From Nitrososphaeraceae archaeon (GTDB taxonomy: Archaea > Thermoproteota > Nitrososphaeria > Nitrososphaerales > Nitrososphaeraceae): a stretch of 64,000 bases of DNA. The notes below the pieces were generated by a model, which ran no database searches, was not told where the DNA came from, and saw nothing but the letters and a program-made list of their open reading frames with translations. The position numbers and the translations under genes were made by a program. How positions within the stretch are numbered: position 1 is the stretch's first letter; each line of letters opens with the position of its first letter. Below are positions 1 through 64,000 of the stretch, piece after piece. Location of the stretch: positions 96,001 to 160,000 of the forward strand of contig DATGZA010000014.1 in assembly GCA_035297365.1 (NCBI GenBank). The letters are read 5' to 3'.

Positions 1-3000
1 CTCGCTCTTCCTTCTGTAGGTTGTTTTGTTAACATCTGAACTTGACCTCTAGCCCTACTATGGATTTTATCTGCTACCATATGATGAAGTTTTTGATAAT
101 AAACTACACCGATGTAGACATCTACTGGAAACTTTAATCCAGTTCTTCCGTCGTACATCTCTTCTTTGCCGCTATATTTTAGCCCGTATTGTTCCATAAC
201 GTCTTTAATATCATTTAATTTTTCTCCTAAGAATGCTGAACCGTCAACAACTTTACCACGCAGTGAAGCGGCTTTACCCGCCAATGATTCCATGAATTGT
301 CCAACTGTCATTCTTGACGGAAAAGCATGCGGATTAATCATAATATCTGGAACTATTCCATCGTTAGTATATGGGAGATCTTCTTGACTTACCAACATGC
401 CAAGAACTCCTTTTTGTCCGTGTCGTGATGCAAATTTGTCTCCGATTTCGGGTATTCGCATATCTCTCACTCTAATCTTATACATTTTTCCACCCTCAAC
501 AGATTGTGTCATTATTACACTATCAACAACACCATTCTCAGAAGGTCTTACACCTATCGAGGTATCGCGCCTGTAAGGTCCTTTTACTTCAAATTCCTTA
601 TACTCTTCAATGAACCTTGGCGGAGATGTTCTTCCAATCAATATATCCCCACCTGAGACAATTGATTCGTGCATGATGGCACCATCTTGTTCCAATAATC
701 TATAGGCTTTTTCCCCCCTAAATCCACGGATATTTTCATCTGGAGAAGGTAATTCAAAAGTATCTTTCATTCCACCAGGATATTGTTTTGCTTCAGCTTC
801 ATACACACGATAAAAGAATGTTCTACATAATCCCCTCTCAACTGATGATTTATTGAAGACGACTGCATCTTCTATATTATATCCTTCAAAAGGTAGAACA
901 GCAACAACACAATTTTGCCCTGTAGGACGTTCATCGAGTCCAAGAAGATTTATTGCCTTGGTACTCACTACGGGCACTTGTGGATACAACATGAAATGTT
1001 GACGCACATACGTACTAGCATTCATTAAAGGTGTGGAAAATCCTAGACTCTGTTTTGCCATAGCACTTTCATAGGTGTTTCTAGGAGATTGATTATGTTC
1101 TGGATATGGAATAACTGAAGCACCTATTCCTAAAATAGATGGAGGATATATTTCCATATGTGTCGTATTATTGTCTATAGAATCAGAATCAATCGAAATT
1201 TGACAGTTTTCCTCCTCGTTGGCATCTACAAGTTCAATGATTCCTATAGAAATTAGGTCAGCCCATGAAAGAAATTTTTTATTGATCTTTTCTACAACTT
1301 CCGATGTCATTAAAGATTTTCCATCTTTAACTATGGCAAGTGGTCTCAAAACTCTCCCCGAATTACAAGAAATATACAATCTTTTCATAGCATTTGAGTT
1401 CAGAGAAGAATAAAAATAAATCCCAATGTGTGGATGTATTTTTCCGCTTCTTCTAAGAGTTCGAAGAGTTATTGCCAAATGCAAACCATCTTCTATATAG
1501 CCTATCAATTTTCCATCTACAAAAATTCTACAACCATTTTCTCTTAAATTTTCATCCGCATCATCTATATGTTGTGCTCTTAATTCATATAATTTTTCTA
1601 TTATTTCAGAAGAAGAAACACTGACTGAAATTATTGCGGAGAGAGCAAGATTCTTCACTAAACCACAATTTGATCCTTCAGGAGTTTCTGCAGGACAAAT
1701 CCTTCCAAAGTGAGTAGTGTGTAAGTCTCGAGCTTCGAAGTTTGGTTGACTTCTGCTTAATGGAGATTGTATACGACGTAAATGACTGATTGTAGACATA
1801 TAATTAGTTCTATCCAGAAGTTGAGTTACACCTACTCTTCCTCTTCCCCAATTACCAGTGGCAATAGCGTTATTTAGCTTATCTGAGATTATTCCAGGTC
1901 TTATAGCAGCGGCAACAGCATTTATTCCTCTTTTTTGACCCGATCTTTCAAGCTGATATTTCATATCTCGTATAAGGTTACGAAATGCGGTTCGAAAAAG
2001 ATCAGCAAGCATTTGACCAGCAAATTTTATAACCTTGTTTCCATAATGGTCCTTATCATCATTATCAATCCAACCTAGTTTTAATTCTATTAATTTAGAA
2101 GCCGCTTCGCCTAAAAATAGAGCTTTTTCCCCACGGTTTTCTGGATTTTTACCTAAATGTGGAAGTAGCCCCCAATCCAATAATGTTTCTGCACGTTTTA
2201 TCTGAAATTCCTCCAGCATTCCCGGAGCTATTCTCTTACTAATATATATTATAGATTCTCTACTTGAAGGAATCTCTCCGACTTTTTCAAACGACGGTTC
2301 CAATTCGTCCTGAACACGTTCGTTAAAGGAGACAGAATTAGCTATGTCCCGATCAGACTCAAGACCTAATGCCCTTATCAAGGTAATTAATGGAATATCC
2401 ACAGGAGACCCGGGTATTTTAGCAACTATGGAACCGTCTGGTTTCATTATAAGTTCCAGTTTTGCACGATAACCTACAATTGAGGAATATACCTTTGCCT
2501 TATAGTTAAGAGTACCTGCGGTTTCTTCTGCATCTACAATTATTTTGTTGTAAGATAAATCCTCAAGACCGACAATTACTCTTTCAGAACCATTAATCAC
2601 AAAATAACCTCCTGGATCTCGCGGATCTTCCCCTAATTCAATCAATTTGGATTCTGGCAAATTATGGAGGATACAGACATTGGATTTTACCATTACAGGC
2701 ATATCTCCGATGTGAATAAATCTGGATTCAATTATTCTTCCATCCTCCACTATACTACATTCAAGCATAATTGGAGAGGCATAAGTCAAATTTCTTAGTC
2801 TTGCCTCGACGGGGGCAACATGAGTGATCGAACCATCCAGTTCCATAATTCTAGGACGTTGTAATTTTATTTTACCAAGTTTCAGTTTATAAGGAAATTC
2901 AGCTGTTTCTATCTCTACTTCATTTACTTCATCAATAATACTTTGAAGTCCAGATTCCATAAATTCATTATAGGAATTAAGGTGTTGTCTAGCTATACCT

Positions 3001-3065
3001 TCACGTCTTAATATATCGTTTATTATTGGCCACATATCAACAGACGTATTCATTATATTGACCAT
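1..3065 (-). CDS. rpoB: DNA-directed RNA polymerase subunit B (Rpo2), 3' end outside the window
   Basis: Manual translation begins M(VNIM)NTSVDMWPIINDILRREGIARQHLNSYNEF. Contains GGYFVINGSERV, GRICPAETPEGSNCGLVKNL, GDKFASRHGQKG and NPHAFPSRMTVGQ. Directly follows rpoH. Start at 3065 or 3053. Confidence 0.97.
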   Translation of the reverse strand, partial: MVNIMNTSVDMWPIINDILRREGIARQHLNSYNEFMESGLQSIIDEVNEVEIETAEFPYKLKLGKIKLQRPRIMELDGSITHVAPVEARLRNLTYASPIMLECSIVEDGRIIESRFIHIGDMPVMVKSNVCILHNLPESKLIELGEDPRDPGGYFVINGSERVIVGLEDLSYNKIIVDAEETAGTLNYKAKVYSSIVGYRAKLELIMKPDGSIVAKIPGSPVDIPLITLIRALGLESDRDIANSVSFNERVQDELEPSFEKVGEIPSSRESIIYISKRIAPGMLEEFQIKRAETLLDWGLLPHLGKNPENRGEKALFLGEAASKLIELKLGWIDNDDKDHYGNKVIKFAGQMLADLFRTAFRNLIRDMKYQLERSGQKRGINAVAAAIRPGIISDKLNNAIATGNWGRGRVGVTQLLDRTNYMSTISHLRRIQSPLSRSQPNFEARDLHTTHFGRICPAETPEGSNCGLVKNLALSAIISVSVSSSEIIEKLYELRAQHIDDADENLRENGCRIFVDGKLIGYIEDGLHLAITLRTLRRSGKIHPHIGIYFYSSLNSNAMKRLYISCNSGRVLRPLAIVKDGKSLMTSEVVEKINKKFLSWADLISIGIIELVDANEEENCQISIDSDSIDNNTTHMEIYPPSILGIGASVIPYPEHNQSPRNTYESAMAKQSLGFSTPLMNASTYVRQHFMLYPQVPVVSTKAINLLGLDERPTGQNCVVAVLPFEGYNIEDAVVFNKSSVERGLCRTFFYRVYEAEAKQYPGGMKDTFELPSPDENIRGFRGEKAYRLLEQDGAIMHESIVSGGDILIGRTSPPRFIEEYKEFEVKGPYRRDTSIGVRPSENGVVDSVIMTQSVEGGKMYKIRVRDMRIPEIGDKFASRHGQKGVLGMLVSQEDLPYTNDGIVPDIMINPHAFPSRMTVGQFMESLAGKAASLRGKVVDGSAFLGEKLNDIKDVMEQYGLKYSGKEEMYDGRTGLKFPVDVYIGVVYYQKLHHMVADKIHSRARGQVQMLTKQPTEGRA

Positions 3066-3067
3066 CT

Positions 3068-3319
3068 CTAACCTTCCACCACATACCTGTAATATACACT
3101 TTCACCTGCAGTAGGACTTTTCCTAGTTATTCGTAATATATCACCTGGGCGTACGTCCAGGTCTTCTAAGCCCTTATCATTTGACATAATATACGGAAGC
3201 TGATTTGTTCTGACATTAAACTTTTTCAGTACTTGTTCAGCCTCTTCTTTAGAAAGAATTTCATGTTTAGGCTGATAAATGTGGTTGGTTACTTTCACAA
3301 CTTTCTTTTCTACTGACAA
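3068..3319 (-). CDS. rpoH: RNA polymerase subunit H (Rpo5)
   Basis: PKHEILS...LPYI...GDILRITRKSPTAGESVYYRYV; upstream of rpoB. Confidence 0.97.
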   Translation of the reverse strand: MSVEKKVVKVTNHIYQPKHEILSKEEAEQVLKKFNVRTNQLPYIMSNDKGLEDLDVRPGDILRITRKSPTAGESVYYRYVVEG

Positions 3320-3509
3320 ATCATAGTCCCTCTACAAAATTTGGTAAAATACTCCAATTTTTGGATAAAATATCTTTTGCGCAATATTAAATACACAAAC
3401 TTCTGGCAGAAGGAGATATATGTAGTTTCTTACAATATTTAAAATTTATTTTGGTTATTAATAATAAATAATACGTAGGTATATTTGATTGCAAATAATG
3501 AAAGAAAAA

Positions 3510-3605
3510 GGCCTTCGGAGGGATTTGAACCCTCCTCAAGCGGTTTCTATCTTTTGTAGAAAAGACCACAGCCGCCTATACTAACCAGGCTATACTACGA
3601 AGGCC
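3510..3605 (-). tRNA. tRNA-His(GTG) with 21-nt intron at position 37/38
   Basis: Reverse complement gives acceptor GCCTTCG/CGAAGGC with encoded G-1 and C73, anticodon arm GGCGG-CTGTGG^A-CCGCT, T arm GAGGG-TTCAAAT-CCCTC, intron 3545-3565. No encoded CCA. Confidence 0.95.
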
Positions 3606-3695
3606 ACGCATTCATTGATATTAGGTTGTATTAATTAATCTTCAGTTTAGTTAAATATACTTAGATTATAATATCATCGGAATTGTCAAGTTAAT

Positions 3696-4487
3696 TCACG
3701 AATCTATTATTCCACGTTTAATTACAGATAGTCCTAGTTTTTCTAACTCATTGCAAATAGCATTCATTCCGATAGAATCACCAGCTAGATGACCAAGAAC
3801 AACTAAATTCCAATTCCCGTTTGCTTGTCGTAATTTAGTCAACTCATTATAATCAATATGTAAGTAAATGACTGTAGATATTCCCTTTTCGAAATATGAT
3901 TTAGCAATATCAAAACCTCCGTTTGAACCAGCTGCAACAACTAAAACCCATTTTCCCAAATTATTTGCAGGTTTTCCATTACATACGGTTATACGCGTTA
4001 ATGAATTCTTGAATTCTGGGATTGCTCCAATTACATTCACTAAATCAGAAACCGATACCAATTTTGATATTTCAATTTCCCTTAGAATAACTTTTCGCAT
4101 ATTTTCATCAAGAGGCTGATGAATATTCAATAATGGCATTTTAAGAAGTTTTGACGTACTCACAATATCGTCATAAATAGCCGAATGTGATCGTAATTCT
4201 ACTTTTTCTTTTAGTTTTTTGACTAATGAAATGGCATTTTTTCTCTTTATTGCATTATCAACCATATATTTCACATGTCTATCAAATATATGATGAAATT
4301 GAAGTAGAGATAGTCCTATTGGATGATGTGTTAAAACACAATCACATTTAAGATTCTTTGCTAAATAGATCTCATATTGATTTATTTCTACAGAAAGAAA
4401 TATCTTTTTTATATCTGTTCCATTTATATGAATTGCACTATCAGGCGGGACTTTTTCCCAACTAGCGAGTTTTAGACCTATCCGCAT
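3696..4487 (-). CDS. NIF3/GTP cyclohydrolase 1 type 2-like metal-binding protein
   Basis: PPDS, THHP, NIHQPLD and GHLAGDSIGMN motifs. Confidence 0.7.
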   Translation of the reverse strand: MRIGLKLASWEKVPPDSAIHINGTDIKKIFLSVEINQYEIYLAKNLKCDCVLTHHPIGLSLLQFHHIFDRHVKYMVDNAIKRKNAISLVKKLKEKVELRSHSAIYDDIVSTSKLLKMPLLNIHQPLDENMRKVILREIEISKLVSVSDLVNVIGAIPEFKNSLTRITVCNGKPANNLGKWVLVVAAGSNGGFDIAKSYFEKGISTVIYLHIDYNELTKLRQANGNWNLVVLGHLAGDSIGMNAICNELEKLGLSVIKRGIIDS

Positions 4488-5194
4488 AACGTCTTCTGTA
4501 CTAATTCATTTCAACCGATATAGTATCACAAATGATCGAATTTTAATATTTTTTGTTTTGCAGATATTCTCATTTATCTGTCTATTTTTTATGATATTGA
4601 AAAAAAGTAGACGAGAGTAACGAAAATTACCCTTAGAAAATGCGTTCCAAGTTGATGAATTTACGATTAAACTACCAAAGTCAGGTAAAGAATGTCCTTT
4701 AGACGTTGAGCTCTAATTAGGTCATTTAGTCTGGTTGACTGCAGACAGGTTATCGTTTATAGTTAATGAAAGATATAATTTGACGAATTTCGAGATATAA
4801 TGTAATTTTTTAAAATTGACTCGTATATTAAGATACTTTCTTATTTCAGCAATTTTATTTGTTTTTGCTCTTATTTTTAAAAGAAATGAAAACGAGAAAA
4901 ATTTAAATTAATTTATTTTATTTTTTCATTATAAATAATATTTTTCGGATAAATCACTATATTATATATTCTAAACTAGTTGCAACTATATTATTTACAT
5001 CTGAAGAATTTCTTTCGTGATTCGAGTATATGTGCTAAATTACTAATAGTTGACAATTAATTAAATCAGAAATTAATAAAAAATTCATAGAAAGAAGATT
5101 GTTATAAAAGAAAAAATAGAATTGAAAAAATAGAATTTATTTATAGTATTTAATAGAAAAAAAAATTTAAGTATCATGAATGTATATTATTATT

Positions 5195-5350
5195 ATGATA
5201 GAACGAAGAAAGAGAAATTTTTATGATGACTTGACTTTAGAAAATATGAAGAGATATTTTCAGGTTGACGATCATTTTGAATTATTGAAATTTATTAAAA
5301 AACATGGATTAAAAAACGATGATTCTGACCTTAACATAAAAGAACATTAA
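5195..5350 (+). CDS. small hypothetical protein (51 aa)
   Basis: Manual ORF MIERRKRNFYDDLTLENMKRYFQVDDHFELLKFIKKHGLKNDDSDLNIKEH in an AT-rich gap. Confidence 0.35.
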   Translation: MIERRKRNFYDDLTLENMKRYFQVDDHFELLKFIKKHGLKNDDSDLNIKEH

Positions 5351-5413
5351 ATTTTTGAACCTTTAGAGTGACTTAAAGATTTAGTTGTTTTATATAAAAA
5401 ATGTATCCAGAAT

Positions 5414-6460
5414 TTACGGGCAGCTTTTATTATCCTGAAAAGATTCTTTGATCCATCGATCACTATACCTAGAATAATTCTGTAAAACAACAATTCTAGA
5501 AATTTCACTTTCATCCATTAATTTATATTCATTAAGTGTTTTTACCAAAATTTCACCAAAATTTCTTATTTCTTTCATCTCAAGCATATGTTTTTGTTCC
5601 AATCTTTGGGTAGACATTCCGATATGCATATAAGATTTTAATTCTATAAAGTTGGGATTACCAATATTAATTAATTCAGCAAAATCAGACACATCTTCCA
5701 AATTATCGTTGTACCCTCTAATAAGTGTCATTCGTAATACTGTTCTTGTACTGATCTCAGAAATAATTTTAAGAGTGTTTAACCATCTATCCCACGCATC
5801 TTTATATTTTGGTCTATTAATTTTATAAAACATTTTCTTATTTGAAGCATTAGTAGAGAGATATAATTGCGTTGGAAGTGCATCTTCTTTTATTAATTTC
5901 TTTATCATTTCAGGTTCTTGGCCATTAGTAACAAGAAAGATGGATTTAGTATTTTCTAACGATTTCAAATATTTGATCAAACCTGGTAGTTTAGGATACA
6001 TTGTAGGCTCTCCGGAAAGAGATATTGCGTAATGCGATGGAAACAAAGATTCATCTAGTTTCTTTTTGTCTGATTTTGAATTTCCGTAGAAACCAACAAT
6101 TAATCGTTCTCTTTCTTTCAATAATTGAGTCACAATAGCATCGGGTTCATCAACTAATTCTTCTGGCATTAATAAAGTATCATAAAATTCAGTGGGTCTC
6201 CAACAATACACGCATCGATTTTCGCAGTTCATTGCAGTTGGAGTCATTTCCATACATTGATGGGTTGAAATTCCGTAAAATTTATGTTTATAACAATTAC
6301 CTTCATTATAGAAAGATTTTTTCGTCCAATGACATAATTCTACAGCCGAATGATTGAAAATGCCATATTTAGCTTTCCTGAGTTTTTTTTCTAAACTCGA
6401 TGTAATGTGGATAAGATTATTTTCATTGTCATGATAAACATGTTCATCAGAACAGCTCAT
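5414..6460 (-). CDS. tyw1: 4-demethylwyosine synthase Tyw1/Taw1 (radical SAM)
   Basis: HSAVELCHWTKK, CYKHKFYGISTHQC, CENRCVYCWRP, SLSGEPT. Confidence 0.95.
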   Translation of the reverse strand: MSCSDEHVYHDNENNLIHITSSLEKKLRKAKYGIFNHSAVELCHWTKKSFYNEGNCYKHKFYGISTHQCMEMTPTAMNCENRCVYCWRPTEFYDTLLMPEELVDEPDAIVTQLLKERERLIVGFYGNSKSDKKKLDESLFPSHYAISLSGEPTMYPKLPGLIKYLKSLENTKSIFLVTNGQEPEMIKKLIKEDALPTQLYLSTNASNKKMFYKINRPKYKDAWDRWLNTLKIISEISTRTVLRMTLIRGYNDNLEDVSDFAELINIGNPNFIELKSYMHIGMSTQRLEQKHMLEMKEIRNFGEILVKTLNEYKLMDESEISRIVVLQNYSRYSDRWIKESFQDNKSCP

Positions 6461-6610
6461 TTATGGCATTGAAGATAGTCAAACTAATTTATACTTTAAA
6501 ACTACGTGGATAAAGTAGAAGTTCTTATATAAATATTTGTTCGAATAGTATAATGAAATCTTTAATACATTGATTACTTTTACATATGGGATCAAAAATA
6601 TTACACATAG

Positions 6611-7147
6611 TTGAAGACAATCGCGATCGATTTAGATTCCGTTTTAGCAGATGTAATGATTATTTGGATTGAGGAATATAATAGAATTCGTGGTTCCACT
6701 ATCATCAAAAACGATATTACTGCCTGGGATATTCACACCATTTTACCGATAAATGATATTGAATGTAATATTCTATTTTCAATGGTATGGAAAAATAGAT
6801 GGAAAGAAATACCACCTACAAATAAAAATATAGAAAAAATTATAAGGGATTTGAATAAGGAAAATAGAATTTCGATAATAACTAAAAGAGAAAAGGATAC
6901 AATTCCGTTTGTATATGAGTGGCTGAAGTATAATAATATAGGATATGACGACTTATTATTTGTTCCTGATGAAATTCCGAAAAGTGTATATCCATTCAAT
7001 TTTTTGATAGATGATTATCCAAATAATTTAGTAGATATTAAATTTCCAAAAAAAGGAATATTGTTTGATCAACCATGGAATAAAAATTTTAATTGGCCTA
7101 GAAGAATTCACTCCCTAGACGAAATAAGAACAGTTATTTGTTTCTAG
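6611..7147 (+). CDS. HAD-superfamily 5'(3')-deoxyribonucleotidase-like protein
   Basis: IAIDLDSVLAD, LIDDYPNN, FDQPWN. Confidence 0.8.
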   Translation: MKTIAIDLDSVLADVMIIWIEEYNRIRGSTIIKNDITAWDIHTILPINDIECNILFSMVWKNRWKEIPPTNKNIEKIIRDLNKENRISIITKREKDTIPFVYEWLKYNNIGYDDLLFVPDEIPKSVYPFNFLIDDYPNNLVDIKFPKKGILFDQPWNKNFNWPRRIHSLDEIRTVICF

Positions 7148-7157
7148 TACAAATTAG

Positions 7158-7496
7158 TTAAGAAAATTCCAATTCTATAATTGCTCGGTTTAAAAGTGAG
7201 GAAACGCCGGTATGCTTTTTAATAAATTCTATTGTAGATTCAAACGAATTAACACCTCTATATCCTTCATCATACTTCATCAATACAATCCCTTTATTTG
7301 TCTTAACATATAGTATAAATAAATAGTAATTTCCCAATTTTGTGTCATAATTCTCTACATACTGACTTAATATTATTTCCTCTATATAATACTCATGAAT
7401 GTACTTGATATTAGAAAGAACTTTTTCTGATTTTGTTGGGTTTTTTCCTTCTATTCTGCGAATATCAAAGTCAAGTATTATTTTTTTATTTTTCAT
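7158..7496 (-). CDS. hypothetical protein overlapping the end of the PurF-like gene
   Basis: 112-aa ORF with 11-bp overlap of the upstream gene. Confidence 0.7.
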   Translation of the reverse strand: MKNKKIILDFDIRRIEGKNPTKSEKVLSNIKYIHEYYIEEIILSQYVENYDTKLGNYYLFILYVKTNKGIVLMKYDEGYRGVNSFESTIEFIKKHTGVSSLLNRAIIELEFS

Positions 7497-8859
7497 ATTC
7501 TAAAAATCTGATCCATTCTGGAAACCACAAGTTACTTTCAGGAATGCCAATTCCTTTAGAGAGTAAGGAAGGAGAATTATAGAATATTTTTTCACAACCA
7601 ATATCCCGAGAAACAAAAAAATTGAGCTGATCTAAATTCGATATTTTACCTACATATTTGTTGGCAAGAAAATCCCTATTATGAGTATACAAACCAACTT
7701 GTCTTCCGTCAATAGTGGGAACATAACATACTATCACATTCACTTGTTTTACTCCATTTTTCTTGAGATAGTAAATAGTTTCTCTAGCTGTACTACCTGT
7801 TTGTATGGTTCCTTGAATTGTGGCAATTTTTCTATTTTTAGTTAAATTTTCTATTATAAATTTTAATGACTTTCCTGTTGTTAAAAGTTTATTTTTACTT
7901 ACTTGTTCAGAAAAATCTATCATATGATCAGAGTCATCATACCTGTCTTTTATTACCCCTTCAGATATTTCAAATTTTGAAAATTTTTTCTGTAAGCTTA
8001 ATCCCATTCCCAATGCCATAGGTCTAGTATAGTCTGGTTCTGCATAAATGCTATCTAGATCCATCTCTACGGGCAAACGATCAGCTTGTACTTTTCCGAT
8101 ATTTTTTCTTATTGAATAAATACTTTTATTGTTAAACATGGAAGTTACATGAGATTCTCGTATAAATTCAAAAGGATCTAGTAACATTTTGTGGTCTTTA
8201 AGCGTAACTAAATCCTGAACATGATTTTTTAAACTTAACTTTATTAATTGTCCGGGTTTTATATTTACATAATTTAAATATGGAAAAGATATCCTTAATG
8301 AATTCTCGGATGAAATAACTACAATGTGATCATCTGTGGCCATAATAAGAGGTTTAAATCCAGTACTATTTCGAAAAATAAATATTTCATTCTTCTTTTT
8401 AATAATAATATTTCCTCTGAGATGTCTATCTATAAACTCAGCTGCTTGTTCGCTATTTTTTTTTTCGGTAATTAATTTCATAAAAATATAGAAGATTTGA
8501 TACAATGGATCGAGTTTTTTTGCGGATCCGATGTGTGGATGAAGATATAACTTTTCTGTATCTACAAGAAAACCATCAATAGAAATATCGAGTAAATTCA
8601 TACTGGGAAAAAGAGGCGATCTTTTTGAAAGATATCCTACTGCACAGAATCCAGATAACTTCTTCTTTTTAATGGAAGCCAATAAAACATCGTCAGTTGG
8701 TATAGAACCTTGGTTTTCGACGACATCGTCACCAATCATCAATTTCCAATAAGCTTTTCCTCTATGTTGAAGCATCCTCATACCACGTATAAGGTAAAAT
8801 ATGGTCGTATCAGAACTTTTATTTTCGTTGTAGTTATAAACTGCGATTAATCCTGCCAA
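7486..8859 (-). CDS. amidophosphoribosyltransferase (PurF)-like protein with degenerate active sites
   Basis: Ntn+PRT layout: LQHRG, GFKPL, SSEN, KPGQ, FEFI, YSIRKNIG. N-terminal Cys replaced by Ala; DDSIVRG replaced by QGTIQTG. Confidence 0.75.
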   Translation of the reverse strand: MAGLIAVYNYNENKSSDTTIFYLIRGMRMLQHRGKAYWKLMIGDDVVENQGSIPTDDVLLASIKKKKLSGFCAVGYLSKRSPLFPSMNLLDISIDGFLVDTEKLYLHPHIGSAKKLDPLYQIFYIFMKLITEKKNSEQAAEFIDRHLRGNIIIKKKNEIFIFRNSTGFKPLIMATDDHIVVISSENSLRISFPYLNYVNIKPGQLIKLSLKNHVQDLVTLKDHKMLLDPFEFIRESHVTSMFNNKSIYSIRKNIGKVQADRLPVEMDLDSIYAEPDYTRPMALGMGLSLQKKFSKFEISEGVIKDRYDDSDHMIDFSEQVSKNKLLTTGKSLKFIIENLTKNRKIATIQGTIQTGSTARETIYYLKKNGVKQVNVIVCYVPTIDGRQVGLYTHNRDFLANKYVGKISNLDQLNFFVSRDIGCEKIFYNSPSLLSKGIGIPESNLWFPEWIRFLEYEK

Positions 8860-9018
8860 AGATCTGTTTTTTGATTGTTAGAAAAGATATAAAAGTTATC
8901 GAGTGCTAAAATGAAACTAATATTCATAAAAAGGAAACTATCAGCTATGTTACGAAATTATAATAGAGAATTTAGCAAAATAAAAAAATGGTTTAATGTT
9001 ATATCAGTAAATTAGAAT

Positions 9019-10221
9019 ATGTTAATTGGAATTATTGGGAAAGCAAATGTTGGCAAATCAACTTTTTTTAATGCTTTAACAGATCAAGCTGTTACGTCAG
9101 CAAATTATCCTTTTACCACGATTCAACCAAATATAGGGATTAGTTATGTAAGAAAAAAATGTGTTTGTAGAGAATTTGGTGTTCAAGATAATCCGATCCA
9201 CTCAATATGTGTTGATGGGAATAGATTTGTTCCAGTGAAATTAATAGATGTAGCTGGTTTAGTTCCCGGAGCTCATTTAGGAAAAGGACTTGGCAATAAG
9301 TTTCTAGATGATGCAAGACAGGCCGATGCATTAGTTCATGTTGTAGATGCTTCTGGATCGACCGACCCCGAAGGACATATAATAGATATATCCAAGGGAG
9401 ACCCCCTGTACGATATAAAATTTGTAGAAGAAGAATTTGATCGCTGGCTATTTTCTATAGTTAGCAGAGAATGGAATAAGATTTCAAAGGATATGATTAG
9501 GCAAAAAATGAAAATTGAACAGATACTTACAAAAAAATTGTCGGGTTTGTCTATAAAAATGGATAATATTGTAGAATCCTTGATGGAGTTGAATTTAAAG
9601 AACAAGAATCCTGATTTGTGGACAGAAGATGAATTACTATCTTTTGTAAGAATAGTTAGAATGAAATCTAAACCTTTACTTATTGTTGCCAACAAAATGG
9701 ACATAAAATCTTCTATGAAAAATATAATGAAGATTAAAAAAGAAATAGACAGAATAGTAATTCCATGTGCTTCGGAAGCAGAATTAGCTTTAAGAAGAGG
9801 GATGAAAAAGGGACTATGGTATTATTTACCAGGCGATAAGGATTTTCAAATAAAGAAAAAAGACCTCAATGAACAACAACAAAAGGCGATATTGATGATT
9901 AAATCAATATTGATGGAGAATGGGTCTACCGGAGTCCAGAATGCCATCAATACTATATGTTTTGATCTCATGAAGATGATTATTGTTTACCCCGTAGAAG
10001 ATGATGTTAAATTATCAGACAAAAATGGAAACGTACTTCCACATGCGTTACTAATGCCTAAAGGTGCCACTGCAAAGGATCTTGCTCAATCGATACATGC
10101 TGATTTGGCAAAAGGGTTTATGTTTGCAATTGATGTTAGAAATAAACAAAGAATAGCAGCAGATTATAAACTGGAGGATAACGATGTAATTAAAATAGTT
10201 TCATCGACGTCAAGGGGGTAA
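9019..10221 (+). CDS. Obg-family YchF-like GTPase/ATPase with TGS domain
   Basis: GKANVGKST, YPFTT, DVAGLVPGAH, NKMD, IHADL. Confidence 0.93.
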   Translation: MLIGIIGKANVGKSTFFNALTDQAVTSANYPFTTIQPNIGISYVRKKCVCREFGVQDNPIHSICVDGNRFVPVKLIDVAGLVPGAHLGKGLGNKFLDDARQADALVHVVDASGSTDPEGHIIDISKGDPLYDIKFVEEEFDRWLFSIVSREWNKISKDMIRQKMKIEQILTKKLSGLSIKMDNIVESLMELNLKNKNPDLWTEDELLSFVRIVRMKSKPLLIVANKMDIKSSMKNIMKIKKEIDRIVIPCASEAELALRRGMKKGLWYYLPGDKDFQIKKKDLNEQQQKAILMIKSILMENGSTGVQNAINTICFDLMKMIIVYPVEDDVKLSDKNGNVLPHALLMPKGATAKDLAQSIHADLAKGFMFAIDVRNKQRIAADYKLEDNDVIKIVSSTSRG

Positions 10222-11258
10222 TGAAAATGATTTTTAATGATTCAGGTGAAAAACTAGGTTTAGGAATAGAAAGTACTGCTCACACTTTCGGTTGTTCGGT
10301 AATAAAATTTAAGGAACCACAAAAAAAAGGCGAGATTCTTTCTGAGGAAAGGGGTATATATAAAGCACCATCCGGCTCGGGCATTCATCCGAGAGAAGCC
10401 TCAAGACATCACATGAACAAGGCACCAGAAATCTTGAGAAATTGTTTGAAAGAAGCAAAAGTTACTCCTAAAGAACTAGATATCATTTCATATTCTGCCG
10501 GTCCGGGATTGGGACCGTGCCTAAGAGTAGGAGCGGTTGTAGCAAGAACTCTTTCATCGTTTTATAATAAACCATTAATTCCAGTCAACCATGCTTTAGG
10601 ACATATTGAATTAGGAATGATGTTAACTGAATGCAAAGATCCTCTAGTGTTATTGGTTTCTGGAGGCCATACAATGATTTTAGCATTCTCAAATAAGCGA
10701 TGGAGAATTTTCGGAGAAACACTAGATATAACAATTGGACAATTATTAGATCAATTTGGCAGACACATGGGGCTTTCTTCTCCATGTGGAAACAAAATAG
10801 AGGAATTAGCATCGCATTCATCAGGAGAATACATTCAATTACCGTATTCAGTTAAAGGAAATGATGTGTCTTTTTCGGGCCTTTTGACTTCTACGAAATG
10901 CCTTATTACTGAAGGTAAAAATGAATTTGATGTATGTTTTTCCTTGCAAGAAACTGCCTTTGCTATGTTAACAGAAGTAGTTGAAAGAGCATTATCTTTT
11001 ACAGGAAAAAAACAAGTGTTAATAGTAGGAGGTGTCTCGGCAAATAAACGTCTACATGATATGTTGGAACAGTCGTCTGAAAGGCAGAAAGCAGAATTAA
11101 GATCATGTCCTTTAATATACTCAGGTGATAACGGATCACAAATTGCATGGATAGGTTTATGCGAGTATCAGACTAGAGGAAAAAAAACAGATATCAAAAA
11201 ATCTTTTGTTAACCAATCGTGGAGATTGGATTCAGTCGATGTTAATTGGAGAACCTAG
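10221..11258 (+). CDS. kae1: KEOPS t6A synthase Kae1
   Basis: LGIESTAHT, GIHPREA, GPGLGPCL, NHALGHIE, VSGGHT, DNGSQIA. Confidence 0.96.
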   Translation: MKMIFNDSGEKLGLGIESTAHTFGCSVIKFKEPQKKGEILSEERGIYKAPSGSGIHPREASRHHMNKAPEILRNCLKEAKVTPKELDIISYSAGPGLGPCLRVGAVVARTLSSFYNKPLIPVNHALGHIELGMMLTECKDPLVLLVSGGHTMILAFSNKRWRIFGETLDITIGQLLDQFGRHMGLSSPCGNKIEELASHSSGEYIQLPYSVKGNDVSFSGLLTSTKCLITEGKNEFDVCFSLQETAFAMLTEVVERALSFTGKKQVLIVGGVSANKRLHDMLEQSSERQKAELRSCPLIYSGDNGSQIAWIGLCEYQTRGKKTDIKKSFVNQSWRLDSVDVNWRT

Positions 11259-11297
11259 AAATATACACAATAAACTAAAAAACAGTTTTATAATTTT

Positions 11298-11651
11298 CTA
11301 ATATAGTTTATTAGATTTAACTTTTTCAATCTCTTTTGTCCATTTAGAATTACTGAAAACTCCGAATTTATATATCTCATTTTTTAAGGTGGTAATTACT
11401 ACCTTTTTTATGATGAATCCTTCAGCGCTGCAATCAGCAATTTGATCAAGAGGTAAATCTAAAAGTAATTCGCCCGTTTGTTTTGAAAGGGTTGCAAGGG
11501 TACCTTCAGTTTTTTCAAAAATAATTCGATGATTTGTAAGCGTAAGTATTCCGTTTTTTAGCCTATCTTCAGCACAGTCTTCTTGAAGAAGTAATTTCTC
11601 TCCTTTTCTAGGTTTTACAGAACTCACGTTTTTATTATATAGAATATGCAT
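11298..11651 (-). CDS. hypothetical protein, PH/GRAM-like fold
   Basis: GILTLTNHRIIF and C-terminal W-helix typical of PH-like domains; true start may be the GTG at ~11628. Confidence 0.65.
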   Translation of the reverse strand: MHILYNKNVSSVKPRKGEKLLLQEDCAEDRLKNGILTLTNHRIIFEKTEGTLATLSKQTGELLLDLPLDQIADCSAEGFIIKKVVITTLKNEIYKFGVFSNSKWTKEIEKVKSNKLY

Positions 11652-12275
11652 ATATTATCATTGCATCGAAAACTCATTAAGAAAGGAGCAGAAGCCGATA
11701 TTTTTTTAATAGCATGGTACGGAAGAAAGGCGATTTCAAAAATTAGAAATCCAAAGCAATATAGGAACAAATATCTTGACGAAAATATAAGAAAAAAAAG
11801 AACATTACATGAAGCCAATATGATAAGTGCAGTTAAGACCGTAGATATAAAAACTCCATCTTTGTTATTTTTGGATCCATTAAAAGCTGAAATAATAATG
11901 GAATACATAGATGGATATAATGTCAAGGATATAATGTCAAGTCAATTGGCTTTAGATATGGGAAAATATACATCCTTATTACATAATAATAACATTGTAC
12001 ACGGTGATTTAACTACTTCAAATTTTATAAGATCTGGTAACGATCTTGTAATTATAGATTTTGGATTATCTTTTTTTTCTGAGAGGATTGAAGATAGAGC
12101 GGTTGACTTTCGATTAATTAAAGAGATTTTGAGTAGTGCACATATAGAAATATTCGATCAGGCATATCAGAATTTCATAACAGGATATTCCAACAATACA
12201 AATAACAATATGAAAAAAATATTACGAGTAGTCAGTGAAATAGAGAAAAGAGGAAGATACGCAAGAATAAGTTAG
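11646..12275 (+). CDS. bud32: KEOPS kinase Bud32
   Basis: KKGAEA, HGDLTTSN, IDFGLS, EDRAVD. Confidence 0.95.
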   Translation: MHILSLHRKLIKKGAEADIFLIAWYGRKAISKIRNPKQYRNKYLDENIRKKRTLHEANMISAVKTVDIKTPSLLFLDPLKAEIIMEYIDGYNVKDIMSSQLALDMGKYTSLLHNNNIVHGDLTTSNFIRSGNDLVIIDFGLSFFSERIEDRAVDFRLIKEILSSAHIEIFDQAYQNFITGYSNNTNNNMKKILRVVSEIEKRGRYARIS

Positions 12276-12488
12276 ATAAAATAGTTAAAATTAGAATTAC
12301 TAGAAAATCAGAAATTAATAGTATCATGTTACCTAACATAGGTTGGTTTACAATTTGTTTAATGCAATATGTATTATGTTCTTGGAATCGTTATTTTTTA
12401 CATAATAAAGATTTACGAATTTATGTTAATCTGCATATATTAAATACCATTTGAAAATATTTTTATTTATAATATTTATAGATAGAAT

Positions 12489-13061
12489 ATGATTAATTCA
12501 CTGTTTTTTGTTACAAGTAATTCAAATAAATTTTTGGAAGTTGAATCAATTTTAAAAAAAAGATTAAATTCGACAAAATTGCGATTTTATAAGTATCATA
12601 TTATAGAAATACAATCTGATGATATCGAAATGATTGCTTTAGAAAAAGCTAGACATGCTTATGATATGGTTAAACAGCCAACAATAATAGAAGATGACGG
12701 ATTGTTTATTAAATCTTTAAACGGCTTTCCTGGCCAATATTCGTCATATAGTTTTGCTACAATAGGAAATAGAGGAATCATGAAACTAATGAAGGGAGAA
12801 TCTGATCGATCTGCTTTTTTTAGATCCATTTTTGTGTATAATGATGGAAGTGAAATAGAACTTTTTTCTGGGCAAATTTGTGGAAAAATCTCTACACGAC
12901 TTTGTAGGGGAGGATGGGGATTTGATCCTATTTTTATTCCCGAAAAATCAAATATGTCATTGGGCAGATTATACATTATAAACAAAAAAAACATGTTTTC
13001 GCATAGAAGATTAACTTTAGAGAAATTTATATCATGGTATAACGGAAAATATGGACAATAG
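12489..13061 (+). CDS. rdgB: RdgB/HAM1 non-canonical purine NTP pyrophosphatase
   Basis: TSNSNK, EDDGL, GFPG, GFDPIF, SHR. Confidence 0.93.
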   Translation: MINSLFFVTSNSNKFLEVESILKKRLNSTKLRFYKYHIIEIQSDDIEMIALEKARHAYDMVKQPTIIEDDGLFIKSLNGFPGQYSSYSFATIGNRGIMKLMKGESDRSAFFRSIFVYNDGSEIELFSGQICGKISTRLCRGGWGFDPIFIPEKSNMSLGRLYIINKKNMFSHRRLTLEKFISWYNGKYGQ

Positions 13062-13345
13062 AGTATAAAATATTTTGAATTTATCATTTTATCATTACAT
13101 TAAATTATTTGCTTACAGAACATTTTGACTTCAAACTTTATTATCTTGAATTGATTTTACAATGTAATGTAAATTTACAAGGAAATTTTTATAAGAAATC
13201 ATAAAGTCATTTGTATAATTTATTTCTTTTATGCAAAAAGAATAATAGTTATAAAAGTAACTTTATTTTTAATATTTAATGAAGATATTGTTCTATTTAA
13301 TAGTATCACATCTGTTATATTAATTATAAACTTTATAAGTTAAGG

Positions 13346-13639
13346 ATGAAAAACCGCAGCCGATACGAGGTTATTGCAGCTATATTGTCATCATGTATAA
13401 AGATGGAAACTCGAACAAAAATTATGTACAAAGCTATGCTTAGTAACGATCAATGTAAGCTATATATTCAATTTTTATTAAAATGTGGTTTAATTAACGA
13501 GGTTTTAAACGGTGAGAAAAGATATTATACTATTACTGAAAGCGGGAATAAATTTCTGGTTAATTTTGAAAAATTGAAAGAAATGCTCCCAAGCATCATG
13601 GAGGGAGAGATAGAAGAACATTATAATTTAACGATCTAA
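13346..13639 (+). CDS. winged-helix transcription regulator (archaeal HTH_45-like)
   Basis: RSRYEVIAAIL, TKIMYKAMLS, YTITESG. Confidence 0.85.
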   Translation: MKNRSRYEVIAAILSSCIKMETRTKIMYKAMLSNDQCKLYIQFLLKCGLINEVLNGEKRYYTITESGNKFLVNFEKLKEMLPSIMEGEIEEHYNLTI

Positions 13640-13714
13640 GATAAATTTTATTATATTTTGAAAATTAAGTATAGAATGTATTCCACATATTTAAAAACAC
13701 TAATTCATATATTT

Positions 13715-14340
13715 TACCACATATTTTGCAAAATCCAGTTTGAATCTTGTAGTTCTGTGGTAACACAATTAGCGTCTTTCAGATCATCAAACATAGAATG
13801 ATAAAAACAAGGAAGTATTTTGGATTTTACTTGCTTTGAGCATCTTCTGCAACAAATAATTCTTCTTATCCTACTGGAAAATATTCCATTTTTGAGGGAA
13901 TGTTTTTTGTATCAAGAAACTTTCCAGTGGTTTAAGAAAGTGGTTTGTTCTATTTACAAAAGGTACAAATTACAAAATCTTTCTATGGGTACCCATTTCA
14001 GGTACTCGAAAAACTCTTGCTGTTAAATTTATTATATTGTCGAAATAACTGTTTCCTATATATTAATAGACTACTAAAAACAATTGTTCTTGTGGGACAT
14101 CCTGTAACCGCTACAACAGATCTTTGTTTCTTTCTTCTGACTAATAAGTGTGTACAAATATGGATTCGTCCTGTATAACGATATTAATGCAGTCTGATTT
14201 TAAACTAATGATGTAATTTACTCTTTTTTGAACTTCCTTTTGTTCTTTACTTAGAAAGCATTGGTAAATCATTACGTAGTTTTTTTGAAGTAAAACCTTA
14301 CTTATGTAATAATCCAGATATCTATACCTAATCAGGATAT
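13715..14340 (-). pseudogene. fossil IS630-family transposase (C-terminal DDE part)
   Basis: Fragments in shifting frames: IQDESIF, VTGCPTRTIVFSSLLIYRKQLFRQYNKFN, MEYFPVG, YHRTTRFKLDFAKY; many stops. Confidence 0.65.
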
Positions 14341-14349
14341 TTATAATAT

Positions 14350-15012
14350 TTTTTGTCAAGTAATTTAAAGTTAATTTTCGCTTTCTAAGTCATCTTTTTT
14401 AATCTTTTTGGTATCATTAGATATTAAAAAGTTCTATTCTAATACGTTTATACAATAGAATACATTCATTCTGAATATAATGATAGGATTCATCAAAATT
14501 CTCGTTTCTATCATTGAGATATTGACTGACTCATTTCATCAAACTTTTATGGAATATGAAATAATAAACAATTATTGAATTCAATCAAATTACATGCTCA
14601 ATAATACAATGTGTCAACGCCAACATCTATAATATCTTGTCGATAGTTTGATAGAAGGGACATGACAAAATTTTCCGCATCAACGATTTTTCCCCTTATA
14701 TTCAAAGGACTTTCTTATTGAATGGCTTCATATTAAACCAAAACACAACCAATAATGATCAACAATAAATATATCTCTTAAGAGATTCTTCTTTTTTCAA
14801 TGGTGTGAGGCGATACAAATCGCTCTCAATTTTCCTACATGATCTCTTTTTCATTTCTAAAGGTTGTTAAAGCTTTGATGGTATTGCTTAAACTTAGGCA
14901 AGGGCAAGTATAATTATACATTTCTTAACTGTGTACGTTGTATTCTAAATTCAATGACTATAGATAAATAGCATGACCACATCTTAAAACGATTTGGTCA
15001 AATTAACAGAAC
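14350..15012 (-). mobile_element. fossil IS6-family element
   Basis: Fragments LSLSNTIKAL, AENFVMSLLSNY, KSLMK*VSQYLNDRNENFDESYHYIQNEC. TIR-like GTTCTGTTAA at 15003-15012 (minus strand). Lower boundary approximate. Confidence 0.6.
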
Positions 15013-15100
15013 TTTTCTAAGAATACGAATATTGTACAAAACTTGTTTCATCGTAAATAGAGTTCATATTAGGGAACGAGAATCATATGTTTTGTTATTA

Positions 15101-15346
15101 ATGAATTATAGTGGAAGAGGATATGGTAGAGGCGGAGACAACAGAAGGACATTTGGCTCAAGTCCAAAACCAGTCGAAATGGGAAAAGAATACGAAGTGG
15201 AAATATCAGAAATAAGTAATAAGGGAGATGGAATTGCCAGAATACAAGGATTTGTAATCTTTGTTGTTGGAGGAAAAGTTGGGCAGAATGTGAAGATAAG
15301 AATCACCAGTATCGGAGAAAGATTCGCAAAAGCAGAAGTTGTATGA
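15101..15346 (+). CDS. single-TRAM-domain RNA-binding protein
   Basis: PKPVEMGKEYEVEI...GDGIARIQGFVIFV, Gly/Arg-rich N-terminus; ATG 15101 preferred. Confidence 0.92.
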   Translation: MNYSGRGYGRGGDNRRTFGSSPKPVEMGKEYEVEISEISNKGDGIARIQGFVIFVVGGKVGQNVKIRITSIGERFAKAEVV

Positions 15347-15407
15347 ACGCAAATCATTTTATATAAAACTTACTGTCGCTACAACAAGTTTTTAGAAAAT
15401 AAACAGA

Positions 15408-15569
15408 TCATTTTTTACTTGACCTGTAATATTTTTTATCTGGTTTAAATGCCTTACAAGTACAATTGCCAATAAGACACTTCATTTTGTCCTTTGAAGT
15501 CCTATCATGATCAACTTTTTGGTGTTCACATCTCAAACACTTAACATATAAGTCCAACTCATTGTCCAA
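15408..15569 (-). CDS. small Cys/His-rich putative zinc-binding protein (53 aa)
   Basis: Manual ORF (TTG start) MDNELDLYVKCLRCEHQKVDHDRTSKDKMKCLIGNCTCKAFKPDKKYYRSSKK. Confidence 0.7.
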   Translation of the reverse strand: MDNELDLYVKCLRCEHQKVDHDRTSKDKMKCLIGNCTCKAFKPDKKYYRSSKK

Positions 15570-16117
15570 ACGGATTTACCATATTATTTAGCAGAATTAA
15601 CGCATATAAATTCTATATTATGAAGAGATAATAAACGTTCAGGCGCGACACTATAATCGAATAAACAGAAAATTTAACAATAAATACGATAAAAATTTGA
15701 TAATAATTCGACTGGTGGGTATTAAAAAACTATATTAAGAAACAAAATATTTAATTCAGTAAGATATTAAAAAAATGCTGATCTTATACCTTATGGCTAG
15801 CAAAATCGCCGATAAATTGTTAGAATATACTCTTGTAGTTGGTATTTTAAATCTGTAATTTATGGAAAATACTAGTGCTTTTGACACGAAGAAATTCAAA
15901 AATTTAAGCATTAATTATAGTATGGAGCATTATTATCTTGTAAAGGCATAATTTTTACAATGTCTAGGAGAAACTGGTCGGTGTATAATGATTGCATAGA
16001 ACGTAGACACGACTTGATCCATGCTTCTGTGCTAAACATGATGAGTTTATCTTTACTAGGTTTGTTCAAACTAATTTAAATAATTCTCTAAAATGGCGGA
16101 TATCAAATCATCTACAT

Positions 16118-16762
16118 TCAGTGGTTATTATTATTGAATTTAAATTCATCTACTATCTGAATAAGATTATTAATTGATTCAAATCTACCTATTTCATTAA
16201 GAGAATGAGCATCGCTCCCCAAATGAAATTTCACGCCCTTTTTTAAAAATATTCTTATCCATTTCTCAGGAGGTCTACGATATTTTGCATTTAACTCTAC
16301 AATTTTGTTGTTTTCGTTTATGAGCTTGCCTATCTCTTCTATTTCATGATCGTATATTTCAAAATAATTTTCTGGAGCCAAATGTCCTATTACATCAACA
16401 TGCTCATTTTTAATAGTTTTTTTGAGGAGATCTAACCATTTATTTTTATCTTGAAATGTTGTATGAAAACTTGCAATAATAAAAAATTTTCTTGCAATAT
16501 TTTCATTGCAGTCTATATTTCCATCAGATAAAATTTTTGCCTCAAATCCGATTATTATTTCAATTTTATTTTTTTTTTTATATTGTTCTATGTCTTTAAT
16601 GTAATCATTAATCCATTCAGAGGACCTTCTTACATGTTCTGTAAATGCAATACATTCTAATCCTATTTTCTCCGCCTCTTCAATAGCATTTTTTATTGTT
16701 AAATTAAGATCTGAGTGATCATTATAATTTGCATGGATATGAAAATCTTGTCTAATGTTCAT
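16118..16762 (-). CDS. PHP-domain phosphoesterase
   Basis: DFHIH, FTEH, GH, GSDAH. Confidence 0.88.
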   Translation of the reverse strand: MNIRQDFHIHANYNDHSDLNLTIKNAIEEAEKIGLECIAFTEHVRRSSEWINDYIKDIEQYKKKNKIEIIIGFEAKILSDGNIDCNENIARKFFIIASFHTTFQDKNKWLDLLKKTIKNEHVDVIGHLAPENYFEIYDHEIEEIGKLINENNKIVELNAKYRRPPEKWIRIFLKKGVKFHLGSDAHSLNEIGRFESINNLIQIVDEFKFNNNNH

Positions 16763-16907
16763 ACAAACAATTAAATAATTATTTTATAAAAATCTATAAT
16801 ATAACAAAAATCCTAAAATTTTTTATGTAAATATTCGATTGATTACAAATATGCAACATATATAATTAAACGAACATGTAATTTAATTATTACGTATCAA
16901 TTTAAAT

Positions 16908-17846
16908 TTGGTGATGATAAATTTTAATGTGCTGGTTCCAGGTGCTGGTGGGCCTGCAGCAATAAATACAATAAAATCTTTAAGATTATCTAAATTTGAT
17001 GGACAGATAGTCTCAACAGACTCCGATCCACTTTCAGCTGGTTTTTTCCTTAGTGATTCATATTATGTTGTTCCTATTGTAAGCGACAAATCATTTATAG
17101 ATGTATTGATAAAAATTATTAAAAAAAATAATATTAAAGTTTTGATGCCTTCATCAGGATATGATATCTATCAATATAGTATTCATAATCAGTTATTATC
17201 TGAAATGGGTGTGAAAGCAGTAGTAAGCAGGAAAGAAGTTTTAGATGTCTGCCAAGATAAATTATTATCATTTAAAAAACTCTCAAATAGATTCCCATTT
17301 GCTTTTTCAACACTTTACTTTGAGCAAATTGATAAATTTCCTGTTATAGCTAAACCTCGCTTTGGAAAGGGTAGTAAAGATATTATCAAAATCGAAGATC
17401 TCACTGATTTAAAATATGTAACTACAAAATATAACAATATGATATTTCAAGAATATCTTCCGGGAGTTGAATATTCAGTTGACGTTCTTTCGGATCTAAA
17501 TGAAAATCCTCTTATTGCCATTCCAAGAATACGGATTCAAACAAAAGCAGGAATCTCTGTCAAAGGTAAAATCAACAGAAATCAATCTATTGAGAATTTG
17601 TGTATGGATTTGGCAAAACATCTTGGAATTAAAGGTCCGTGTGTTATACAATTAAAACAATCTGAATCCGGAGAATTGAAAATAATTGAAATTAATCCCA
17701 GATTTGGTGGAGGTACTTTTTTTTCTACACTTGCTGGAATTAATTTTCCTGCTTTAATTTTAGATATGGTTTGTAATAAAGAAATAGTACTTCCAGAGGT
17801 CTCAGAAATTACGATTCTGAGATACTATGAAGAAGTAGTAATCTAG
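16908..17846 (+). CDS. ATP-grasp domain protein
   Basis: KPRFGKGS, QEYLPGVEYSVD, IEINPRFGGG. Confidence 0.88.
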   Translation: MVMINFNVLVPGAGGPAAINTIKSLRLSKFDGQIVSTDSDPLSAGFFLSDSYYVVPIVSDKSFIDVLIKIIKKNNIKVLMPSSGYDIYQYSIHNQLLSEMGVKAVVSRKEVLDVCQDKLLSFKKLSNRFPFAFSTLYFEQIDKFPVIAKPRFGKGSKDIIKIEDLTDLKYVTTKYNNMIFQEYLPGVEYSVDVLSDLNENPLIAIPRIRIQTKAGISVKGKINRNQSIENLCMDLAKHLGIKGPCVIQLKQSESGELKIIEINPRFGGGTFFSTLAGINFPALILDMVCNKEIVLPEVSEITILRYYEEVVI

Positions 17847-17859
17847 ATAACATAATTTC

Positions 17860-18700
17860 GCTAATCTATTAATCTCGTTACATATCTTGCAGTATTTCCA
17901 TGATATCATATATCTCTGTAATTACTATGAATGAATATTCAAATCATCAAACGAAATATGACGACAACAAAGTATTTGGTGCTTGCCTTGACTCCAGCAA
18001 TTCTCTAGGTTATTAAAACCTGGTGAACTAACAAGAAAGTATTCTATTCTGATATTATATTTAATTATTTTATCTCAAAATGGTTTCCAGTGATTTTGGA
18101 ACAATGACGAATTGCCCTATCAACAAACATGGTAAATTTACCTGATCTTTTTTTTACATGGTTTAGACAATCAACAATTGTAATAATGGTGAACTTATTA
18201 TATTGTCCAATTAGATGAATATCCCTTAAGAAGTAGACACCCAAACAAAGTTGTTCTTTTGCATGAATCTGCAACTGTTACAGAAGGTATTTAATTGTTA
18301 GAAATACACTTCTTCATTCTTGTCAAATAGTGCTATACAAAGATAGATGACATCGTACTGCCGTTTTCTTGTAAATCAGATTGATTACTTGTTTGAATCG
18401 GATCCTCTCTTATTGTCTTCTAATTCCCGTCATATTTTTAACATTGTAGCCTTTACATCCTTATATCTACCAATTCATGTTTTATCTTTTACTCCATCTA
18501 GTCCTCTTTATGAAATTTATATAATGATTTATCCGTCCACGAACTCGATTTGTTTAATCGATTTTCTGTAACTGAGATGCTTCTAGCTTGTCTACTTCAA
18601 AACTTGTTACATACAGCTTACTTTCTTCTATACTTGTATCTTCTCTATAATTATTATCTAGTATAACTCTAATTGAGACAATAAAACACACCGTAAATTA
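17860..18700 (-). pseudogene. fossil IS630-family transposase
   Basis: Fragments GLDGVKDKT*IGR, KQVINLIYKKT, QYNKF...MFVDRAIRHCSK, SPGFNNLENCWSQGK; many stops and frameshifts. Confidence 0.65.
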
Positions 18701-18972
18701 GGAAACTAAATTAGTTACGCTAAAAACTAGATACTAGTATGATTCTTTATGTTAACTATTGCTTTATTCCGGGACTCAGAAATCGATAAGATGAACTAAA
18801 TTTTTGACACGAACAAATTAACAAAAATTTTTTCTTATATAAAAATGGATTTATCTTTTCAAAATTAATGAAAAACATAGTTGCGAAACAAAACAATAAT
18901 TATTATAGTTTATTGATCTCAGAATATCAATAAATCAAACAGATTTTTATAGAGTTTGTAAGAATATGTATT

Positions 18973-20349
18973 CTACCTCCAGGTTTTATTTTTTATTGTG
19001 ATTGCAGCATAAATTAACAGCCAAGTAAATAGGAAAGTCGATAATAAATTCATAAATGGTCTGTAAAACCATCTTGAATAACCCGGCCTTCTCAATCTAA
19101 CGTCAATACCATACATTAAACCTGCAAATGCTGCACCGGAAAGATAAAGTAAACCACTAAAATAATCTCCTGATAATGGTAACAAAATAAGTGATTTTAT
19201 AATTATATATGGTCTGAATAATCTCAACACAATAGTGACATAATAAAAAATGGCGGCAGGTAATGGTCTCTGCCAATATATTGAACCGGTAGCAAATATA
19301 CTTCTAATAAAACTCTTCCTCCATCGTATTTGTTGTTTGATTAGGGAACCTAAGGTATCTGGAACCCCGATCTCTACATTAACCTTTAAACTATATTTTA
19401 ATTTCCATAACTTTATTTTATTATCATTGAATTCAATAATTGTCTTATTTCTCTTCATATCCCTATCCAAATCTTTCACCTTTTCAAGGACAAATGCAGT
19501 AAGTCTTCTGTCTGTAGCAAATCTAAAATCGATCCCTAAAAAACGATCGTTAGTCCATTTATCCATATATTGTTTAACTGCTTCTCTTCTGAAAGCCGAT
19601 AATGCACCAGAACAACAAGTAAGAGATGAAAAGGAACTTTCCATTCCTTTTAGGATTCTGTATTGACCATCAAACCAAACATCTTGGATTTTTTCTAGTA
19701 AATTGCCTTTTTCCGCATTCCGAACTCTTCCATGCGCTGTAATAGCTCCAATTTCCTTATCTGATAGAAATATTTTAACTGCATTTGTAATAGCATCTGT
19801 TGCCATATTGCAATCACTGTCCATAAAAAAATAAAACTCGCCTTGGGCTATTTTTATTGCTTCTTTTATAGCGTGTTTTTTGCCTAAATTTACTGGCAAG
19901 TGTATTATAACTAAATTTGGATTACTTTTTTTTATCTGCTCTAGAATAATTGGTGTTTTGTCTGTACTTGCATCATTAACTACGATGATTTCTTTATATC
20001 CATATGACGAATTTATACAAGATTTTATACATCTTTCTATATTTCCTTCTTCATTTTTAACTGGAATAACAATTGATACTAACGGGTTCTCCATTGGGGG
20101 ATTGTCTTTCTTAATTTCATTAAAGGGATCTCTATATCTCAAGTATGACAAAGAAAATAGGGTAAATAAAATAAATGTTGTAATAACACTATAAAATCCA
20201 ACTGTAAAATCTATAATAAAAATCATGAAGTATATTTTTATTATCAAAATAATCGCTATAGCAGCAAGTATAAAATATCTCCATACCCATCTCCTGTTAC
20301 TCATTTCATGAGATTTGATTGACCCTTGTTCGATAATCATTTTTATCAC
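18973..20349 (-). CDS. GT2 processive glycosyltransferase (hyaluronan synthase/NodC-like)
   Basis: DASTD, GKK, DSD, CCSG, TDRRLT, QQIRW; flanking TM helices. Confidence 0.88.
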   Translation of the reverse strand: MIKMIIEQGSIKSHEMSNRRWVWRYFILAAIAIILIIKIYFMIFIIDFTVGFYSVITTFILFTLFSLSYLRYRDPFNEIKKDNPPMENPLVSIVIPVKNEEGNIERCIKSCINSSYGYKEIIVVNDASTDKTPIILEQIKKSNPNLVIIHLPVNLGKKHAIKEAIKIAQGEFYFFMDSDCNMATDAITNAVKIFLSDKEIGAITAHGRVRNAEKGNLLEKIQDVWFDGQYRILKGMESSFSSLTCCSGALSAFRREAVKQYMDKWTNDRFLGIDFRFATDRRLTAFVLEKVKDLDRDMKRNKTIIEFNDNKIKLWKLKYSLKVNVEIGVPDTLGSLIKQQIRWRKSFIRSIFATGSIYWQRPLPAAIFYYVTIVLRLFRPYIIIKSLILLPLSGDYFSGLLYLSGAAFAGLMYGIDVRLRRPGYSRWFYRPFMNLLSTFLFTWLLIYAAITIKNKTWR

Positions 20350-20629
20350 AATTTCTCCTTTTATGTTAGTTTACATTTTTTATACTATTTTTATTTCAAA
20401 TATGAAATTCGATATTAAATATAATAGTAGATTATATTTAATCTGATTATCATAAAAATTTATTGATGTTAATTTTATTAAAATAAATAATGTGAATTTA
20501 TAATGATTATTAAAGAAAGCATATATACTTAATATTATTTATTTATATTAATATGAATTTATTGTTCATAAACCGTTATCATCATAACATAGAAATTTTT
20601 ACATATTATAATCAATCGATGGAATCAGG

Positions 20630-21361
20630 GTGCGAAAAATGCAAATAGTAAAGGTTAGTTCTGTATCATTCGAATATGGTTCGGAGAAAATTCTAGACGA
20701 TATTTCTTTTAGTGTGAATGAAGGTGATTTTCTGGGGATTATCGGACCAAATGGTGCGGGTAAGACCACTTTATTTTTTTGTATGCTCGGTTTAATAGAT
20801 GGATATACTGGTGAAATAAAAATATTTGGGGAAGATATTAGAAGAAATAAGAAAATTTTAAAGCAAATTGGATATATCCCACAAAGAAAATCAATTGACA
20901 CAAGGTTCCCACTTACTATAAAAGAATTGGTTTCTCTTTCAATTACAAACAAATCATATGTTAACAATGTGGATAAAGTCTTAAGATATGTTGACCTTTA
21001 TGATAATCGAAATAAAATAATCGGTCAATTATCTGGCGGACAGCAACAACGTGTTTTAATTGCAAAGGCACTCGTTAATAATCCTAAAATGTTGATGTTA
21101 GACGAACCAACAAACGGACTTGATCAAACAAGTCAAGATAATTTCTACCTCTTTTTAAAGCAACTGAATGATGAAGAAAAAATTACCATTATATGGACAT
21201 CACACGATCTGGACGCAGTAAATCGACTCTCTAATAAAATATCCTGTATTAATAAAAAAATGTTTTACCATGGAACAAAAGACGACTTCTTCTCTAATGA
21301 TAATAATTTAAAAAAATACTCTGAATCACAGATGCAAATTCATATGCATAGTCATTATTAA
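20630..21361 (+). CDS. Zn/Mn ABC transporter ATP-binding protein (ZnuC-like)
   Basis: GPNGAGKTT, GYIPQ, LSGGQQQR, LDEP; His-rich tail. Confidence 0.92.
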   Translation: MRKMQIVKVSSVSFEYGSEKILDDISFSVNEGDFLGIIGPNGAGKTTLFFCMLGLIDGYTGEIKIFGEDIRRNKKILKQIGYIPQRKSIDTRFPLTIKELVSLSITNKSYVNNVDKVLRYVDLYDNRNKIIGQLSGGQQQRVLIAKALVNNPKMLMLDEPTNGLDQTSQDNFYLFLKQLNDEEKITIIWTSHDLDAVNRLSNKISCINKKMFYHGTKDDFFSNDNNLKKYSESQMQIHMHSHY

Positions 21362-21394
21362 TAAAATTGGATTTGAAGTTGAATGTTGATTTAA

Positions 21395-22216
21395 ATGCAA
21401 GAATTTTTTGATTTTTTTTCGTTCGGATATATTCAACGAGCCTTAATCTCTGGGATTTCGATCGCAATAATGTGTTCATTAATTGGATTATTTCTTGTTT
21501 TACGAAAACAATCACTTTTTGGGGACGCGATTTCTCATATGGCTTTTGGGGGCATAGCTATAGGAACATATTTGAATATTTACCCCTTCTGGACTGCAAT
21601 AATTTTTTCTGCTTCTTCTGCCCTGGCCATAAATAAAATACGATATTACACTAAGCTTAACGCGGATTCAATGGTTGCTGTCTTGTTATCTTTTGGTCTT
21701 GGAATAGGAGTAACTTTGATAAGCATATCCGATGGTTTTTCTGTTGATTTATTCAGTTTTCTTTTTGGAAGCATCCTGTTGGTAAGCTATGAAGATGTAT
21801 TAATCACTGTTGGAATGGTTATTATTGTTACGTCAATAATTGGTTTATTTTTCAAAAAATTCATTTATGTTACTTTTGATGAAGATCAAGCAAAAATTAG
21901 TGGTTTGCATGTTGAACAACTTGATAATTTATTTATAGTTTTGGTTGCAGTAACTGTAATAGTTTCTATGAAGCTAGTTGGAATTCTTCTTATATCTTCC
22001 TTGATAGTCATTCCAAATATTGCATCGCTGATGTTAAATCAAGGCTTCAAAAGAACTCTTTTTATTTCTATAATAATATCTGCATGTTCTGTTTTCTTTG
22101 GGATAATTCTTTCATATTATTTTAATACTGCTCCAAGTGGTATGATCGTATTGTTATCAGTTGGGATTTTCATTGCAGTTATAATATCCAAATATCTTTA
22201 TCAAAATATTGCTTAA
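21395..22216 (+). CDS. Zn/Mn ABC transporter permease (ZnuB-like)
   Basis: GDAISHMAFGG, FLFGSIL; hydrophobic. Confidence 0.92.
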   Translation: MQEFFDFFSFGYIQRALISGISIAIMCSLIGLFLVLRKQSLFGDAISHMAFGGIAIGTYLNIYPFWTAIIFSASSALAINKIRYYTKLNADSMVAVLLSFGLGIGVTLISISDGFSVDLFSFLFGSILLVSYEDVLITVGMVIIVTSIIGLFFKKFIYVTFDEDQAKISGLHVEQLDNLFIVLVAVTVIVSMKLVGILLISSLIVIPNIASLMLNQGFKRTLFISIIISACSVFFGIILSYYFNTAPSGMIVLLSVGIFIAVIISKYLYQNIA

Positions 22217-22325
22217 TTTTTTCAGTCATATTTCAACAGTCAAATAAATATGTTTATTATGCTTATCCTTGAATGAAATATCCTTCAATGAAAATAAGAT
22301 GAATTCTATCCATAAAAAGATGTTT

Positions 22326-23021
22326 TTAAGTCATCTCATTTATAACCTGATCAAATACTGAATATGGATATGCTCCCTGTATTGCAACTGGCGTAGTACC
22401 ATTGTATAGAATAAATGACGGAGTACTTGTTAAACCAATACTTCTTGCTAGCTTATCATTTTCACTTACTAAGGAATTGTATTTATGTGATTCAACACAG
22501 TCAGAAAACTTCATTAAATCAGGCACTCTGACGTTATTAGCAAATTGTTTCAAGTTGTCTTTAGTTACCCATCCTGTATTCTCTCCATTTGAATTTCTAT
22601 ACAATTCATCATGATAATTCCAGTATTTGCCTTGTTCTGCTGCACAATAAGATGCCTCAGCTGCTAATGTAGACGCCTTATCACTAGGAAGATCGTTTAC
22701 TATAAAATCTTTGAAAATAAATCTAACTTTTCCAGTTTCCACAAAATTTGTGACCAAAGAATCCTTTGTTTCCTTATTAAAACGTGCGCAAAAAGGACAT
22801 TGATAATCTCCAAATTCAACTATAGTTAATTTTGATTTGTCTTCTCCTATAGCGGATGCATTAGCAGTTATTGGTTGAAGCAAATTACGAATGATATCCT
22901 GGGTTTGTTCAGAATCTGGAACAGATTTATTTTTGGGAGCAAAATTGAGAAAACCTAGTAAGGTTCCAAGTAGCATTATTGCCATGAGTGTAATACTAGC
23001 AATTACAATTTTTTTCCTCAT
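22326..23021 (-). CDS. DsbA-family thioredoxin-fold protein
   Basis: EFGDYQCPFC, STPSF, GAYPY; N-terminal anchor. Confidence 0.92.
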   Translation of the reverse strand: MRKKIVIASITLMAIMLLGTLLGFLNFAPKNKSVPDSEQTQDIIRNLLQPITANASAIGEDKSKLTIVEFGDYQCPFCARFNKETKDSLVTNFVETGKVRFIFKDFIVNDLPSDKASTLAAEASYCAAEQGKYWNYHDELYRNSNGENTGWVTKDNLKQFANNVRVPDLMKFSDCVESHKYNSLVSENDKLARSIGLTSTPSFILYNGTTPVAIQGAYPYSVFDQVINEMT

Positions 23022-23121
23022 ATTTTATCATTACAATAAAACTTCTTATTAATCATGTGGCTCATAAATAGGTCGACTATGTTCAGAACAATTAAATCTT
23101 GGTCTGATTGCTTTTATATAT

Positions 23122-23286
23122 ATGAGCACTGGTGGACTAGGGAGTGTTACATATGACTGCATGAGATGTGGGACTGGTGTCACCATTGAGGAATTATCAA
23201 CATTACCCGAAATAAAATGTATTTGTGGTTTCAGAGTATTTAGGAAAGCTAGACAACCTGTAGTAAAACAAATAAAGGCAATCTAA
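23122..23286 (+). CDS. rpoP: RNA polymerase subunit P (Rpo12)
   Basis: Manual ORF MSTGGLGSVTYDCMRCGTGVTIEELSTLPEIKCICGFRVFRKARQPVVKQIKAI. Confidence 0.92.
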   Translation: MSTGGLGSVTYDCMRCGTGVTIEELSTLPEIKCICGFRVFRKARQPVVKQIKAI

Positions 23287-23378
23287 TCAATATTGGGTCC
23301 TTTAGTATTGAAAGAAAATTTAAATTAAATTGCTGGGGTATAGTTTATTGCCTTCTTAATATTATAATATATTATTAC

Positions 23379-23552
23379 ATGAAAATAATATGTCCAGATT
23401 GTAAAAAAACTGCTCATTTAGCCGATGATTTTACTCTAGTAAAATGCATGTATTGTTCTCTTGAACTAAGTTATGGGGAATACGTCAAATATATCGCATA
23501 CAAAGATCCTAGGTATAGTGATATTTTGAGTGATTACAAGAGAAACGCCTGA
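23379..23552 (+). CDS. small zinc-ribbon protein (57 aa)
   Basis: Manual ORF MKIICPDCKKTAHLADDFTLVKCMYCSLELSYGEYVKYIAYKDPRYSDILSDYKRNA. Confidence 0.8.
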   Translation: MKIICPDCKKTAHLADDFTLVKCMYCSLELSYGEYVKYIAYKDPRYSDILSDYKRNA

Positions 23553-23814
23553 AAGTGCTATAAAAATAAAATACTAGCTACAAACACTAGAATTCTAGAA
23601 GAATTACAAATTTAATTATTTTTGTACCAATAAAGAAATAAATATCCATAATAATGAAAGCAGTATTTACAAAAGGATAAACTATAGTTATTCTATATAA
23701 TAGTGTCTATTAATTTCTACTTAAATTTCTAGAAAACAAAAAAGAATTATATATAATCGTTAACAAAATAATAAAATAATTATTAGTAATTTTTTGGCGA
23801 TAAAATACGATACC

Positions 23815-24500
23815 TTTGTCAAATAATATATAAAAATAGTGGTGATCTTAAGCTAACCGTCTATTACATCTAGAAAATACATTAAGAATAGAAACTTGAG
23901 AACTCCTCATACCATTATGCACGAATTCAAATAATTGAATGCAATTGGAAAAATGCCAGAAATCCAATAAATTTTCCTACATATAGAATAATAATGAAAT
24001 TGTTCCTTTCCATTTCTCGCATATTGAATGGTCATTTTCATTATCTTCTTTTTATTCATTATCTTCTTTTTAATAAGGCGCATCTAACCGATGTTCCAAT
24101 CTCAAAGAAGTGCAGACATGTGAATATCAACTACTACAATCTTGATATCTTACCTCTACCATATTTTCAACTCGCGAATAGAGAAAGTGTTCAGTAACAA
24201 CTATGTTTCTGTGCCTTGAAATTTAAGCACAAATTACAATCTATGCACTACTTGAACTGCGACTCATAGACATCATTTTGAGTTTGCGATTTTTACCAAT
24301 GCAGATATTCTTTATAGATAGATTTGTTTTGGATGAACTTTGTAACCGTTCCTATATCATATTAATCTCTTTCTACCTACAAATGGTTTTATACTGTTGT
24401 TACATCAAGAAAACTGAATCCCAGAAAATACAAATATAGTTCATACATGATTATCTGGCTGAATGCGCTTTCAGGTACCGATAAACCCAATAACAGCACC
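23815..24500 (-). mobile_element. fossil IS6-family element
   Basis: Fragments IIMYELYLYFLGFSF, ISRHRNIVVTEHFL, SS*YSHVCTSLRLEHRL. TIR-like GGTGCTGTTA at 24491-24500 (minus strand). Lower boundary approximate. Confidence 0.6.
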
Positions 24501-24580
24501 ATTAATTGTCGGAATATCCCAATTTGGTAGAAGTAGCTACTTATTCATTTTTATTATTCTTATTTCTATATTTCTATAAA

Positions 24581-24883
24581 ATGAGTATTAGTGAAAAAAA
24601 GATTAATGAATTAAGACCAGGAATGAGAGGAATAAATGTTAAAGTAAAAGTAGATAGCATATCTGAACCAAGAAATGTTAATTTAAGAACTGGTGGCCAA
24701 GCCAAGGTAGCAGATGCTCAAGTGTCTGATGAAACAGGTGTTATCAAATTATCGTTATGGGATGATCAAATCAATATGATTGAAGAAGGTGATATGATAT
24801 TGATTGAAAATGGGTATACTCACGCATTCAGGGGAGAAAATAACCTAAATATAGGAAAATACGGCAAAATTGTAAAACTATAA
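24581..24883 (+). CDS. ssb: single OB-fold ssDNA-binding protein
   Basis: DETGVIKLSLWD, ENGY, LNIGKYG; ATG 24581 preferred. Confidence 0.9.
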   Translation: MSISEKKINELRPGMRGINVKVKVDSISEPRNVNLRTGGQAKVADAQVSDETGVIKLSLWDDQINMIEEGDMILIENGYTHAFRGENNLNIGKYGKIVKL

Positions 24884-24982
24884 CGAAAATAGCAAAGACG
24901 AAATTTTATATACTCCTAAATTATATCAACGAACAGTCCAGTTCTGAGATAAGTTATAAATGGGAAATATAGAATCGCAATT

Positions 24983-25522
24983 GTGAACGATAAGATATTA
25001 TCTATAAATAAAATTTCAAGCGGAACGATAGACAATATTAATGTAGTAATTGAGATCCCTAAGGGCAGTAATATCAAATATGAGATTGATAAGGAAACTG
25101 GTGCACTATTTGTCGACAGGATATTATTTACGGCAATGTTCTATCCAACCAATTATGGTTTCATTCCATCTACACTTGAAGGTGACGGTGATCCTGTAGA
25201 TGTATTAGTACTGGGAGAATTCACAGTAATTCCACTTTCTGTTATTCGGGCAGTTCCGATTGGTATCCTATATACTGAGGATGAAGAAGGTCAAGATTCC
25301 AAAATTATTGCGATCCCCATAAAAAAAATAGATTCAAGTTTTTCACCAATAAATGACGTTAGTGATATACCAAATATTACCAAAAAACAGATCGAACATT
25401 TCTTTGAACATTATAAGGAATTAGAAGTAGGAAAATATGTGAAAATTTCCGGATGGGGAAACAAAGAGGCAGCTCAAAAAAAGATTTCAGAAGCTATTGA
25501 CAGATTTTCTAATTCAAATTAA
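24983..25522 (+). CDS. ppa: inorganic pyrophosphatase
   Basis: EIPKGS.IKYE, YGFIP.T, DGDPVD, HFFEHYK. Confidence 0.97.
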
Positions 25523-25556
25523 ATTCATATTTGAAGTAGAAAAACAATGTCATATG

Positions 25557-26762
25557 TTATAATGCCTTGAATTGTTCACTCCATCTCATGTAAGCTCTGA
25601 TCATGTCTATGCTAACACTAGGCTTCCTTATCTTTATTAATTCCTTAAAATCGTTCATCGATACTGGACGAGGATTAGAATCTTCTTCCAACGCCTTACC
25701 GCTATCGAATAATTCATTCACAACACGTAGCTGTGCAGCTTGGCAAATATCTTTAATATCGCTTGCACTATATCCTTGAACAAGTTTAGCAAGATCTTCA
25801 ATTTTAAGACCTTTTTCCTTCTTCAAGGGTGCTGTATATTGTTTAAACAAATAATTTCTTGAATCATTATCTGGTAAAGTAACATAAATTCTCTTTTGAA
25901 ATCTTCTCAGAAAACCTGCTTCCAAGCTCCATGGTTTATTTGTTGCACCTATCACGTACAATTTAGAATCTTTGGCCTTGTTATTTATCCCATCCATCTC
26001 TGTTAGGAATTGATTTTTAACTCTTATCTCTCCTCCGACCTCTCCATTTCTTGTACCTAATAGCGAATCTATTTCATCGATGAAAAGTAATATTGGGATA
26101 TTTTCTGTTTCTAGTAATTTATTGGCCATCTTAAATAACTTAGAAACGTTTTTCTCAGCCTCTCCTAACCATTTACTCATCATTGCTGCAGCGTCCACAT
26201 TTATAAAATATCCATCTATTTCAGCAGCAGCAGCTGCAGCCAATAAAGTCTTTCCACATCCTGGAGGGCCATAAAGTAATATTCCACGTGGCCATCCGAG
26301 AGGAAAAAGATCAGATCTTTTCATTGGATAAACAATAGATTCACGTATGGCTCTTTTAGCGTCATCTAACCCAATAACTTCCTGCCATGAGACATTGGGT
26401 TTTTCTCTCATAACCAGATTATCAAATTCGTCACCAAGTTGATCTTTAGGCTTTTTCCCGTCCATTGCCATTTTTTTTCCATGACTTTCTTGTTCATTTA
26501 AAATCAGGTCATCACTTTTATCATCCTCGAGAATGTTGGACATCTGTAATGATTTTATTCTATTCATATAAGCATTAGCTCTTTCCATGTAAATTTTATT
26601 TAGTTTATATTCTGGATAAATCTGAATTAACTTATTAAGGGCCTCTATCGCATGTTGATATAATTGAATAGCTTTTATCCTAGAACCTTGAGAGTCTAAC
26701 CTTATTGCTTCTGCAGCAAATTTACTAGCACTATTTTCTAATTCTTGTGGGGCTAAAATCAT
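25557..26762 (-). CDS. cdvC: Vps4-like AAA+ ATPase CdvC (MIT + AAA)
   Basis: N-terminal MIT domain, GWPRGILLYGPPGCGKT, FIDEID, ATNKPW, RRFQKR. Confidence 0.9.
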   Translation of the reverse strand: MILAPQELENSASKFAAEAIRLDSQGSRIKAIQLYQHAIEALNKLIQIYPEYKLNKIYMERANAYMNRIKSLQMSNILEDDKSDDLILNEQESHGKKMAMDGKKPKDQLGDEFDNLVMREKPNVSWQEVIGLDDAKRAIRESIVYPMKRSDLFPLGWPRGILLYGPPGCGKTLLAAAAAAEIDGYFINVDAAAMMSKWLGEAEKNVSKLFKMANKLLETENIPILLFIDEIDSLLGTRNGEVGGEIRVKNQFLTEMDGINNKAKDSKLYVIGATNKPWSLEAGFLRRFQKRIYVTLPDNDSRNYLFKQYTAPLKKEKGLKIEDLAKLVQGYSASDIKDICQAAQLRVVNELFDSGKALEEDSNPRPVSMNDFKELIKIRKPSVSIDMIRAYMRWSEQFKAL

Positions 26763-26961
26763 AATTTTTATCGACTATCCTAGAATTCATTTGGATTTTT
26801 ATTACTATTATGTGAATCTTAATTGTTCAACAAACCAAAAAATTTGTACCAAATATTTTGTGGATCATTAGACATCACTATTTACTATTAGATCAAAAGT
26901 ATTATAAATGAACAATATTTATTTAATCTTCTTGTATACGTTATAATACTTTCAAATATTT

Positions 26962-28236
26962 CTAGAAAAACGCAGAAATTGTTTTTTGTATATTATTATC
27001 TTTATTTCTTTTTTGATATTCTAATGATTCTTCTAACATTTTTAAAATTTTCTTATCCTTAGTTTCTTCTACGTAAATTACATAAATCAAAGCACTATTT
27101 TTATTATTAGATTTCCTAATTACTCTTCCAATTCTCTGAATCAATTGATTCATGTTTTGTGTGTTTGAGACTATTATTGCTATACCTACAGAAGGAAGAT
27201 CAAATCCTATTTCCAAAGTATGAACTGATAATAACACAAAAAATGATTTGCCCCAATCGTCTAAAATTGTCATTCTCTGTCGAGATTTAATTTTGTTGTG
27301 AATTACTTCTGCCCTTATACTGTATTTGCCAAGCATCTCTCTGATCTTATTAATGGATTCAATGGTTTCACTAAAGATCATTATTTTCTCAGTTGGATGG
27401 TTTTTAACAATTTTAATAGTTTCATCCAATTTCGATAAAGTCTCATTCAGTAATTTCTTTCTTTTCTGAACGTATGAAAACCACTGTTTTGCTAATCTCG
27501 AATTTATGCCCCCATATTTTAATAATCTAGAAATTTCGATCGGATTAGAAGATTTCAATTTTAATGATATTTCTCTTATTGATTTGGACATATCTTCATA
27601 TTCTTTTCTCTCCTTAAAATTTAGTTTTACAGGCCTGATTATTACTTTCGGTTCAGTTAATCTTCCATCATCCACAGCTTCCTTAATCATATATTTTCTG
27701 ACAGGCGGTATCAGCGCAATTATTTTGGAATATTTGGGATCTCTTTCGTCTATTGTAGCTGTTAGACCCAAGATAGCTTTACTGAAATCTTCTTCTAAAA
27801 TTGAAAAAATATTGCTTAATTTCTTGGCAGTGGAAGAAACAAGATGAACCTCGTCTAATATAACCATTTTAGAGTTTCGGATTAGATCAAAATTCCTTAT
27901 AATGCTTTGATATGTACTAAACGTTATTTCCTTGATATCTTTTTTCTCGCCATAGAAAACACCGATACATTCTTTTTTTATACCATATTGATTCAATCTT
28001 GTGATATTTTGTGCGATCAATACAATACGTGGGACGAGAAAAAGAATATTAAAAGGCGCGTCAGAATTTTCTTTTTTTGCTAATCGTCTAGCACATTCAA
28101 ATGCTATCTCTGTTTTTCCAGTCCCTGTACTGTAGATGATGGATCCTCTATTTTGATTTCTTAACCAAGAATTTACGGCTTCTATCTGATCCTTTTCTAA
28201 GTTAAATGGAAATTTTAAAGATGTAATTTCTGACAA
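26962..28236 (-). CDS. XPB/Rad25-like SF2 helicase
   Basis: TGTGKT, DEVH, GLTAT, QRIGRVIR. Confidence 0.85.
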   Translation of the reverse strand: MSEITSLKFPFNLEKDQIEAVNSWLRNQNRGSIIYSTGTGKTEIAFECARRLAKKENSDAPFNILFLVPRIVLIAQNITRLNQYGIKKECIGVFYGEKKDIKEITFSTYQSIIRNFDLIRNSKMVILDEVHLVSSTAKKLSNIFSILEEDFSKAILGLTATIDERDPKYSKIIALIPPVRKYMIKEAVDDGRLTEPKVIIRPVKLNFKERKEYEDMSKSIREISLKLKSSNPIEISRLLKYGGINSRLAKQWFSYVQKRKKLLNETLSKLDETIKIVKNHPTEKIMIFSETIESINKIREMLGKYSIRAEVIHNKIKSRQRMTILDDWGKSFFVLLSVHTLEIGFDLPSVGIAIIVSNTQNMNQLIQRIGRVIRKSNNKNSALIYVIYVEETKDKKILKMLEESLEYQKRNKDNNIQKTISAFF

Positions 28237-28375
28237 ATACTATCGAAATATACCTAATGTGATTAATAATTCTAATCAAATGAACTTGTTTTAGATGGTT
28301 ATTGTAGACTTTCAATTCATGGTTTACAATATTAAAGATTATTTATTCGAGTATTTTAATACATAACATCTTTCA

Positions 28376-28882
28376 ATGAATGTATTTGTTTTAATGTTGA
28401 AGCAAGACGATCCGACTAAATGTACTGCTGCAAAGTTAAAAAAGTTTCATCTAATTAATTCAACAACATTCATACCTAAAAACACAATTGTTTTAAATGC
28501 ATTTTCTAAAATTGTGCTGTGCAGAGACGATCTAAATAATGGAAAATCATTATGTGCTATCGATTGTTCGTGGAATTATATCCAAGAAACACTAAATAAA
28601 TTTAAAATCATAAAAAAAAGAATCAACAGACGTCTTCCTCTCCTCCTTGCTGGAAATCCAGTAAATTACGCTAAGTTGGGAAAATTAACAACAGCGGAGG
28701 CCTTGGCAGGGTCTCTTTATATTCTGGGATATCAATCCAGAGCAGAAGAATTATTGAATAAATTCAAATGGGGACACACGTTTTTAGAACTGAATTTGGA
28801 AATCCTAAAATCATATAGTGAAAGACAGAATCCTGAAGAAATTAAAAAGAGTGAAAAGGAATATTTTCCAAATGTATATTAG
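28376..28882 (+). CDS. tsr3: rRNA aminocarboxypropyltransferase Tsr3 (DUF367)
   Basis: QDDPTKCTA, IDCSW, RRLPLLLAGNPVNY, FKWG. Confidence 0.93.
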   Translation: MNVFVLMLKQDDPTKCTAAKLKKFHLINSTTFIPKNTIVLNAFSKIVLCRDDLNNGKSLCAIDCSWNYIQETLNKFKIIKKRINRRLPLLLAGNPVNYAKLGKLTTAEALAGSLYILGYQSRAEELLNKFKWGHTFLELNLEILKSYSERQNPEEIKKSEKEYFPNVY

Positions 28883-28904
28883 ATAATATATATTTTGTAA
28901 CAAC

Positions 28905-29189
28905 GTGAGCTAGAGCGCGAGTTACTCATAATGAGAGGAAACTCCTCCCTCATAGCAGGCACCCAAATTAGCGATAATTAGCTGGAGACAGCTGGCAACG
29001 TAACAGAAAAGCTATCTAGAAGAGTCTATATATCTGTGATGGTTAATCGCCTGAGATCCCCTTACCTAGAATGAAACTGACGACCTGGGTGGAGCAAGGC
29101 CAAAACGAGTTATAATGTTCCTGCACTTACTCAGGTTGGCCGCTTAGCGAAATCTCGCATAAACAGAAGGAGGGTTATTCCTAGCACAC
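28905..29189 (+). ncRNA. rnpB: RNase P RNA
   Basis: GAGGAAACTCCTCCC near the 5' end and ACAGAAGGAGGGTTA near the 3' end (P4 pseudoknot); internal ACAGAAA, TGAAAC and GAGCAAG elements; P1 GTGAGCTAG/CTAGCACAC. Confidence 0.93.
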
Positions 29190-29192
29190 TAT
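29173..29192 (+). repeat. attL core, GGTTATTCCTAGCACACTAT (3' end of rnpB)
   Basis: Exact 20-bp copy at 36178-36197. Confidence 0.9.
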
Positions 29193-29247
29193 ACCTTCAA
29201 ATGAGTGTTCTGGGCATATTTTTTTATCATACCTCGATAAAACAAGA

Positions 29248-29790
29248 TTGTCTTACCAATTGGCAACAATATTAGAACAAGAAGAAAAGCAAGAACTAGA
29301 AAAAAGGATAGATTCAATCACCAAATCTTGTAAGCCCTTTATCAATAAAATGTTAAAAAATTTGACAGATAAGAACCCAGAAAACGCCAATAATATCTGT
29401 GACTATATAATTGCTGAACAAACAGAATTCAATATCAAAGATTCTACCAAGATTGGAAAGATAAAAGCACTTGTATATTTATCACGTTTCTGTAATGATA
29501 AAAATTTTAAAGAGATGACAAAACAGGATATTTTGGATCATCTTAATACTTTTAGACCTCACGATCATAATAATAGCAATAATAATCAAACTTCTGCTAA
29601 TAACAACAAGTGGATCGGCACCTACAATTTCAGACAGATGATCTTTGGCAAATTCTTTAGATGGTTATACAATCCTGATGAAGCAGATCCAACCAAGAGA
29701 GAAAAACCAGATTGTATGAAAGGAGTCAGAAAGTTACCAAAAAAAAGAAAAATCATCATACAATTCTGGTGATATCTGGGAAATCATCAG
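29248..29790 (+). pseudogene. tyrosine integrase N-terminal (SAM-like) fragment; frameshifted, catalytic domain absent
   Basis: NANNICDYIIAEQTEFNIKDST, FKEMTKQDIL..LN, KWIGTYN, KFFRWLYNPD, KPDCMKG. Removing one A from the A8 run at ~29739 continues PKKEKSSYNSGDIWE, then similarity ends. Confidence 0.75.
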
Positions 29791-29794
29791 AGAT

Positions 29795-30553
29795 TTGTAT
29801 TCTGAAAGTGGTAGAATGCTAAGGAATCAAACTAGAACTTATCCACGATATAAAACAACAGATGAATTAATCTACGAAGACTTTTACTCAAAAGTCTGTG
29901 ACGTTTCTACAGGCACATTTTGGGCAAGAAAAGATTCACATGGAAATATTATTCCTAAAAAAGATGGACGTCCTAACTGCGACTATTATGTCAGTACAAT
30001 AATTAGGCTTAGAACTATGTCAGGTGACGAATTCTTGTATAGCCAAGGCAACATCATTGGTTACGATGCAGCAGGTCAAGAATGTAGATTGTTTATATCA
30101 AAGCCTGAAGCATATCTAATGACTTTATTTGATATGCATAGAGTATATGATAATGAAACAAAAATCTTTTACGAAACGTGCCGTGGTCCAATGGAGACTT
30201 ATGACGAGTATGAATTACCTTTCTCACCAAAAAATGTCCAACTATTGTATGAAAAGAGGAATAGATCAAGAAATGCAAAACCAATCCAATTTATCGTAAA
30301 AGATGAACAAACAGGTATGGATGTCGTTGTTAGATGGTCCAGTGTTGAAGATACTTTGAAACTATTCAAAGAGAAAGACTTTTTGTATCTTTACAACGGA
30401 AATTATATTCCTCAACCAGTAAAGGAAGAAATGAGAATTAGGGCTCAGGCATTGACAGGAGGAGAACAACAGAATATGGGACCAGCAACCAATCCAGCAA
30501 CTAACGTTAACTATCATAGCAATAGCAATAAAGAGATTAACGCATATTGCTAA
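29795..30553 (+). CDS. hypothetical element protein
   Basis: 252-aa ORF abutting the integrase remnant; possibly 5'-truncated. Confidence 0.75.
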   Translation: MYSESGRMLRNQTRTYPRYKTTDELIYEDFYSKVCDVSTGTFWARKDSHGNIIPKKDGRPNCDYYVSTIIRLRTMSGDEFLYSQGNIIGYDAAGQECRLFISKPEAYLMTLFDMHRVYDNETKIFYETCRGPMETYDEYELPFSPKNVQLLYEKRNRSRNAKPIQFIVKDEQTGMDVVVRWSSVEDTLKLFKEKDFLYLYNGNYIPQPVKEEMRIRAQALTGGEQQNMGPATNPATNVNYHSNSNKEINAYC

Positions 30554-30687
30554 TCTATTTTTCAATTAATCAAAGATAAAAAGATGTGATTTCCTCTGGA
30601 ATTTGTATTAACCTGAGAGGAGGATATTTCACAATCCAGTTATTAATATTGAGCGTGAGAGAGGTCTCAATCAATGAATGGCTTAGG

Positions 30688-31601
30688 TTACTGAGACAAT
30701 TTATCTAACACTAAAATTACAATAGGAACAATAATTGATATAATAATTTCCAAAGAGATTCTGGTGTTTCTTGAAGTTGTTTCAGTTACGCATTCATTCT
30801 CTCTTTTCAACACTTTAATAATTTCTTGATATGGTAATAATTTATTACTGGTATCTCCAAAGGATTTAGTTAAACTTAATAATAAATTACTATCGCTTGA
30901 ACTTAATATTTTATCATATAAACAGTTCATTGATCTAATTTTTATAGTAAGGTTTTGTTGAAGGAATTTTTGGTAATATACTAAACCTTGAACCAAATAT
31001 TTTAATTTTGTATAAAAATCTTGTTTTCTATTAATAGAAAGAATATAGACTCTAGCGATGTTATAGTAAACAAACTCATTCCTTGGGACTAACATTACCA
31101 AAAAAGCGTTGTAAAACCAGAAGAGAATATGATGATAATCTGAAGTACAAATGAGGCAACATTCTTCAAATCCATTCCGTTTAGGAGAGAAAATGAAAAT
31201 GAGAACGGGTCAAATAAGGAATTATTTAATATAAAATAAAGAGTAATTGAAAATAGAAAAATACCTAGAGATGTATAGAATGCATGTCGTGCATAATTGA
31301 TCGCTAAAATTGTAAAGGACTTTTCTAAATAAAAATTACTTAATTCATCATCTGTAATAGGATCTGTAAATAATTTGCTAATTTTAGAACTCAGATAAAC
31401 ATGGGGAAAAATAACTACGTCCAAGATAATAAGAAATAAAATCGCGAAATCTACATCTTTTGAAACATGAGGATAACCTGAATAAAAATAAAAATTTACA
31501 GATATATATATATGATCATAATATTGGTTAAAATAATACCAGTTAAAAGGAAGATAAACGTTTTATCTCTCTTCATGTTAAGATAAAATTTGAGAATCCA
31601 T
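30688..31601 (-). pseudogene. disrupted membrane-protein gene
   Basis: ATG at 31601 is in frame with ORF 31095-31424 but followed by two TAA codons; frame change at a T6 run (~31101-31106) into ORF 30688-31101; hydrophobic segments. Confidence 0.55.
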
Positions 31602-32028
31602 TAATAAACTAAATTATTGCAATAACTTCAAGATTTTTTAGTTGATTTTTTTATTTAGTTTTTGTTAATGTGGTATCTCTTGTTGCTTTTCGAGATAAGC
31701 GCATTTATGCTTCTTCTGCTTGTGCAATTCCCAATATTCTCCCTTAACAGGATTCCAGTAAATGACAGTATCGCACCTTTGATATTGTGAAGATACAACT
31801 GATAATACATAGATATTGTTGGCAAATACGATCAAAATTAATAGGGCAAAACATGATGAATTATTTTAGTAGTAAATGACTAGGAAATTAAATTTATCTT
31901 ATTATAGAACTTTTTTAATATTACTCGTTGATAATTTCACTTAACATTGAAGATAAAAATTACTTCAATCTTTGTAATCATACTCGCTTCGAGTATAACT
32001 TTTTTTTCGTTCACTTCTACTAAAGTAG

Positions 32029-32304
32029 ATGCGCAAAATAGTTAGTACAGTAGAACTCTTTACAGAAGAGGATTTAATATTTCTTGAGAGAGTGGGACTC
32101 GAAGTATCTGATTTTACTGATAAACAGATAAGAGAGATTAAACAACCATCGCCGGATGCACATGAAGAAAGAATTAAAGCCTGTATGGATATGAAAAATA
32201 CAAATTTTATTGCTGGTGATATAGAATGTGTAACTTGGACACTTTCAGCAGAGGCAAGTTACAGGTTGGCACAATGGGCTATTCAGCAAACTCTTGATGA
32301 ATAA
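32029..32304 (+). CDS. hypothetical protein
   Basis: 91-aa ORF with ATG start. Confidence 0.6.
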   Translation: MRKIVSTVELFTEEDLIFLERVGLEVSDFTDKQIREIKQPSPDAHEERIKACMDMKNTNFIAGDIECVTWTLSAEASYRLAQWAIQQTLDE

Positions 32305-32361
32305 ATAAGATCATTCAGAATCCATCCAATGCCTAAAATTTGTTCGAATCAATTTTCCTAG

Positions 32362-32889
32362 TCATTCATTAATGTATTCTTCTATGGATTCATATTTTTT
32401 ATTCATTTCTGATGGTGTAGGGAATTTTGCTTCATATGAAATTCCTTCATTTAATTTATCGTACTGTTGTCTATCATAGTCACCTTCTATGCCTAGTAAA
32501 GAACATGAAGCGAGCAAGCCGAGATGTCTATCACACACTAATAGTGCAAGTCCTACTGCCCCAGGACATTTCCATTCATTTTCTTTACCAGATTTGGAAA
32601 TGAAAGTTACTGTATTATCCTTTATAACATAACCATCTTCGCCTATACAGTTTTCATGAATTAATTTTATCTGTCCACTCAATTTTTTATCCATTTCGGT
32701 AAAATCTGATAACGACATTCTTAGCAATTTTTCATCTGCATCTTTTTGATCTATTGTAAAAGTTTCATGTGTTGCTTCGACTAACGTAATACTATTAGTT
32801 TGAAGTACAAATGAAAATAATATAAAAAATACAAATATTACTATTGAATTTAGACAGAAATAAAACATAAATAATAAAAATTGAGACAT
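32362..32889 (-). CDS. hypothetical exported/membrane-anchored protein
   Basis: Hydrophobic N-terminus, several Cys. Confidence 0.6.
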   Translation of the reverse strand: MSQFLLFMFYFCLNSIVIFVFFILFSFVLQTNSITLVEATHETFTIDQKDADEKLLRMSLSDFTEMDKKLSGQIKLIHENCIGEDGYVIKDNTVTFISKSGKENEWKCPGAVGLALLVCDRHLGLLASCSLLGIEGDYDRQQYDKLNEGISYEAKFPTPSEMNKKYESIEEYINE

Positions 32890-33115
32890 GCTATTATATT
32901 AAAATATCTGTAACTTGTAATTTTTTTCAGGTTAATTAAATATCCATGAAATATATTAATCATTCTCATTACTGGTTAATTTATCGACTTCGATTTTATT
33001 ATTAAGTCTGGAAGTTATAAGACATCAAAGTTTTGCTAGTGTATTATTAGTTTGAAGATATTTAGAATCCAATTTAATGACATAAATCAATAAACATTGT
33101 AAAAACCAACATAAT

Positions 33116-33550
33116 TTAAAGTGGTACTATAATCCTTTGTGGTTCTCCAGATGCAGTTGGAGTTGAATAGGCTATATTACATTTAATAGATTGACTGAAA
33201 CTTTGAGTACCTAGTTCTATGACACAAGCATAAATTTCAGATCCTGGTTCCACAGGTTCATTCATAGTAATTGCAACATCTATCATTTTATCTGGAGAAA
33301 AAGATTCTTCCTGTCCTGCTTGAATAACTGCTTTGGAAACATCAACTTTTTTTACTTGAACCTCGTTTTCACTGCTCAAAAGTGCAATTAGATTAGTCTC
33401 TGTAAATGATGATATTTCTCTTATGTTTATAATGAAGTTATTAAGGCTTGTAGTAGTTTGATTAACTTCCTGACCATAAATATTTGGCACTGTCATGCCA
33501 GAAACGAAGGTTAATACCGCACAAATGATTGGAAAAATTATTATTTTCAT
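33116..33550 (-). CDS. hypothetical secreted protein
   Basis: Signal-peptide-like MKIIIFPIICAVLTFVSG...YGQ; beta-rich body with a Cys pair. Confidence 0.7.
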   Translation of the reverse strand: MKIIIFPIICAVLTFVSGMTVPNIYGQEVNQTTTSLNNFIINIREISSFTETNLIALLSSENEVQVKKVDVSKAVIQAGQEESFSPDKMIDVAITMNEPVEPGSEIYACVIELGTQSFSQSIKCNIAYSTPTASGEPQRIIVPL

Positions 33551-33710
33551 CTAAAATCTGAATCTAATCCAATCTTTTAAGGATATCGAAAAAATTGAGT
33601 TTCAATTATTTATGTTATATTTGCGATACTCTTATGCAATTATTTGGTAGTAGACATTATAATAATATAGGTACAAAAATAGGATAAATATTTTTAGTTA
33701 TTATTTTACA

Positions 33711-33917
33711 TTAATATTCTTTCGTTCGCATCCAAAAATGACCGTTAGTACAGCAAAAACTTTCCTCTAAGGGGGGTACGTAATCAGATTTTACATAATT
33801 ACCATTTTCATCATAATGTCCTCCAATTGTTTGAAAATAAGTCCTCCAATCAATAGGATATACAAGACTTTTTAAACCAAGTTGTTTACACGTATTACAA
33901 ATAACTTTATCTTCCAT
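33711..33917 (-). CDS. small zinc-finger-like protein
   Basis: CNTC...CTNGH. Confidence 0.65.
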   Translation of the reverse strand: MEDKVICNTCKQLGLKSLVYPIDWRTYFQTIGGHYDENGNYVKSDYVPPLEESFCCTNGHFWMRTKEY

Positions 33918-34073
33918 AATTCGTTATAACTATCGCTAATATATTAGGTAATTGCTTTATCGAGGGATAGAATATAGTTTAATACTAAATTTCTGAAACT
34001 TCCTCTTCATCCTCTTCAATATCATTATCATTTTGAATATTAGTATTATCATAAGTAGTAGAAGAACTCATTT

Positions 34074-34253
34074 CTAGTTGTAAGATTTGGTATTCTCCAG
34101 ACTTGTATAAGTTATCGGAGGTGTAGTTTTATAATTAAATCTGATACCACAAACTGGACAGATTGTAGATAGCATATAATCGTTGTAAGAGTCAGTTTCT
34201 ATGATTTCGTTACATTTTGGACATATAGTGAAAGGTTTGCTAGGATTGGTCAT
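34074..34253 (-). CDS. small zinc-ribbon protein
   Basis: CPKC...CPVC; ATG 34253 sits at the same module position as the ATG at 34971. Confidence 0.65.
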   Translation of the reverse strand: MTNPSKPFTICPKCNEIIETDSYNDYMLSTICPVCGIRFNYKTTPPITYTSLENTKSYN

Positions 34254-34452
34254 TTCTGTTTCTTCCCTTACTATCATAAAAATCCAGTAGTCTATTCATT
34301 ATCTCGTCAACAGATTCTACTTTCCCATATCATACACTGTTTCCCTTCATTCTTTCAAAAGTCTCATTTTCTATCTGAATTAATTTCCCTTCTTTTATTT
34401 CCTCTACAACTCTACCCAACCAGCCGCCACGTAACGGACCACGACCACCCAT
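34240..34452 (-). pseudogene. RHH-like small regulator, copy 1, with in-frame TGA
   Basis: MGGRGPLRGGWLGRVVEEIKEGKLIQIENETFERMKGNSV*YGKVESVDEIMNRLLDFYDSKGRNRNDQS. Confidence 0.6.
34265..34370. repeat. 106-bp identical direct repeat, copy 1
   Basis: Identical to 34984-35089; weaker similarity extends a further ~120 bp. Confidence 0.95.
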
Positions 34453-34545
34453 ACAAAGAAAATAAAAGAAGATTAGAATAAAAGTATATTTAAAAAATTA
34501 TATTGCATATAAAAAAAATATTAAATATTTAATAAAATTGAAATT

Positions 34546-34971
34546 TTATTTAACATCTGATAGGTCATTTTTGATTTTGATCATATCAATACACTTTCTA
34601 ACCACAATATCAGAGAAGTAATCTTCTTCTATCGCTTTATCATTAAAATGACCTGTTTTATCTAATTCAGCGAAAACTTCCAACAATAATTTTCTGCCCA
34701 AATCAGTATATTTATAGAATTTACCCCTACCTTCTTTCGCATCTTTCAGAGAAGCTGCTATACAATACCAACGACATTTTTCATCAATGTATATTCTTCT
34801 ACTACCTTCCTTACCGCCCTGTTCGAATACAAATTCAATTACCTTATTACGCTTAGGGTCCAGAATTATTACCTGACCTTCTTCATCCAGAATTACCTTA
34901 CCTTCTTCATACAGAATTACCTTACCTTCTTCATCGTTATTGTTATTATTGTCGTTGTCTCTAGTAGTCAT
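34546..34971 (-). CDS. hypothetical protein with N-terminal tandem EEGKVIL repeats
   Basis: 141-aa ORF; 24-bp tandem unit at 34861-34935. Confidence 0.7.
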   Translation of the reverse strand: MTTRDNDNNNNNDEEGKVILYEEGKVILDEEGQVIILDPKRNKVIEFVFEQGGKEGSRRIYIDEKCRWYCIAASLKDAKEGRGKFYKYTDLGRKLLLEVFAELDKTGHFNDKAIEEDYFSDIVVRKCIDMIKIKNDLSDVK

Positions 34972-35168
34972 TTCTGTGATTTCCCCTTACTATCATAAAA
35001 ATCCAGTAGTCTATTCATTATCTCGTCAACAGATTCTACTTTCCCATATCATACACTGTTTCCCTTCATTCTTTCAAAAGTCTCATTTTGTATCCTAAAT
35101 AATTTTACATTTTTTGTTTCCCCAACTCTACGCAACCAACCCCCACGTACTACTACAGGACTCCCCAT
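34968..35168 (-). pseudogene. RHH-like small regulator, copy 2, with in-frame TGA
   Basis: MGSPVVVRGGWLRRVGETKNVKLFRIQNETFERMKGNSV*YGKVESVDEIMNRLLDFYDSKGKSQK; terminal TGA overlaps the next ATG (ATGA). Confidence 0.6.
34984..35089. repeat. 106-bp identical direct repeat, copy 2
   Basis: Identical to 34265-34370. Confidence 0.95.
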
Positions 35169-35427
35169 TAAATAAAACAAAAGAAGATTACGATAAATAT
35201 TTTTAGTTAATTACTATTTATTTCTAAATTCAGAAAATAAATACTAAAAAGTGGGGTCGGAGTACTCGTGACACCCTGGAGAGACAAACAACAACAACAA
35301 GAAAAGGAATCTATCAGAACCCTAAACGATATAGAGATGGCAGAAATCGAGGCAGAGGACTATAGAACCCAGCGACTAACCTACATGGAAGACGATTATT
35401 CCTTTTAGTTACCAGTGAATTGCCACA

Positions 35428-35670
35428 ATGGGAAGACGTAGACTACATAGGCCCACACTGACAACGATCAACATTTCGGTAGATACTGCAGAGATAATAG
35501 CAAGGATCAAGCATAGCAGGGAAACACAAGACGGATTTATCCGTAGACTGTTAGCAGAATGGGATGACCTTAAAGACTACAGGCTGGACATGGACCAAGT
35601 TATCAAGGTTAAGGATAAGCAGATATTGACGCTGGAAAATGAACTGAGGGAAAAAATCAAATCCTTTTAA
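35428..35670 (+). CDS. RHH-like DNA-binding protein with C-terminal coiled coil
   Basis: TTINISVDT...ETQDGFIRRLL, followed by heptad-like tail. Confidence 0.65.
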   Translation: MGRRRLHRPTLTTINISVDTAEIIARIKHSRETQDGFIRRLLAEWDDLKDYRLDMDQVIKVKDKQILTLENELREKIKSF

Positions 35671-35697
35671 TTTTATATTTATATTTTACTTTATTTT

Positions 35698-35903
35698 AAT
35701 TAATTAATTAATCTATTATTTTTCAAGTACGCAATTTATTATTTTTTGTATATTATAAAATAAGTTTATTAATGTGTCTAGATTTATATGATCTTAGGTC
35801 CTATTCCATAGTCTACTATGGAGTAAGAGTAAGAGTCTTCAGTTTCTATCTATCTATTTTAATATAATTATTCAATAATAAAAAATAGATTAATTAATTA
35901 ATT
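35698..35903. repeat. 20-bp inverted repeat enclosing a palindrome
   Basis: AATTAATTAATTAATCTATT (35698-35717) and its reverse complement (35884-35903); TCCATAGT-CT-ACTATGGA at 35805-35822. Confidence 0.8.
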
Positions 35904-36177
35904 TATTACTCTAGCGATATTCTGAAATGTAAAATCAGGATTTTCAGTAATGCCGGAGTAGAAAGTGGTTGACAACACTTTCTTCGTTCCGGACTAAGTC
36001 GCGAGTCACAAATTATGAAGTCGGTAATGTAATTACGATAAAGTCGTTTATCTTCATTTATAATAGGAAATATTTAGATGTATATAGATCTAAATATCCA
36101 TTTGACGTATTACCGTCATTAGTCAAACGGATTGCTCTAGCGATATATTTGACTGGAACACTCATGCGATGCTAAAA

Positions 36178-36197
36178 GGTTATTCCTAGCACACTAT
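36178..36197 (+). repeat. attR core (duplicate of the rnpB 3' end)
   Basis: GGTTATTCCTAGCACACTAT. Confidence 0.9.
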
Positions 36198-36330
36198 CAA
36201 TGCCAATGAACGTTCTCAGATCTATTTTTGATGATTAATTTAATGATGGTAAAATCCTATCAAATCATAAAGATGATCAGACCTGATGATATGGTATTTA
36301 AGTTTGAAACATCAATCTTTTGACAAATAC

Positions 36331-36348
36331 TTATTGCCAGCACACTAT
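36331..36348 (+). repeat. degenerate third att copy
   Basis: TTATTGCCAGCACACTAT, 16/18 identical to the core. Confidence 0.6.
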
Positions 36349-36587
36349 TGATAACAAGCGAGTTCAATGTAATTTGACTAACGATAGAAATCAAGGCCAA
36401 AAAAAAATAGACTTGATTCGTAATTTCCATTTTTTAACTTGTTTTGTTATTTTATAATATTTTTATAACTAAAATTATAAACAAGTTATGTTTAGATTTA
36501 TAGAAAATAATTTCTATCCTTATAAAAGACGAGATACAAAATTAATATAATCTTGGATTAATATTTTTATGCTATTTGAATATGGAA

Positions 36588-38357
36588 TTATTTTGTAACT
36601 ATTAACATCAATACTATTATTCCAAATGTAACAACTAAGAATATCTTAGTCAAATCCATAGACTTATCTAAGGCCCTTGAATAATCTTGAAATTGACCAT
36701 TACCCATAACTTTAATTGATGTTTTGCTGTCTAATATCTCGTATTTTGCATTTTTGATTTTTTCTTGTGCTTCAGATAAGATATAAATAAAATATTTTGT
36801 TGCCTGTTCAAAACTTGTAATTTCTCCAAATGGAAAATATCCTTCGGAAGTCCTAAATCCTGAATTTTCATGAGTATCAGAGGTACAAATATCTAACAAT
36901 GTAATGTCCTTTTGTTCAAGATCCTTAATAATATGTTCTCGCAATCCGTTTTTCATATTATTTGAATCTATCCAACCAATAAAATATTGTTTATCATGAA
37001 TTTGAATCATAAATATGGATATTCCTGCTTTTCCTAGATCTTTATTATTTATGTCACTTTGGATTTCTCTTGTACTAGAATAACTTATTTTAAACTCCGA
37101 CTGAGGAGAATTTCTTAGATTTCTTAAGCAACTTTTTGCAGCATTTACCATATTATTTCTGCTTATTTCCTCTAGTTTTTTCCCCATAGCATTATGACTA
37201 TCTATTATTAAAATCTTGTCAAAACCAATTTCTTTTGAATATTTCTCTAATTCAATTAATATATTTTCGGGAACATCATCCATACCAACGGGTGAATTGG
37301 ATAAAATTATAAGAGGTACTTTTCCAAATGCAATTCCAGTACAAGTGGAACTTCCATTTGTTACCCTTATAGGCGTGGAACAAGTAGTTCCATTTTGGAT
37401 TATATTATATGTTGATAAAGATTCTAAATATTTTACAACCTCTTCATTAGATGGAATATTTAACGAATGATCCGAAACACTATGAAATACGATTGATTTA
37501 TAATCATAGTATTCCCAAATTCTAAACGATAAATTACTTCCTCCTATTGTCTTGAAGGGTCCTGGATGTATATCTGGTAATACTAAATTTATATTTTCGA
37601 AATCATCGCCAAACCTAACAATTCTAGTAAATACCGATGCGTCTCTGGATTTAGATATCAGAATCTTTTCAATATCTTCAACTTTATTTTCTGTCCAGGC
37701 AGACATAAAAGCTTGTAAGAGAGAAAAAGTACTTTGAATATATGGACGACCTGATCTATCTACTAATATAGCCCATGCTATCCCTAAACCTAATATAATG
37801 AAGCCAAAACAAATGGGAATGGGGTCTGTCAGCTCCTTAAATGAATTTAACGGAGTTATGACAAAAAATAAGATGGAAGGTTGATATATTGCTGTTTTTA
37901 TTGCTTTTTTTAGGCCTGCTCCAAAAACTGATGTAAATATACCTATTCTTAACCCAATTGCTACCATCATACCTTCTATTATATGTCCAATAGGAATATT
38001 GTCTTTGTTGAAGATCATGTATGAGACTATACCCAGAATTAAAATTGCCATCCAAAGAAGATTTGAAAATGCTGAAACATGGAGTACCTTGGAAAACTTG
38101 TTGACAGGCGTATCACGCAACAAATAAAAATCTAAAAAATAACTACAAATTAAAAAAGTTAAACCCAATATAGAATAAATGATAATATGAGCTGAATCCT
38201 GTAGAAAATAAATTTCTGTTAATATAATAATTAACAGTGAGCTAATTATAGATATTGTTAAGGAAATCTTATAAGATGAAAAGTTTATTCTTATGAAAGA
38301 CCATCTTTTGTGGATATTAGAAACACTATCATGGTCCTCTCCCATTAGATGAGCCAC
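36588..38357 (-). CDS. DUF2070-family membrane protein
   Basis: N-terminal TMs; HPGPF..IGGSNL, DSHN, DSNNM, TSDTH. Confidence 0.88.
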   Translation of the reverse strand: MAHLMGEDHDSVSNIHKRWSFIRINFSSYKISLTISIISSLLIIILTEIYFLQDSAHIIIYSILGLTFLICSYFLDFYLLRDTPVNKFSKVLHVSAFSNLLWMAILILGIVSYMIFNKDNIPIGHIIEGMMVAIGLRIGIFTSVFGAGLKKAIKTAIYQPSILFFVITPLNSFKELTDPIPICFGFIILGLGIAWAILVDRSGRPYIQSTFSLLQAFMSAWTENKVEDIEKILISKSRDASVFTRIVRFGDDFENINLVLPDIHPGPFKTIGGSNLSFRIWEYYDYKSIVFHSVSDHSLNIPSNEEVVKYLESLSTYNIIQNGTTCSTPIRVTNGSSTCTGIAFGKVPLIILSNSPVGMDDVPENILIELEKYSKEIGFDKILIIDSHNAMGKKLEEISRNNMVNAAKSCLRNLRNSPQSEFKISYSSTREIQSDINNKDLGKAGISIFMIQIHDKQYFIGWIDSNNMKNGLREHIIKDLEQKDITLLDICTSDTHENSGFRTSEGYFPFGEITSFEQATKYFIYILSEAQEKIKNAKYEILDSKTSIKVMGNGQFQDYSRALDKSMDLTKIFLVVTFGIIVLMLIVTK

Positions 38358-38359
38358 TA

Positions 38360-38563
38360 TTATACAGGAAATATGACCCTGATCAATATAGAAATTGCTA
38401 TTAACCCTCCGGTAACCCCGAGAACTATTTCTGGTTTTACCTTGACTCCTTTAGTCTCATCCTCAAAAAATCTTAATAATCCTGCGCTAGAAGCTGGTAA
38501 TGGTGCATTCTTCTTTTTACTACTCAATTCGATAAACTTCAGCACATTATTACTTAAATACAT
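38360..38563 (-). CDS. secG: preprotein translocase subunit Sec61beta
   Basis: PASSAGLLRFFEDETKG.KVKP plus TM; true start probably a little downstream. Confidence 0.92.
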   Translation of the reverse strand: MYLSNNVLKFIELSSKKKNAPLPASSAGLLRFFEDETKGVKVKPEIVLGVTGGLIAISILIRVIFPV

Positions 38564-38829
38564 ATCGTTTTATCTAAAGACTACGAGAGATTCCAATTTG
38601 AAATTATAGCTAATATGATTTTGTTAGTCTTTTAAAAGATCAAAACTAAAACTAAAATAGAGAATATTTGAATATTTGAATAACCATCCGCAAGAAATTA
38701 AATATTTTCAATTCTTACTTTTGTTTCAGATTGCTTTATATACACCACAAATACGTTAGATTTAATATCTGTACTTTTTACTTGGGAACGCTTAATAAGA
38801 AGATATGAAAAAGAATAGGTAAATAAAAT

Positions 38830-39138
38830 ATGGCGGTTATTTGTAAAAAATGTGGATTACCTGATGATTTATGCCCGTGTGGTGAACTAGAAAAAGAAGA
38901 AACAAGAATCATAATCCGCCTAGAAACAAGAAGATTTTCAAAGACTACTACTTTGATTGAAGGAATTGATCCTAAAATAACCAATATGCAAAATATTGTA
39001 AAAGAATTAAAAAGTCAATTTGCTTGTGGTGGTACAGCAAAAGATGGGTTCATAATGTTACAGGGGGATCATAGAGATGATGTTAAAGGATATCTAATAA
39101 AAAAAGGATTTAATGAAGAGGCAATAGAAGTTCAATAA
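38830..39138 (+). CDS. translation initiation factor aIF1/SUI1
   Basis: CKKCGLP..LC.C, ACGGT, LQGDHR. Confidence 0.95.
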   Translation: MAVICKKCGLPDDLCPCGELEKEETRIIIRLETRRFSKTTTLIEGIDPKITNMQNIVKELKSQFACGGTAKDGFIMLQGDHRDDVKGYLIKKGFNEEAIEVQ

Positions 39139-39278
39139 TTTGTGGAATTAACAATGAATTTTTTATAAAAACATCCATTTTACAAGATAGTTTATATGCT
39201 ATTATGGCAATATTTATATTGTAGAATAAAACATAAATAATACGGTTTAAGTTATTAAAAAGTTTTATGGTGAAATGA

Positions 39279-40193
39279 ATGGTTAAAGATATTTCGTTAT
39301 TTGGTGATCGTTGTCCTAGATGTGGTAAAGGTCCTATGGTTACCGATAATTCCACGGGTGAAATGTTTTGCGGCAATTGTGGTTTTGTAATCAATGAAAG
39401 AATTGAGGAAACCGGACCTGAATGGAGGGCTTTTTCTAAAGAAGAACATGAAGATAGAAGTAGAGCAGGAATTCCAACTTCCTTGGCGATGCATGATATG
39501 GGATTAGCCACAATAATCGGTCCTGTAGACAAGGATGCATCTGGAAAACCATTGTCTTCTTCTATGAAAAGCACAATTGAAAGGTTAAGAACTTGGGATA
39601 GTCGAAGTCAGGTACATGAACCGGTTGATCGTAACTTTAGACAGGCATTCAGTGAGTTAGATAGATTGAAAGATAAATTAGCTGTGGGTGATGCTGTTAT
39701 AGAAAAAGCAGCGTATGTGTATAGAAAAGCACTCGAAAAAGGCCTTGTTAGAGGAAGGTCGATTTCAGCATTAGTCGCAGCTGCATTGTATGCTGCTTGC
39801 CGTGATACAGAAACGCCCAGAACTTTAAAAGATATAGCAAACGCTAGTAATATCAAGAAAAAAGACGTTGCTAGGTGTTATAGATTATTAATCAGAGAGT
39901 TGGATTTACGTATGCCTGTTGTCGATCCGGTCAAATGTGTTGCAAGAATAGCAAGTAAGGCGGGATTATCAGAAAAAACAAAACGTAAGGCGTTAGAGAT
40001 ACTAAAGAAAGCAGAAGAAGGCAAGATTTCAGCCGGTAAAGATCCTATGGGACTAGCAGCTGCGGCTCTTTATGTAGCTTGTGTAATGAATGGTGAAAAT
40101 AAAACCCAAAAAGATGTAGCAGAAGCAGCTGGTGTTACAGAAGTGACAATCAGAAATAGATACAAGGGATTAAAAACACACTTAAAACTATAA
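39279..40193 (+). CDS. tfb: transcription initiation factor IIB (TFB)
   Basis: Zn ribbon, GPEWRAF, HDMGL, cyclin repeats, VTEVTIRNRYK. Confidence 0.97.
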   Translation: MVKDISLFGDRCPRCGKGPMVTDNSTGEMFCGNCGFVINERIEETGPEWRAFSKEEHEDRSRAGIPTSLAMHDMGLATIIGPVDKDASGKPLSSSMKSTIERLRTWDSRSQVHEPVDRNFRQAFSELDRLKDKLAVGDAVIEKAAYVYRKALEKGLVRGRSISALVAAALYAACRDTETPRTLKDIANASNIKKKDVARCYRLLIRELDLRMPVVDPVKCVARIASKAGLSEKTKRKALEILKKAEEGKISAGKDPMGLAAAALYVACVMNGENKTQKDVAEAAGVTEVTIRNRYKGLKTHLKL

Positions 40194-40254
40194 TTCTTAT
40201 TTAAGATGTTTTTTACTAAAATGTGAATATTTATGACGATCATTTAACGTAGTT

Positions 40255-42630
40255 ATGATTATTCAAAAAATTGTAGTATTTTTAATTCCAATTTTAGGTA
40301 CAATAATAATTTGTCCCTTAAATTCTATTGATTCAAAACTCATTATAAAAGGTCCATACATAGATGACGTCAAGTTCATTCATTATCTTGATGAGAATGT
40401 TGCCTTAGAGGAAATGAAGTCTGGCAATCTCGATATGTATTATTTCCGTATTCCCTTGGATTTGGTTCCCAGCATTCTTGCTGATGACGATATTAAATTA
40501 TATGATAAAGTGTCTGGAACATTTGGTATTCTTCTAAATCCGGCACCAGCAGAAGATGGCAGTATTAATCCATTCCAATTCCGTGAAATAAGGTATGCTA
40601 TGAATTTTTTAATTAATAGAAACTTTATTTCTAACGAAATATTGCAAGGATACGCTTTTCCATTATTTGATCCTTTTGGACCGCTTTCTCCTGATTATCG
40701 TGTGGTAATGGATGCTGTAGAATCATATGGTTTTCATTACGATCCCGAATTTGTTTCAAATATAATTGGAAAGGTTTTACAAGAAAATGGGGCATTTCTT
40801 GAAGACAAAAAATGGTATTTTAATGAAAAACCAATTACCTTAAAAATTCTCATAAGGAGCGATGACCAACAAAGAAAAGTACTTGGTGAATTGATATCAT
40901 ACGAACTCGAGAAGATGGGATTTACTGTGATAAAAGATTATGGAGATCTAAACAAATCACTGAGAATCTTACAAAGCACTAATCCACAAGATCTTCAATG
41001 GAATATGTATACAGAAGCATTTACTAGTAACGCATTTTCTAGATATAACGAAGACATAGTCGCTCAGTTTTATGCCCCATGGTACGCAAACATGCCGGGT
41101 TATCAAAATCCAGGATTCTGGCAATACCAAAATTCAACATTAGATTTTTTGACTCAAAAATTGGTTTTTTCAAACTTTACCTCAGAAAGTGAAAGAAATA
41201 TATTATTAGAAGCAGCAACAAAGATGGGAATCGAGGAATCTGTACGAATATTTTTAGTAAAGAATATAGATCCTTTTGCTGCTTCATCTTCTGTTTCTGG
41301 ATTAGTAAATGATTTTGGAGGAGGAATAGCTAACAAATATTCCTTATTTAATGCTAAATCCAACAAAACGAATTCTCTTGATATAGGTGTTAAGCAAATC
41401 TATCAAGGAGCATGGAATACTATTGGGGGGTTCAGCGATGCTTATAGTAGCAACATCTATTCAAATATTGCTGATAGTTCGATTCTCCGACATCCGTTTA
41501 CAGGCGACGTTATATCTATGAGAAATGAGATCGTAAATGTAACGACTAATGGACCATATAATAAACTTAAAGTCCATCCTGAAGCAATAATTTGGAATAG
41601 TTCCCACGGATGGATACATGCAGATCATAATTCTACTTCTCTAAGTAAGGTAATTAATAAGATACTTTATTCAAATTGGCATCACGGGATTCCAATGGAC
41701 AAATCCGATCTCCTTTATTCTTTGTATTTTATGTTTGAATGGGGATCTAATTATGGTCCAGACGATCTTACACAAGATCCAGAATATACGTCACGTGTAG
41801 AAATAAGTCTTCCTTTAATGAAGGGGATTCGATTTCTTTCTAACGACACTATAGAATCCTTTATTGATATATGGCATTATGATAGCAAGGAAATAACAGG
41901 ATATGCAGGATTGTGGCCACAAGAACCATGGGAAATTTCTGCAGCCACTGAAAGATTAGTCCTTTCAAATGTTCTTTCATTTTCCAAATCTCAAGCTACT
42001 ACAAAAAATGCAGAATGGTTATCGTTAATAATTCCAGGACATGCAAACTTAATAAAAAAAGAATTAATAAAAATGAAAAATGAAAATTTTATTCCTTTAC
42101 CATTAAAAAATATTGTAACCCTGGAAGAGGCAAAGAAAAGATATGATGCAAGCATAAAATGGATTGAAGATCATAAACATGCTGTAATAAGCAACGGTCC
42201 ATTTTTCTTGGACTCGTATAATCCATCAGGAAGAACCATAGAAATAAAGGCATTCCGTGATCAGACCTATCCTTTTGAACAGGGATATTGGTCACATCTA
42301 GAAAAACCAAAATCTATTCTGCTAACAAACTTTACAACTGACAAATTTATAAAAATCAGAGAAGAAAAAGTAATCGATTTTCAAGCTCTAGTTGATAATT
42401 CGCCTCAATCCAATATCTCCATTTATTACTTTCTAATTGATTATTCCGGAAAAATAGTGAATTCAGGGACGGCTAAAAAGATTAACGATGTTGGATCTTT
42501 TCAAATTCAATTGCACAAAATACTAACTGAAACATTAAGGCAAGGACCACTTTCATTAAAAATATTTGCGAATACTAACGAAGCACTGAAACCATTCATT
42601 TCTAATAACCTCTATTTAGTCATTAAATAG
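40255..42630 (+). CDS. ABC transporter substrate-binding protein, family 5
   Basis: NPFQFREIRYAMNFLINR, ISNGPFFL; N-terminal hydrophobic segment. Confidence 0.85.
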   Translation: MIIQKIVVFLIPILGTIIICPLNSIDSKLIIKGPYIDDVKFIHYLDENVALEEMKSGNLDMYYFRIPLDLVPSILADDDIKLYDKVSGTFGILLNPAPAEDGSINPFQFREIRYAMNFLINRNFISNEILQGYAFPLFDPFGPLSPDYRVVMDAVESYGFHYDPEFVSNIIGKVLQENGAFLEDKKWYFNEKPITLKILIRSDDQQRKVLGELISYELEKMGFTVIKDYGDLNKSLRILQSTNPQDLQWNMYTEAFTSNAFSRYNEDIVAQFYAPWYANMPGYQNPGFWQYQNSTLDFLTQKLVFSNFTSESERNILLEAATKMGIEESVRIFLVKNIDPFAASSSVSGLVNDFGGGIANKYSLFNAKSNKTNSLDIGVKQIYQGAWNTIGGFSDAYSSNIYSNIADSSILRHPFTGDVISMRNEIVNVTTNGPYNKLKVHPEAIIWNSSHGWIHADHNSTSLSKVINKILYSNWHHGIPMDKSDLLYSLYFMFEWGSNYGPDDLTQDPEYTSRVEISLPLMKGIRFLSNDTIESFIDIWHYDSKEITGYAGLWPQEPWEISAATERLVLSNVLSFSKSQATTKNAEWLSLIIPGHANLIKKELIKMKNENFIPLPLKNIVTLEEAKKRYDASIKWIEDHKHAVISNGPFFLDSYNPSGRTIEIKAFRDQTYPFEQGYWSHLEKPKSILLTNFTTDKFIKIREEKVIDFQALVDNSPQSNISIYYFLIDYSGKIVNSGTAKKINDVGSFQIQLHKILTETLRQGPLSLKIFANTNEALKPFISNNLYLVIK

Positions 42631-42807
42631 TTTTTAATAATCTTATATTTGTATAGTTTTTTCTGATGCGCTCTTTTTAATTTTTTGTTTTTTATAACAT
42701 TATTAATTTTTTATCATGAGATTATGTTGTCAATTATTATAATATCAAACTATATCGATATCGATATTTTTATATTTTCTAGTTTTTATTACTTCACATT
42801 ATATTCC

Positions 42808-43740
42808 ATGAGCTTTTCTATTGCTGTTCCTATATCTGTTTCGACGGCACATAGCCCTGGTCATATTACGGGTTTCTTTGAAAAACCACCCAATCACTTT
42901 AAAGATAGTCGTCTTTCTGTTGGTTCTCGGGGCGCTGGTTTTTCAATAAAAAAAGGTGTTACAACTACTGTAGAGTTATATGAATCATCCAAAATGTCTT
43001 ATGAAATTTTTATAAATGGTTTGATGGTAAAAAATGCTCCTGTATCTGATTGGATCGTTAGACGTTATATTAAAGAGTGCGATTCTAATTTCTTGATAAA
43101 AATAAAACATCTCGTTGATATTCCTATTGGTTTTGGTTTAGGTACCAGTGGAGCTGGAGCGTTAAGCTTATCCTATGCACTTAATCAAGTTCTAGATACG
43201 AAGTTTAGTATCGAACAGGCGGCACAAATTGCTCATGTCGCAGAGTTACATTGTAAAACGGGGTTTGGTACTGTGCTCTCTGAATTTCATGGAGGATTAG
43301 AAATTAGAACTAGTTTTGGGGCACCAGGTATTGGAAAAGTCACTAAAATTGAGCCAAAAGATCATTTAGCTATAATTTTGTGTATCAATCCAATTTTTAC
43401 AAAAAAAATTCTTTCTACGTATTCAAATAAAGCAAATATATTAGCTAGACGAATGGTGGAACAATTACTTGTTTCTAGGGATCTCAAAGATTTTCTAAAA
43501 TTATCAAGAAAATTCGCTGATTTTCTAGGCCTAACTAAGGGTATTTGCGCCGCACCCTTAAATGAACTTGCTATTAATGGAATATATTCAAGTGTAGCCC
43601 TTTTTGGTGAAACTGTATTTACTTTAGTACCAAAGAAAGAAGAAAAAAAAGTAAGTTCTATCTTAGGTAAATTTCAAGGAGTTCTGGTTGTTAGTGATAT
43701 TGATACTAAAGGAGCGGTATTAAGAAATCATGATCAATAA
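42808..43740 (+). CDS. pantoate kinase (GHMP)
   Basis: PGHITGFF, GSRGAG, PIGFGLGTSGA, GAPG; ATG 42808 preferred. Confidence 0.92.
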   Translation: MSFSIAVPISVSTAHSPGHITGFFEKPPNHFKDSRLSVGSRGAGFSIKKGVTTTVELYESSKMSYEIFINGLMVKNAPVSDWIVRRYIKECDSNFLIKIKHLVDIPIGFGLGTSGAGALSLSYALNQVLDTKFSIEQAAQIAHVAELHCKTGFGTVLSEFHGGLEIRTSFGAPGIGKVTKIEPKDHLAIILCINPIFTKKILSTYSNKANILARRMVEQLLVSRDLKDFLKLSRKFADFLGLTKGICAAPLNELAINGIYSSVALFGETVFTLVPKKEEKKVSSILGKFQGVLVVSDIDTKGAVLRNHDQ

Positions 43741-44494
43741 TCATATCCCGTCAAATCATCCTAGAGCAAAGTCTCTCTATATTCGAAATTTACTTGTAAC
43801 TGGTTTTAAATCTGGATTAGTGGTCCCAGAAGGATTACTGGCGCATGGAAGAGGAGAAGCTTTTGATTACCTCATAGGAGAACATACTTCTGTCTACGCA
43901 TTACATGCCATTAAGGCTGCATCCTCTCTATTATTATTGGCAGATCATCCGGTAATCTCGGTTAATGGAAATTCTGCAGCTTTATGTGCTAGGGAAATGG
44001 TAGAATTAGCTAATCATTCTAGTGCATTTTTAGAAGTGAATTTATTTTATAAGAGTCGTGATCGGGAATATCGTATTTCAGAAACACTAAAGAAGAATGG
44101 AGCTAATATTGTTCTTGGGTTAGATAAAAAGAATTCTATAGATATTACCGACCTAACTAGCTCTAGAAGACATGTGGATCTTGAAGGAATAAACAAAGCA
44201 GATGTTGTATTAGTACCTTTAGAAGATGGAGATAGAACAAGTGCTTTAATCAAGATGAAGAAAAAAGTAATAACAATAGATTTAAATCCTCTTTCAAGAA
44301 CCTCCCAGTCGGCCACTATTAGTATTATTGATAACATTGTGCGAGCTATGCCCTACCTCGTTGAAACAACAAAAAAAATAAAAAACATGAAAAGGAGCTC
44401 ACTTGAAAAAATCGTGGACCAATATGATAATCAATATAATCTGGACAAGTCTATAAAACTAATACGTGGAAATGCGAGCTCAAAACGTAGATAA
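43730..44494 (+). CDS. 4-phosphopantoate--beta-alanine ligase
   Basis: HPRAKSL, AHGRGEAFDYLIGE, VPLEDGDR, DLNPLSRT. Confidence 0.95.
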   Translation: MINNHIPSNHPRAKSLYIRNLLVTGFKSGLVVPEGLLAHGRGEAFDYLIGEHTSVYALHAIKAASSLLLLADHPVISVNGNSAALCAREMVELANHSSAFLEVNLFYKSRDREYRISETLKKNGANIVLGLDKKNSIDITDLTSSRRHVDLEGINKADVVLVPLEDGDRTSALIKMKKKVITIDLNPLSRTSQSATISIIDNIVRAMPYLVETTKKIKNMKRSSLEKIVDQYDNQYNLDKSIKLIRGNASSKRR

Positions 44495-45347
44495 TGATAC
44501 TGATAAAAATAGATCAAGAAAATTAACAGTTACTGAGTTCATTTTAATGAAGAATAGAGAAAAAATTTCGATGGTTACTTCTTATGATTATTGGAGTTCG
44601 AAAATATGTGATAAAGCAGGAATCGATGTCTTGCTGGTTGGAGATAGCGCAGGCATGGTAATGCTTGGATATGATTCTACTATCCCAGTTAGGATGAAAG
44701 AAATGTTGTTATTTACAAGAGCAGTAGCACGTGGTACAAAAAGAGGGCTAATTGTATCCGATATGCCACTTGGGTCGTATCAAACAGATACAATTCATGC
44801 TATAAGAAATGCAATAAGATTTATCAAGGCTGGTAGCGACGCTGTGAAATTAGAGGGCGGTGTTGAGGTCGCAGACAAAATAAGGGCAATTGTAAACTGT
44901 GGAATTCCGGTTTTGGGTCACATTGGGTTGAAACCACAGACTGCAAAACTCTGGGAGGGATATAGAGTCCAAGGTAATACATGCGCTTCTGGTTCTGATC
45001 TTATTAAGGATGCAAAAGAGCTGGAAAAAGCTGGTGTTTTTGGAATAGTTCTTGAAATGGTAACATCAGAGATATCGAAATTAATTTCAAAAAATGTAAG
45101 AATTCCAACAATAGGAATAGGTTCAGGACCTTACTGTGATGGCCAGGTTCTTGTCCTTCATGACATGTTGGGTTTATATGATGATATTAAACCTCGCTTC
45201 GTGAAAAATTATACTGATCTGTCCAAGCATATTTTTCAAGCAACACAGAATTACATAAATGAAGTAAAAACGGGAGTTTTTCCAGAAGACAAACACACTT
45301 TTCATATGAAAAAAGAAGAATATAATAAATTAAAAGCGGGAAAATAA
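44466..45347 (+). CDS. panB: 3-methyl-2-oxobutanoate hydroxymethyltransferase
   Basis: LVGDS, VKLEGG, GHIGL, IGIGSG..CDGQVLV. Confidence 0.96.
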   Translation: MEMRAQNVDNDTDKNRSRKLTVTEFILMKNREKISMVTSYDYWSSKICDKAGIDVLLVGDSAGMVMLGYDSTIPVRMKEMLLFTRAVARGTKRGLIVSDMPLGSYQTDTIHAIRNAIRFIKAGSDAVKLEGGVEVADKIRAIVNCGIPVLGHIGLKPQTAKLWEGYRVQGNTCASGSDLIKDAKELEKAGVFGIVLEMVTSEISKLISKNVRIPTIGIGSGPYCDGQVLVLHDMLGLYDDIKPRFVKNYTDLSKHIFQATQNYINEVKTGVFPEDKHTFHMKKEEYNKLKAGK

Positions 45348-45365
45348 ATCATGTGATACTATAAA

Positions 45366-46637
45366 ATGAAAATTAAGAGAACCAACAATTTACATCCATC
45401 AAAGGATATCTCGTGTACATTAGGCGATGAGCTTAAAGGAAAACGGGTAATTTTATGTGTTTCTGGCAGTGTAGCCGCATACAAAGCCATAGATTTTGCT
45501 AGACTTCTGATGAGACATGGTGCTGATGTATTTGCAGTAATTTCTAAATCTACATCTTTATTATTAAATCCTAATTTTTTAAAATGGGCTACAGGAAACG
45601 AGGTAGTTGCAAAATTGACTGGGAATATGGAACATATTGCTTTGGGAGACTTTGAAATGTCTGATTTAGTAGTAGTATATCCATGTACTGCAAATACTTT
45701 GGGTAAATTCGCATGTGGGATAGACGATACTCCTATTACATCAATTCTTACAGTTTCTCTTGGATCCAAAATTCCAATATTTATAGCTCCAGCTATGCAC
45801 GAAGCAATGTATCACAATCCTTTTGTGGTCAATAATTTAGAAACAATAAGACAAAATGGTGTGTCAATAATAGAATCATCTATGATTGAAGGAAAAGCGA
45901 AAATTGCAACACCTGAGAATGCATTATCTCAAATTTTGAATTTTTTTGCACAATCCAATAATAAAATTTTGTCAAATAAAAAAATTCTTGTAACCTCTGG
46001 AAGTACTATAGAATTTATCGATCCTGTAAGAGTTATATCCAATCTGAGTTCGGGAAAAATGGGACAAGCTCTTGTAAACGAAGCTTTAGAACAAGGCGCG
46101 CATGTTACTCATATATCAGGTAATTCCCTCCTTAAACCTTTAACTAATAGAAATTTAAAAAATATCCAGGTTACTACATCTGAGGATATGTATGAACAAG
46201 TGACATCTGAATTATCTTCTAAGAAATATGATATCGCGATAATGGCTGCTGCCATCTCTGATTTTAAGATGAACCAAGTAAATAAAAAGAAGATCAGAAG
46301 TCGCGGCCATAATAAATTAACAATAGATTTGTTTCCAACGAAAAAGATCATAAATTACATAAAATTGGTAGATAAGAATATTTTTCTTGTAGGTTTTACA
46401 GCCTATCATGATGTATCCAATTCATTTCTTATTTCTAGGGCAAATGAAAAATTAAAAGAATCTAGTAGTGATATTATTATTGCAAATGACGTTGGAAGAA
46501 AATGTTCTACAATTGGTTCAGATTATAATGAAGTATTTATAATTTCTAAAAATAAACCCGTTGTTCATTTACCTCCTGAACGAAAAGACCTCATCGCAAA
46601 AAAAATATATGAAATAATTGTTTCATATCTGAAATGA
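45366..46637 (+). CDS. coaBC: phosphopantothenoylcysteine decarboxylase/ligase
   Basis: GSVAAYK, PCTAN, PAMH, DPVRVISNLSSGKMG, ANDV. Confidence 0.96.
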   Translation: MKIKRTNNLHPSKDISCTLGDELKGKRVILCVSGSVAAYKAIDFARLLMRHGADVFAVISKSTSLLLNPNFLKWATGNEVVAKLTGNMEHIALGDFEMSDLVVVYPCTANTLGKFACGIDDTPITSILTVSLGSKIPIFIAPAMHEAMYHNPFVVNNLETIRQNGVSIIESSMIEGKAKIATPENALSQILNFFAQSNNKILSNKKILVTSGSTIEFIDPVRVISNLSSGKMGQALVNEALEQGAHVTHISGNSLLKPLTNRNLKNIQVTTSEDMYEQVTSELSSKKYDIAIMAAAISDFKMNQVNKKKIRSRGHNKLTIDLFPTKKIINYIKLVDKNIFLVGFTAYHDVSNSFLISRANEKLKESSSDIIIANDVGRKCSTIGSDYNEVFIISKNKPVVHLPPERKDLIAKKIYEIIVSYLK

Positions 46638-46702
46638 ATAATAAATTAACCTTGTTTTATATTTTTAATTGAGTATTTTATGAACAAATTTATTATAATA
46701 TA

Positions 46703-47788
46703 TTATAATATAACTAGATTATTTCTAAATTTGTTCATTTTTTGTACACCGTTTTTTATTTTGTTATCGATGATCACACTATCCTCTATTCTAATACCAA
46801 ATTTGGACTTCAAATAAATTCCTGGTTCTATTGTTATGGTCATATTATTATTTAAGATCTGTTTATTGTTTCTGCGAATCCAAGGGGGTTCATGAACATC
46901 CAAACCAATTCCATGTCCTGTAGAATGATTAAATTCCTCATTGTAACCCCTATTCGAAATAAAATCTCTGCAAATTTTATCTACTTTTCCAGCTGTTGTA
47001 TTTTCGCAAGCGTTTTTAACCCCTAAATCTTGTGACTCTCTAACTATTTCATAGATTTTTTTCATTTCTGAACTAATTCTCCCAAGAGCAAAAGTTCTTG
47101 TTGCATCTCCAACATATCCTTTATATCTTAATGTTATGTCTACCACAATAAAATCACCCGTCTTGAATCTTCTATCTGAAACACTTGAGTGCGGTAATGC
47201 TCCATTTGGACCACTTGCGATAATAAAAGGATTTAGAGTCGATCTGTACGAAGGCAAGCTTGCTTTCTTTTTTAAAGCCTCATACACTAGTGTTGCCTGT
47301 AACTGTCTTTCAGAAATTCCAACCTTTACCTCATTTATACAGATTTCAAATAAGTAATCTATGATCTTTGCTGCATGCTGAATATTTCTTATTTCTTCCC
47401 TATCTTTAATCATTCTACATTTAAAAAAAGGCTCATCATTGACAATGATCTTTTTTTTACCTATATGATTCCTCAAATATTCAACTCTATTGTATTCCTC
47501 ACAATCGGTTATTGACGAATCGCTATTGTTTAAATTGGATATAACAGAAAATAAAATATCATTCCCTCTTTCAGACTGAACCACTTGGCAATCCTTTGAA
47601 TCTAAGTTAGCTCGAACATACTCTAATTTCGGAGTATATAACTTAGTCAGGTCTTGGTCCACCAACAGTACTCCCTCCCCCCAAAATCCTGTTAAATAAT
47701 AAATATTTTCTGGTTTAAAGGCAATTAAATTTTTACCTCCATACTTTGATATAGCTTTTAATATGTTTTTTCTGCGGTCACCGAACAT
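46703..47788 (-). CDS. Xaa-Pro aminopeptidase (M24B)
   Basis: HSTGHGIGLDVHE, TIEPGIY, GIRIED. Confidence 0.93.
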   Translation of the reverse strand: MFGDRRKNILKAISKYGGKNLIAFKPENIYYLTGFWGEGVLLVDQDLTKLYTPKLEYVRANLDSKDCQVVQSERGNDILFSVISNLNNSDSSITDCEEYNRVEYLRNHIGKKKIIVNDEPFFKCRMIKDREEIRNIQHAAKIIDYLFEICINEVKVGISERQLQATLVYEALKKKASLPSYRSTLNPFIIASGPNGALPHSSVSDRRFKTGDFIVVDITLRYKGYVGDATRTFALGRISSEMKKIYEIVRESQDLGVKNACENTTAGKVDKICRDFISNRGYNEEFNHSTGHGIGLDVHEPPWIRRNNKQILNNNMTITIEPGIYLKSKFGIRIEDSVIIDNKIKNGVQKMNKFRNNLVIL

Positions 47789-47849
47789 ATTTTTAGATTG
47801 TAATGTTATCTTTTATTCCTTTTCAATAATATTACAGGTATATTTGTTC

Positions 47850-48210
47850 TAAACACGGATTAAAACTTCAAACGGAAGGCTACAAGTTTTTTACTAATCT
47901 AAGCAGATGGCTCCTATTTTGATAGTAATACTATTTCAGTTTATATGATTTAGTACGATGAAATCCGGAATAAAAGCAGCAAAGAATGTTAGATGTAAAA
48001 AACTAACTATTTCAAAATAAATTTGGAAATAATCGGCACCCAACTGAATTTAACAAATGGAGAAATAGTGACTCATTGAAAAATATTGATTGTAGAATCT
48101 GTTTTTTCCTTCATGAAAAGATGCTTCATGAATATATATGGTAGTTAAACTTCCCAACATGGTAAAGAAATGATCTTAAAATCACTACAATTTGTTTACC
48201 TCCATAACAT
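47850..48210 (+). pseudogene. fossil IS5-family transposase C-terminal fragment
   Basis: ADGSYFDSN, GIKAAKNVR, IVESVFSFMKR, KEMILK; frameshifted. Confidence 0.55.
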
Positions 48211-49028
48211 AATTTTAGATTAGTTTTTCAAAATGAAACTATTATGGCGTCAAGATTTTGGATATTATTACATTAAATTGGACACTCTTTATTCACATGT
48301 CATTTAGACTTAGAATTAAAACAATTGTCATTATTATTGGAAAGAATAAAAAATGTGTCAAACCTCGTTTTCAATAATATCCTAATCAATCATTTGATAA
48401 TAGTCCTGCAAAAGCAAACCATTGACTTTTAAAAATTTTAATAAAACTTTTTCATCCTCAATATTATAATATTTTTTCATTTTTTCTAATAGTTTATCAT
48501 CATAAAATATTGCTCCAATCATCTTATGTTCAACTAGTTATAATTTAGGTATTTTTTAAAATGATCATTGTATATTTTTTATATTTGATTCACATTAATC
48601 ATTTTAGCTGATTTTATTTATTGTACTTGCAACATGATCTACAGGAAAAAGATGACATGTATCTGCATATGTGTTATACTTCGATCTCTACGTTTAGATT
48701 AAATTGACAACTTCAGACTTTATATCTTTTTTTGCCAAAACTAAACTATATCTAAAATATTAAATGTAGATTTTTAATTATTTAATGCTAATTCTATGAG
48801 TTTATAAATTTAATTTAACAAGATAAAGGTATAACTTTATTTCTTTAAAAAAATTTGTATTGACGATATTGAAGTCAATACGTGGAGTAACTGCAAATAA
48901 GAATTTTACCTCAAATGTATAGAAATTTCATATCACTAAAATCCATTATAAATTCGGGATTTCTAGCACTGATTTTTCTGTTGAATATATATTAAAATAT
49001 AGGTTCAACAGACTGTTATTGAAAAATC

Positions 49029-50171
49029 ATGGAATATTTGGTTATGTTGCCAGGTCCAACTAACGTTCCAAATCGTGTCATGAATGCTATGCTTGCCCCA
49101 ATAATAAATCATCGTAGCGAAGATTTTCGTGTTCTGTATAAGGGAATAATTGAAAAGACTCAGAAAGTTTTTGATACTTCAAGTGATATTATCCTTCTTA
49201 CTACATCTGGAACTGGTGCAGTTGAATCCTCAGTGGTTAATCTAATAAAGAAAGGTGATAAAGCAATAATTCCAGTTAATGGTGAATTCAGTACACGTCT
49301 AGCCGATTTAATTGATAGTTGGGGTGGAACGGCAATAAGGGTCAATGCGCCATTTGGTCAGAATCCCCCAATAGAAGAAATAGAAAAGGCATTTGAAGAT
49401 AATAAAGATGTTAAAGCAGTTTATGCTGTTTACAACGAAACATCAACTGGCACTACTATAAGATATATGGATAAACTCGGAGATCTTTCCAGCAAATTTG
49501 GCTCATTTTTTGTAGCAGATGCAGTTTCAATACTAGGAGGAGATGAACTCCCAGTTGATAAGTGGAACGTTGATATCTGTATAACTGCCTCGCAAAAGGC
49601 ATTAGCAGCACCTCCTGGTGTATCTCCGGTGTCGATCAATGAAAGAACCAAAAAATACATGCAGTCTAATCCTTCACCAATACTTTATTTAAATTTCAAT
49701 AGGTATTTTAAATATTACCAAGAACATATAGAGACCCCTTTCACTCCGGCATTACCTCTCTATTATGCATTTGATGAAGCCTTAAATATCATTATGGACG
49801 AGGGAATGACTAACAGAATACAGAGGCATAGAATATGTGCTGATGCATTTTATTCGGGTCTTAATAGTCTCGGATTAACTCCTTTTGCTTATGAAAATGC
49901 TAGAAGCAATGTCGTTATTGCTTTAAACTATCTCGACGGAATGGACGATAAGAAATTTAGAACACTATTATCCGATAAATTTAGGGTTCTAGTTGCTGGG
50001 GGATTTGGAAATCTTAAGGGCAAAGTTTTCAGAATTGGGAGTATGGGTGAAGTGAATGAGTATCATGTTATGAGAACAATGTCTTCTATTTATTCTGCCA
50101 TGACAATGCTCGGAATTGAAGTAAACAAAGATGCTTTATATATAGCAGAAGAAAAATTGAAAAACCTTTAA
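49029..50171 (+). CDS. class V PLP aminotransferase (serine-pyruvate/alanine-glyoxylate type)
   Basis: MLPGPT, SGTGA, NETSTG, DAVS, SQKAL, FRIGSMG. Confidence 0.92.
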   Translation: MEYLVMLPGPTNVPNRVMNAMLAPIINHRSEDFRVLYKGIIEKTQKVFDTSSDIILLTTSGTGAVESSVVNLIKKGDKAIIPVNGEFSTRLADLIDSWGGTAIRVNAPFGQNPPIEEIEKAFEDNKDVKAVYAVYNETSTGTTIRYMDKLGDLSSKFGSFFVADAVSILGGDELPVDKWNVDICITASQKALAAPPGVSPVSINERTKKYMQSNPSPILYLNFNRYFKYYQEHIETPFTPALPLYYAFDEALNIIMDEGMTNRIQRHRICADAFYSGLNSLGLTPFAYENARSNVVIALNYLDGMDDKKFRTLLSDKFRVLVAGGFGNLKGKVFRIGSMGEVNEYHVMRTMSSIYSAMTMLGIEVNKDALYIAEEKLKNL

Positions 50172-50232
50172 ACCATATAAATATTTTTAATTTTCGTCAA
50201 GCTTAATATAAGGTAAATTAATAGCGATTTTT

Positions 50233-50982
50233 ATGCCTTTTGAAAAAGGATCACTAATACTATTAGATTATACTGCAAGAATCAAAGATAATAATGAAAT
50301 TTTTGAAACTACTCGAGAAGAAGATGCTAAAAATTCGAATTCATATGATCCCGTAAGAAAATATGAACCTCGTCTTGTATCAATTGGAGAAGGATGGGTT
50401 CTCAGAGGCGTAGATGAAGCACTTTCTACTGCTAATGTAGGCGAGAAATTAGTGATTGAAATTTCTCCCGATAAAGGCTTCGGGGATAGAGATCCGAATA
50501 AAATCCGAATGATTCCACAAAGAAAGTTAGGAGAAAAAGCTGCCGAAATAAAGGTAGGTGATGTTGTAGAGATTGATGAAAGACCGGGTATTGTAAGATA
50601 TATAGGTTCTGGGCGCGTTCAAATAGATTATAATCATAGACTTGCAAGTAGGAGTTTGGTATACGATGTAAATATTATCCAGAAATTAGATACAAACGAA
50701 GAAAAAATAAAGAATTTAATGAAAAGACGTCTTCCACTCAAGGATGAAAAGATAAAGTTTGAAATGCAAGATGGTACACTCGAGATCGAACTTCCCGAAG
50801 ATGTTTTGTTATTAGACGGATTACAAATAATTAAACGAGCTATTTCTACCGATCTCTTTAAATTTATAACTTCCCTTCAAAAAATTATCTTCAAGGAAGT
50901 ATATAGTTTACCATCTTCTAAAGGCTCTCAAAAATTGGAGGCAACAACTGCTGAGGCAACAACTGCTGAGGCAAGAACCTAG
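50233..50982 (+). CDS. long-type archaeal FKBP peptidyl-prolyl isomerase
   Basis: FETT, PDKGFG.RD, DYNHRLA. Confidence 0.92.
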   Translation: MPFEKGSLILLDYTARIKDNNEIFETTREEDAKNSNSYDPVRKYEPRLVSIGEGWVLRGVDEALSTANVGEKLVIEISPDKGFGDRDPNKIRMIPQRKLGEKAAEIKVGDVVEIDERPGIVRYIGSGRVQIDYNHRLASRSLVYDVNIIQKLDTNEEKIKNLMKRRLPLKDEKIKFEMQDGTLEIELPEDVLLLDGLQIIKRAISTDLFKFITSLQKIIFKEVYSLPSSKGSQKLEATTAEATTAEART

Positions 50983-51053
50983 ACCAGAGAATCAATCTAT
51001 CAATTATTTTTTATCTTAATACTCTAATTTTTGACCATTTATGAGAATTAAAA

Positions 51054-52115
51054 TCAAATTACTTTTACATCTTTGGCCAATTCATAGGCAGTTTTCCGAT
51101 CTAATTTATTCTTGCTTAATATCGTATATCTTTCTGGTCTTAGTGATTGGGCAATTACTAATGCTTGAACGACATCATTTTCATCTATATTTACTTGTGA
51201 TGCCTTAGTAGGTGCTCCTAGACTCTCAAGAGCTTCAATTATTTTCTCATAATCTAGACCTTGCAATTTAGCCATCATTATGGTGCCAAGACCAACCCTT
51301 TCACCATGTAGTCCGCAGAAATTGCCAGCAATATACTCTACAGCATGACTAAATAAGTGTTCAGATCCAGAACAGGGTCTACTACTACCTGCAATACATG
51401 CTGCAACTCCGGAACTAATTAAAGCTTCTATAATTGTCCTGACACCAATTTTCTTATTTTTTAACAATTCTTTTGATCTATTCATTATAATTGATGCACT
51501 CATTTGTGCGAGATTAGCTGAATAAGTTCCAAAGTATTCGTCTTTTTCCTCCTTAGCCAATTCCCAATCTTTTACGGCAGTTAATTTACCAATTAAATCT
51601 CCACATCCGCTAGATAATAGTCTTACTGGTGCCTCTGAAATAAGCTTTGTATCTGCTAATACCCCTATCGGAGTTGTCACTTTAATGGAGTAAGGTTTAT
51701 GTGTCCCTCGCAATGATACAAATGGACTCGCGATACCATCATGTGAAGCAGAAGTTGGAACACTAATAAAAGGTTTTTTCAAATAGAATGCTATCATTTT
51801 TCCTACATCTACAGATTTTCCTCCTCCAACTCCTAAAATAATATCAGGTTCAAGTTTTCTTATATCTGTCTCTGATTTAGCTACAATGTCTATAGAAGCT
51901 TCTTTTCTAATGTACCAATAACCATTTAGACCTTCTTTATGGAATGTTTCCTTAACGTGATCTTCAATTCTTTTTTTTACGTTTTCTCCAGATATCAGTA
52001 CAACGTTTACAATCTTGCTATTGATACTTTTTACAAAACTACCTAACGTAGAAATGACATTATCCCCGATTAAAATTTCTCTGGGTAATTCCATTAAATG
52101 AGAATTTATATCCAA
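51054..52115 (-). CDS. egsA: sn-glycerol-1-phosphate dehydrogenase
   Basis: GGGKSVD, PTSASHDGIASP, SRPCSGSEHLFSH, LHGE. Confidence 0.96.
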   Translation of the reverse strand: MDINSHLMELPREILIGDNVISTLGSFVKSINSKIVNVVLISGENVKKRIEDHVKETFHKEGLNGYWYIRKEASIDIVAKSETDIRKLEPDIILGVGGGKSVDVGKMIAFYLKKPFISVPTSASHDGIASPFVSLRGTHKPYSIKVTTPIGVLADTKLISEAPVRLLSSGCGDLIGKLTAVKDWELAKEEKDEYFGTYSANLAQMSASIIMNRSKELLKNKKIGVRTIIEALISSGVAACIAGSSRPCSGSEHLFSHAVEYIAGNFCGLHGERVGLGTIMMAKLQGLDYEKIIEALESLGAPTKASQVNIDENDVVQALVIAQSLRPERYTILSKNKLDRKTAYELAKDVKVI

Positions 52116-52194
52116 ATTAGCTTTCGATTATATTTCATTCAAATAAAATAAATTTATTTCTTAAATTAATTGTTGTTAATATTTCTGAATCATT

Positions 52195-52485
52195 TTATTT
52201 GTTTTGAATGGTTTCTGCTATCGCATAGCCCATTCCAACTCTTGTGATTTTTATTCTAACTTCGTCTCCTACCTTTGTGCCAGCTACAAAAATTACCATA
52301 CCTTCTATCTTGGCAACACCTGAATCTCCTCTTTTACTCATATCTTCTATCTTAACATCATACTCTTCGCCTACTTTTACAGGGATCCTAAAGGATCTAA
52401 ATTTACGAAAACCTCCATCCTTTTCCCCCTCCTCTCTAGTGGAATTCTTGTTTTCTAAACTATTTTCTCTATCCACGTTTTCCAA
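52195..52485 (-). CDS. single-TRAM-domain protein
   Basis: PVKVGEEYDVKIED..KRGDSGVAKIEG. Confidence 0.9.
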   Translation of the reverse strand: MENVDRENSLENKNSTREEGEKDGGFRKFRSFRIPVKVGEEYDVKIEDMSKRGDSGVAKIEGMVIFVAGTKVGDEVRIKITRVGMGYAIAETIQNK

Positions 52486-52635
52486 TCTTTATTCGTATCT
52501 GACTTATTATTCATTACTATTTCAACTTTTTTTTTATTAATAGTAAAGGATAAATATTTTCACTATTAATTTATTACAATTGATTTATATTCCATATAGA
52601 TTTTTTTTAACTTTAAAAAATTATAGGAAAATAAT

Positions 52636-54510
52636 ATGACGTTTACAAATTTCGATAATGGAAATTCTAATCAAAATATAATGAGCGTTATTTTGAAAAG
52701 TCTTCCAAAAGAATCAGGTTTGACTAAGATCGAATACGAAGGACCGGCGATAGCCCTATACACTCGTAATCCGAAATTTTTGATTGAAAATTCTCAAGCT
52801 TTGACAAATATGGTTAGTATCATCCGAAAAAGGATTGTGATTAGAACCGACGAATCCATAAGAAAATCAGAAAAAGAATCGTCATCAATCATAAGAAAAT
52901 ATTTTACTTCAAATAATGTAAAAAAGATTTTTTTTGACTACGCATTAGGTGAAATAATGATTTACACGAACGATCTTTCAGAACTTGCGTCAAAAGATGG
53001 GAAATTGAATATTCTAGACCTAATTGCTGAAACAGGATGGAAGATCAAGATCAGAAAATCTCCAAATATCCTTCCTTCAATTCAATTCATAAATGAAGTA
53101 TTGAACGATGCTACTGATTATCGAATAAAATTTTATAAAAAAGTTGGGGAAAATCTTTTCCGGTCAAAGCTAAGTAACATTCATGAAGCTAGTGTGTTAA
53201 CATTGGGAGGCTTTGGAGAAATAGGCAGATCCTGTTTTTTACTCGTTACTAGTGAAAGCAAAATTTTATTGGATTGTGGAATTAATGTTCAAGATAACAA
53301 ATCAATACAACATTTCCCAAGATTGGATATTACTGGTTTTCGAATTGAAGAAATCGATGGGGTAGTAATTAGTCATGCACATATGGACCATATTGGATTT
53401 CTACCTTTTCTTTTTAAATATGGATATCGTGGACCAGTCTATTGTACAGAACCGACATTGCCTTTGATGGCTTTGCTTTTTCTAGATTATTGCAAAAATC
53501 ATGGTATATACTCGAACTATGATATTAAAAATGTCATAATACATACTATCACGTTGAATCTAGGTGAAGTGACTGATATAACACCGGATATTAAATTAAC
53601 CTTATATAATTCTGGACACATTCTAGGTTCAGTATCTACTCACCTTCATATTGGAAATGGTGATCATAATGTCGTATACACTGGTGATCTAAAATTCGGG
53701 AAAACTAATCTACTTGATAATGCATCTTGGAATTTTCCCCGAGTAGAAACATTGATAATTGAAGGTACTTTTGGATCTAGGGATTCCCCACATAAACGTG
53801 ATGAATATGGTCCATTTCTGATTGAAAGCATTAATCAGACTCTAAGATCAAATGGAAAAGTTTTAATTCCCATTCCAATTATAGGCCTTTCTCAGGAACT
53901 TATATACACATTAAACCAATATCAAAATTCTGGTGTATTGGATCCAGTGCCTATATTTGTGGATAATTCCATTCTTGAATCTGCCAATATTTATGAAATG
54001 TATCATGAGTATCTTTCAAAAGATCTAAAAGAAAAAGTGCCAATTTACAATACAAACATATTCAATCATGACAATCTTATATCAATTCCATCAAGGTCAA
54101 AAATCGATAAACCCGCAGTTATTTTAGCTCCGTCTTCAATGTTGGTGGGAGGAACTTCAGTGAGGATCTTGAAACAAATAAGTAAAGATCCAACTAATAA
54201 AATCTTATTGCTGTCTTATCAAGCTCAAGGAACACCCGGAAATGAAATTCAATTAGGAGCCAAAGAGATATTCATTAATGGACAAAAAATTGATATCAGA
54301 TGTAAAGTAGATTCTATACATGGCTTTAGTAATCATAGTGACTACAATCAACTTCTCGCCTATGTTAGCCGTCTAAAGCCAAAACTTAAACGGGTAATTG
54401 TAAATCATGGAGAAAAACCTAGAGTCCAAAATTTAGCCGTTTCCATTAACAAGATTCTTAATATTCCTTGTCATTATCTTTTAGTACCTGAAGCAACAAA
54501 ACTCTTATGA
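52636..54510 (+). CDS. aCPSF1-like beta-CASP ribonuclease
   Basis: KIEYEGP, GGFGEIGRS, HAHMDH, GHILGS, YTGD, HSD, NHGE. Confidence 0.9.
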   Translation: MTFTNFDNGNSNQNIMSVILKSLPKESGLTKIEYEGPAIALYTRNPKFLIENSQALTNMVSIIRKRIVIRTDESIRKSEKESSSIIRKYFTSNNVKKIFFDYALGEIMIYTNDLSELASKDGKLNILDLIAETGWKIKIRKSPNILPSIQFINEVLNDATDYRIKFYKKVGENLFRSKLSNIHEASVLTLGGFGEIGRSCFLLVTSESKILLDCGINVQDNKSIQHFPRLDITGFRIEEIDGVVISHAHMDHIGFLPFLFKYGYRGPVYCTEPTLPLMALLFLDYCKNHGIYSNYDIKNVIIHTITLNLGEVTDITPDIKLTLYNSGHILGSVSTHLHIGNGDHNVVYTGDLKFGKTNLLDNASWNFPRVETLIIEGTFGSRDSPHKRDEYGPFLIESINQTLRSNGKVLIPIPIIGLSQELIYTLNQYQNSGVLDPVPIFVDNSILESANIYEMYHEYLSKDLKEKVPIYNTNIFNHDNLISIPSRSKIDKPAVILAPSSMLVGGTSVRILKQISKDPTNKILLLSYQAQGTPGNEIQLGAKEIFINGQKIDIRCKVDSIHGFSNHSDYNQLLAYVSRLKPKLKRVIVNHGEKPRVQNLAVSINKILNIPCHYLLVPEATKLL

Positions 54511-54591
54511 CCATCGAGATATTCAATTTCATTTGCTTTTTCTTTAACGCCAAGCATTAGACTTAAACATGCTAGTCTTTCTTTAAATGAT

Positions 54592-55305
54592 ATGAATAAG
54601 GAAAATTCCATCAAGTCTTCACTCGACCTTATTTCTAAAAAATGGTATATTGATCCGAAAATCTATGACATTCATCTCGGAAAACGAAAGGATGTATTAG
54701 ATACATTAATTCAGATCAATCAAGTTACCTTTCACGTTCCTAAGTTATCTGATGAGAACCTTTTTGTAATATGGAAGTGTTTGTGGCCAGATTGTCATAA
54801 TTGTTGTGAAAAACAAGGCCGATTGCCATTAACAGAAGATGATATTAATAACATTTGCAAAAAACTCGGATATCCTTCAAAACCCGATTTCATAAGAAAT
54901 GAAACGAACATATCAACGTGGGAAGAAGAAGGTAACTTTGGTAATTTAATCAGTATTACAACAATGATCTCTTTAAAAAGAAAAAAAGATGAAAAAGTAG
55001 AAGATGATGGAAATCCTATTAGATGCAGATTCTTAGATAAGGAAGGATATTGTCAAATTCAATCAGACAAACCTGGCGTTTGTTGGTTATATCCATTTGC
55101 TTCATGGACAGAATCTTCTAATGGAAAACCCAGAGTCCATGCTACTTTTCAATTTACAGGAGATTGTCCTGGTTATTATCTCAGTGAAACAATAGATGAC
55201 TTGATTCCAATATTAAATGAATATTCGATTAAAATCTATAATTACAATATGAGTGTTAATAGGACCATAAGAGATGGTTTAGGCATCTCCAATATTATTT
55301 ATTAA
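54592..55305 (+). CDS. YkgJ-family Cys-cluster protein
   Basis: C..PDCHNCC, CRFLD..G.C.I...KP.VC.LYPF. Confidence 0.85.
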   Translation: MNKENSIKSSLDLISKKWYIDPKIYDIHLGKRKDVLDTLIQINQVTFHVPKLSDENLFVIWKCLWPDCHNCCEKQGRLPLTEDDINNICKKLGYPSKPDFIRNETNISTWEEEGNFGNLISITTMISLKRKKDEKVEDDGNPIRCRFLDKEGYCQIQSDKPGVCWLYPFASWTESSNGKPRVHATFQFTGDCPGYYLSETIDDLIPILNEYSIKIYNYNMSVNRTIRDGLGISNIIY

Positions 55306-55431
55306 TCTTTATTGAGGTTAAAAAATTTGATATTTGACCCTATAAGTTAGACACGTTAATAAATAGCCTTTGTATATAAAGCAGATAGATTTAGATTTTT
55401 CCTTAAATGACATTAGATAAACTAAATATTT

Positions 55432-55857
55432 ATGCGGGTGCTACTAGGTATTATGAATTCCAGTATTAACAATCCATCCAATCTTAAGACAGGAGCAGAT
55501 TTATTGTTAAAAGGAGGCTCTCTATTAGATATTTCTTGTAGTAAATGCGGCGGGGTACAAATTCGCTACAAGACAAAAATAACGTGTATTAATTGTGGCA
55601 AAGAGACACCAGAAATTAAAGATGACGTTGACACAAATTCTTTGGACCTACATTATGAAAAAAACGATGCTCATGAAAATCAATTAAATTCTAATATCGC
55701 TATCTTAGGATTTGACAAAATCATCATTCAAAAAATCTCAAATTTGTTGAATAGCCTAAAAGATGATAACGATCTTTTAAATCAAAATACCAAGCTAGAA
55801 CTGATAATTAAATACTTGGAAATACTAGAAAAAATCCCTAAAATTTTAAGAACTTAA
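55432..55857 (+). CDS. autoantigen p27/UPF0148-family zinc protein
   Basis: GADLLLKGGSLL..SCSKCG...CINC; start may be 55453. Confidence 0.85.
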   Translation: MRVLLGIMNSSINNPSNLKTGADLLLKGGSLLDISCSKCGGVQIRYKTKITCINCGKETPEIKDDVDTNSLDLHYEKNDAHENQLNSNIAILGFDKIIIQKISNLLNSLKDDNDLLNQNTKLELIIKYLEILEKIPKILRT

Positions 55858-55915
55858 CAATCCCTTGTTTTTGGATTTGTTTTTGGGTTGTTTCCTGATA
55901 ATTAGTACAAATGAA

Positions 55916-56980
55916 CTAAATTCGCATATTTTCAACCTGTTGATTGTCCATTGGAAAAATTTTGACTTCTTTTTCATTATCGTCGGTAATTATTCTTACT
56001 ATTGATAGATCATTCTTTGGTGCATCGGAATATCTTAGTCCTATTCTTGCAGAAATCTCAATTTCACTCTCTGTTGTTTCCTTAGCTCTCAATATACATG
56101 TTGGACCGACATAATCTTTTACTTTTAAAATTATATCCCTTTTTAATTTCATCACATCTATCATATCATTCTCCTGCTTGTTTCTACCAACAATAAGTTT
56201 ATTATTTTTGGACAATCTGAAATGTCTTCCTATTTTTAATAATTCAACGTCATTCGTATCAGGAATATCGTTACTGTGGGAATAAAGATCTCTTACTCTT
56301 TTAGAGAATGCAGGATCTGTTAATAAACATCCACCAGCAGAATTTGGGGCGTTGATGATTTCAAAGTTCTCGGCTAATTTCAATTGAACCTTTCTAGATC
56401 TGCCTGTGATATTTCCTAAAAATTCTCTTTTGATCAACCCATCTTTTTCCGCTTGTGTAACAGGTAATTTTTTAAATGATAATGGTCTTACTATCAATCC
56501 ATTAGTACCTGTTTCCTTTTCGATAATTTTTAAAGCGTTACTATTTTGACTCATTGGTCTTTGACCTAGAACCTCACCAGTAATGATAAAATCCGCCTCT
56601 ATTTTTTTCATATGATCTTTAGCTGCCATATACATCATACTCCTACAATCAATGCAAGGATTCATTCCTGAACCATAACCATATTTGGGATTCTTCAACA
56701 TCTTCAAATATTCTCGACCAAAATAAACAGTTTTCAGATTTACTCCCAATTCTTCAGCAACCTCTTGAACCCGATGGCCACAACCTTTTCCACAGTCAAA
56801 ATCACAAAATGGTGTTTTGATAGCTATAGCTTCAACTTTTACCCCTTGCTCTTGTACCATTCTTATTGCTAAATTACTATCCAACCCACCAGATAACAAT
56901 GCTACCGCCTTCACCTTTGTTTTTTTGTCTTTAGATATTTTCTTTATAAATTCACTCGATTTGCTATGGGCAGGCCTCAT
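55916..56980 (-). CDS. ThiI/MnmA-like tRNA thiolation PP-loop protein with DUF814-like C-terminus
   Basis: LLSGGLDS, NPCIDC, GEVLGQRPMSQ, AGGCLLTD, GRHFR, VGRN. Confidence 0.85.
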   Translation of the reverse strand: MRPAHSKSSEFIKKISKDKKTKVKAVALLSGGLDSNLAIRMVQEQGVKVEAIAIKTPFCDFDCGKGCGHRVQEVAEELGVNLKTVYFGREYLKMLKNPKYGYGSGMNPCIDCRSMMYMAAKDHMKKIEADFIITGEVLGQRPMSQNSNALKIIEKETGTNGLIVRPLSFKKLPVTQAEKDGLIKREFLGNITGRSRKVQLKLAENFEIINAPNSAGGCLLTDPAFSKRVRDLYSHSNDIPDTNDVELLKIGRHFRLSKNNKLIVGRNKQENDMIDVMKLKRDIILKVKDYVGPTCILRAKETTESEIEISARIGLRYSDAPKNDLSIVRIITDDNEKEVKIFPMDNQQVENMRI

Positions 56981-57063
56981 TAACTTCTTAAATTATTAAT
57001 CTATATTTATTGTTAAGTTAATAAATATAAAATATATTAATGACAAAAATTAGTAAATGAATT

Positions 57064-57204
57064 ATGGTTCTAGAATCAATACCCAATTTCGATTCCTACG
57101 TGCTGATCGCAGTAGGTTTATTCATTGCTGGTCTATTTTCGATAATGGCTTATGAAAAAACTAATTCACAATCAAAACAGGAGAAATCAACAGATCGTCA
57201 ATAA
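57064..57204 (+). CDS. small single-TM protein (46 aa)
   Basis: Manual ORF MVLESIPNFDSYVLIAVGLFIAGLFSIMAYEKTNSQSKQEKSTDRQ. Confidence 0.5.
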   Translation: MVLESIPNFDSYVLIAVGLFIAGLFSIMAYEKTNSQSKQEKSTDRQ

Positions 57205-59962
57205 TAAGTTTAGTCCATCGAAGGCTGAATTTGAACATATTGAAAAAATCATAAGCACTCAATATTATGATTATGGGTTTAATTCGCTTACTCGTATACA
57301 AAACTTAGCTTTAAAGGTGATAGTCAGAGATTATAATTGCCTCTTAGTAGCACCAACTGGATCAGGAAAAACAGAAGCTGCGGTATTACCTGTAATTAAA
57401 TTGCTTTCTTTATTTAAAGGAGAAGCAGGGATCAAAGTAATTTATGTGACCCCATTAAGATCTCTTAATAATGATGTTTTGCGTAGAATAATTCGATATG
57501 CTGCCACAGAGAAATTAACTGTCGAAATAAGACACGGTGACACCCCAGCCAAAACGAAAAAGAAAATAACTCATAATCCTCCAGATATCTTGATAACTAC
57601 ACCCGAATCGATTCCAATACTTTTAACTATCGAGAATCTGTTAAAAGCTTTTCAATCCTTAAAATGGGTTATTATTGATGAGGTCCATGAATTGGTTTCC
57701 AATGAACGAGGTTCTCATTTGTCTCTATCGCTTGAAAGATTGCAGCAACATTCTAGGAATATCATAACAAGAATAGGACTATCAGCAACATTGGGAAATG
57801 TAAAAGAAACAGGTAAGTTTCTTGTCGGATCGAATCAAAAATGTGCAATTCTTCAAGATCGATCTGTGAGAGAATATGATCTAAAGATAAAATTTGTGAA
57901 CGGTTCCATTTATAATGTAGCCAAATTTATTGTAGAATATATAAAGACGAATAATATTTCAGGTTCCGTTCTTCTATTTACCAACACAAGGGACGAAGCT
58001 GAATATTTTGGGACCATTCTTAAGACTCAAAAGGAAGTTAATGTAGACGTACACCATGGTTCTTTATCAAAAGAAATTCGCGAAGATGCTGAATACAAAT
58101 TAAGAACCGGTGCTGCGGGAATAGTCGTATGTACCTCTTCATTAGAATTAGGTTTGGATATTGGTTCTGTTGATCTGGTAATCCATTATGGGTCTCCCAG
58201 ACAAGTTTCAAAATTAATGCAAAGAATTGGGAGAAGTCGTCATCAAAACCGACGTTCAGCTAAAGGATTGATTGTTACTAATATTCCTGATGATGAAGTT
58301 GAGTGTATTGCATTAATTAGAAGAATGCAAAATAGATCTGTTGAACAACAATCAATACATCTCAAGTCTCTCGATGTTCTGTCCCATCATTTGGTAGGAT
58401 TGACGTTAGAAAGAAAGGATGACGTTAGTGTTGACAAAGCTTTTTCTATTGTGACAAGAGCATATCCTTTCCTTAATCTTTCAACACGTACTCTTGAATC
58501 CTGCTTGGATCTTCTTGATAGAAATAAAATAATAATGTATAATAGAGAAACCAATGTCTTTAGACGTAGAATCAAATCATACAAGTATTACTTTGAAAAT
58601 ATATCCATGATTCCTCATATTCTCAAGTTTCAAGTAATAGATATTATTAGTAAAAAAAGAATAGGAACATTGGATCAAAAATTCGTGGGTGATTATGGAG
58701 AGAAAGGAAATGTATTTGTACTCAAAGGTACCCAATGGAGGGTCATATCAATTGACGAATCGAAATTCGAGGTCAACGTAGAGCCATTATATGGAACTAA
58801 GATTAATGTTCCGCACTGGGTAGGTGAATTAATTCCAGTTGATTATTACACCGCTGAAGAAGTGGGAAAAGTCAGAAACTTGATAGTGGGAAAAAAAATA
58901 GGTGTAGACAATTCAGTAATAGATAATTTTTTCAATACATTCAATCTTGTTCCAGACACCAAAAAAATCGTAGTAGAAAGTTCTGATACTCAAAATCAAA
59001 TTGTCATTCATTCCACATTCGGTACAAAAGTAAATAATACCTTGTCATCCTTATTTTCTACAATTATTTCATCGAAATTAGGATATATAGTAGAAACTCG
59101 AAGTGATCCATATAGAATCCTTTTAACATCTTCTGCAAGAATTACTAAATTTCACATTCAATCTGTACTTGATGGTGATTACGATATCGAATCAATCCTG
59201 ATCGCGTCGCTAAATAATACTTATCTTTTAAATTGGAAAGTGTGGATGGTAGCGAAAAGACTTGGTATTATTAGTAAAGAGGCACTATATGATAAAAAAA
59301 TTGCAAGGTTGATTTATGATAGATACGCTAAAACACCACTAAGTGAAGAGTCGATCAGAGAATTAATTCATGAAAAATATGATATCTTACTAACTAGACA
59401 AGTATTAAATGATTCTAAAAAACAAATTATCAATTTGCATTGGCTTCGAATATCGGATTTCTCAGAATTAGCTAAACCAATCCTTGATCATTCAACTAAA
59501 TTTTCCTCAACCCCTACATCTATTGAGATCGGTGTTATAGAGCTTATCAAAGAAAGACTTGACAAGACGAAACAAAAACTTATATGTATACGATGCGGAA
59601 AATGGGAACGTATATTTACTGTCCATGAGACTCCTTCAAATATCGTATGCACATATTGTAAATCTCGACTCATAACACTTACTTCTTGGTATGATAACGA
59701 CCTCAAAAAAATAATATTAAAAAAAATTGAAAGAAAAATGTTAAAGGAGGACGAATCGCATAAGTTTGAACGTGCATGGAAAATATCTTCTTTGATAAAT
59801 AATTTTGGAAAGAAAGCTGTATTAGTACTTGCAGGATATGGAATCGGTGCTGATACAGCGGCAAGAATCCTGCGTGATTATGTAGACGATGAAGAAATAT
59901 TCAGACAAATATACAAGGCAGAACGACAATACGTAATGACAAGAGGATTTTGGGACAATTAG
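57152..59962 (+). CDS. Lhr-family SF2 helicase
   Basis: APTGSGKTE, TTPES, DEVHE, GLSAT, HHGSLS, QRIGRS; C-terminal Zn finger. Confidence 0.93.
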   Translation: MKKLIHNQNRRNQQIVNNKFSPSKAEFEHIEKIISTQYYDYGFNSLTRIQNLALKVIVRDYNCLLVAPTGSGKTEAAVLPVIKLLSLFKGEAGIKVIYVTPLRSLNNDVLRRIIRYAATEKLTVEIRHGDTPAKTKKKITHNPPDILITTPESIPILLTIENLLKAFQSLKWVIIDEVHELVSNERGSHLSLSLERLQQHSRNIITRIGLSATLGNVKETGKFLVGSNQKCAILQDRSVREYDLKIKFVNGSIYNVAKFIVEYIKTNNISGSVLLFTNTRDEAEYFGTILKTQKEVNVDVHHGSLSKEIREDAEYKLRTGAAGIVVCTSSLELGLDIGSVDLVIHYGSPRQVSKLMQRIGRSRHQNRRSAKGLIVTNIPDDEVECIALIRRMQNRSVEQQSIHLKSLDVLSHHLVGLTLERKDDVSVDKAFSIVTRAYPFLNLSTRTLESCLDLLDRNKIIMYNRETNVFRRRIKSYKYYFENISMIPHILKFQVIDIISKKRIGTLDQKFVGDYGEKGNVFVLKGTQWRVISIDESKFEVNVEPLYGTKINVPHWVGELIPVDYYTAEEVGKVRNLIVGKKIGVDNSVIDNFFNTFNLVPDTKKIVVESSDTQNQIVIHSTFGTKVNNTLSSLFSTIISSKLGYIVETRSDPYRILLTSSARITKFHIQSVLDGDYDIESILIASLNNTYLLNWKVWMVAKRLGIISKEALYDKKIARLIYDRYAKTPLSEESIRELIHEKYDILLTRQVLNDSKKQIINLHWLRISDFSELAKPILDHSTKFSSTPTSIEIGVIELIKERLDKTKQKLICIRCGKWERIFTVHETPSNIVCTYCKSRLITLTSWYDNDLKKIILKKIERKMLKEDESHKFERAWKISSLINNFGKKAVLVLAGYGIGADTAARILRDYVDDEEIFRQIYKAERQYVMTRGFWDN

Positions 59963-59968
59963 CTATTT

Positions 59969-61417
59969 TTAATTTATTTTTCTAATTTCAGAAAATCCTT
60001 TTAACGTTATTTCAATTTTATTCTCTCTTCCCATTCCTGCAACTGCTCCAATAACTTTAATTCGATTGCCCACAACCAGTTTTGAAATTAGGCGACTCTG
60101 CTCTCTCCATCCTGTTAATCGAATTTCTCCAGTATCGTCTCCTATAAGGGTATCACTTACTGTAACATTTTCTCCACTCTTTGTTGTTATTTCTGACGTA
60201 TTGGGAGATTGTAAAACAATTGCTTCTATTATGTAAGGTTTATCAGAAATTTCTATATTCTTAATTTTTGATTCTAGCTCTAGTTCATCAGGGAAAGACT
60301 CGTACTTGTCATCTATAATTCTAATAAATGAATCTTCATCGGTAAAATAAAAAATATTTCCAAACACCTTATTAGGTATTCCTTCAATAATTGTATTAGC
60401 GATTATTTCTTCATTAATTATTTTACGATCTATCACTACAGAAACAAAATTCCTATTTTTGTCTATAGCCAGGTAGTTTTCATTTAGGTTGTCTTCTATG
60501 TTCGAATTTGAGATGATTTTCAAAATTACTACCTTTCCCTCTTCTACTTTCTCCTCTGAATCAACGATCTCTATTATGGTAGCTTCGTCTCCATGTATTT
60601 CTAATTCTTCTCCGCTATATTGAGGATTTCCTTGTTTGATTCTTACTCCCGTTAACTTTATTTTAGAACCACTGATAAAAATATCAGGAATTTTATCTTC
60701 GTTTATGTTCCAAATAATGCTTCGAAGAGATCTACTTTTATCTTCATTTGATAGTATCACTTGTAATGATTTGCCAGGTTCATTCCTAAAGTTGGTGTAT
60801 CTTGATATTCTTGGATTGGATGATATATATCCAGTTACTACAATATTTTCTATGGGTTCTCGTATTTCTCCAATATTTTTGGTTCGTTGGTCAATTGATG
60901 GGATATCTGTATCATCTTTAATTGTCTCTAATATGCCTCTTGTACCTAAATTTATGATGGGCTTGTTATCTAAGCCGGACTTAACATAACCATGTGAAAT
61001 TTTTATGATGTCACCAGGTTTTAGTTTCTCATTTTCAGGAAAATTAACATGATTATCCCATAGTCTCAATTTAATGGATGAAAAGCTATCATAGATTGTT
61101 AATGTTCTAGTCTGTATTTCCTCATTTGTGTCTCTTCTTGTATATCTCTTAATTGGATATACGTTTATTATTCTTGCAATAAGGTTAACATCGTTTGCTC
61201 CGATGTAAAGGTCCTTTATATAGGTTCGAACATCTTGTGCACTATCGAATGATATACCAAGATCCGATGCTACTAGAAATAATGCACCTTGGTCCGTCAA
61301 GTAACCAGCACCGATTTTTCTTTTCTTCTCATCTATTAGATCTCTTATTTCTTCAGCAGTTATTTCTGGCAGTTGCTTGAGAATAATTTCAATCATTTTC
61401 TTAAATTCTAGTGACAA
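59969..61417 (-). CDS. replication protein A-like multi-OB-fold protein
   Basis: GAGYLTDQGALFLVA; OB folds ending LRLWD and GDDTGEIRLTGW. Confidence 0.88.
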   Translation of the reverse strand: MSLEFKKMIEIILKQLPEITAEEIRDLIDEKKRKIGAGYLTDQGALFLVASDLGISFDSAQDVRTYIKDLYIGANDVNLIARIINVYPIKRYTRRDTNEEIQTRTLTIYDSFSSIKLRLWDNHVNFPENEKLKPGDIIKISHGYVKSGLDNKPIINLGTRGILETIKDDTDIPSIDQRTKNIGEIREPIENIVVTGYISSNPRISRYTNFRNEPGKSLQVILSNEDKSRSLRSIIWNINEDKIPDIFISGSKIKLTGVRIKQGNPQYSGEELEIHGDEATIIEIVDSEEKVEEGKVVILKIISNSNIEDNLNENYLAIDKNRNFVSVVIDRKIINEEIIANTIIEGIPNKVFGNIFYFTDEDSFIRIIDDKYESFPDELELESKIKNIEISDKPYIIEAIVLQSPNTSEITTKSGENVTVSDTLIGDDTGEIRLTGWREQSRLISKLVVGNRIKVIGAVAGMGRENKIEITLKGFSEIRKIN

Positions 61418-61811
61418 AGTATATCTATCATTTTATACTATATCACTATCCTATATGTTTTAATCCATTGCAAATTGATAACTTTTATTTTTTAGATATT
61501 ATTGAATTAAATTATCGAATAAAAAACATTTTTTCCTTTTAAATCATTCTTAAATCAATTAAATGTTTAAAAGCATTAAATTTACTATTTGTGGATAACT
61601 ATTCACAGTTCAACTGAATTATATCTTTGGTCAAAACTTTAAATAAATTAATACAATAATAATATGAAGACTATCATCATATTTATAATATCTCTGGTTT
61701 TCTTACCAAATGTTTTTGCACAAACTTCGACTGTTCTAATGATCAAAAGTATGCGAACTAATCATATTATCAACCTACCATTTTTATTAAGAGAATAAAT
61801 ATTCTATAGTT

Positions 61812-62138
61812 ATGATAATTCGTTATTTTGTGGAGCCTGAAATTAACTATGTTTATAATGAAAATGGTAATCTGGATTCTGAAATTCAATCAGGTTATGA
61901 CAGTGAAGTAATAGGAGATCTAGAATATTGTTGTGAAGCTTTAGGAAAAAATTTCTGGTTAGAATTGATGGATCCAGAATATTATGAAAATGACAATCCG
62001 AGGAAAATAAAGGAACCAAAGATAGTTCTTGGGTTTGCAAATTACTCCGGCGGTTATACAATTGCAGGTGGTGAAGATGGAATTAAATTTTGTCCGTTTT
62101 GTGGGGAAAAAATTGTTTTAGAATTAGTAGAACGATAA
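61812..62138 (+). CDS. hypothetical protein (YCC...FCPFCG)
   Basis: 108-aa ORF with Cys motifs. Confidence 0.7.
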   Translation: MIIRYFVEPEINYVYNENGNLDSEIQSGYDSEVIGDLEYCCEALGKNFWLELMDPEYYENDNPRKIKEPKIVLGFANYSGGYTIAGGEDGIKFCPFCGEKIVLELVER

Positions 62139-62365
62139 GAATTATTAAAAGTCACTGTTACAAGATTCTGAAAATTCGCAACTGATAATGATTAAAAATA
62201 TTCTTAAATAACATACATATAATAATAATTGCTGTTTGAATAGATGTTTGCATGAAATCTGAAGTATTTGATTTTCTTATTGAGGTTTTAATGACTTAGA
62301 AATAAATATGAATTTTTTAAAAGATATTATCTATATCGACCTCATAAATATGTAATACGACAAAT

Positions 62366-62887
62366 TTGGACGAATACTCTTTCATAGCTGATGCGATGTT
62401 AGGTAAAATTGCAAGAAAATTAAGGATGTTTGGTTATGATACCGTCTATGAATCGAATGTAAAAGATGACTATTTTATATTTCCAGAAGTTCATACTAAG
62501 AGAATAATATTAACAAGTGACAAAGAATTGTTTAATAGATGTAGGAAAAAAAGTCTTAGCATAATTTTGCTTAATAAGAAAACTGAATTTGAAAATTTAG
62601 TAACAATTTTTTTATCCTTAAAAGTAAAATATATAGATCCAAACCTTTCTTTTTCCCGCTGTACAGTTTGTAATGGTTTATTAGGTGTTGTTGATAATGA
62701 TAATATTTTTTTTGATGCAAATCATACATTACCTAAATTAAATAATATTAAAGAATTTTACCAGTGTAAAATCTGTAAAAAAATTTACTGGAAAGGAAGT
62801 CATGTGAATAATATACTATATTTAATTAAAAAAATAAATACAGAACTTTCAAGTCAAAAAAGTACTGGAACAACTCTTTTCATGTGA
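62366..62887 (+). CDS. Mut7-C RNase domain protein
   Basis: DAMLGKIARKLR..GYD, RC..CNG, C..C.KIYW.GSH. Confidence 0.9.
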   Translation: MDEYSFIADAMLGKIARKLRMFGYDTVYESNVKDDYFIFPEVHTKRIILTSDKELFNRCRKKSLSIILLNKKTEFENLVTIFLSLKVKYIDPNLSFSRCTVCNGLLGVVDNDNIFFDANHTLPKLNNIKEFYQCKICKKIYWKGSHVNNILYLIKKINTELSSQKSTGTTLFM

Positions 62888-63174
62888 ACTATTTGGTCGT
62901 ATTCCCTAATTAGGTTTTGATATTGATGTTTATTACTTTTTTTACGTATTTATTAATTAAATCCACAATCATTCCAACTGCTAAAAACATACCATAAGGA
63001 AACCATGTTTACAATTTTTATCTCGTTTTTATAAGAGATGAATATGTATATCCAGGTATAAAGATGTAAATTATGGGAAAATTTATGCGCCAAATCAAAA
63101 GTAGATTAGCTACTAAATCAAATATGTTTCTATATATAATAACGATTATCACTGGGATCGTTTACGATCATTTC

Positions 63175-63855
63175 TTATTTGTATAATTTGATTCGTAACA
63201 GTTCATAAGCCTTTGCCGCATCCCCTTCACTGATTATTAAAACTATTTCATTTGGAGTAAATAATGCATTATGTAATAAAATTTGATTATCATAAAGAAT
63301 ATTTGAAATCATCGATAATAGTTGGTATGTTTTTTTAAATTCTGTTTCAGACCAAGGCAACGTAATATTTATCATGGATATTCCTTCTTTAATTGTGTCA
63401 GGTTGGTTTTTTAATTCATCTCTAAAAATTTTCTTGATCTCATTAATATTTTCAACAAATAATTTAATATGGTTTTTTGTTTGGAAAAAATTAAATCGAA
63501 TATCGGAGTCTTTGTCAAAAAGATCTAAAATTCTTTCCATATTTTCAATTTCCATTCCAAAATTCACATCAAGTATACTTCCAGTTAATGATATTCTTGC
63601 ACCTTTGATTGATTCTAAATTGTCATTAGACACATAAGATTCCTCTCCTTGAATCAGATCAGCAAATCTTTTTATTCCCACTACAATTGTATTGATGTTT
63701 ACCTCCGACTTTGTCATCTTCTCCACTTCAGGTTTTATCTTTATAGCTAAGGCAGTGTAATTAGCAATACCTGTCTTTAGTGCCTTTATATAAAGATTGT
63801 TAGAATATAGTATCTCTCTAATAGCATGAGAAACGCTAGGTATTCTTGAGTACAT
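63175..63855 (-). CDS. conserved archaeal protein with C-terminal ACT-like domain
   Basis: GIANYTALA..IKP, NTIVV.IKR; C-terminal beta/alpha domain. Confidence 0.75.
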   Translation of the reverse strand: MYSRIPSVSHAIREILYSNNLYIKALKTGIANYTALAIKIKPEVEKMTKSEVNINTIVVGIKRFADLIQGEESYVSNDNLESIKGARISLTGSILDVNFGMEIENMERILDLFDKDSDIRFNFFQTKNHIKLFVENINEIKKIFRDELKNQPDTIKEGISMINITLPWSETEFKKTYQLLSMISNILYDNQILLHNALFTPNEIVLIISEGDAAKAYELLRIKLYK

Positions 63856-63929
63856 ATTTATTACATAATGAAATATATATTACATCAATTTATTCTTAAT
63901 TTATTTTTGTTTCATAGCCAATTTCTATT

Positions 63930-64000
63930 TTATTGAATATTCTTTTCTTCTTCCTTGATTGTCTTGCAGCATCTTCCATAAGGAATAGGGTGTCCATGTG
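63930..64000 (-). CDS. C-terminus of probable DtxR/MntR-family metal-dependent regulator (partial)
   Basis: (P)HGHPIPYGRCCKTIKEEEKNIQ* resembles the CPHGxPIP motif. Confidence 0.55.
   Translation of the reverse strand, partial: HGHPIPYGRCCKTIKEEEKNIQ

What the first reader, a model, noticed from the sequence alone, without database searches (positions are those of the whole stretch)
28905..36197. Integrative element that targets the RNase P RNA gene instead of a tRNA
Seen: the last 17 nt of rnpB plus 3 nt (GGTTATTCCTAGCACACTAT, 29173-29192) recur exactly at 36178-36197. They bracket ~7 kb that starts with a tyrosine-integrase remnant and otherwise holds only orphans, RHH-like genes and pseudogenes. 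The core covers the end of the P4 3' strand and the P1 3' strand, and rnpB stays intact. Established: archaeal tyrosine-integrase elements mostly use tRNA genes. Inference: an integrase lineage specialised for rnpB as attB in Nitrososphaeraceae, which tRNA-anchored island finders would miss.
Basis: partly seen in the sequence, partly recalled or inferred. Interest (0 to 1): 0.82.

Follow-up and report, generated by a model that had tools for sequence, protein, structure and literature searches.

The report
Mobile element inserted at RNase P RNA gene

Summary
rnpB lies at 28905-29189 (Rfam, 165.7 bits). Its last 17 nt plus TAT recur exactly at 36178-36197. There are only two copies in the 2.52-Mb genome.

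A sister genome (G014) has rnpB joined directly to the attR flank. Contigs from 2 of 4 soil runs skip exactly these 7005 nt.

The ORF at 29248-29772 is the N-terminal part of a tyrosine integrase; the catalytic domain is gone. The cargo is orphan ORFs plus one conserved small gene beside attR.

- Eleven of 18 assessable congeners carry integrase remnants right after rnpB.
- Four metagenome contigs carry intact 476-495-aa integrases there.
- In quick trees the rnpB-linked integrases form one clade, nested among paralogs that sit after tRNA genes.
- The junction geometry is shared: GGTT starts the core, and a second GGGTT motif lies 33 nt downstream.
- Nothing like it was found at 59 rnpB loci outside the genus.

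My searches found no published rnpB attachment site. I rate it a new variant of a known kind. The window's copy is a fossil, and integrase activity and specificity are untested.

The parts
28376..28882 (+). Left host flank: tsr3-type gene (168 aa)
   Evidence: Pfam Ribo_biogen_C, 137.2 bits. It lies upstream of rnpB in all 17 genus loci that hold that side.
28905..29189 (+). RNase P RNA gene (rnpB), complete; its 3' end is rebuilt by the element
   Evidence: Rfam RF00373, 165.7 bits, model positions 1-288 of 288. It is 98.6% identical to rnpB of the empty-site genome G014.
29173..29192 (+). attL core: last 17 nt of rnpB plus TAT
   Evidence: Exact 20-nt repeat, 2 copies in the genome. It starts at GGTT, the end of the P4 3' strand GGAGGGTT. 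The P4 assignment comes from my own knowledge of RNase P structure plus the sequence, not from a tool.
29203..29225 (+). Element-side arm right of attL: motif GAGTGTTC (29203-29210), whose GTGTT lies 33 nt after the GGGTT of rnpB, then a T7 run (29219-29225)
   Evidence: Read from the sequence. The same register is seen at tRNA-linked and rnpB-linked junctions. That the T run is a terminator is inference.
29248..29785 (+). Tyrosine-integrase remnant: 174-aa ORF 29248-29772 (N-terminal domain only)
   Evidence: From my reading of the sequence, homology runs on in another frame for a few codons after an A-run near 29735-29750 and then ends. There is no catalytic domain anywhere in the window.
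29795..35408 (.). Cargo: orphan ORFs on both strands, including a 252-aa ORF (29795-30553), small zinc-ribbon-like ORFs, and an internal duplication (34330-34452 / 35049-35180)
   Evidence: No Pfam, PHROG or PADLOC family above threshold. The protein atlas gave nothing for the 252-aa ORF. Internal repeat of 258 nt at 83.7%.
35428..35670 (+). Conserved small gene of the element family (80 aa, GRRR N-terminus, C-terminal long helix), pointing at attR
   Evidence: Homologs lie near attR in the G017 and G018 elements, in tRNA-type elements (L076, L114), and on G000 contigs C105 and C68. In L110 a homolog with an internal stop lies upstream of the integrase on the same strand. The function is inferred.
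35867..36097 (.). Stretch repeated on other contigs of the genome and shared with the G017 element arm; holds a 14+14 palindrome at 36070-36097
   Evidence: Contigs of other runs break at about 35889 and 35921 (table 7).
36156..36165 (+). GAACACTCAT, the inverted partner of ATGAGTGTTC (29201-29210) on the other arm
   Evidence: Read from the sequence. The arm GAACnCT..TGyGATG is conserved left of attR in 4 of 4 elements that have an attR copy.
36178..36197 (+). attR core (a partial copy of the rnpB 3' end)
36198..36587 (.). Right host flank, which lies directly after rnpB in the empty site; possibly a relic of an older element
   Evidence: The first 58 nt of the alignment, which starts with the repeat, are 94.8% identical to G014, and the following 428 nt are 92.8% identical. 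GAACGTTC sits in the same register as the element motif. The relic reading is inference.
36588..38357 (-). Right host flank: DUF2070 membrane-protein gene
   Evidence: Pfam PF09843, 367.8 bits.

Best explanation
Window 29193-36197 (7005 nt, counting one repeat copy) is a decayed, now immobile integrative element. [quoted passage not shown] The enzyme was a tyrosine integrase of the non-suicidal kind, whose gene stays whole next to attL.

Shown:
- attL and attR are a 20-nt exact repeat.
- rnpB is rebuilt intact.
- An empty site exists in a sister genome and in metagenome contigs.
- An integrase N-terminal remnant lies 56 nt after attL.
- Intact integrases sit in the same place after rnpB in metagenome contigs.
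- In quick trees the rnpB-linked integrases form one clade inside a family whose other members sit after tRNA genes.
- The junction layout is the same at both kinds of target.

Inferred:
- The integrase binds a GGGTT-type site. In tRNA this is the 5' strand of the T arm. In rnpB it is GAGGGTTA at the end of P4.
- A second, element-borne GGGTT(C) site lies 33 bp further on.
- This resemblance let one sub-lineage switch from a tRNA to rnpB.
- The element also supplies a new 3' trailer and T-run for rnpB.
- The small conserved gene next to attR, which would lie just upstream of attP and int in the circular form, acts as a regulator or directionality factor.

The site has been used repeatedly in this genus, and most copies, including this one, have since lost their integrase.
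For: Repeat and gene ends.

Empty site:
- G014 has rnpB followed directly by the window's attR flank.
- Contigs in X5 and X7, 2 of the 4 runs laid, join 29172 to 36178. They skip 7005 nt, with 20 letters fitting both sides. X2 holds the occupied form across both junctions.

Integrase:
- Window ORF 29248-29772 is 64-80% identical to rnpB-linked homologs and 41-60% to tRNA-linked ones.
- G019's copy (P0001) scores 28.1 bits against Pfam PF00589, whose cut-off is 27.1.
- Intact 477-, 495-, 476- and 484-aa genes follow rnpB in L104, L106, L107 and L108. Three were scanned and scored 28.0, 26.5 and 26.5 bits on PF00589.
- R214, K246, Y337, R340, H359, W362 and Y372 are invariant in 13 intact family members.

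Spread in the genus:
- Remnants follow rnpB in 11 of 18 genomes that have more than 1 kb of contig after rnpB.
- attR copies were found in 4 genomes. The elements are 7.0, 10.46, 3.08 and 7.26 kb long, and the last is followed by a second integrase fragment.

Trees (all quick searches, SH-aLRT support):
- Full-length tree: a clade of 11 rows at 97 holds all 7 rnpB-linked rows and no tRNA-linked row. It is nested among tRNA-linked clades.
- N-terminal tree: the 8 rnpB-linked rows plus one row of unknown target group at 94, and the window's copy sits next to G017's.

Targets of the paralogs: tRNA-Ser(GCT), tRNA-Val(TAC), tRNA-Ser(GGA) and an intron-bearing tRNA. In each case the RNA gene lies upstream on the same strand, and the match to P0001 starts 255-525 nt after it (322-445 nt in nearly all rows).

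Shared register:
- GGGTT sits at columns 35-39 at the junctions (33 of 34 rows have G at column 35).
- With at most 1 mismatch it is in register at 16 of 21 rnpB loci of the genus and 4 of 4 metagenome loci. The controls gave 2 of 46 loci in other genera of the family and 0 of 13 in other families.
- The identity block starts at GGTT for rnpB, and at GGTT or one base earlier in 5 internal copies of the tRNA-type att.

Repeated use: the two junction types are interspersed on a tree of the flanking host genes.
Against: - No catalytic domain is left in the window, so this copy cannot be shown to move.
- No circle (attP) junction was seen, and only contigs could be laid.
- The empty-site contigs differ from the window at several places. 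They may come from a G014-like strain, so they show polymorphism, not excision.
- No rnpB-linked integrase in the 22 genus genomes that hold rnpB is fully intact. G019 and G001 share a frameshift, and G012 and G024 are broken.
- Two rows inside the rnpB clade (L110, L113) have upstream sequence with neither rnpB nor a tRNA.
- The trees are quick searches without bootstraps. The careful search did not finish. The AU test on the full-length set did not finish. On the N-terminal set the strict 8-row clade is not in the best tree, though it is not rejected (p 0.168).
- Membership in the tyrosine recombinases rests on Pfam scores at the cut-off and on conserved residues. The PDB profile hit is weak (XerA 4a8e, E 0.028). 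The AlphaFold model was poor (pLDDT 57).
- I chose the anchor of the rnpB rows in the register comparison after seeing the motif.
- The binding sites and the role of the small gene are untested.
Confidence: 0.88

Rival explanations
1. One ancient integration at rnpB happened in the ancestor of the genus and was inherited vertically and eroded. On this view there is no lineage that still targets rnpB, and G014 simply lost the insert.
For: Every genus locus with enough flank carries element-like sequence after rnpB, and most integrases there are remnants. Even the 'empty' G014 flank has a degenerate motif in register.
Against: Intact integrases follow rnpB in 4 metagenome contigs. The two junction types, which match the two integrase subclades, are interspersed among close host relatives (G013/G023 and G005/G019/G001). 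G000 and G017 share only the element ends, at 74-82% identity, while the host flanks are 93-94% identical and the interiors are unrelated. G012 holds a tandem arrangement. The window's att repeat is still exact.
Confidence: 0.08
2. The 7-kb block is native DNA. G014 and the metagenome variants lost it through a deletion between two chance 20-nt repeats, with no integrase involved.
For: An empty site alone cannot tell insertion from deletion.
Against: One repeat copy is the exact 3' end of a conserved RNA gene. An integrase remnant lies 56 nt from it. The same layout recurs with different inserts in other genomes. The block holds no conserved host genes. Shuffles gave no second copy of the 20-mer.
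Confidence: 0.02
3. The element uses an SSV-type 'suicidal' integrase whose gene is split by integration, which would explain the truncated ORF.
For: The integrase ORF next to attL is only a fragment.
Against: The ORF begins after the core instead of spanning it. Intact 476-495-aa genes lie wholly downstream of rnpB in the integrated state. No second integrase piece lies at the attR end or elsewhere in the window. From my reading of the sequence, the truncation is a frameshift followed by loss of homology.
Confidence: 0.01

Closest known systems
Integrated elements of Thaumarchaeota with tyrosine integrases in tRNA genes (Krupovic et al. 2019, PMC6563490; passages read in find mode)
   Same: Same phylum-level host group. 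The att sites are short: that paper reports a median of 17 bp, and this one is 20. Integration is into the 3' part of a stable RNA gene. The integrase lies next to one att site, the cargo is cryptic, and tandem arrays occur.
   Different: The target is rnpB, not a tRNA. The paper sorts 68 sites into 39 tRNA, 15 intergenic and 14 protein-coding. 'RNase P', 'rnpB' and 'Nitrosocosmicus' do not occur in its main text. I could not see its Table S2, because supplements are closed, so an unrecognised rnpB site among the 15 'intergenic' ones cannot be excluded.
Non-suicidal (pNOB8-type) archaeal tyrosine integrases, as reviewed by Badel et al. 2021 (PMC8371274; passages read)
   Same: The integrase gene stays whole after integration, attB lies in an RNA gene, and the gene is rebuilt by the element.
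   Different: The review's section on targets, as far as I read it, deals with tRNA genes; 'RNase P' and 'rnpB' do not occur in the text. These proteins carry a C-terminal zinc ribbon and a coiled coil. Sequence similarity to solved archaeal recombinases is marginal (XerA, E 0.028).
SSV-type suicidal integrases
   Same: Archaeal tyrosine recombinases that insert into RNA genes.
   Different: In SSV-type elements attP lies inside the integrase gene, which is split on integration. That is not the case here.
Bacterial phages and islands that use non-tRNA stable RNA genes: tmRNA (ssrA), and ffs (4.5S RNA), reported for phage phiEf11 in 2025 (PMC12540744; passages read)
   Same: The logic is the same: a conserved, essential, structured RNA gene serves as attB, and its 3' end is duplicated.
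   Different: A different domain of life, a different integrase family and a different RNA. That paper's list of known RNA targets names tRNA/tmRNA and csRNA, not rnpB.

Membership tests
Tyrosine recombinase / phage integrase family (Pfam PF00589) | Catalytic domain recognised by the family profile | tested here: met
   Met for the relatives: P0001 (G019) 28.1 bits and L104 28.0 bits, against a cut-off of 27.1. L106 and L108 score 26.5, just below it. Not met for the window's own copy, which has no catalytic domain.
Tyrosine recombinase / phage integrase family (Pfam PF00589) | Conserved catalytic residues R, K, H/Y-x-x-R, H/W and the tyrosine nucleophile | tested here: met
   R214, K246, Y337-x-x-R340, H359, W362 and Y372 are invariant in 13 intact family members (L106 numbering). 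Assigning these residues to the catalytic roles is my reading of the motifs, not a tool result.
Tyrosine recombinase / phage integrase family (Pfam PF00589) | Tyrosine-recombinase fold | tested here: inconclusive
   The AlphaFold model from 13 sequences has pLDDT 57 and is poor across the catalytic part, so no fold search was run. The PDB profile search gave only XerA 4a8e at E 0.028.
Site-specific integrative element (att-flanked island) | Direct repeats at both ends, one of them part of the target gene, which stays intact | tested here: met
Site-specific integrative element (att-flanked island) | Precise empty site in a relative | tested here: met
   G014. Contigs of runs X5 and X7 skip exactly 7005 nt.
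Site-specific integrative element (att-flanked island) | Own working integrase and an excised circular form | tested here: not met
   Only the N-terminal remnant is left. No back-joint was reported among the contigs laid, and contigs are a weak test for this.
SSV-type suicidal integrase elements | attP inside the integrase gene, which is split into two parts at attL and attR | tested here: not met
Archaeal virus / provirus | Virus hallmark genes (capsid, terminase, portal) | tested here: not met
   No PHROG or Pfam hallmark in the window's element or in 10 ORFs of related elements. No relative of the integrase in IMG/VR contigs.

The most novel reading that the evidence does not exclude
This is the first recognised clade of integrases, in any domain, whose natural attB is the RNase P RNA gene. 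It arose from tRNA-specific ancestors because the end of P4 in rnpB (GAGGGTTA...) mimics the T-arm site GnGGGTTC. The whole recombination geometry was kept: the core starts at GGTT and a second GGGTT site lies 33 bp away. Intact members seen in soil metagenomes would then be a ready-made integrase/attB pair for ammonia-oxidising archaea, which (from my own knowledge, not checked here) lack genetic tools.
Probability: 0.45. Interest if true: 0.72.

Novelty: new variant of a known kind. Interest (0 to 1): 0.62.

Why it matters
It adds the RNase P RNA gene to the short list of stable RNA genes used as chromosomal attachment sites.

It also offers a natural, closely spaced series in which to study how such enzymes change targets. 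The series runs from tRNA-Ser, tRNA-Val and an intron-bearing tRNA to rnpB, all within one integrase family that shares one junction geometry.

There is a practical gap as well. Island finders anchored on tRNA and tmRNA genes cannot see such elements. Comparative resources that sort sites into tRNA/tmRNA, protein-coding and intergenic (TIGER/Islander, PMC12424338, passages read) would probably file them as 'intergenic'. This is my inference from the passages read.

Finally, an integrase with a defined, universally present attB could become a tool for soil Nitrososphaeraceae.

Tried and rejected
- Chance or dispersed repeat: rejected.
- Core-gene synteny of the 29-36 kb block: rejected.
- Cargo function: Pfam, PHROGs, PADLOC and the protein atlas gave nothing usable.
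- Fold of the integrase: the model was too poor to search with. A single-sequence PDB search gave nothing.
- Fold of the small attR-side protein: the monomer model is two helices with a weak N-terminus. 'RHH-like' is therefore neither confirmed nor excluded, and no fold search was run.
- Viral origin: no relative in IMG/VR.
- Circle junction: none was reported among the contigs of the 4 runs laid. Contigs cannot show absence.
- Parts of the element without cover in X5-X7 (table 2) are not used as evidence.
- rnpB-linked integrases outside the genus: none at 13 loci of other families (within about 1.5 kb). None at 46 loci of 15 other genera of the family (2.5 kb downstream where the contig allowed; 4 of the 46 stretches were shorter, 0.4-2.0 kb; tblastn E <= 1e-3). 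These are samples, not proof of absence.
- The careful tree search and the AU test on the full-length set did not finish in time.
- Literature: searches found no paper that reports rnpB as an attachment site. In the hits that hold both 'rnpB' and att or integrase terms and that I opened, rnpB is mentioned as a marker gene or only in the reference list. PMC8776855 appeared in searches, but I saw only the listing and did not open it. PMC7921747 mentions RNase P RNA only in a gene count. PMC12884075 has none of the terms. The 2020 TIGER paper is not held. Supplements are closed, so Table S2 of PMC6563490 could not be checked.

Full report
OBSERVATION. The 20-mer GGTTATTCCTAGCACACTAT occurs exactly twice in the window, at 29173-29192 and 36178-36197. 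No further match appears with up to 2 mismatches, and shuffles gave none. The whole 2.52-Mb assembly holds the same two copies and no more. Rfam places a complete archaeal RNase P RNA at 28905-29189 on the + strand, at 165.7 bits against a gathering score of 84, covering model positions 1-288. The first copy is therefore the last 17 nt of rnpB plus TAT. The core begins with the GGTT that ends the P4 3' strand GGAGGGTT and runs through the P1 3' strand. The P4/P1 naming comes from my own knowledge of RNase P, not from a tool. No tRNA gene lies near; the only one ARAGORN finds in the window is tRNA-His at 3509-3605.

EMPTY SITE. The neighbouring genes are a Tsr3-type gene and a helicase on the left, and DUF2070, SUI1 and TFB on the right. 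They are conserved around rnpB in the genus. In G014 the flanking proteins are about 93-96% identical to the window's. There rnpB is followed at once by the sequence that lies right of attR in the window. The first 58 nt, starting with the repeat, are 94.8% identical, and the next 428 nt are 92.8% identical. G014 alone has a 231-nt extra piece in between, and its DUF2070 gene ends 623 nt from rnpB.

Independent soil-metagenome contigs show the same thing. I laid four runs. In X5 and X7, which come from two studies, a contig joins 29172 to 36178. It skips exactly 7005 nt, and 20 letters fit both sides. Run X2 carries the occupied form across both junctions. These empty-site contigs differ from the window at several positions. 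They show polymorphism among close relatives, not excision.

THE INTEGRASE REMNANT. ORF 29248-29772 (174 aa) starts 56 nt after the core. Pfam gives only a sub-threshold SAM-like N-terminal hit (E 0.014). The ORF is nevertheless clearly homologous to sequences that follow rnpB in congeners. One of these, in G019, continues into a 422-aa frame (P0001). That frame has a Phage_integrase hit at 28.1 bits (cut-off 27.1) and a zinc ribbon. In the window only the part matching P0001 residues 1-78 is left. From my reading of the sequence, a frameshift at an A-run near 29735-29750 is followed by a few homologous codons and then by unrelated DNA. No catalytic domain exists anywhere in the window.

The cargo from 29795 to 35408 gave no family match in Pfam, PHROGs or PADLOC, and the protein atlas gave nothing for the largest ORF. 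This copy is a fossil.

A LINEAGE AT rnpB. Twenty-two genomes of the genus, G000 included, have an rnpB hit. Four of them (G008, G015, G016, G021) have under 130 nt of contig after rnpB. Of the other 18, eleven carry an integrase remnant right after rnpB: G000, G001, G004 (weak), G009, G012, G017, G018, G019, G020, G023 and G024. G011 has a weaker trace. None was detected in G002, G005, G007, G013, G014 or G022.

Where rnpB and the DUF2070 gene lie on one contig, the distance between them ranges from 0.62 kb (G014) to 10.9 kb. attR copies were found in four genomes:
- G000: exact, 7.0 kb.
- G017: 1 mismatch, 10.46 kb.
- G018: 18 nt exact, 3.08 kb.
- G012: 2 mismatches, 7.26 kb, followed by a second arm and a second integrase fragment, that is, a tandem arrangement.

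None of the genus copies is fully intact. A scan of metagenome contigs, however, found rnpB directly upstream of intact integrase genes of 477, 495, 476 and 484 aa (L104, L106, L107, L108; 84-90% identical to P0001). It also found one more gene that runs off its contig (L123). Thirteen intact family members share invariant R214, K246, Y337-x-x-R340, H359, W362 and Y372. Structural confirmation failed. The model was poor, and the best PDB profile hit is XerA at E 0.028.

RELATION TO tRNA-TARGETING PARALOGS. The family is multi-copy in the genus: 22 of 25 genomes have matches. Paralogs 41-69% identical sit immediately downstream of tRNA-Ser(GCT), tRNA-Val(TAC), tRNA-Ser(GGA), or an intron-bearing tRNA or 3' fragments of it. 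They always lie on the same strand as the tRNA, and the match to P0001 residue 1 starts 255-525 nt after the RNA gene in every row (322-445 nt in nearly all), as it does at rnpB.

In a quick maximum-likelihood tree of 46 full-length or long sequences, all 7 rnpB-linked rows fall in one clade of 11 (SH-aLRT 97). That clade holds no tRNA-linked row and is nested among tRNA-linked clades. The other four rows are L105 and L112, whose contigs lack the upstream part, and L110 and L113, whose upstream part shows neither rnpB nor a tRNA.

A tree of the N-terminal region includes the remnants. It groups the window's copy with those of G017, G009, G023 and G012, and groups all 8 rnpB-linked rows plus one row of unknown target at SH-aLRT 94. 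Strict monophyly of the 8 is not rejected (AU p 0.168). These are quick trees; the careful search and one AU test did not finish.

SHARED JUNCTION GEOMETRY (observation, then inference). I aligned the junctions on the GGGTT of the RNA gene. In tRNA this is the 5' strand of the T arm; in rnpB it is GAGGGTTA. An element-borne second motif, nGGGTTC, then falls at columns 35-39, that is, 33 nt further on. This holds at tRNA-linked and rnpB-linked junctions alike: G at column 35 in 33 of 34 rows and TT at columns 38-39 in at least 30 of 34.

Counted strictly, with at most 1 mismatch and in register:
- 16 of 21 rnpB loci of the genus.
- 4 of 4 metagenome loci.
- 2 of 46 rnpB loci from 15 other genera of the family.
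- 0 of 13 loci from other families.

Of the 5 misses in the genus, four carry the motif displaced by small insertions or deletions. G014 has GAACGTTC in register.

The identity block begins at GGTT for rnpB. In five internal att copies of the tRNA-type arrays it begins at GGTT or one base earlier. The arm of the sister tRNA clade (GGATGTGGGTTCTAC) closely resembles that of one rnpB junction type (GGATGGGTTCTAC). Left of attR, all four elements share GAACnCT..TGyGATG. In the window, GAACACTCAT (36156-36165) is the inverted partner of ATGAGTGTTC (29201-29210).

From this I infer that the enzyme reads GGGTT-type sites at a fixed spacing, and that the T-arm-like end of P4 made rnpB a usable pseudo-site for a tRNA-specific ancestor. 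I chose the rnpB anchor after seeing the motif, and no binding has been tested.

The element also brings a T7 run 30 nt after rnpB. The empty site has a T5 run at a similar distance. That this is a replacement terminator is inference.

REPEATED USE. Two junction types exist, and they match the two integrase subclades. On a quick tree of the flanking host genes the types are interspersed among close relatives: G013 with G023, and G005 with G019 and G001. G000 and G017 share only their element ends, at 74-82% identity, while the host flanks are 93-94% identical and the interiors are unrelated. This favours repeated integration or replacement over a single ancient event. Whether G000 and G017 stem from one event or two stays open. 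Because even the 'empty' flank carries a degenerate motif in register, it may itself be the relic of an older element (inference).

OTHER CONSERVED PARTS. The 80-aa ORF 35428-35670 points at attR. It has homologs near attR in the G017 and G018 elements, in tRNA-type elements (L076, L114), and on two other contigs of G000. In contig L110 a homolog with an internal stop lies upstream of the integrase on the same strand. That is the order expected across attP in the free form. I propose a regulator or directionality factor; this is untested. Its RHH nature is not confirmed.

Related elements carry an IS transposase, a DUF1326 protein and weak P-loop matches, but no virus hallmark. IMG/VR holds no relative of the integrase. 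'Cryptic integrated element' is the right label.

WHAT IS KNOWN. The two most relevant papers are the survey of thaumarchaeal integrated elements (PMC6563490) and the review of archaeal tyrosine recombinases (PMC8371274). Neither mentions RNase P or rnpB in its main text (find mode). A 2025 paper presents ffs as a novel RNA attachment site and lists tRNA/tmRNA and csRNA as the known RNA targets (PMC12540744). Nine full-text searches found no report of rnpB as an attachment site. One recurring hit, PMC8776855, I saw only as a listing and did not open. The TIGER/Islander resource sorts islands into tRNA/tmRNA, coding and intergenic (PMC12424338). I could not see supplements, and subscription literature is not searched, so an earlier mention cannot be excluded.

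VERDICT. The element in the window is dead. The site, the integrase clade and the shared geometry are real features of this genus. The finding is a new variant of a known kind: a tyrosine-integrase element in the 3' end of a stable RNA gene, with a new target.

Noticed in passing
window 35867-36097: A stretch of about 230 nt just inside attR has copies on other contigs of the genome: C27 at 86%, and also C11, C35, C68 and C60. It is shared with the G017 element arm. It contains a 14+14 palindrome (36070-36097) and is bracketed by a 16-nt direct repeat, ATT(A/G)CTCTAGCGATAT, at 35905 and 36131. Metagenome contigs break at about 35889 and 35921. It may be a MITE-like insert or a conserved arm of the element family; the CTCTAGCGATAT motif also lies upstream of the integrase in L110.
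   Followed up: partly
window 34330-34452 and 35049-35180: Internal duplication inside the element (258 nt at 83.7%). It gives two small ORFs with the same C-terminal half (...ETFERMKGNSV).
   Followed up: no
G000 contigs C12:33265-34666 and C9:51029-52046: The same genome holds a distant integrase (about 26% identical) right after tRNA-Thr(CGT). It also holds a heavily broken paralog preceded by a 3' fragment that matches the 3' end of the tRNA-Val(TAC) genes.
   Followed up: partly
L110 (metagenome contig), 201-2782: A homolog of the small attR-side gene, with an internal stop, lies upstream of an integrase of the rnpB clade on the same strand. Neither rnpB nor a tRNA lies between them. This may be the free (attP) form or a further change of target. 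A short inverted repeat, GGATAACCACGCATTATCC, lies in the gap.
   Followed up: partly
L034 (G017), about 10480-10510: A tRNA-3'-end-like fragment (GGGTTCAAATCCCGA...) lies inside the G017 element near its right arm. It may be a leftover att copy of a nested tRNA-type element.
   Followed up: no
L037 (G019) and L036 (G001), N-terminal part of the integrase: Both genomes share a frameshift at about the same place in the rnpB-linked integrase, near residue 85 of the window ORF. The metagenome versions are in one frame, so this is a shared break or an assembly error.
   Followed up: partly
L131, L132, L133, L136 (genus g18 of the same family): rnpB is followed by an inverted repeat, GGGATTCA(A/C)A...TGAATCCC, starting about 5 nt after the gene. 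It looks like a native hairpin and is not in register with the element motif.
   Followed up: no
window 3509-3605: ARAGORN calls the tRNA-His gene at 97 nt, which is long for a tRNA. It may hold an intron.
   Followed up: no
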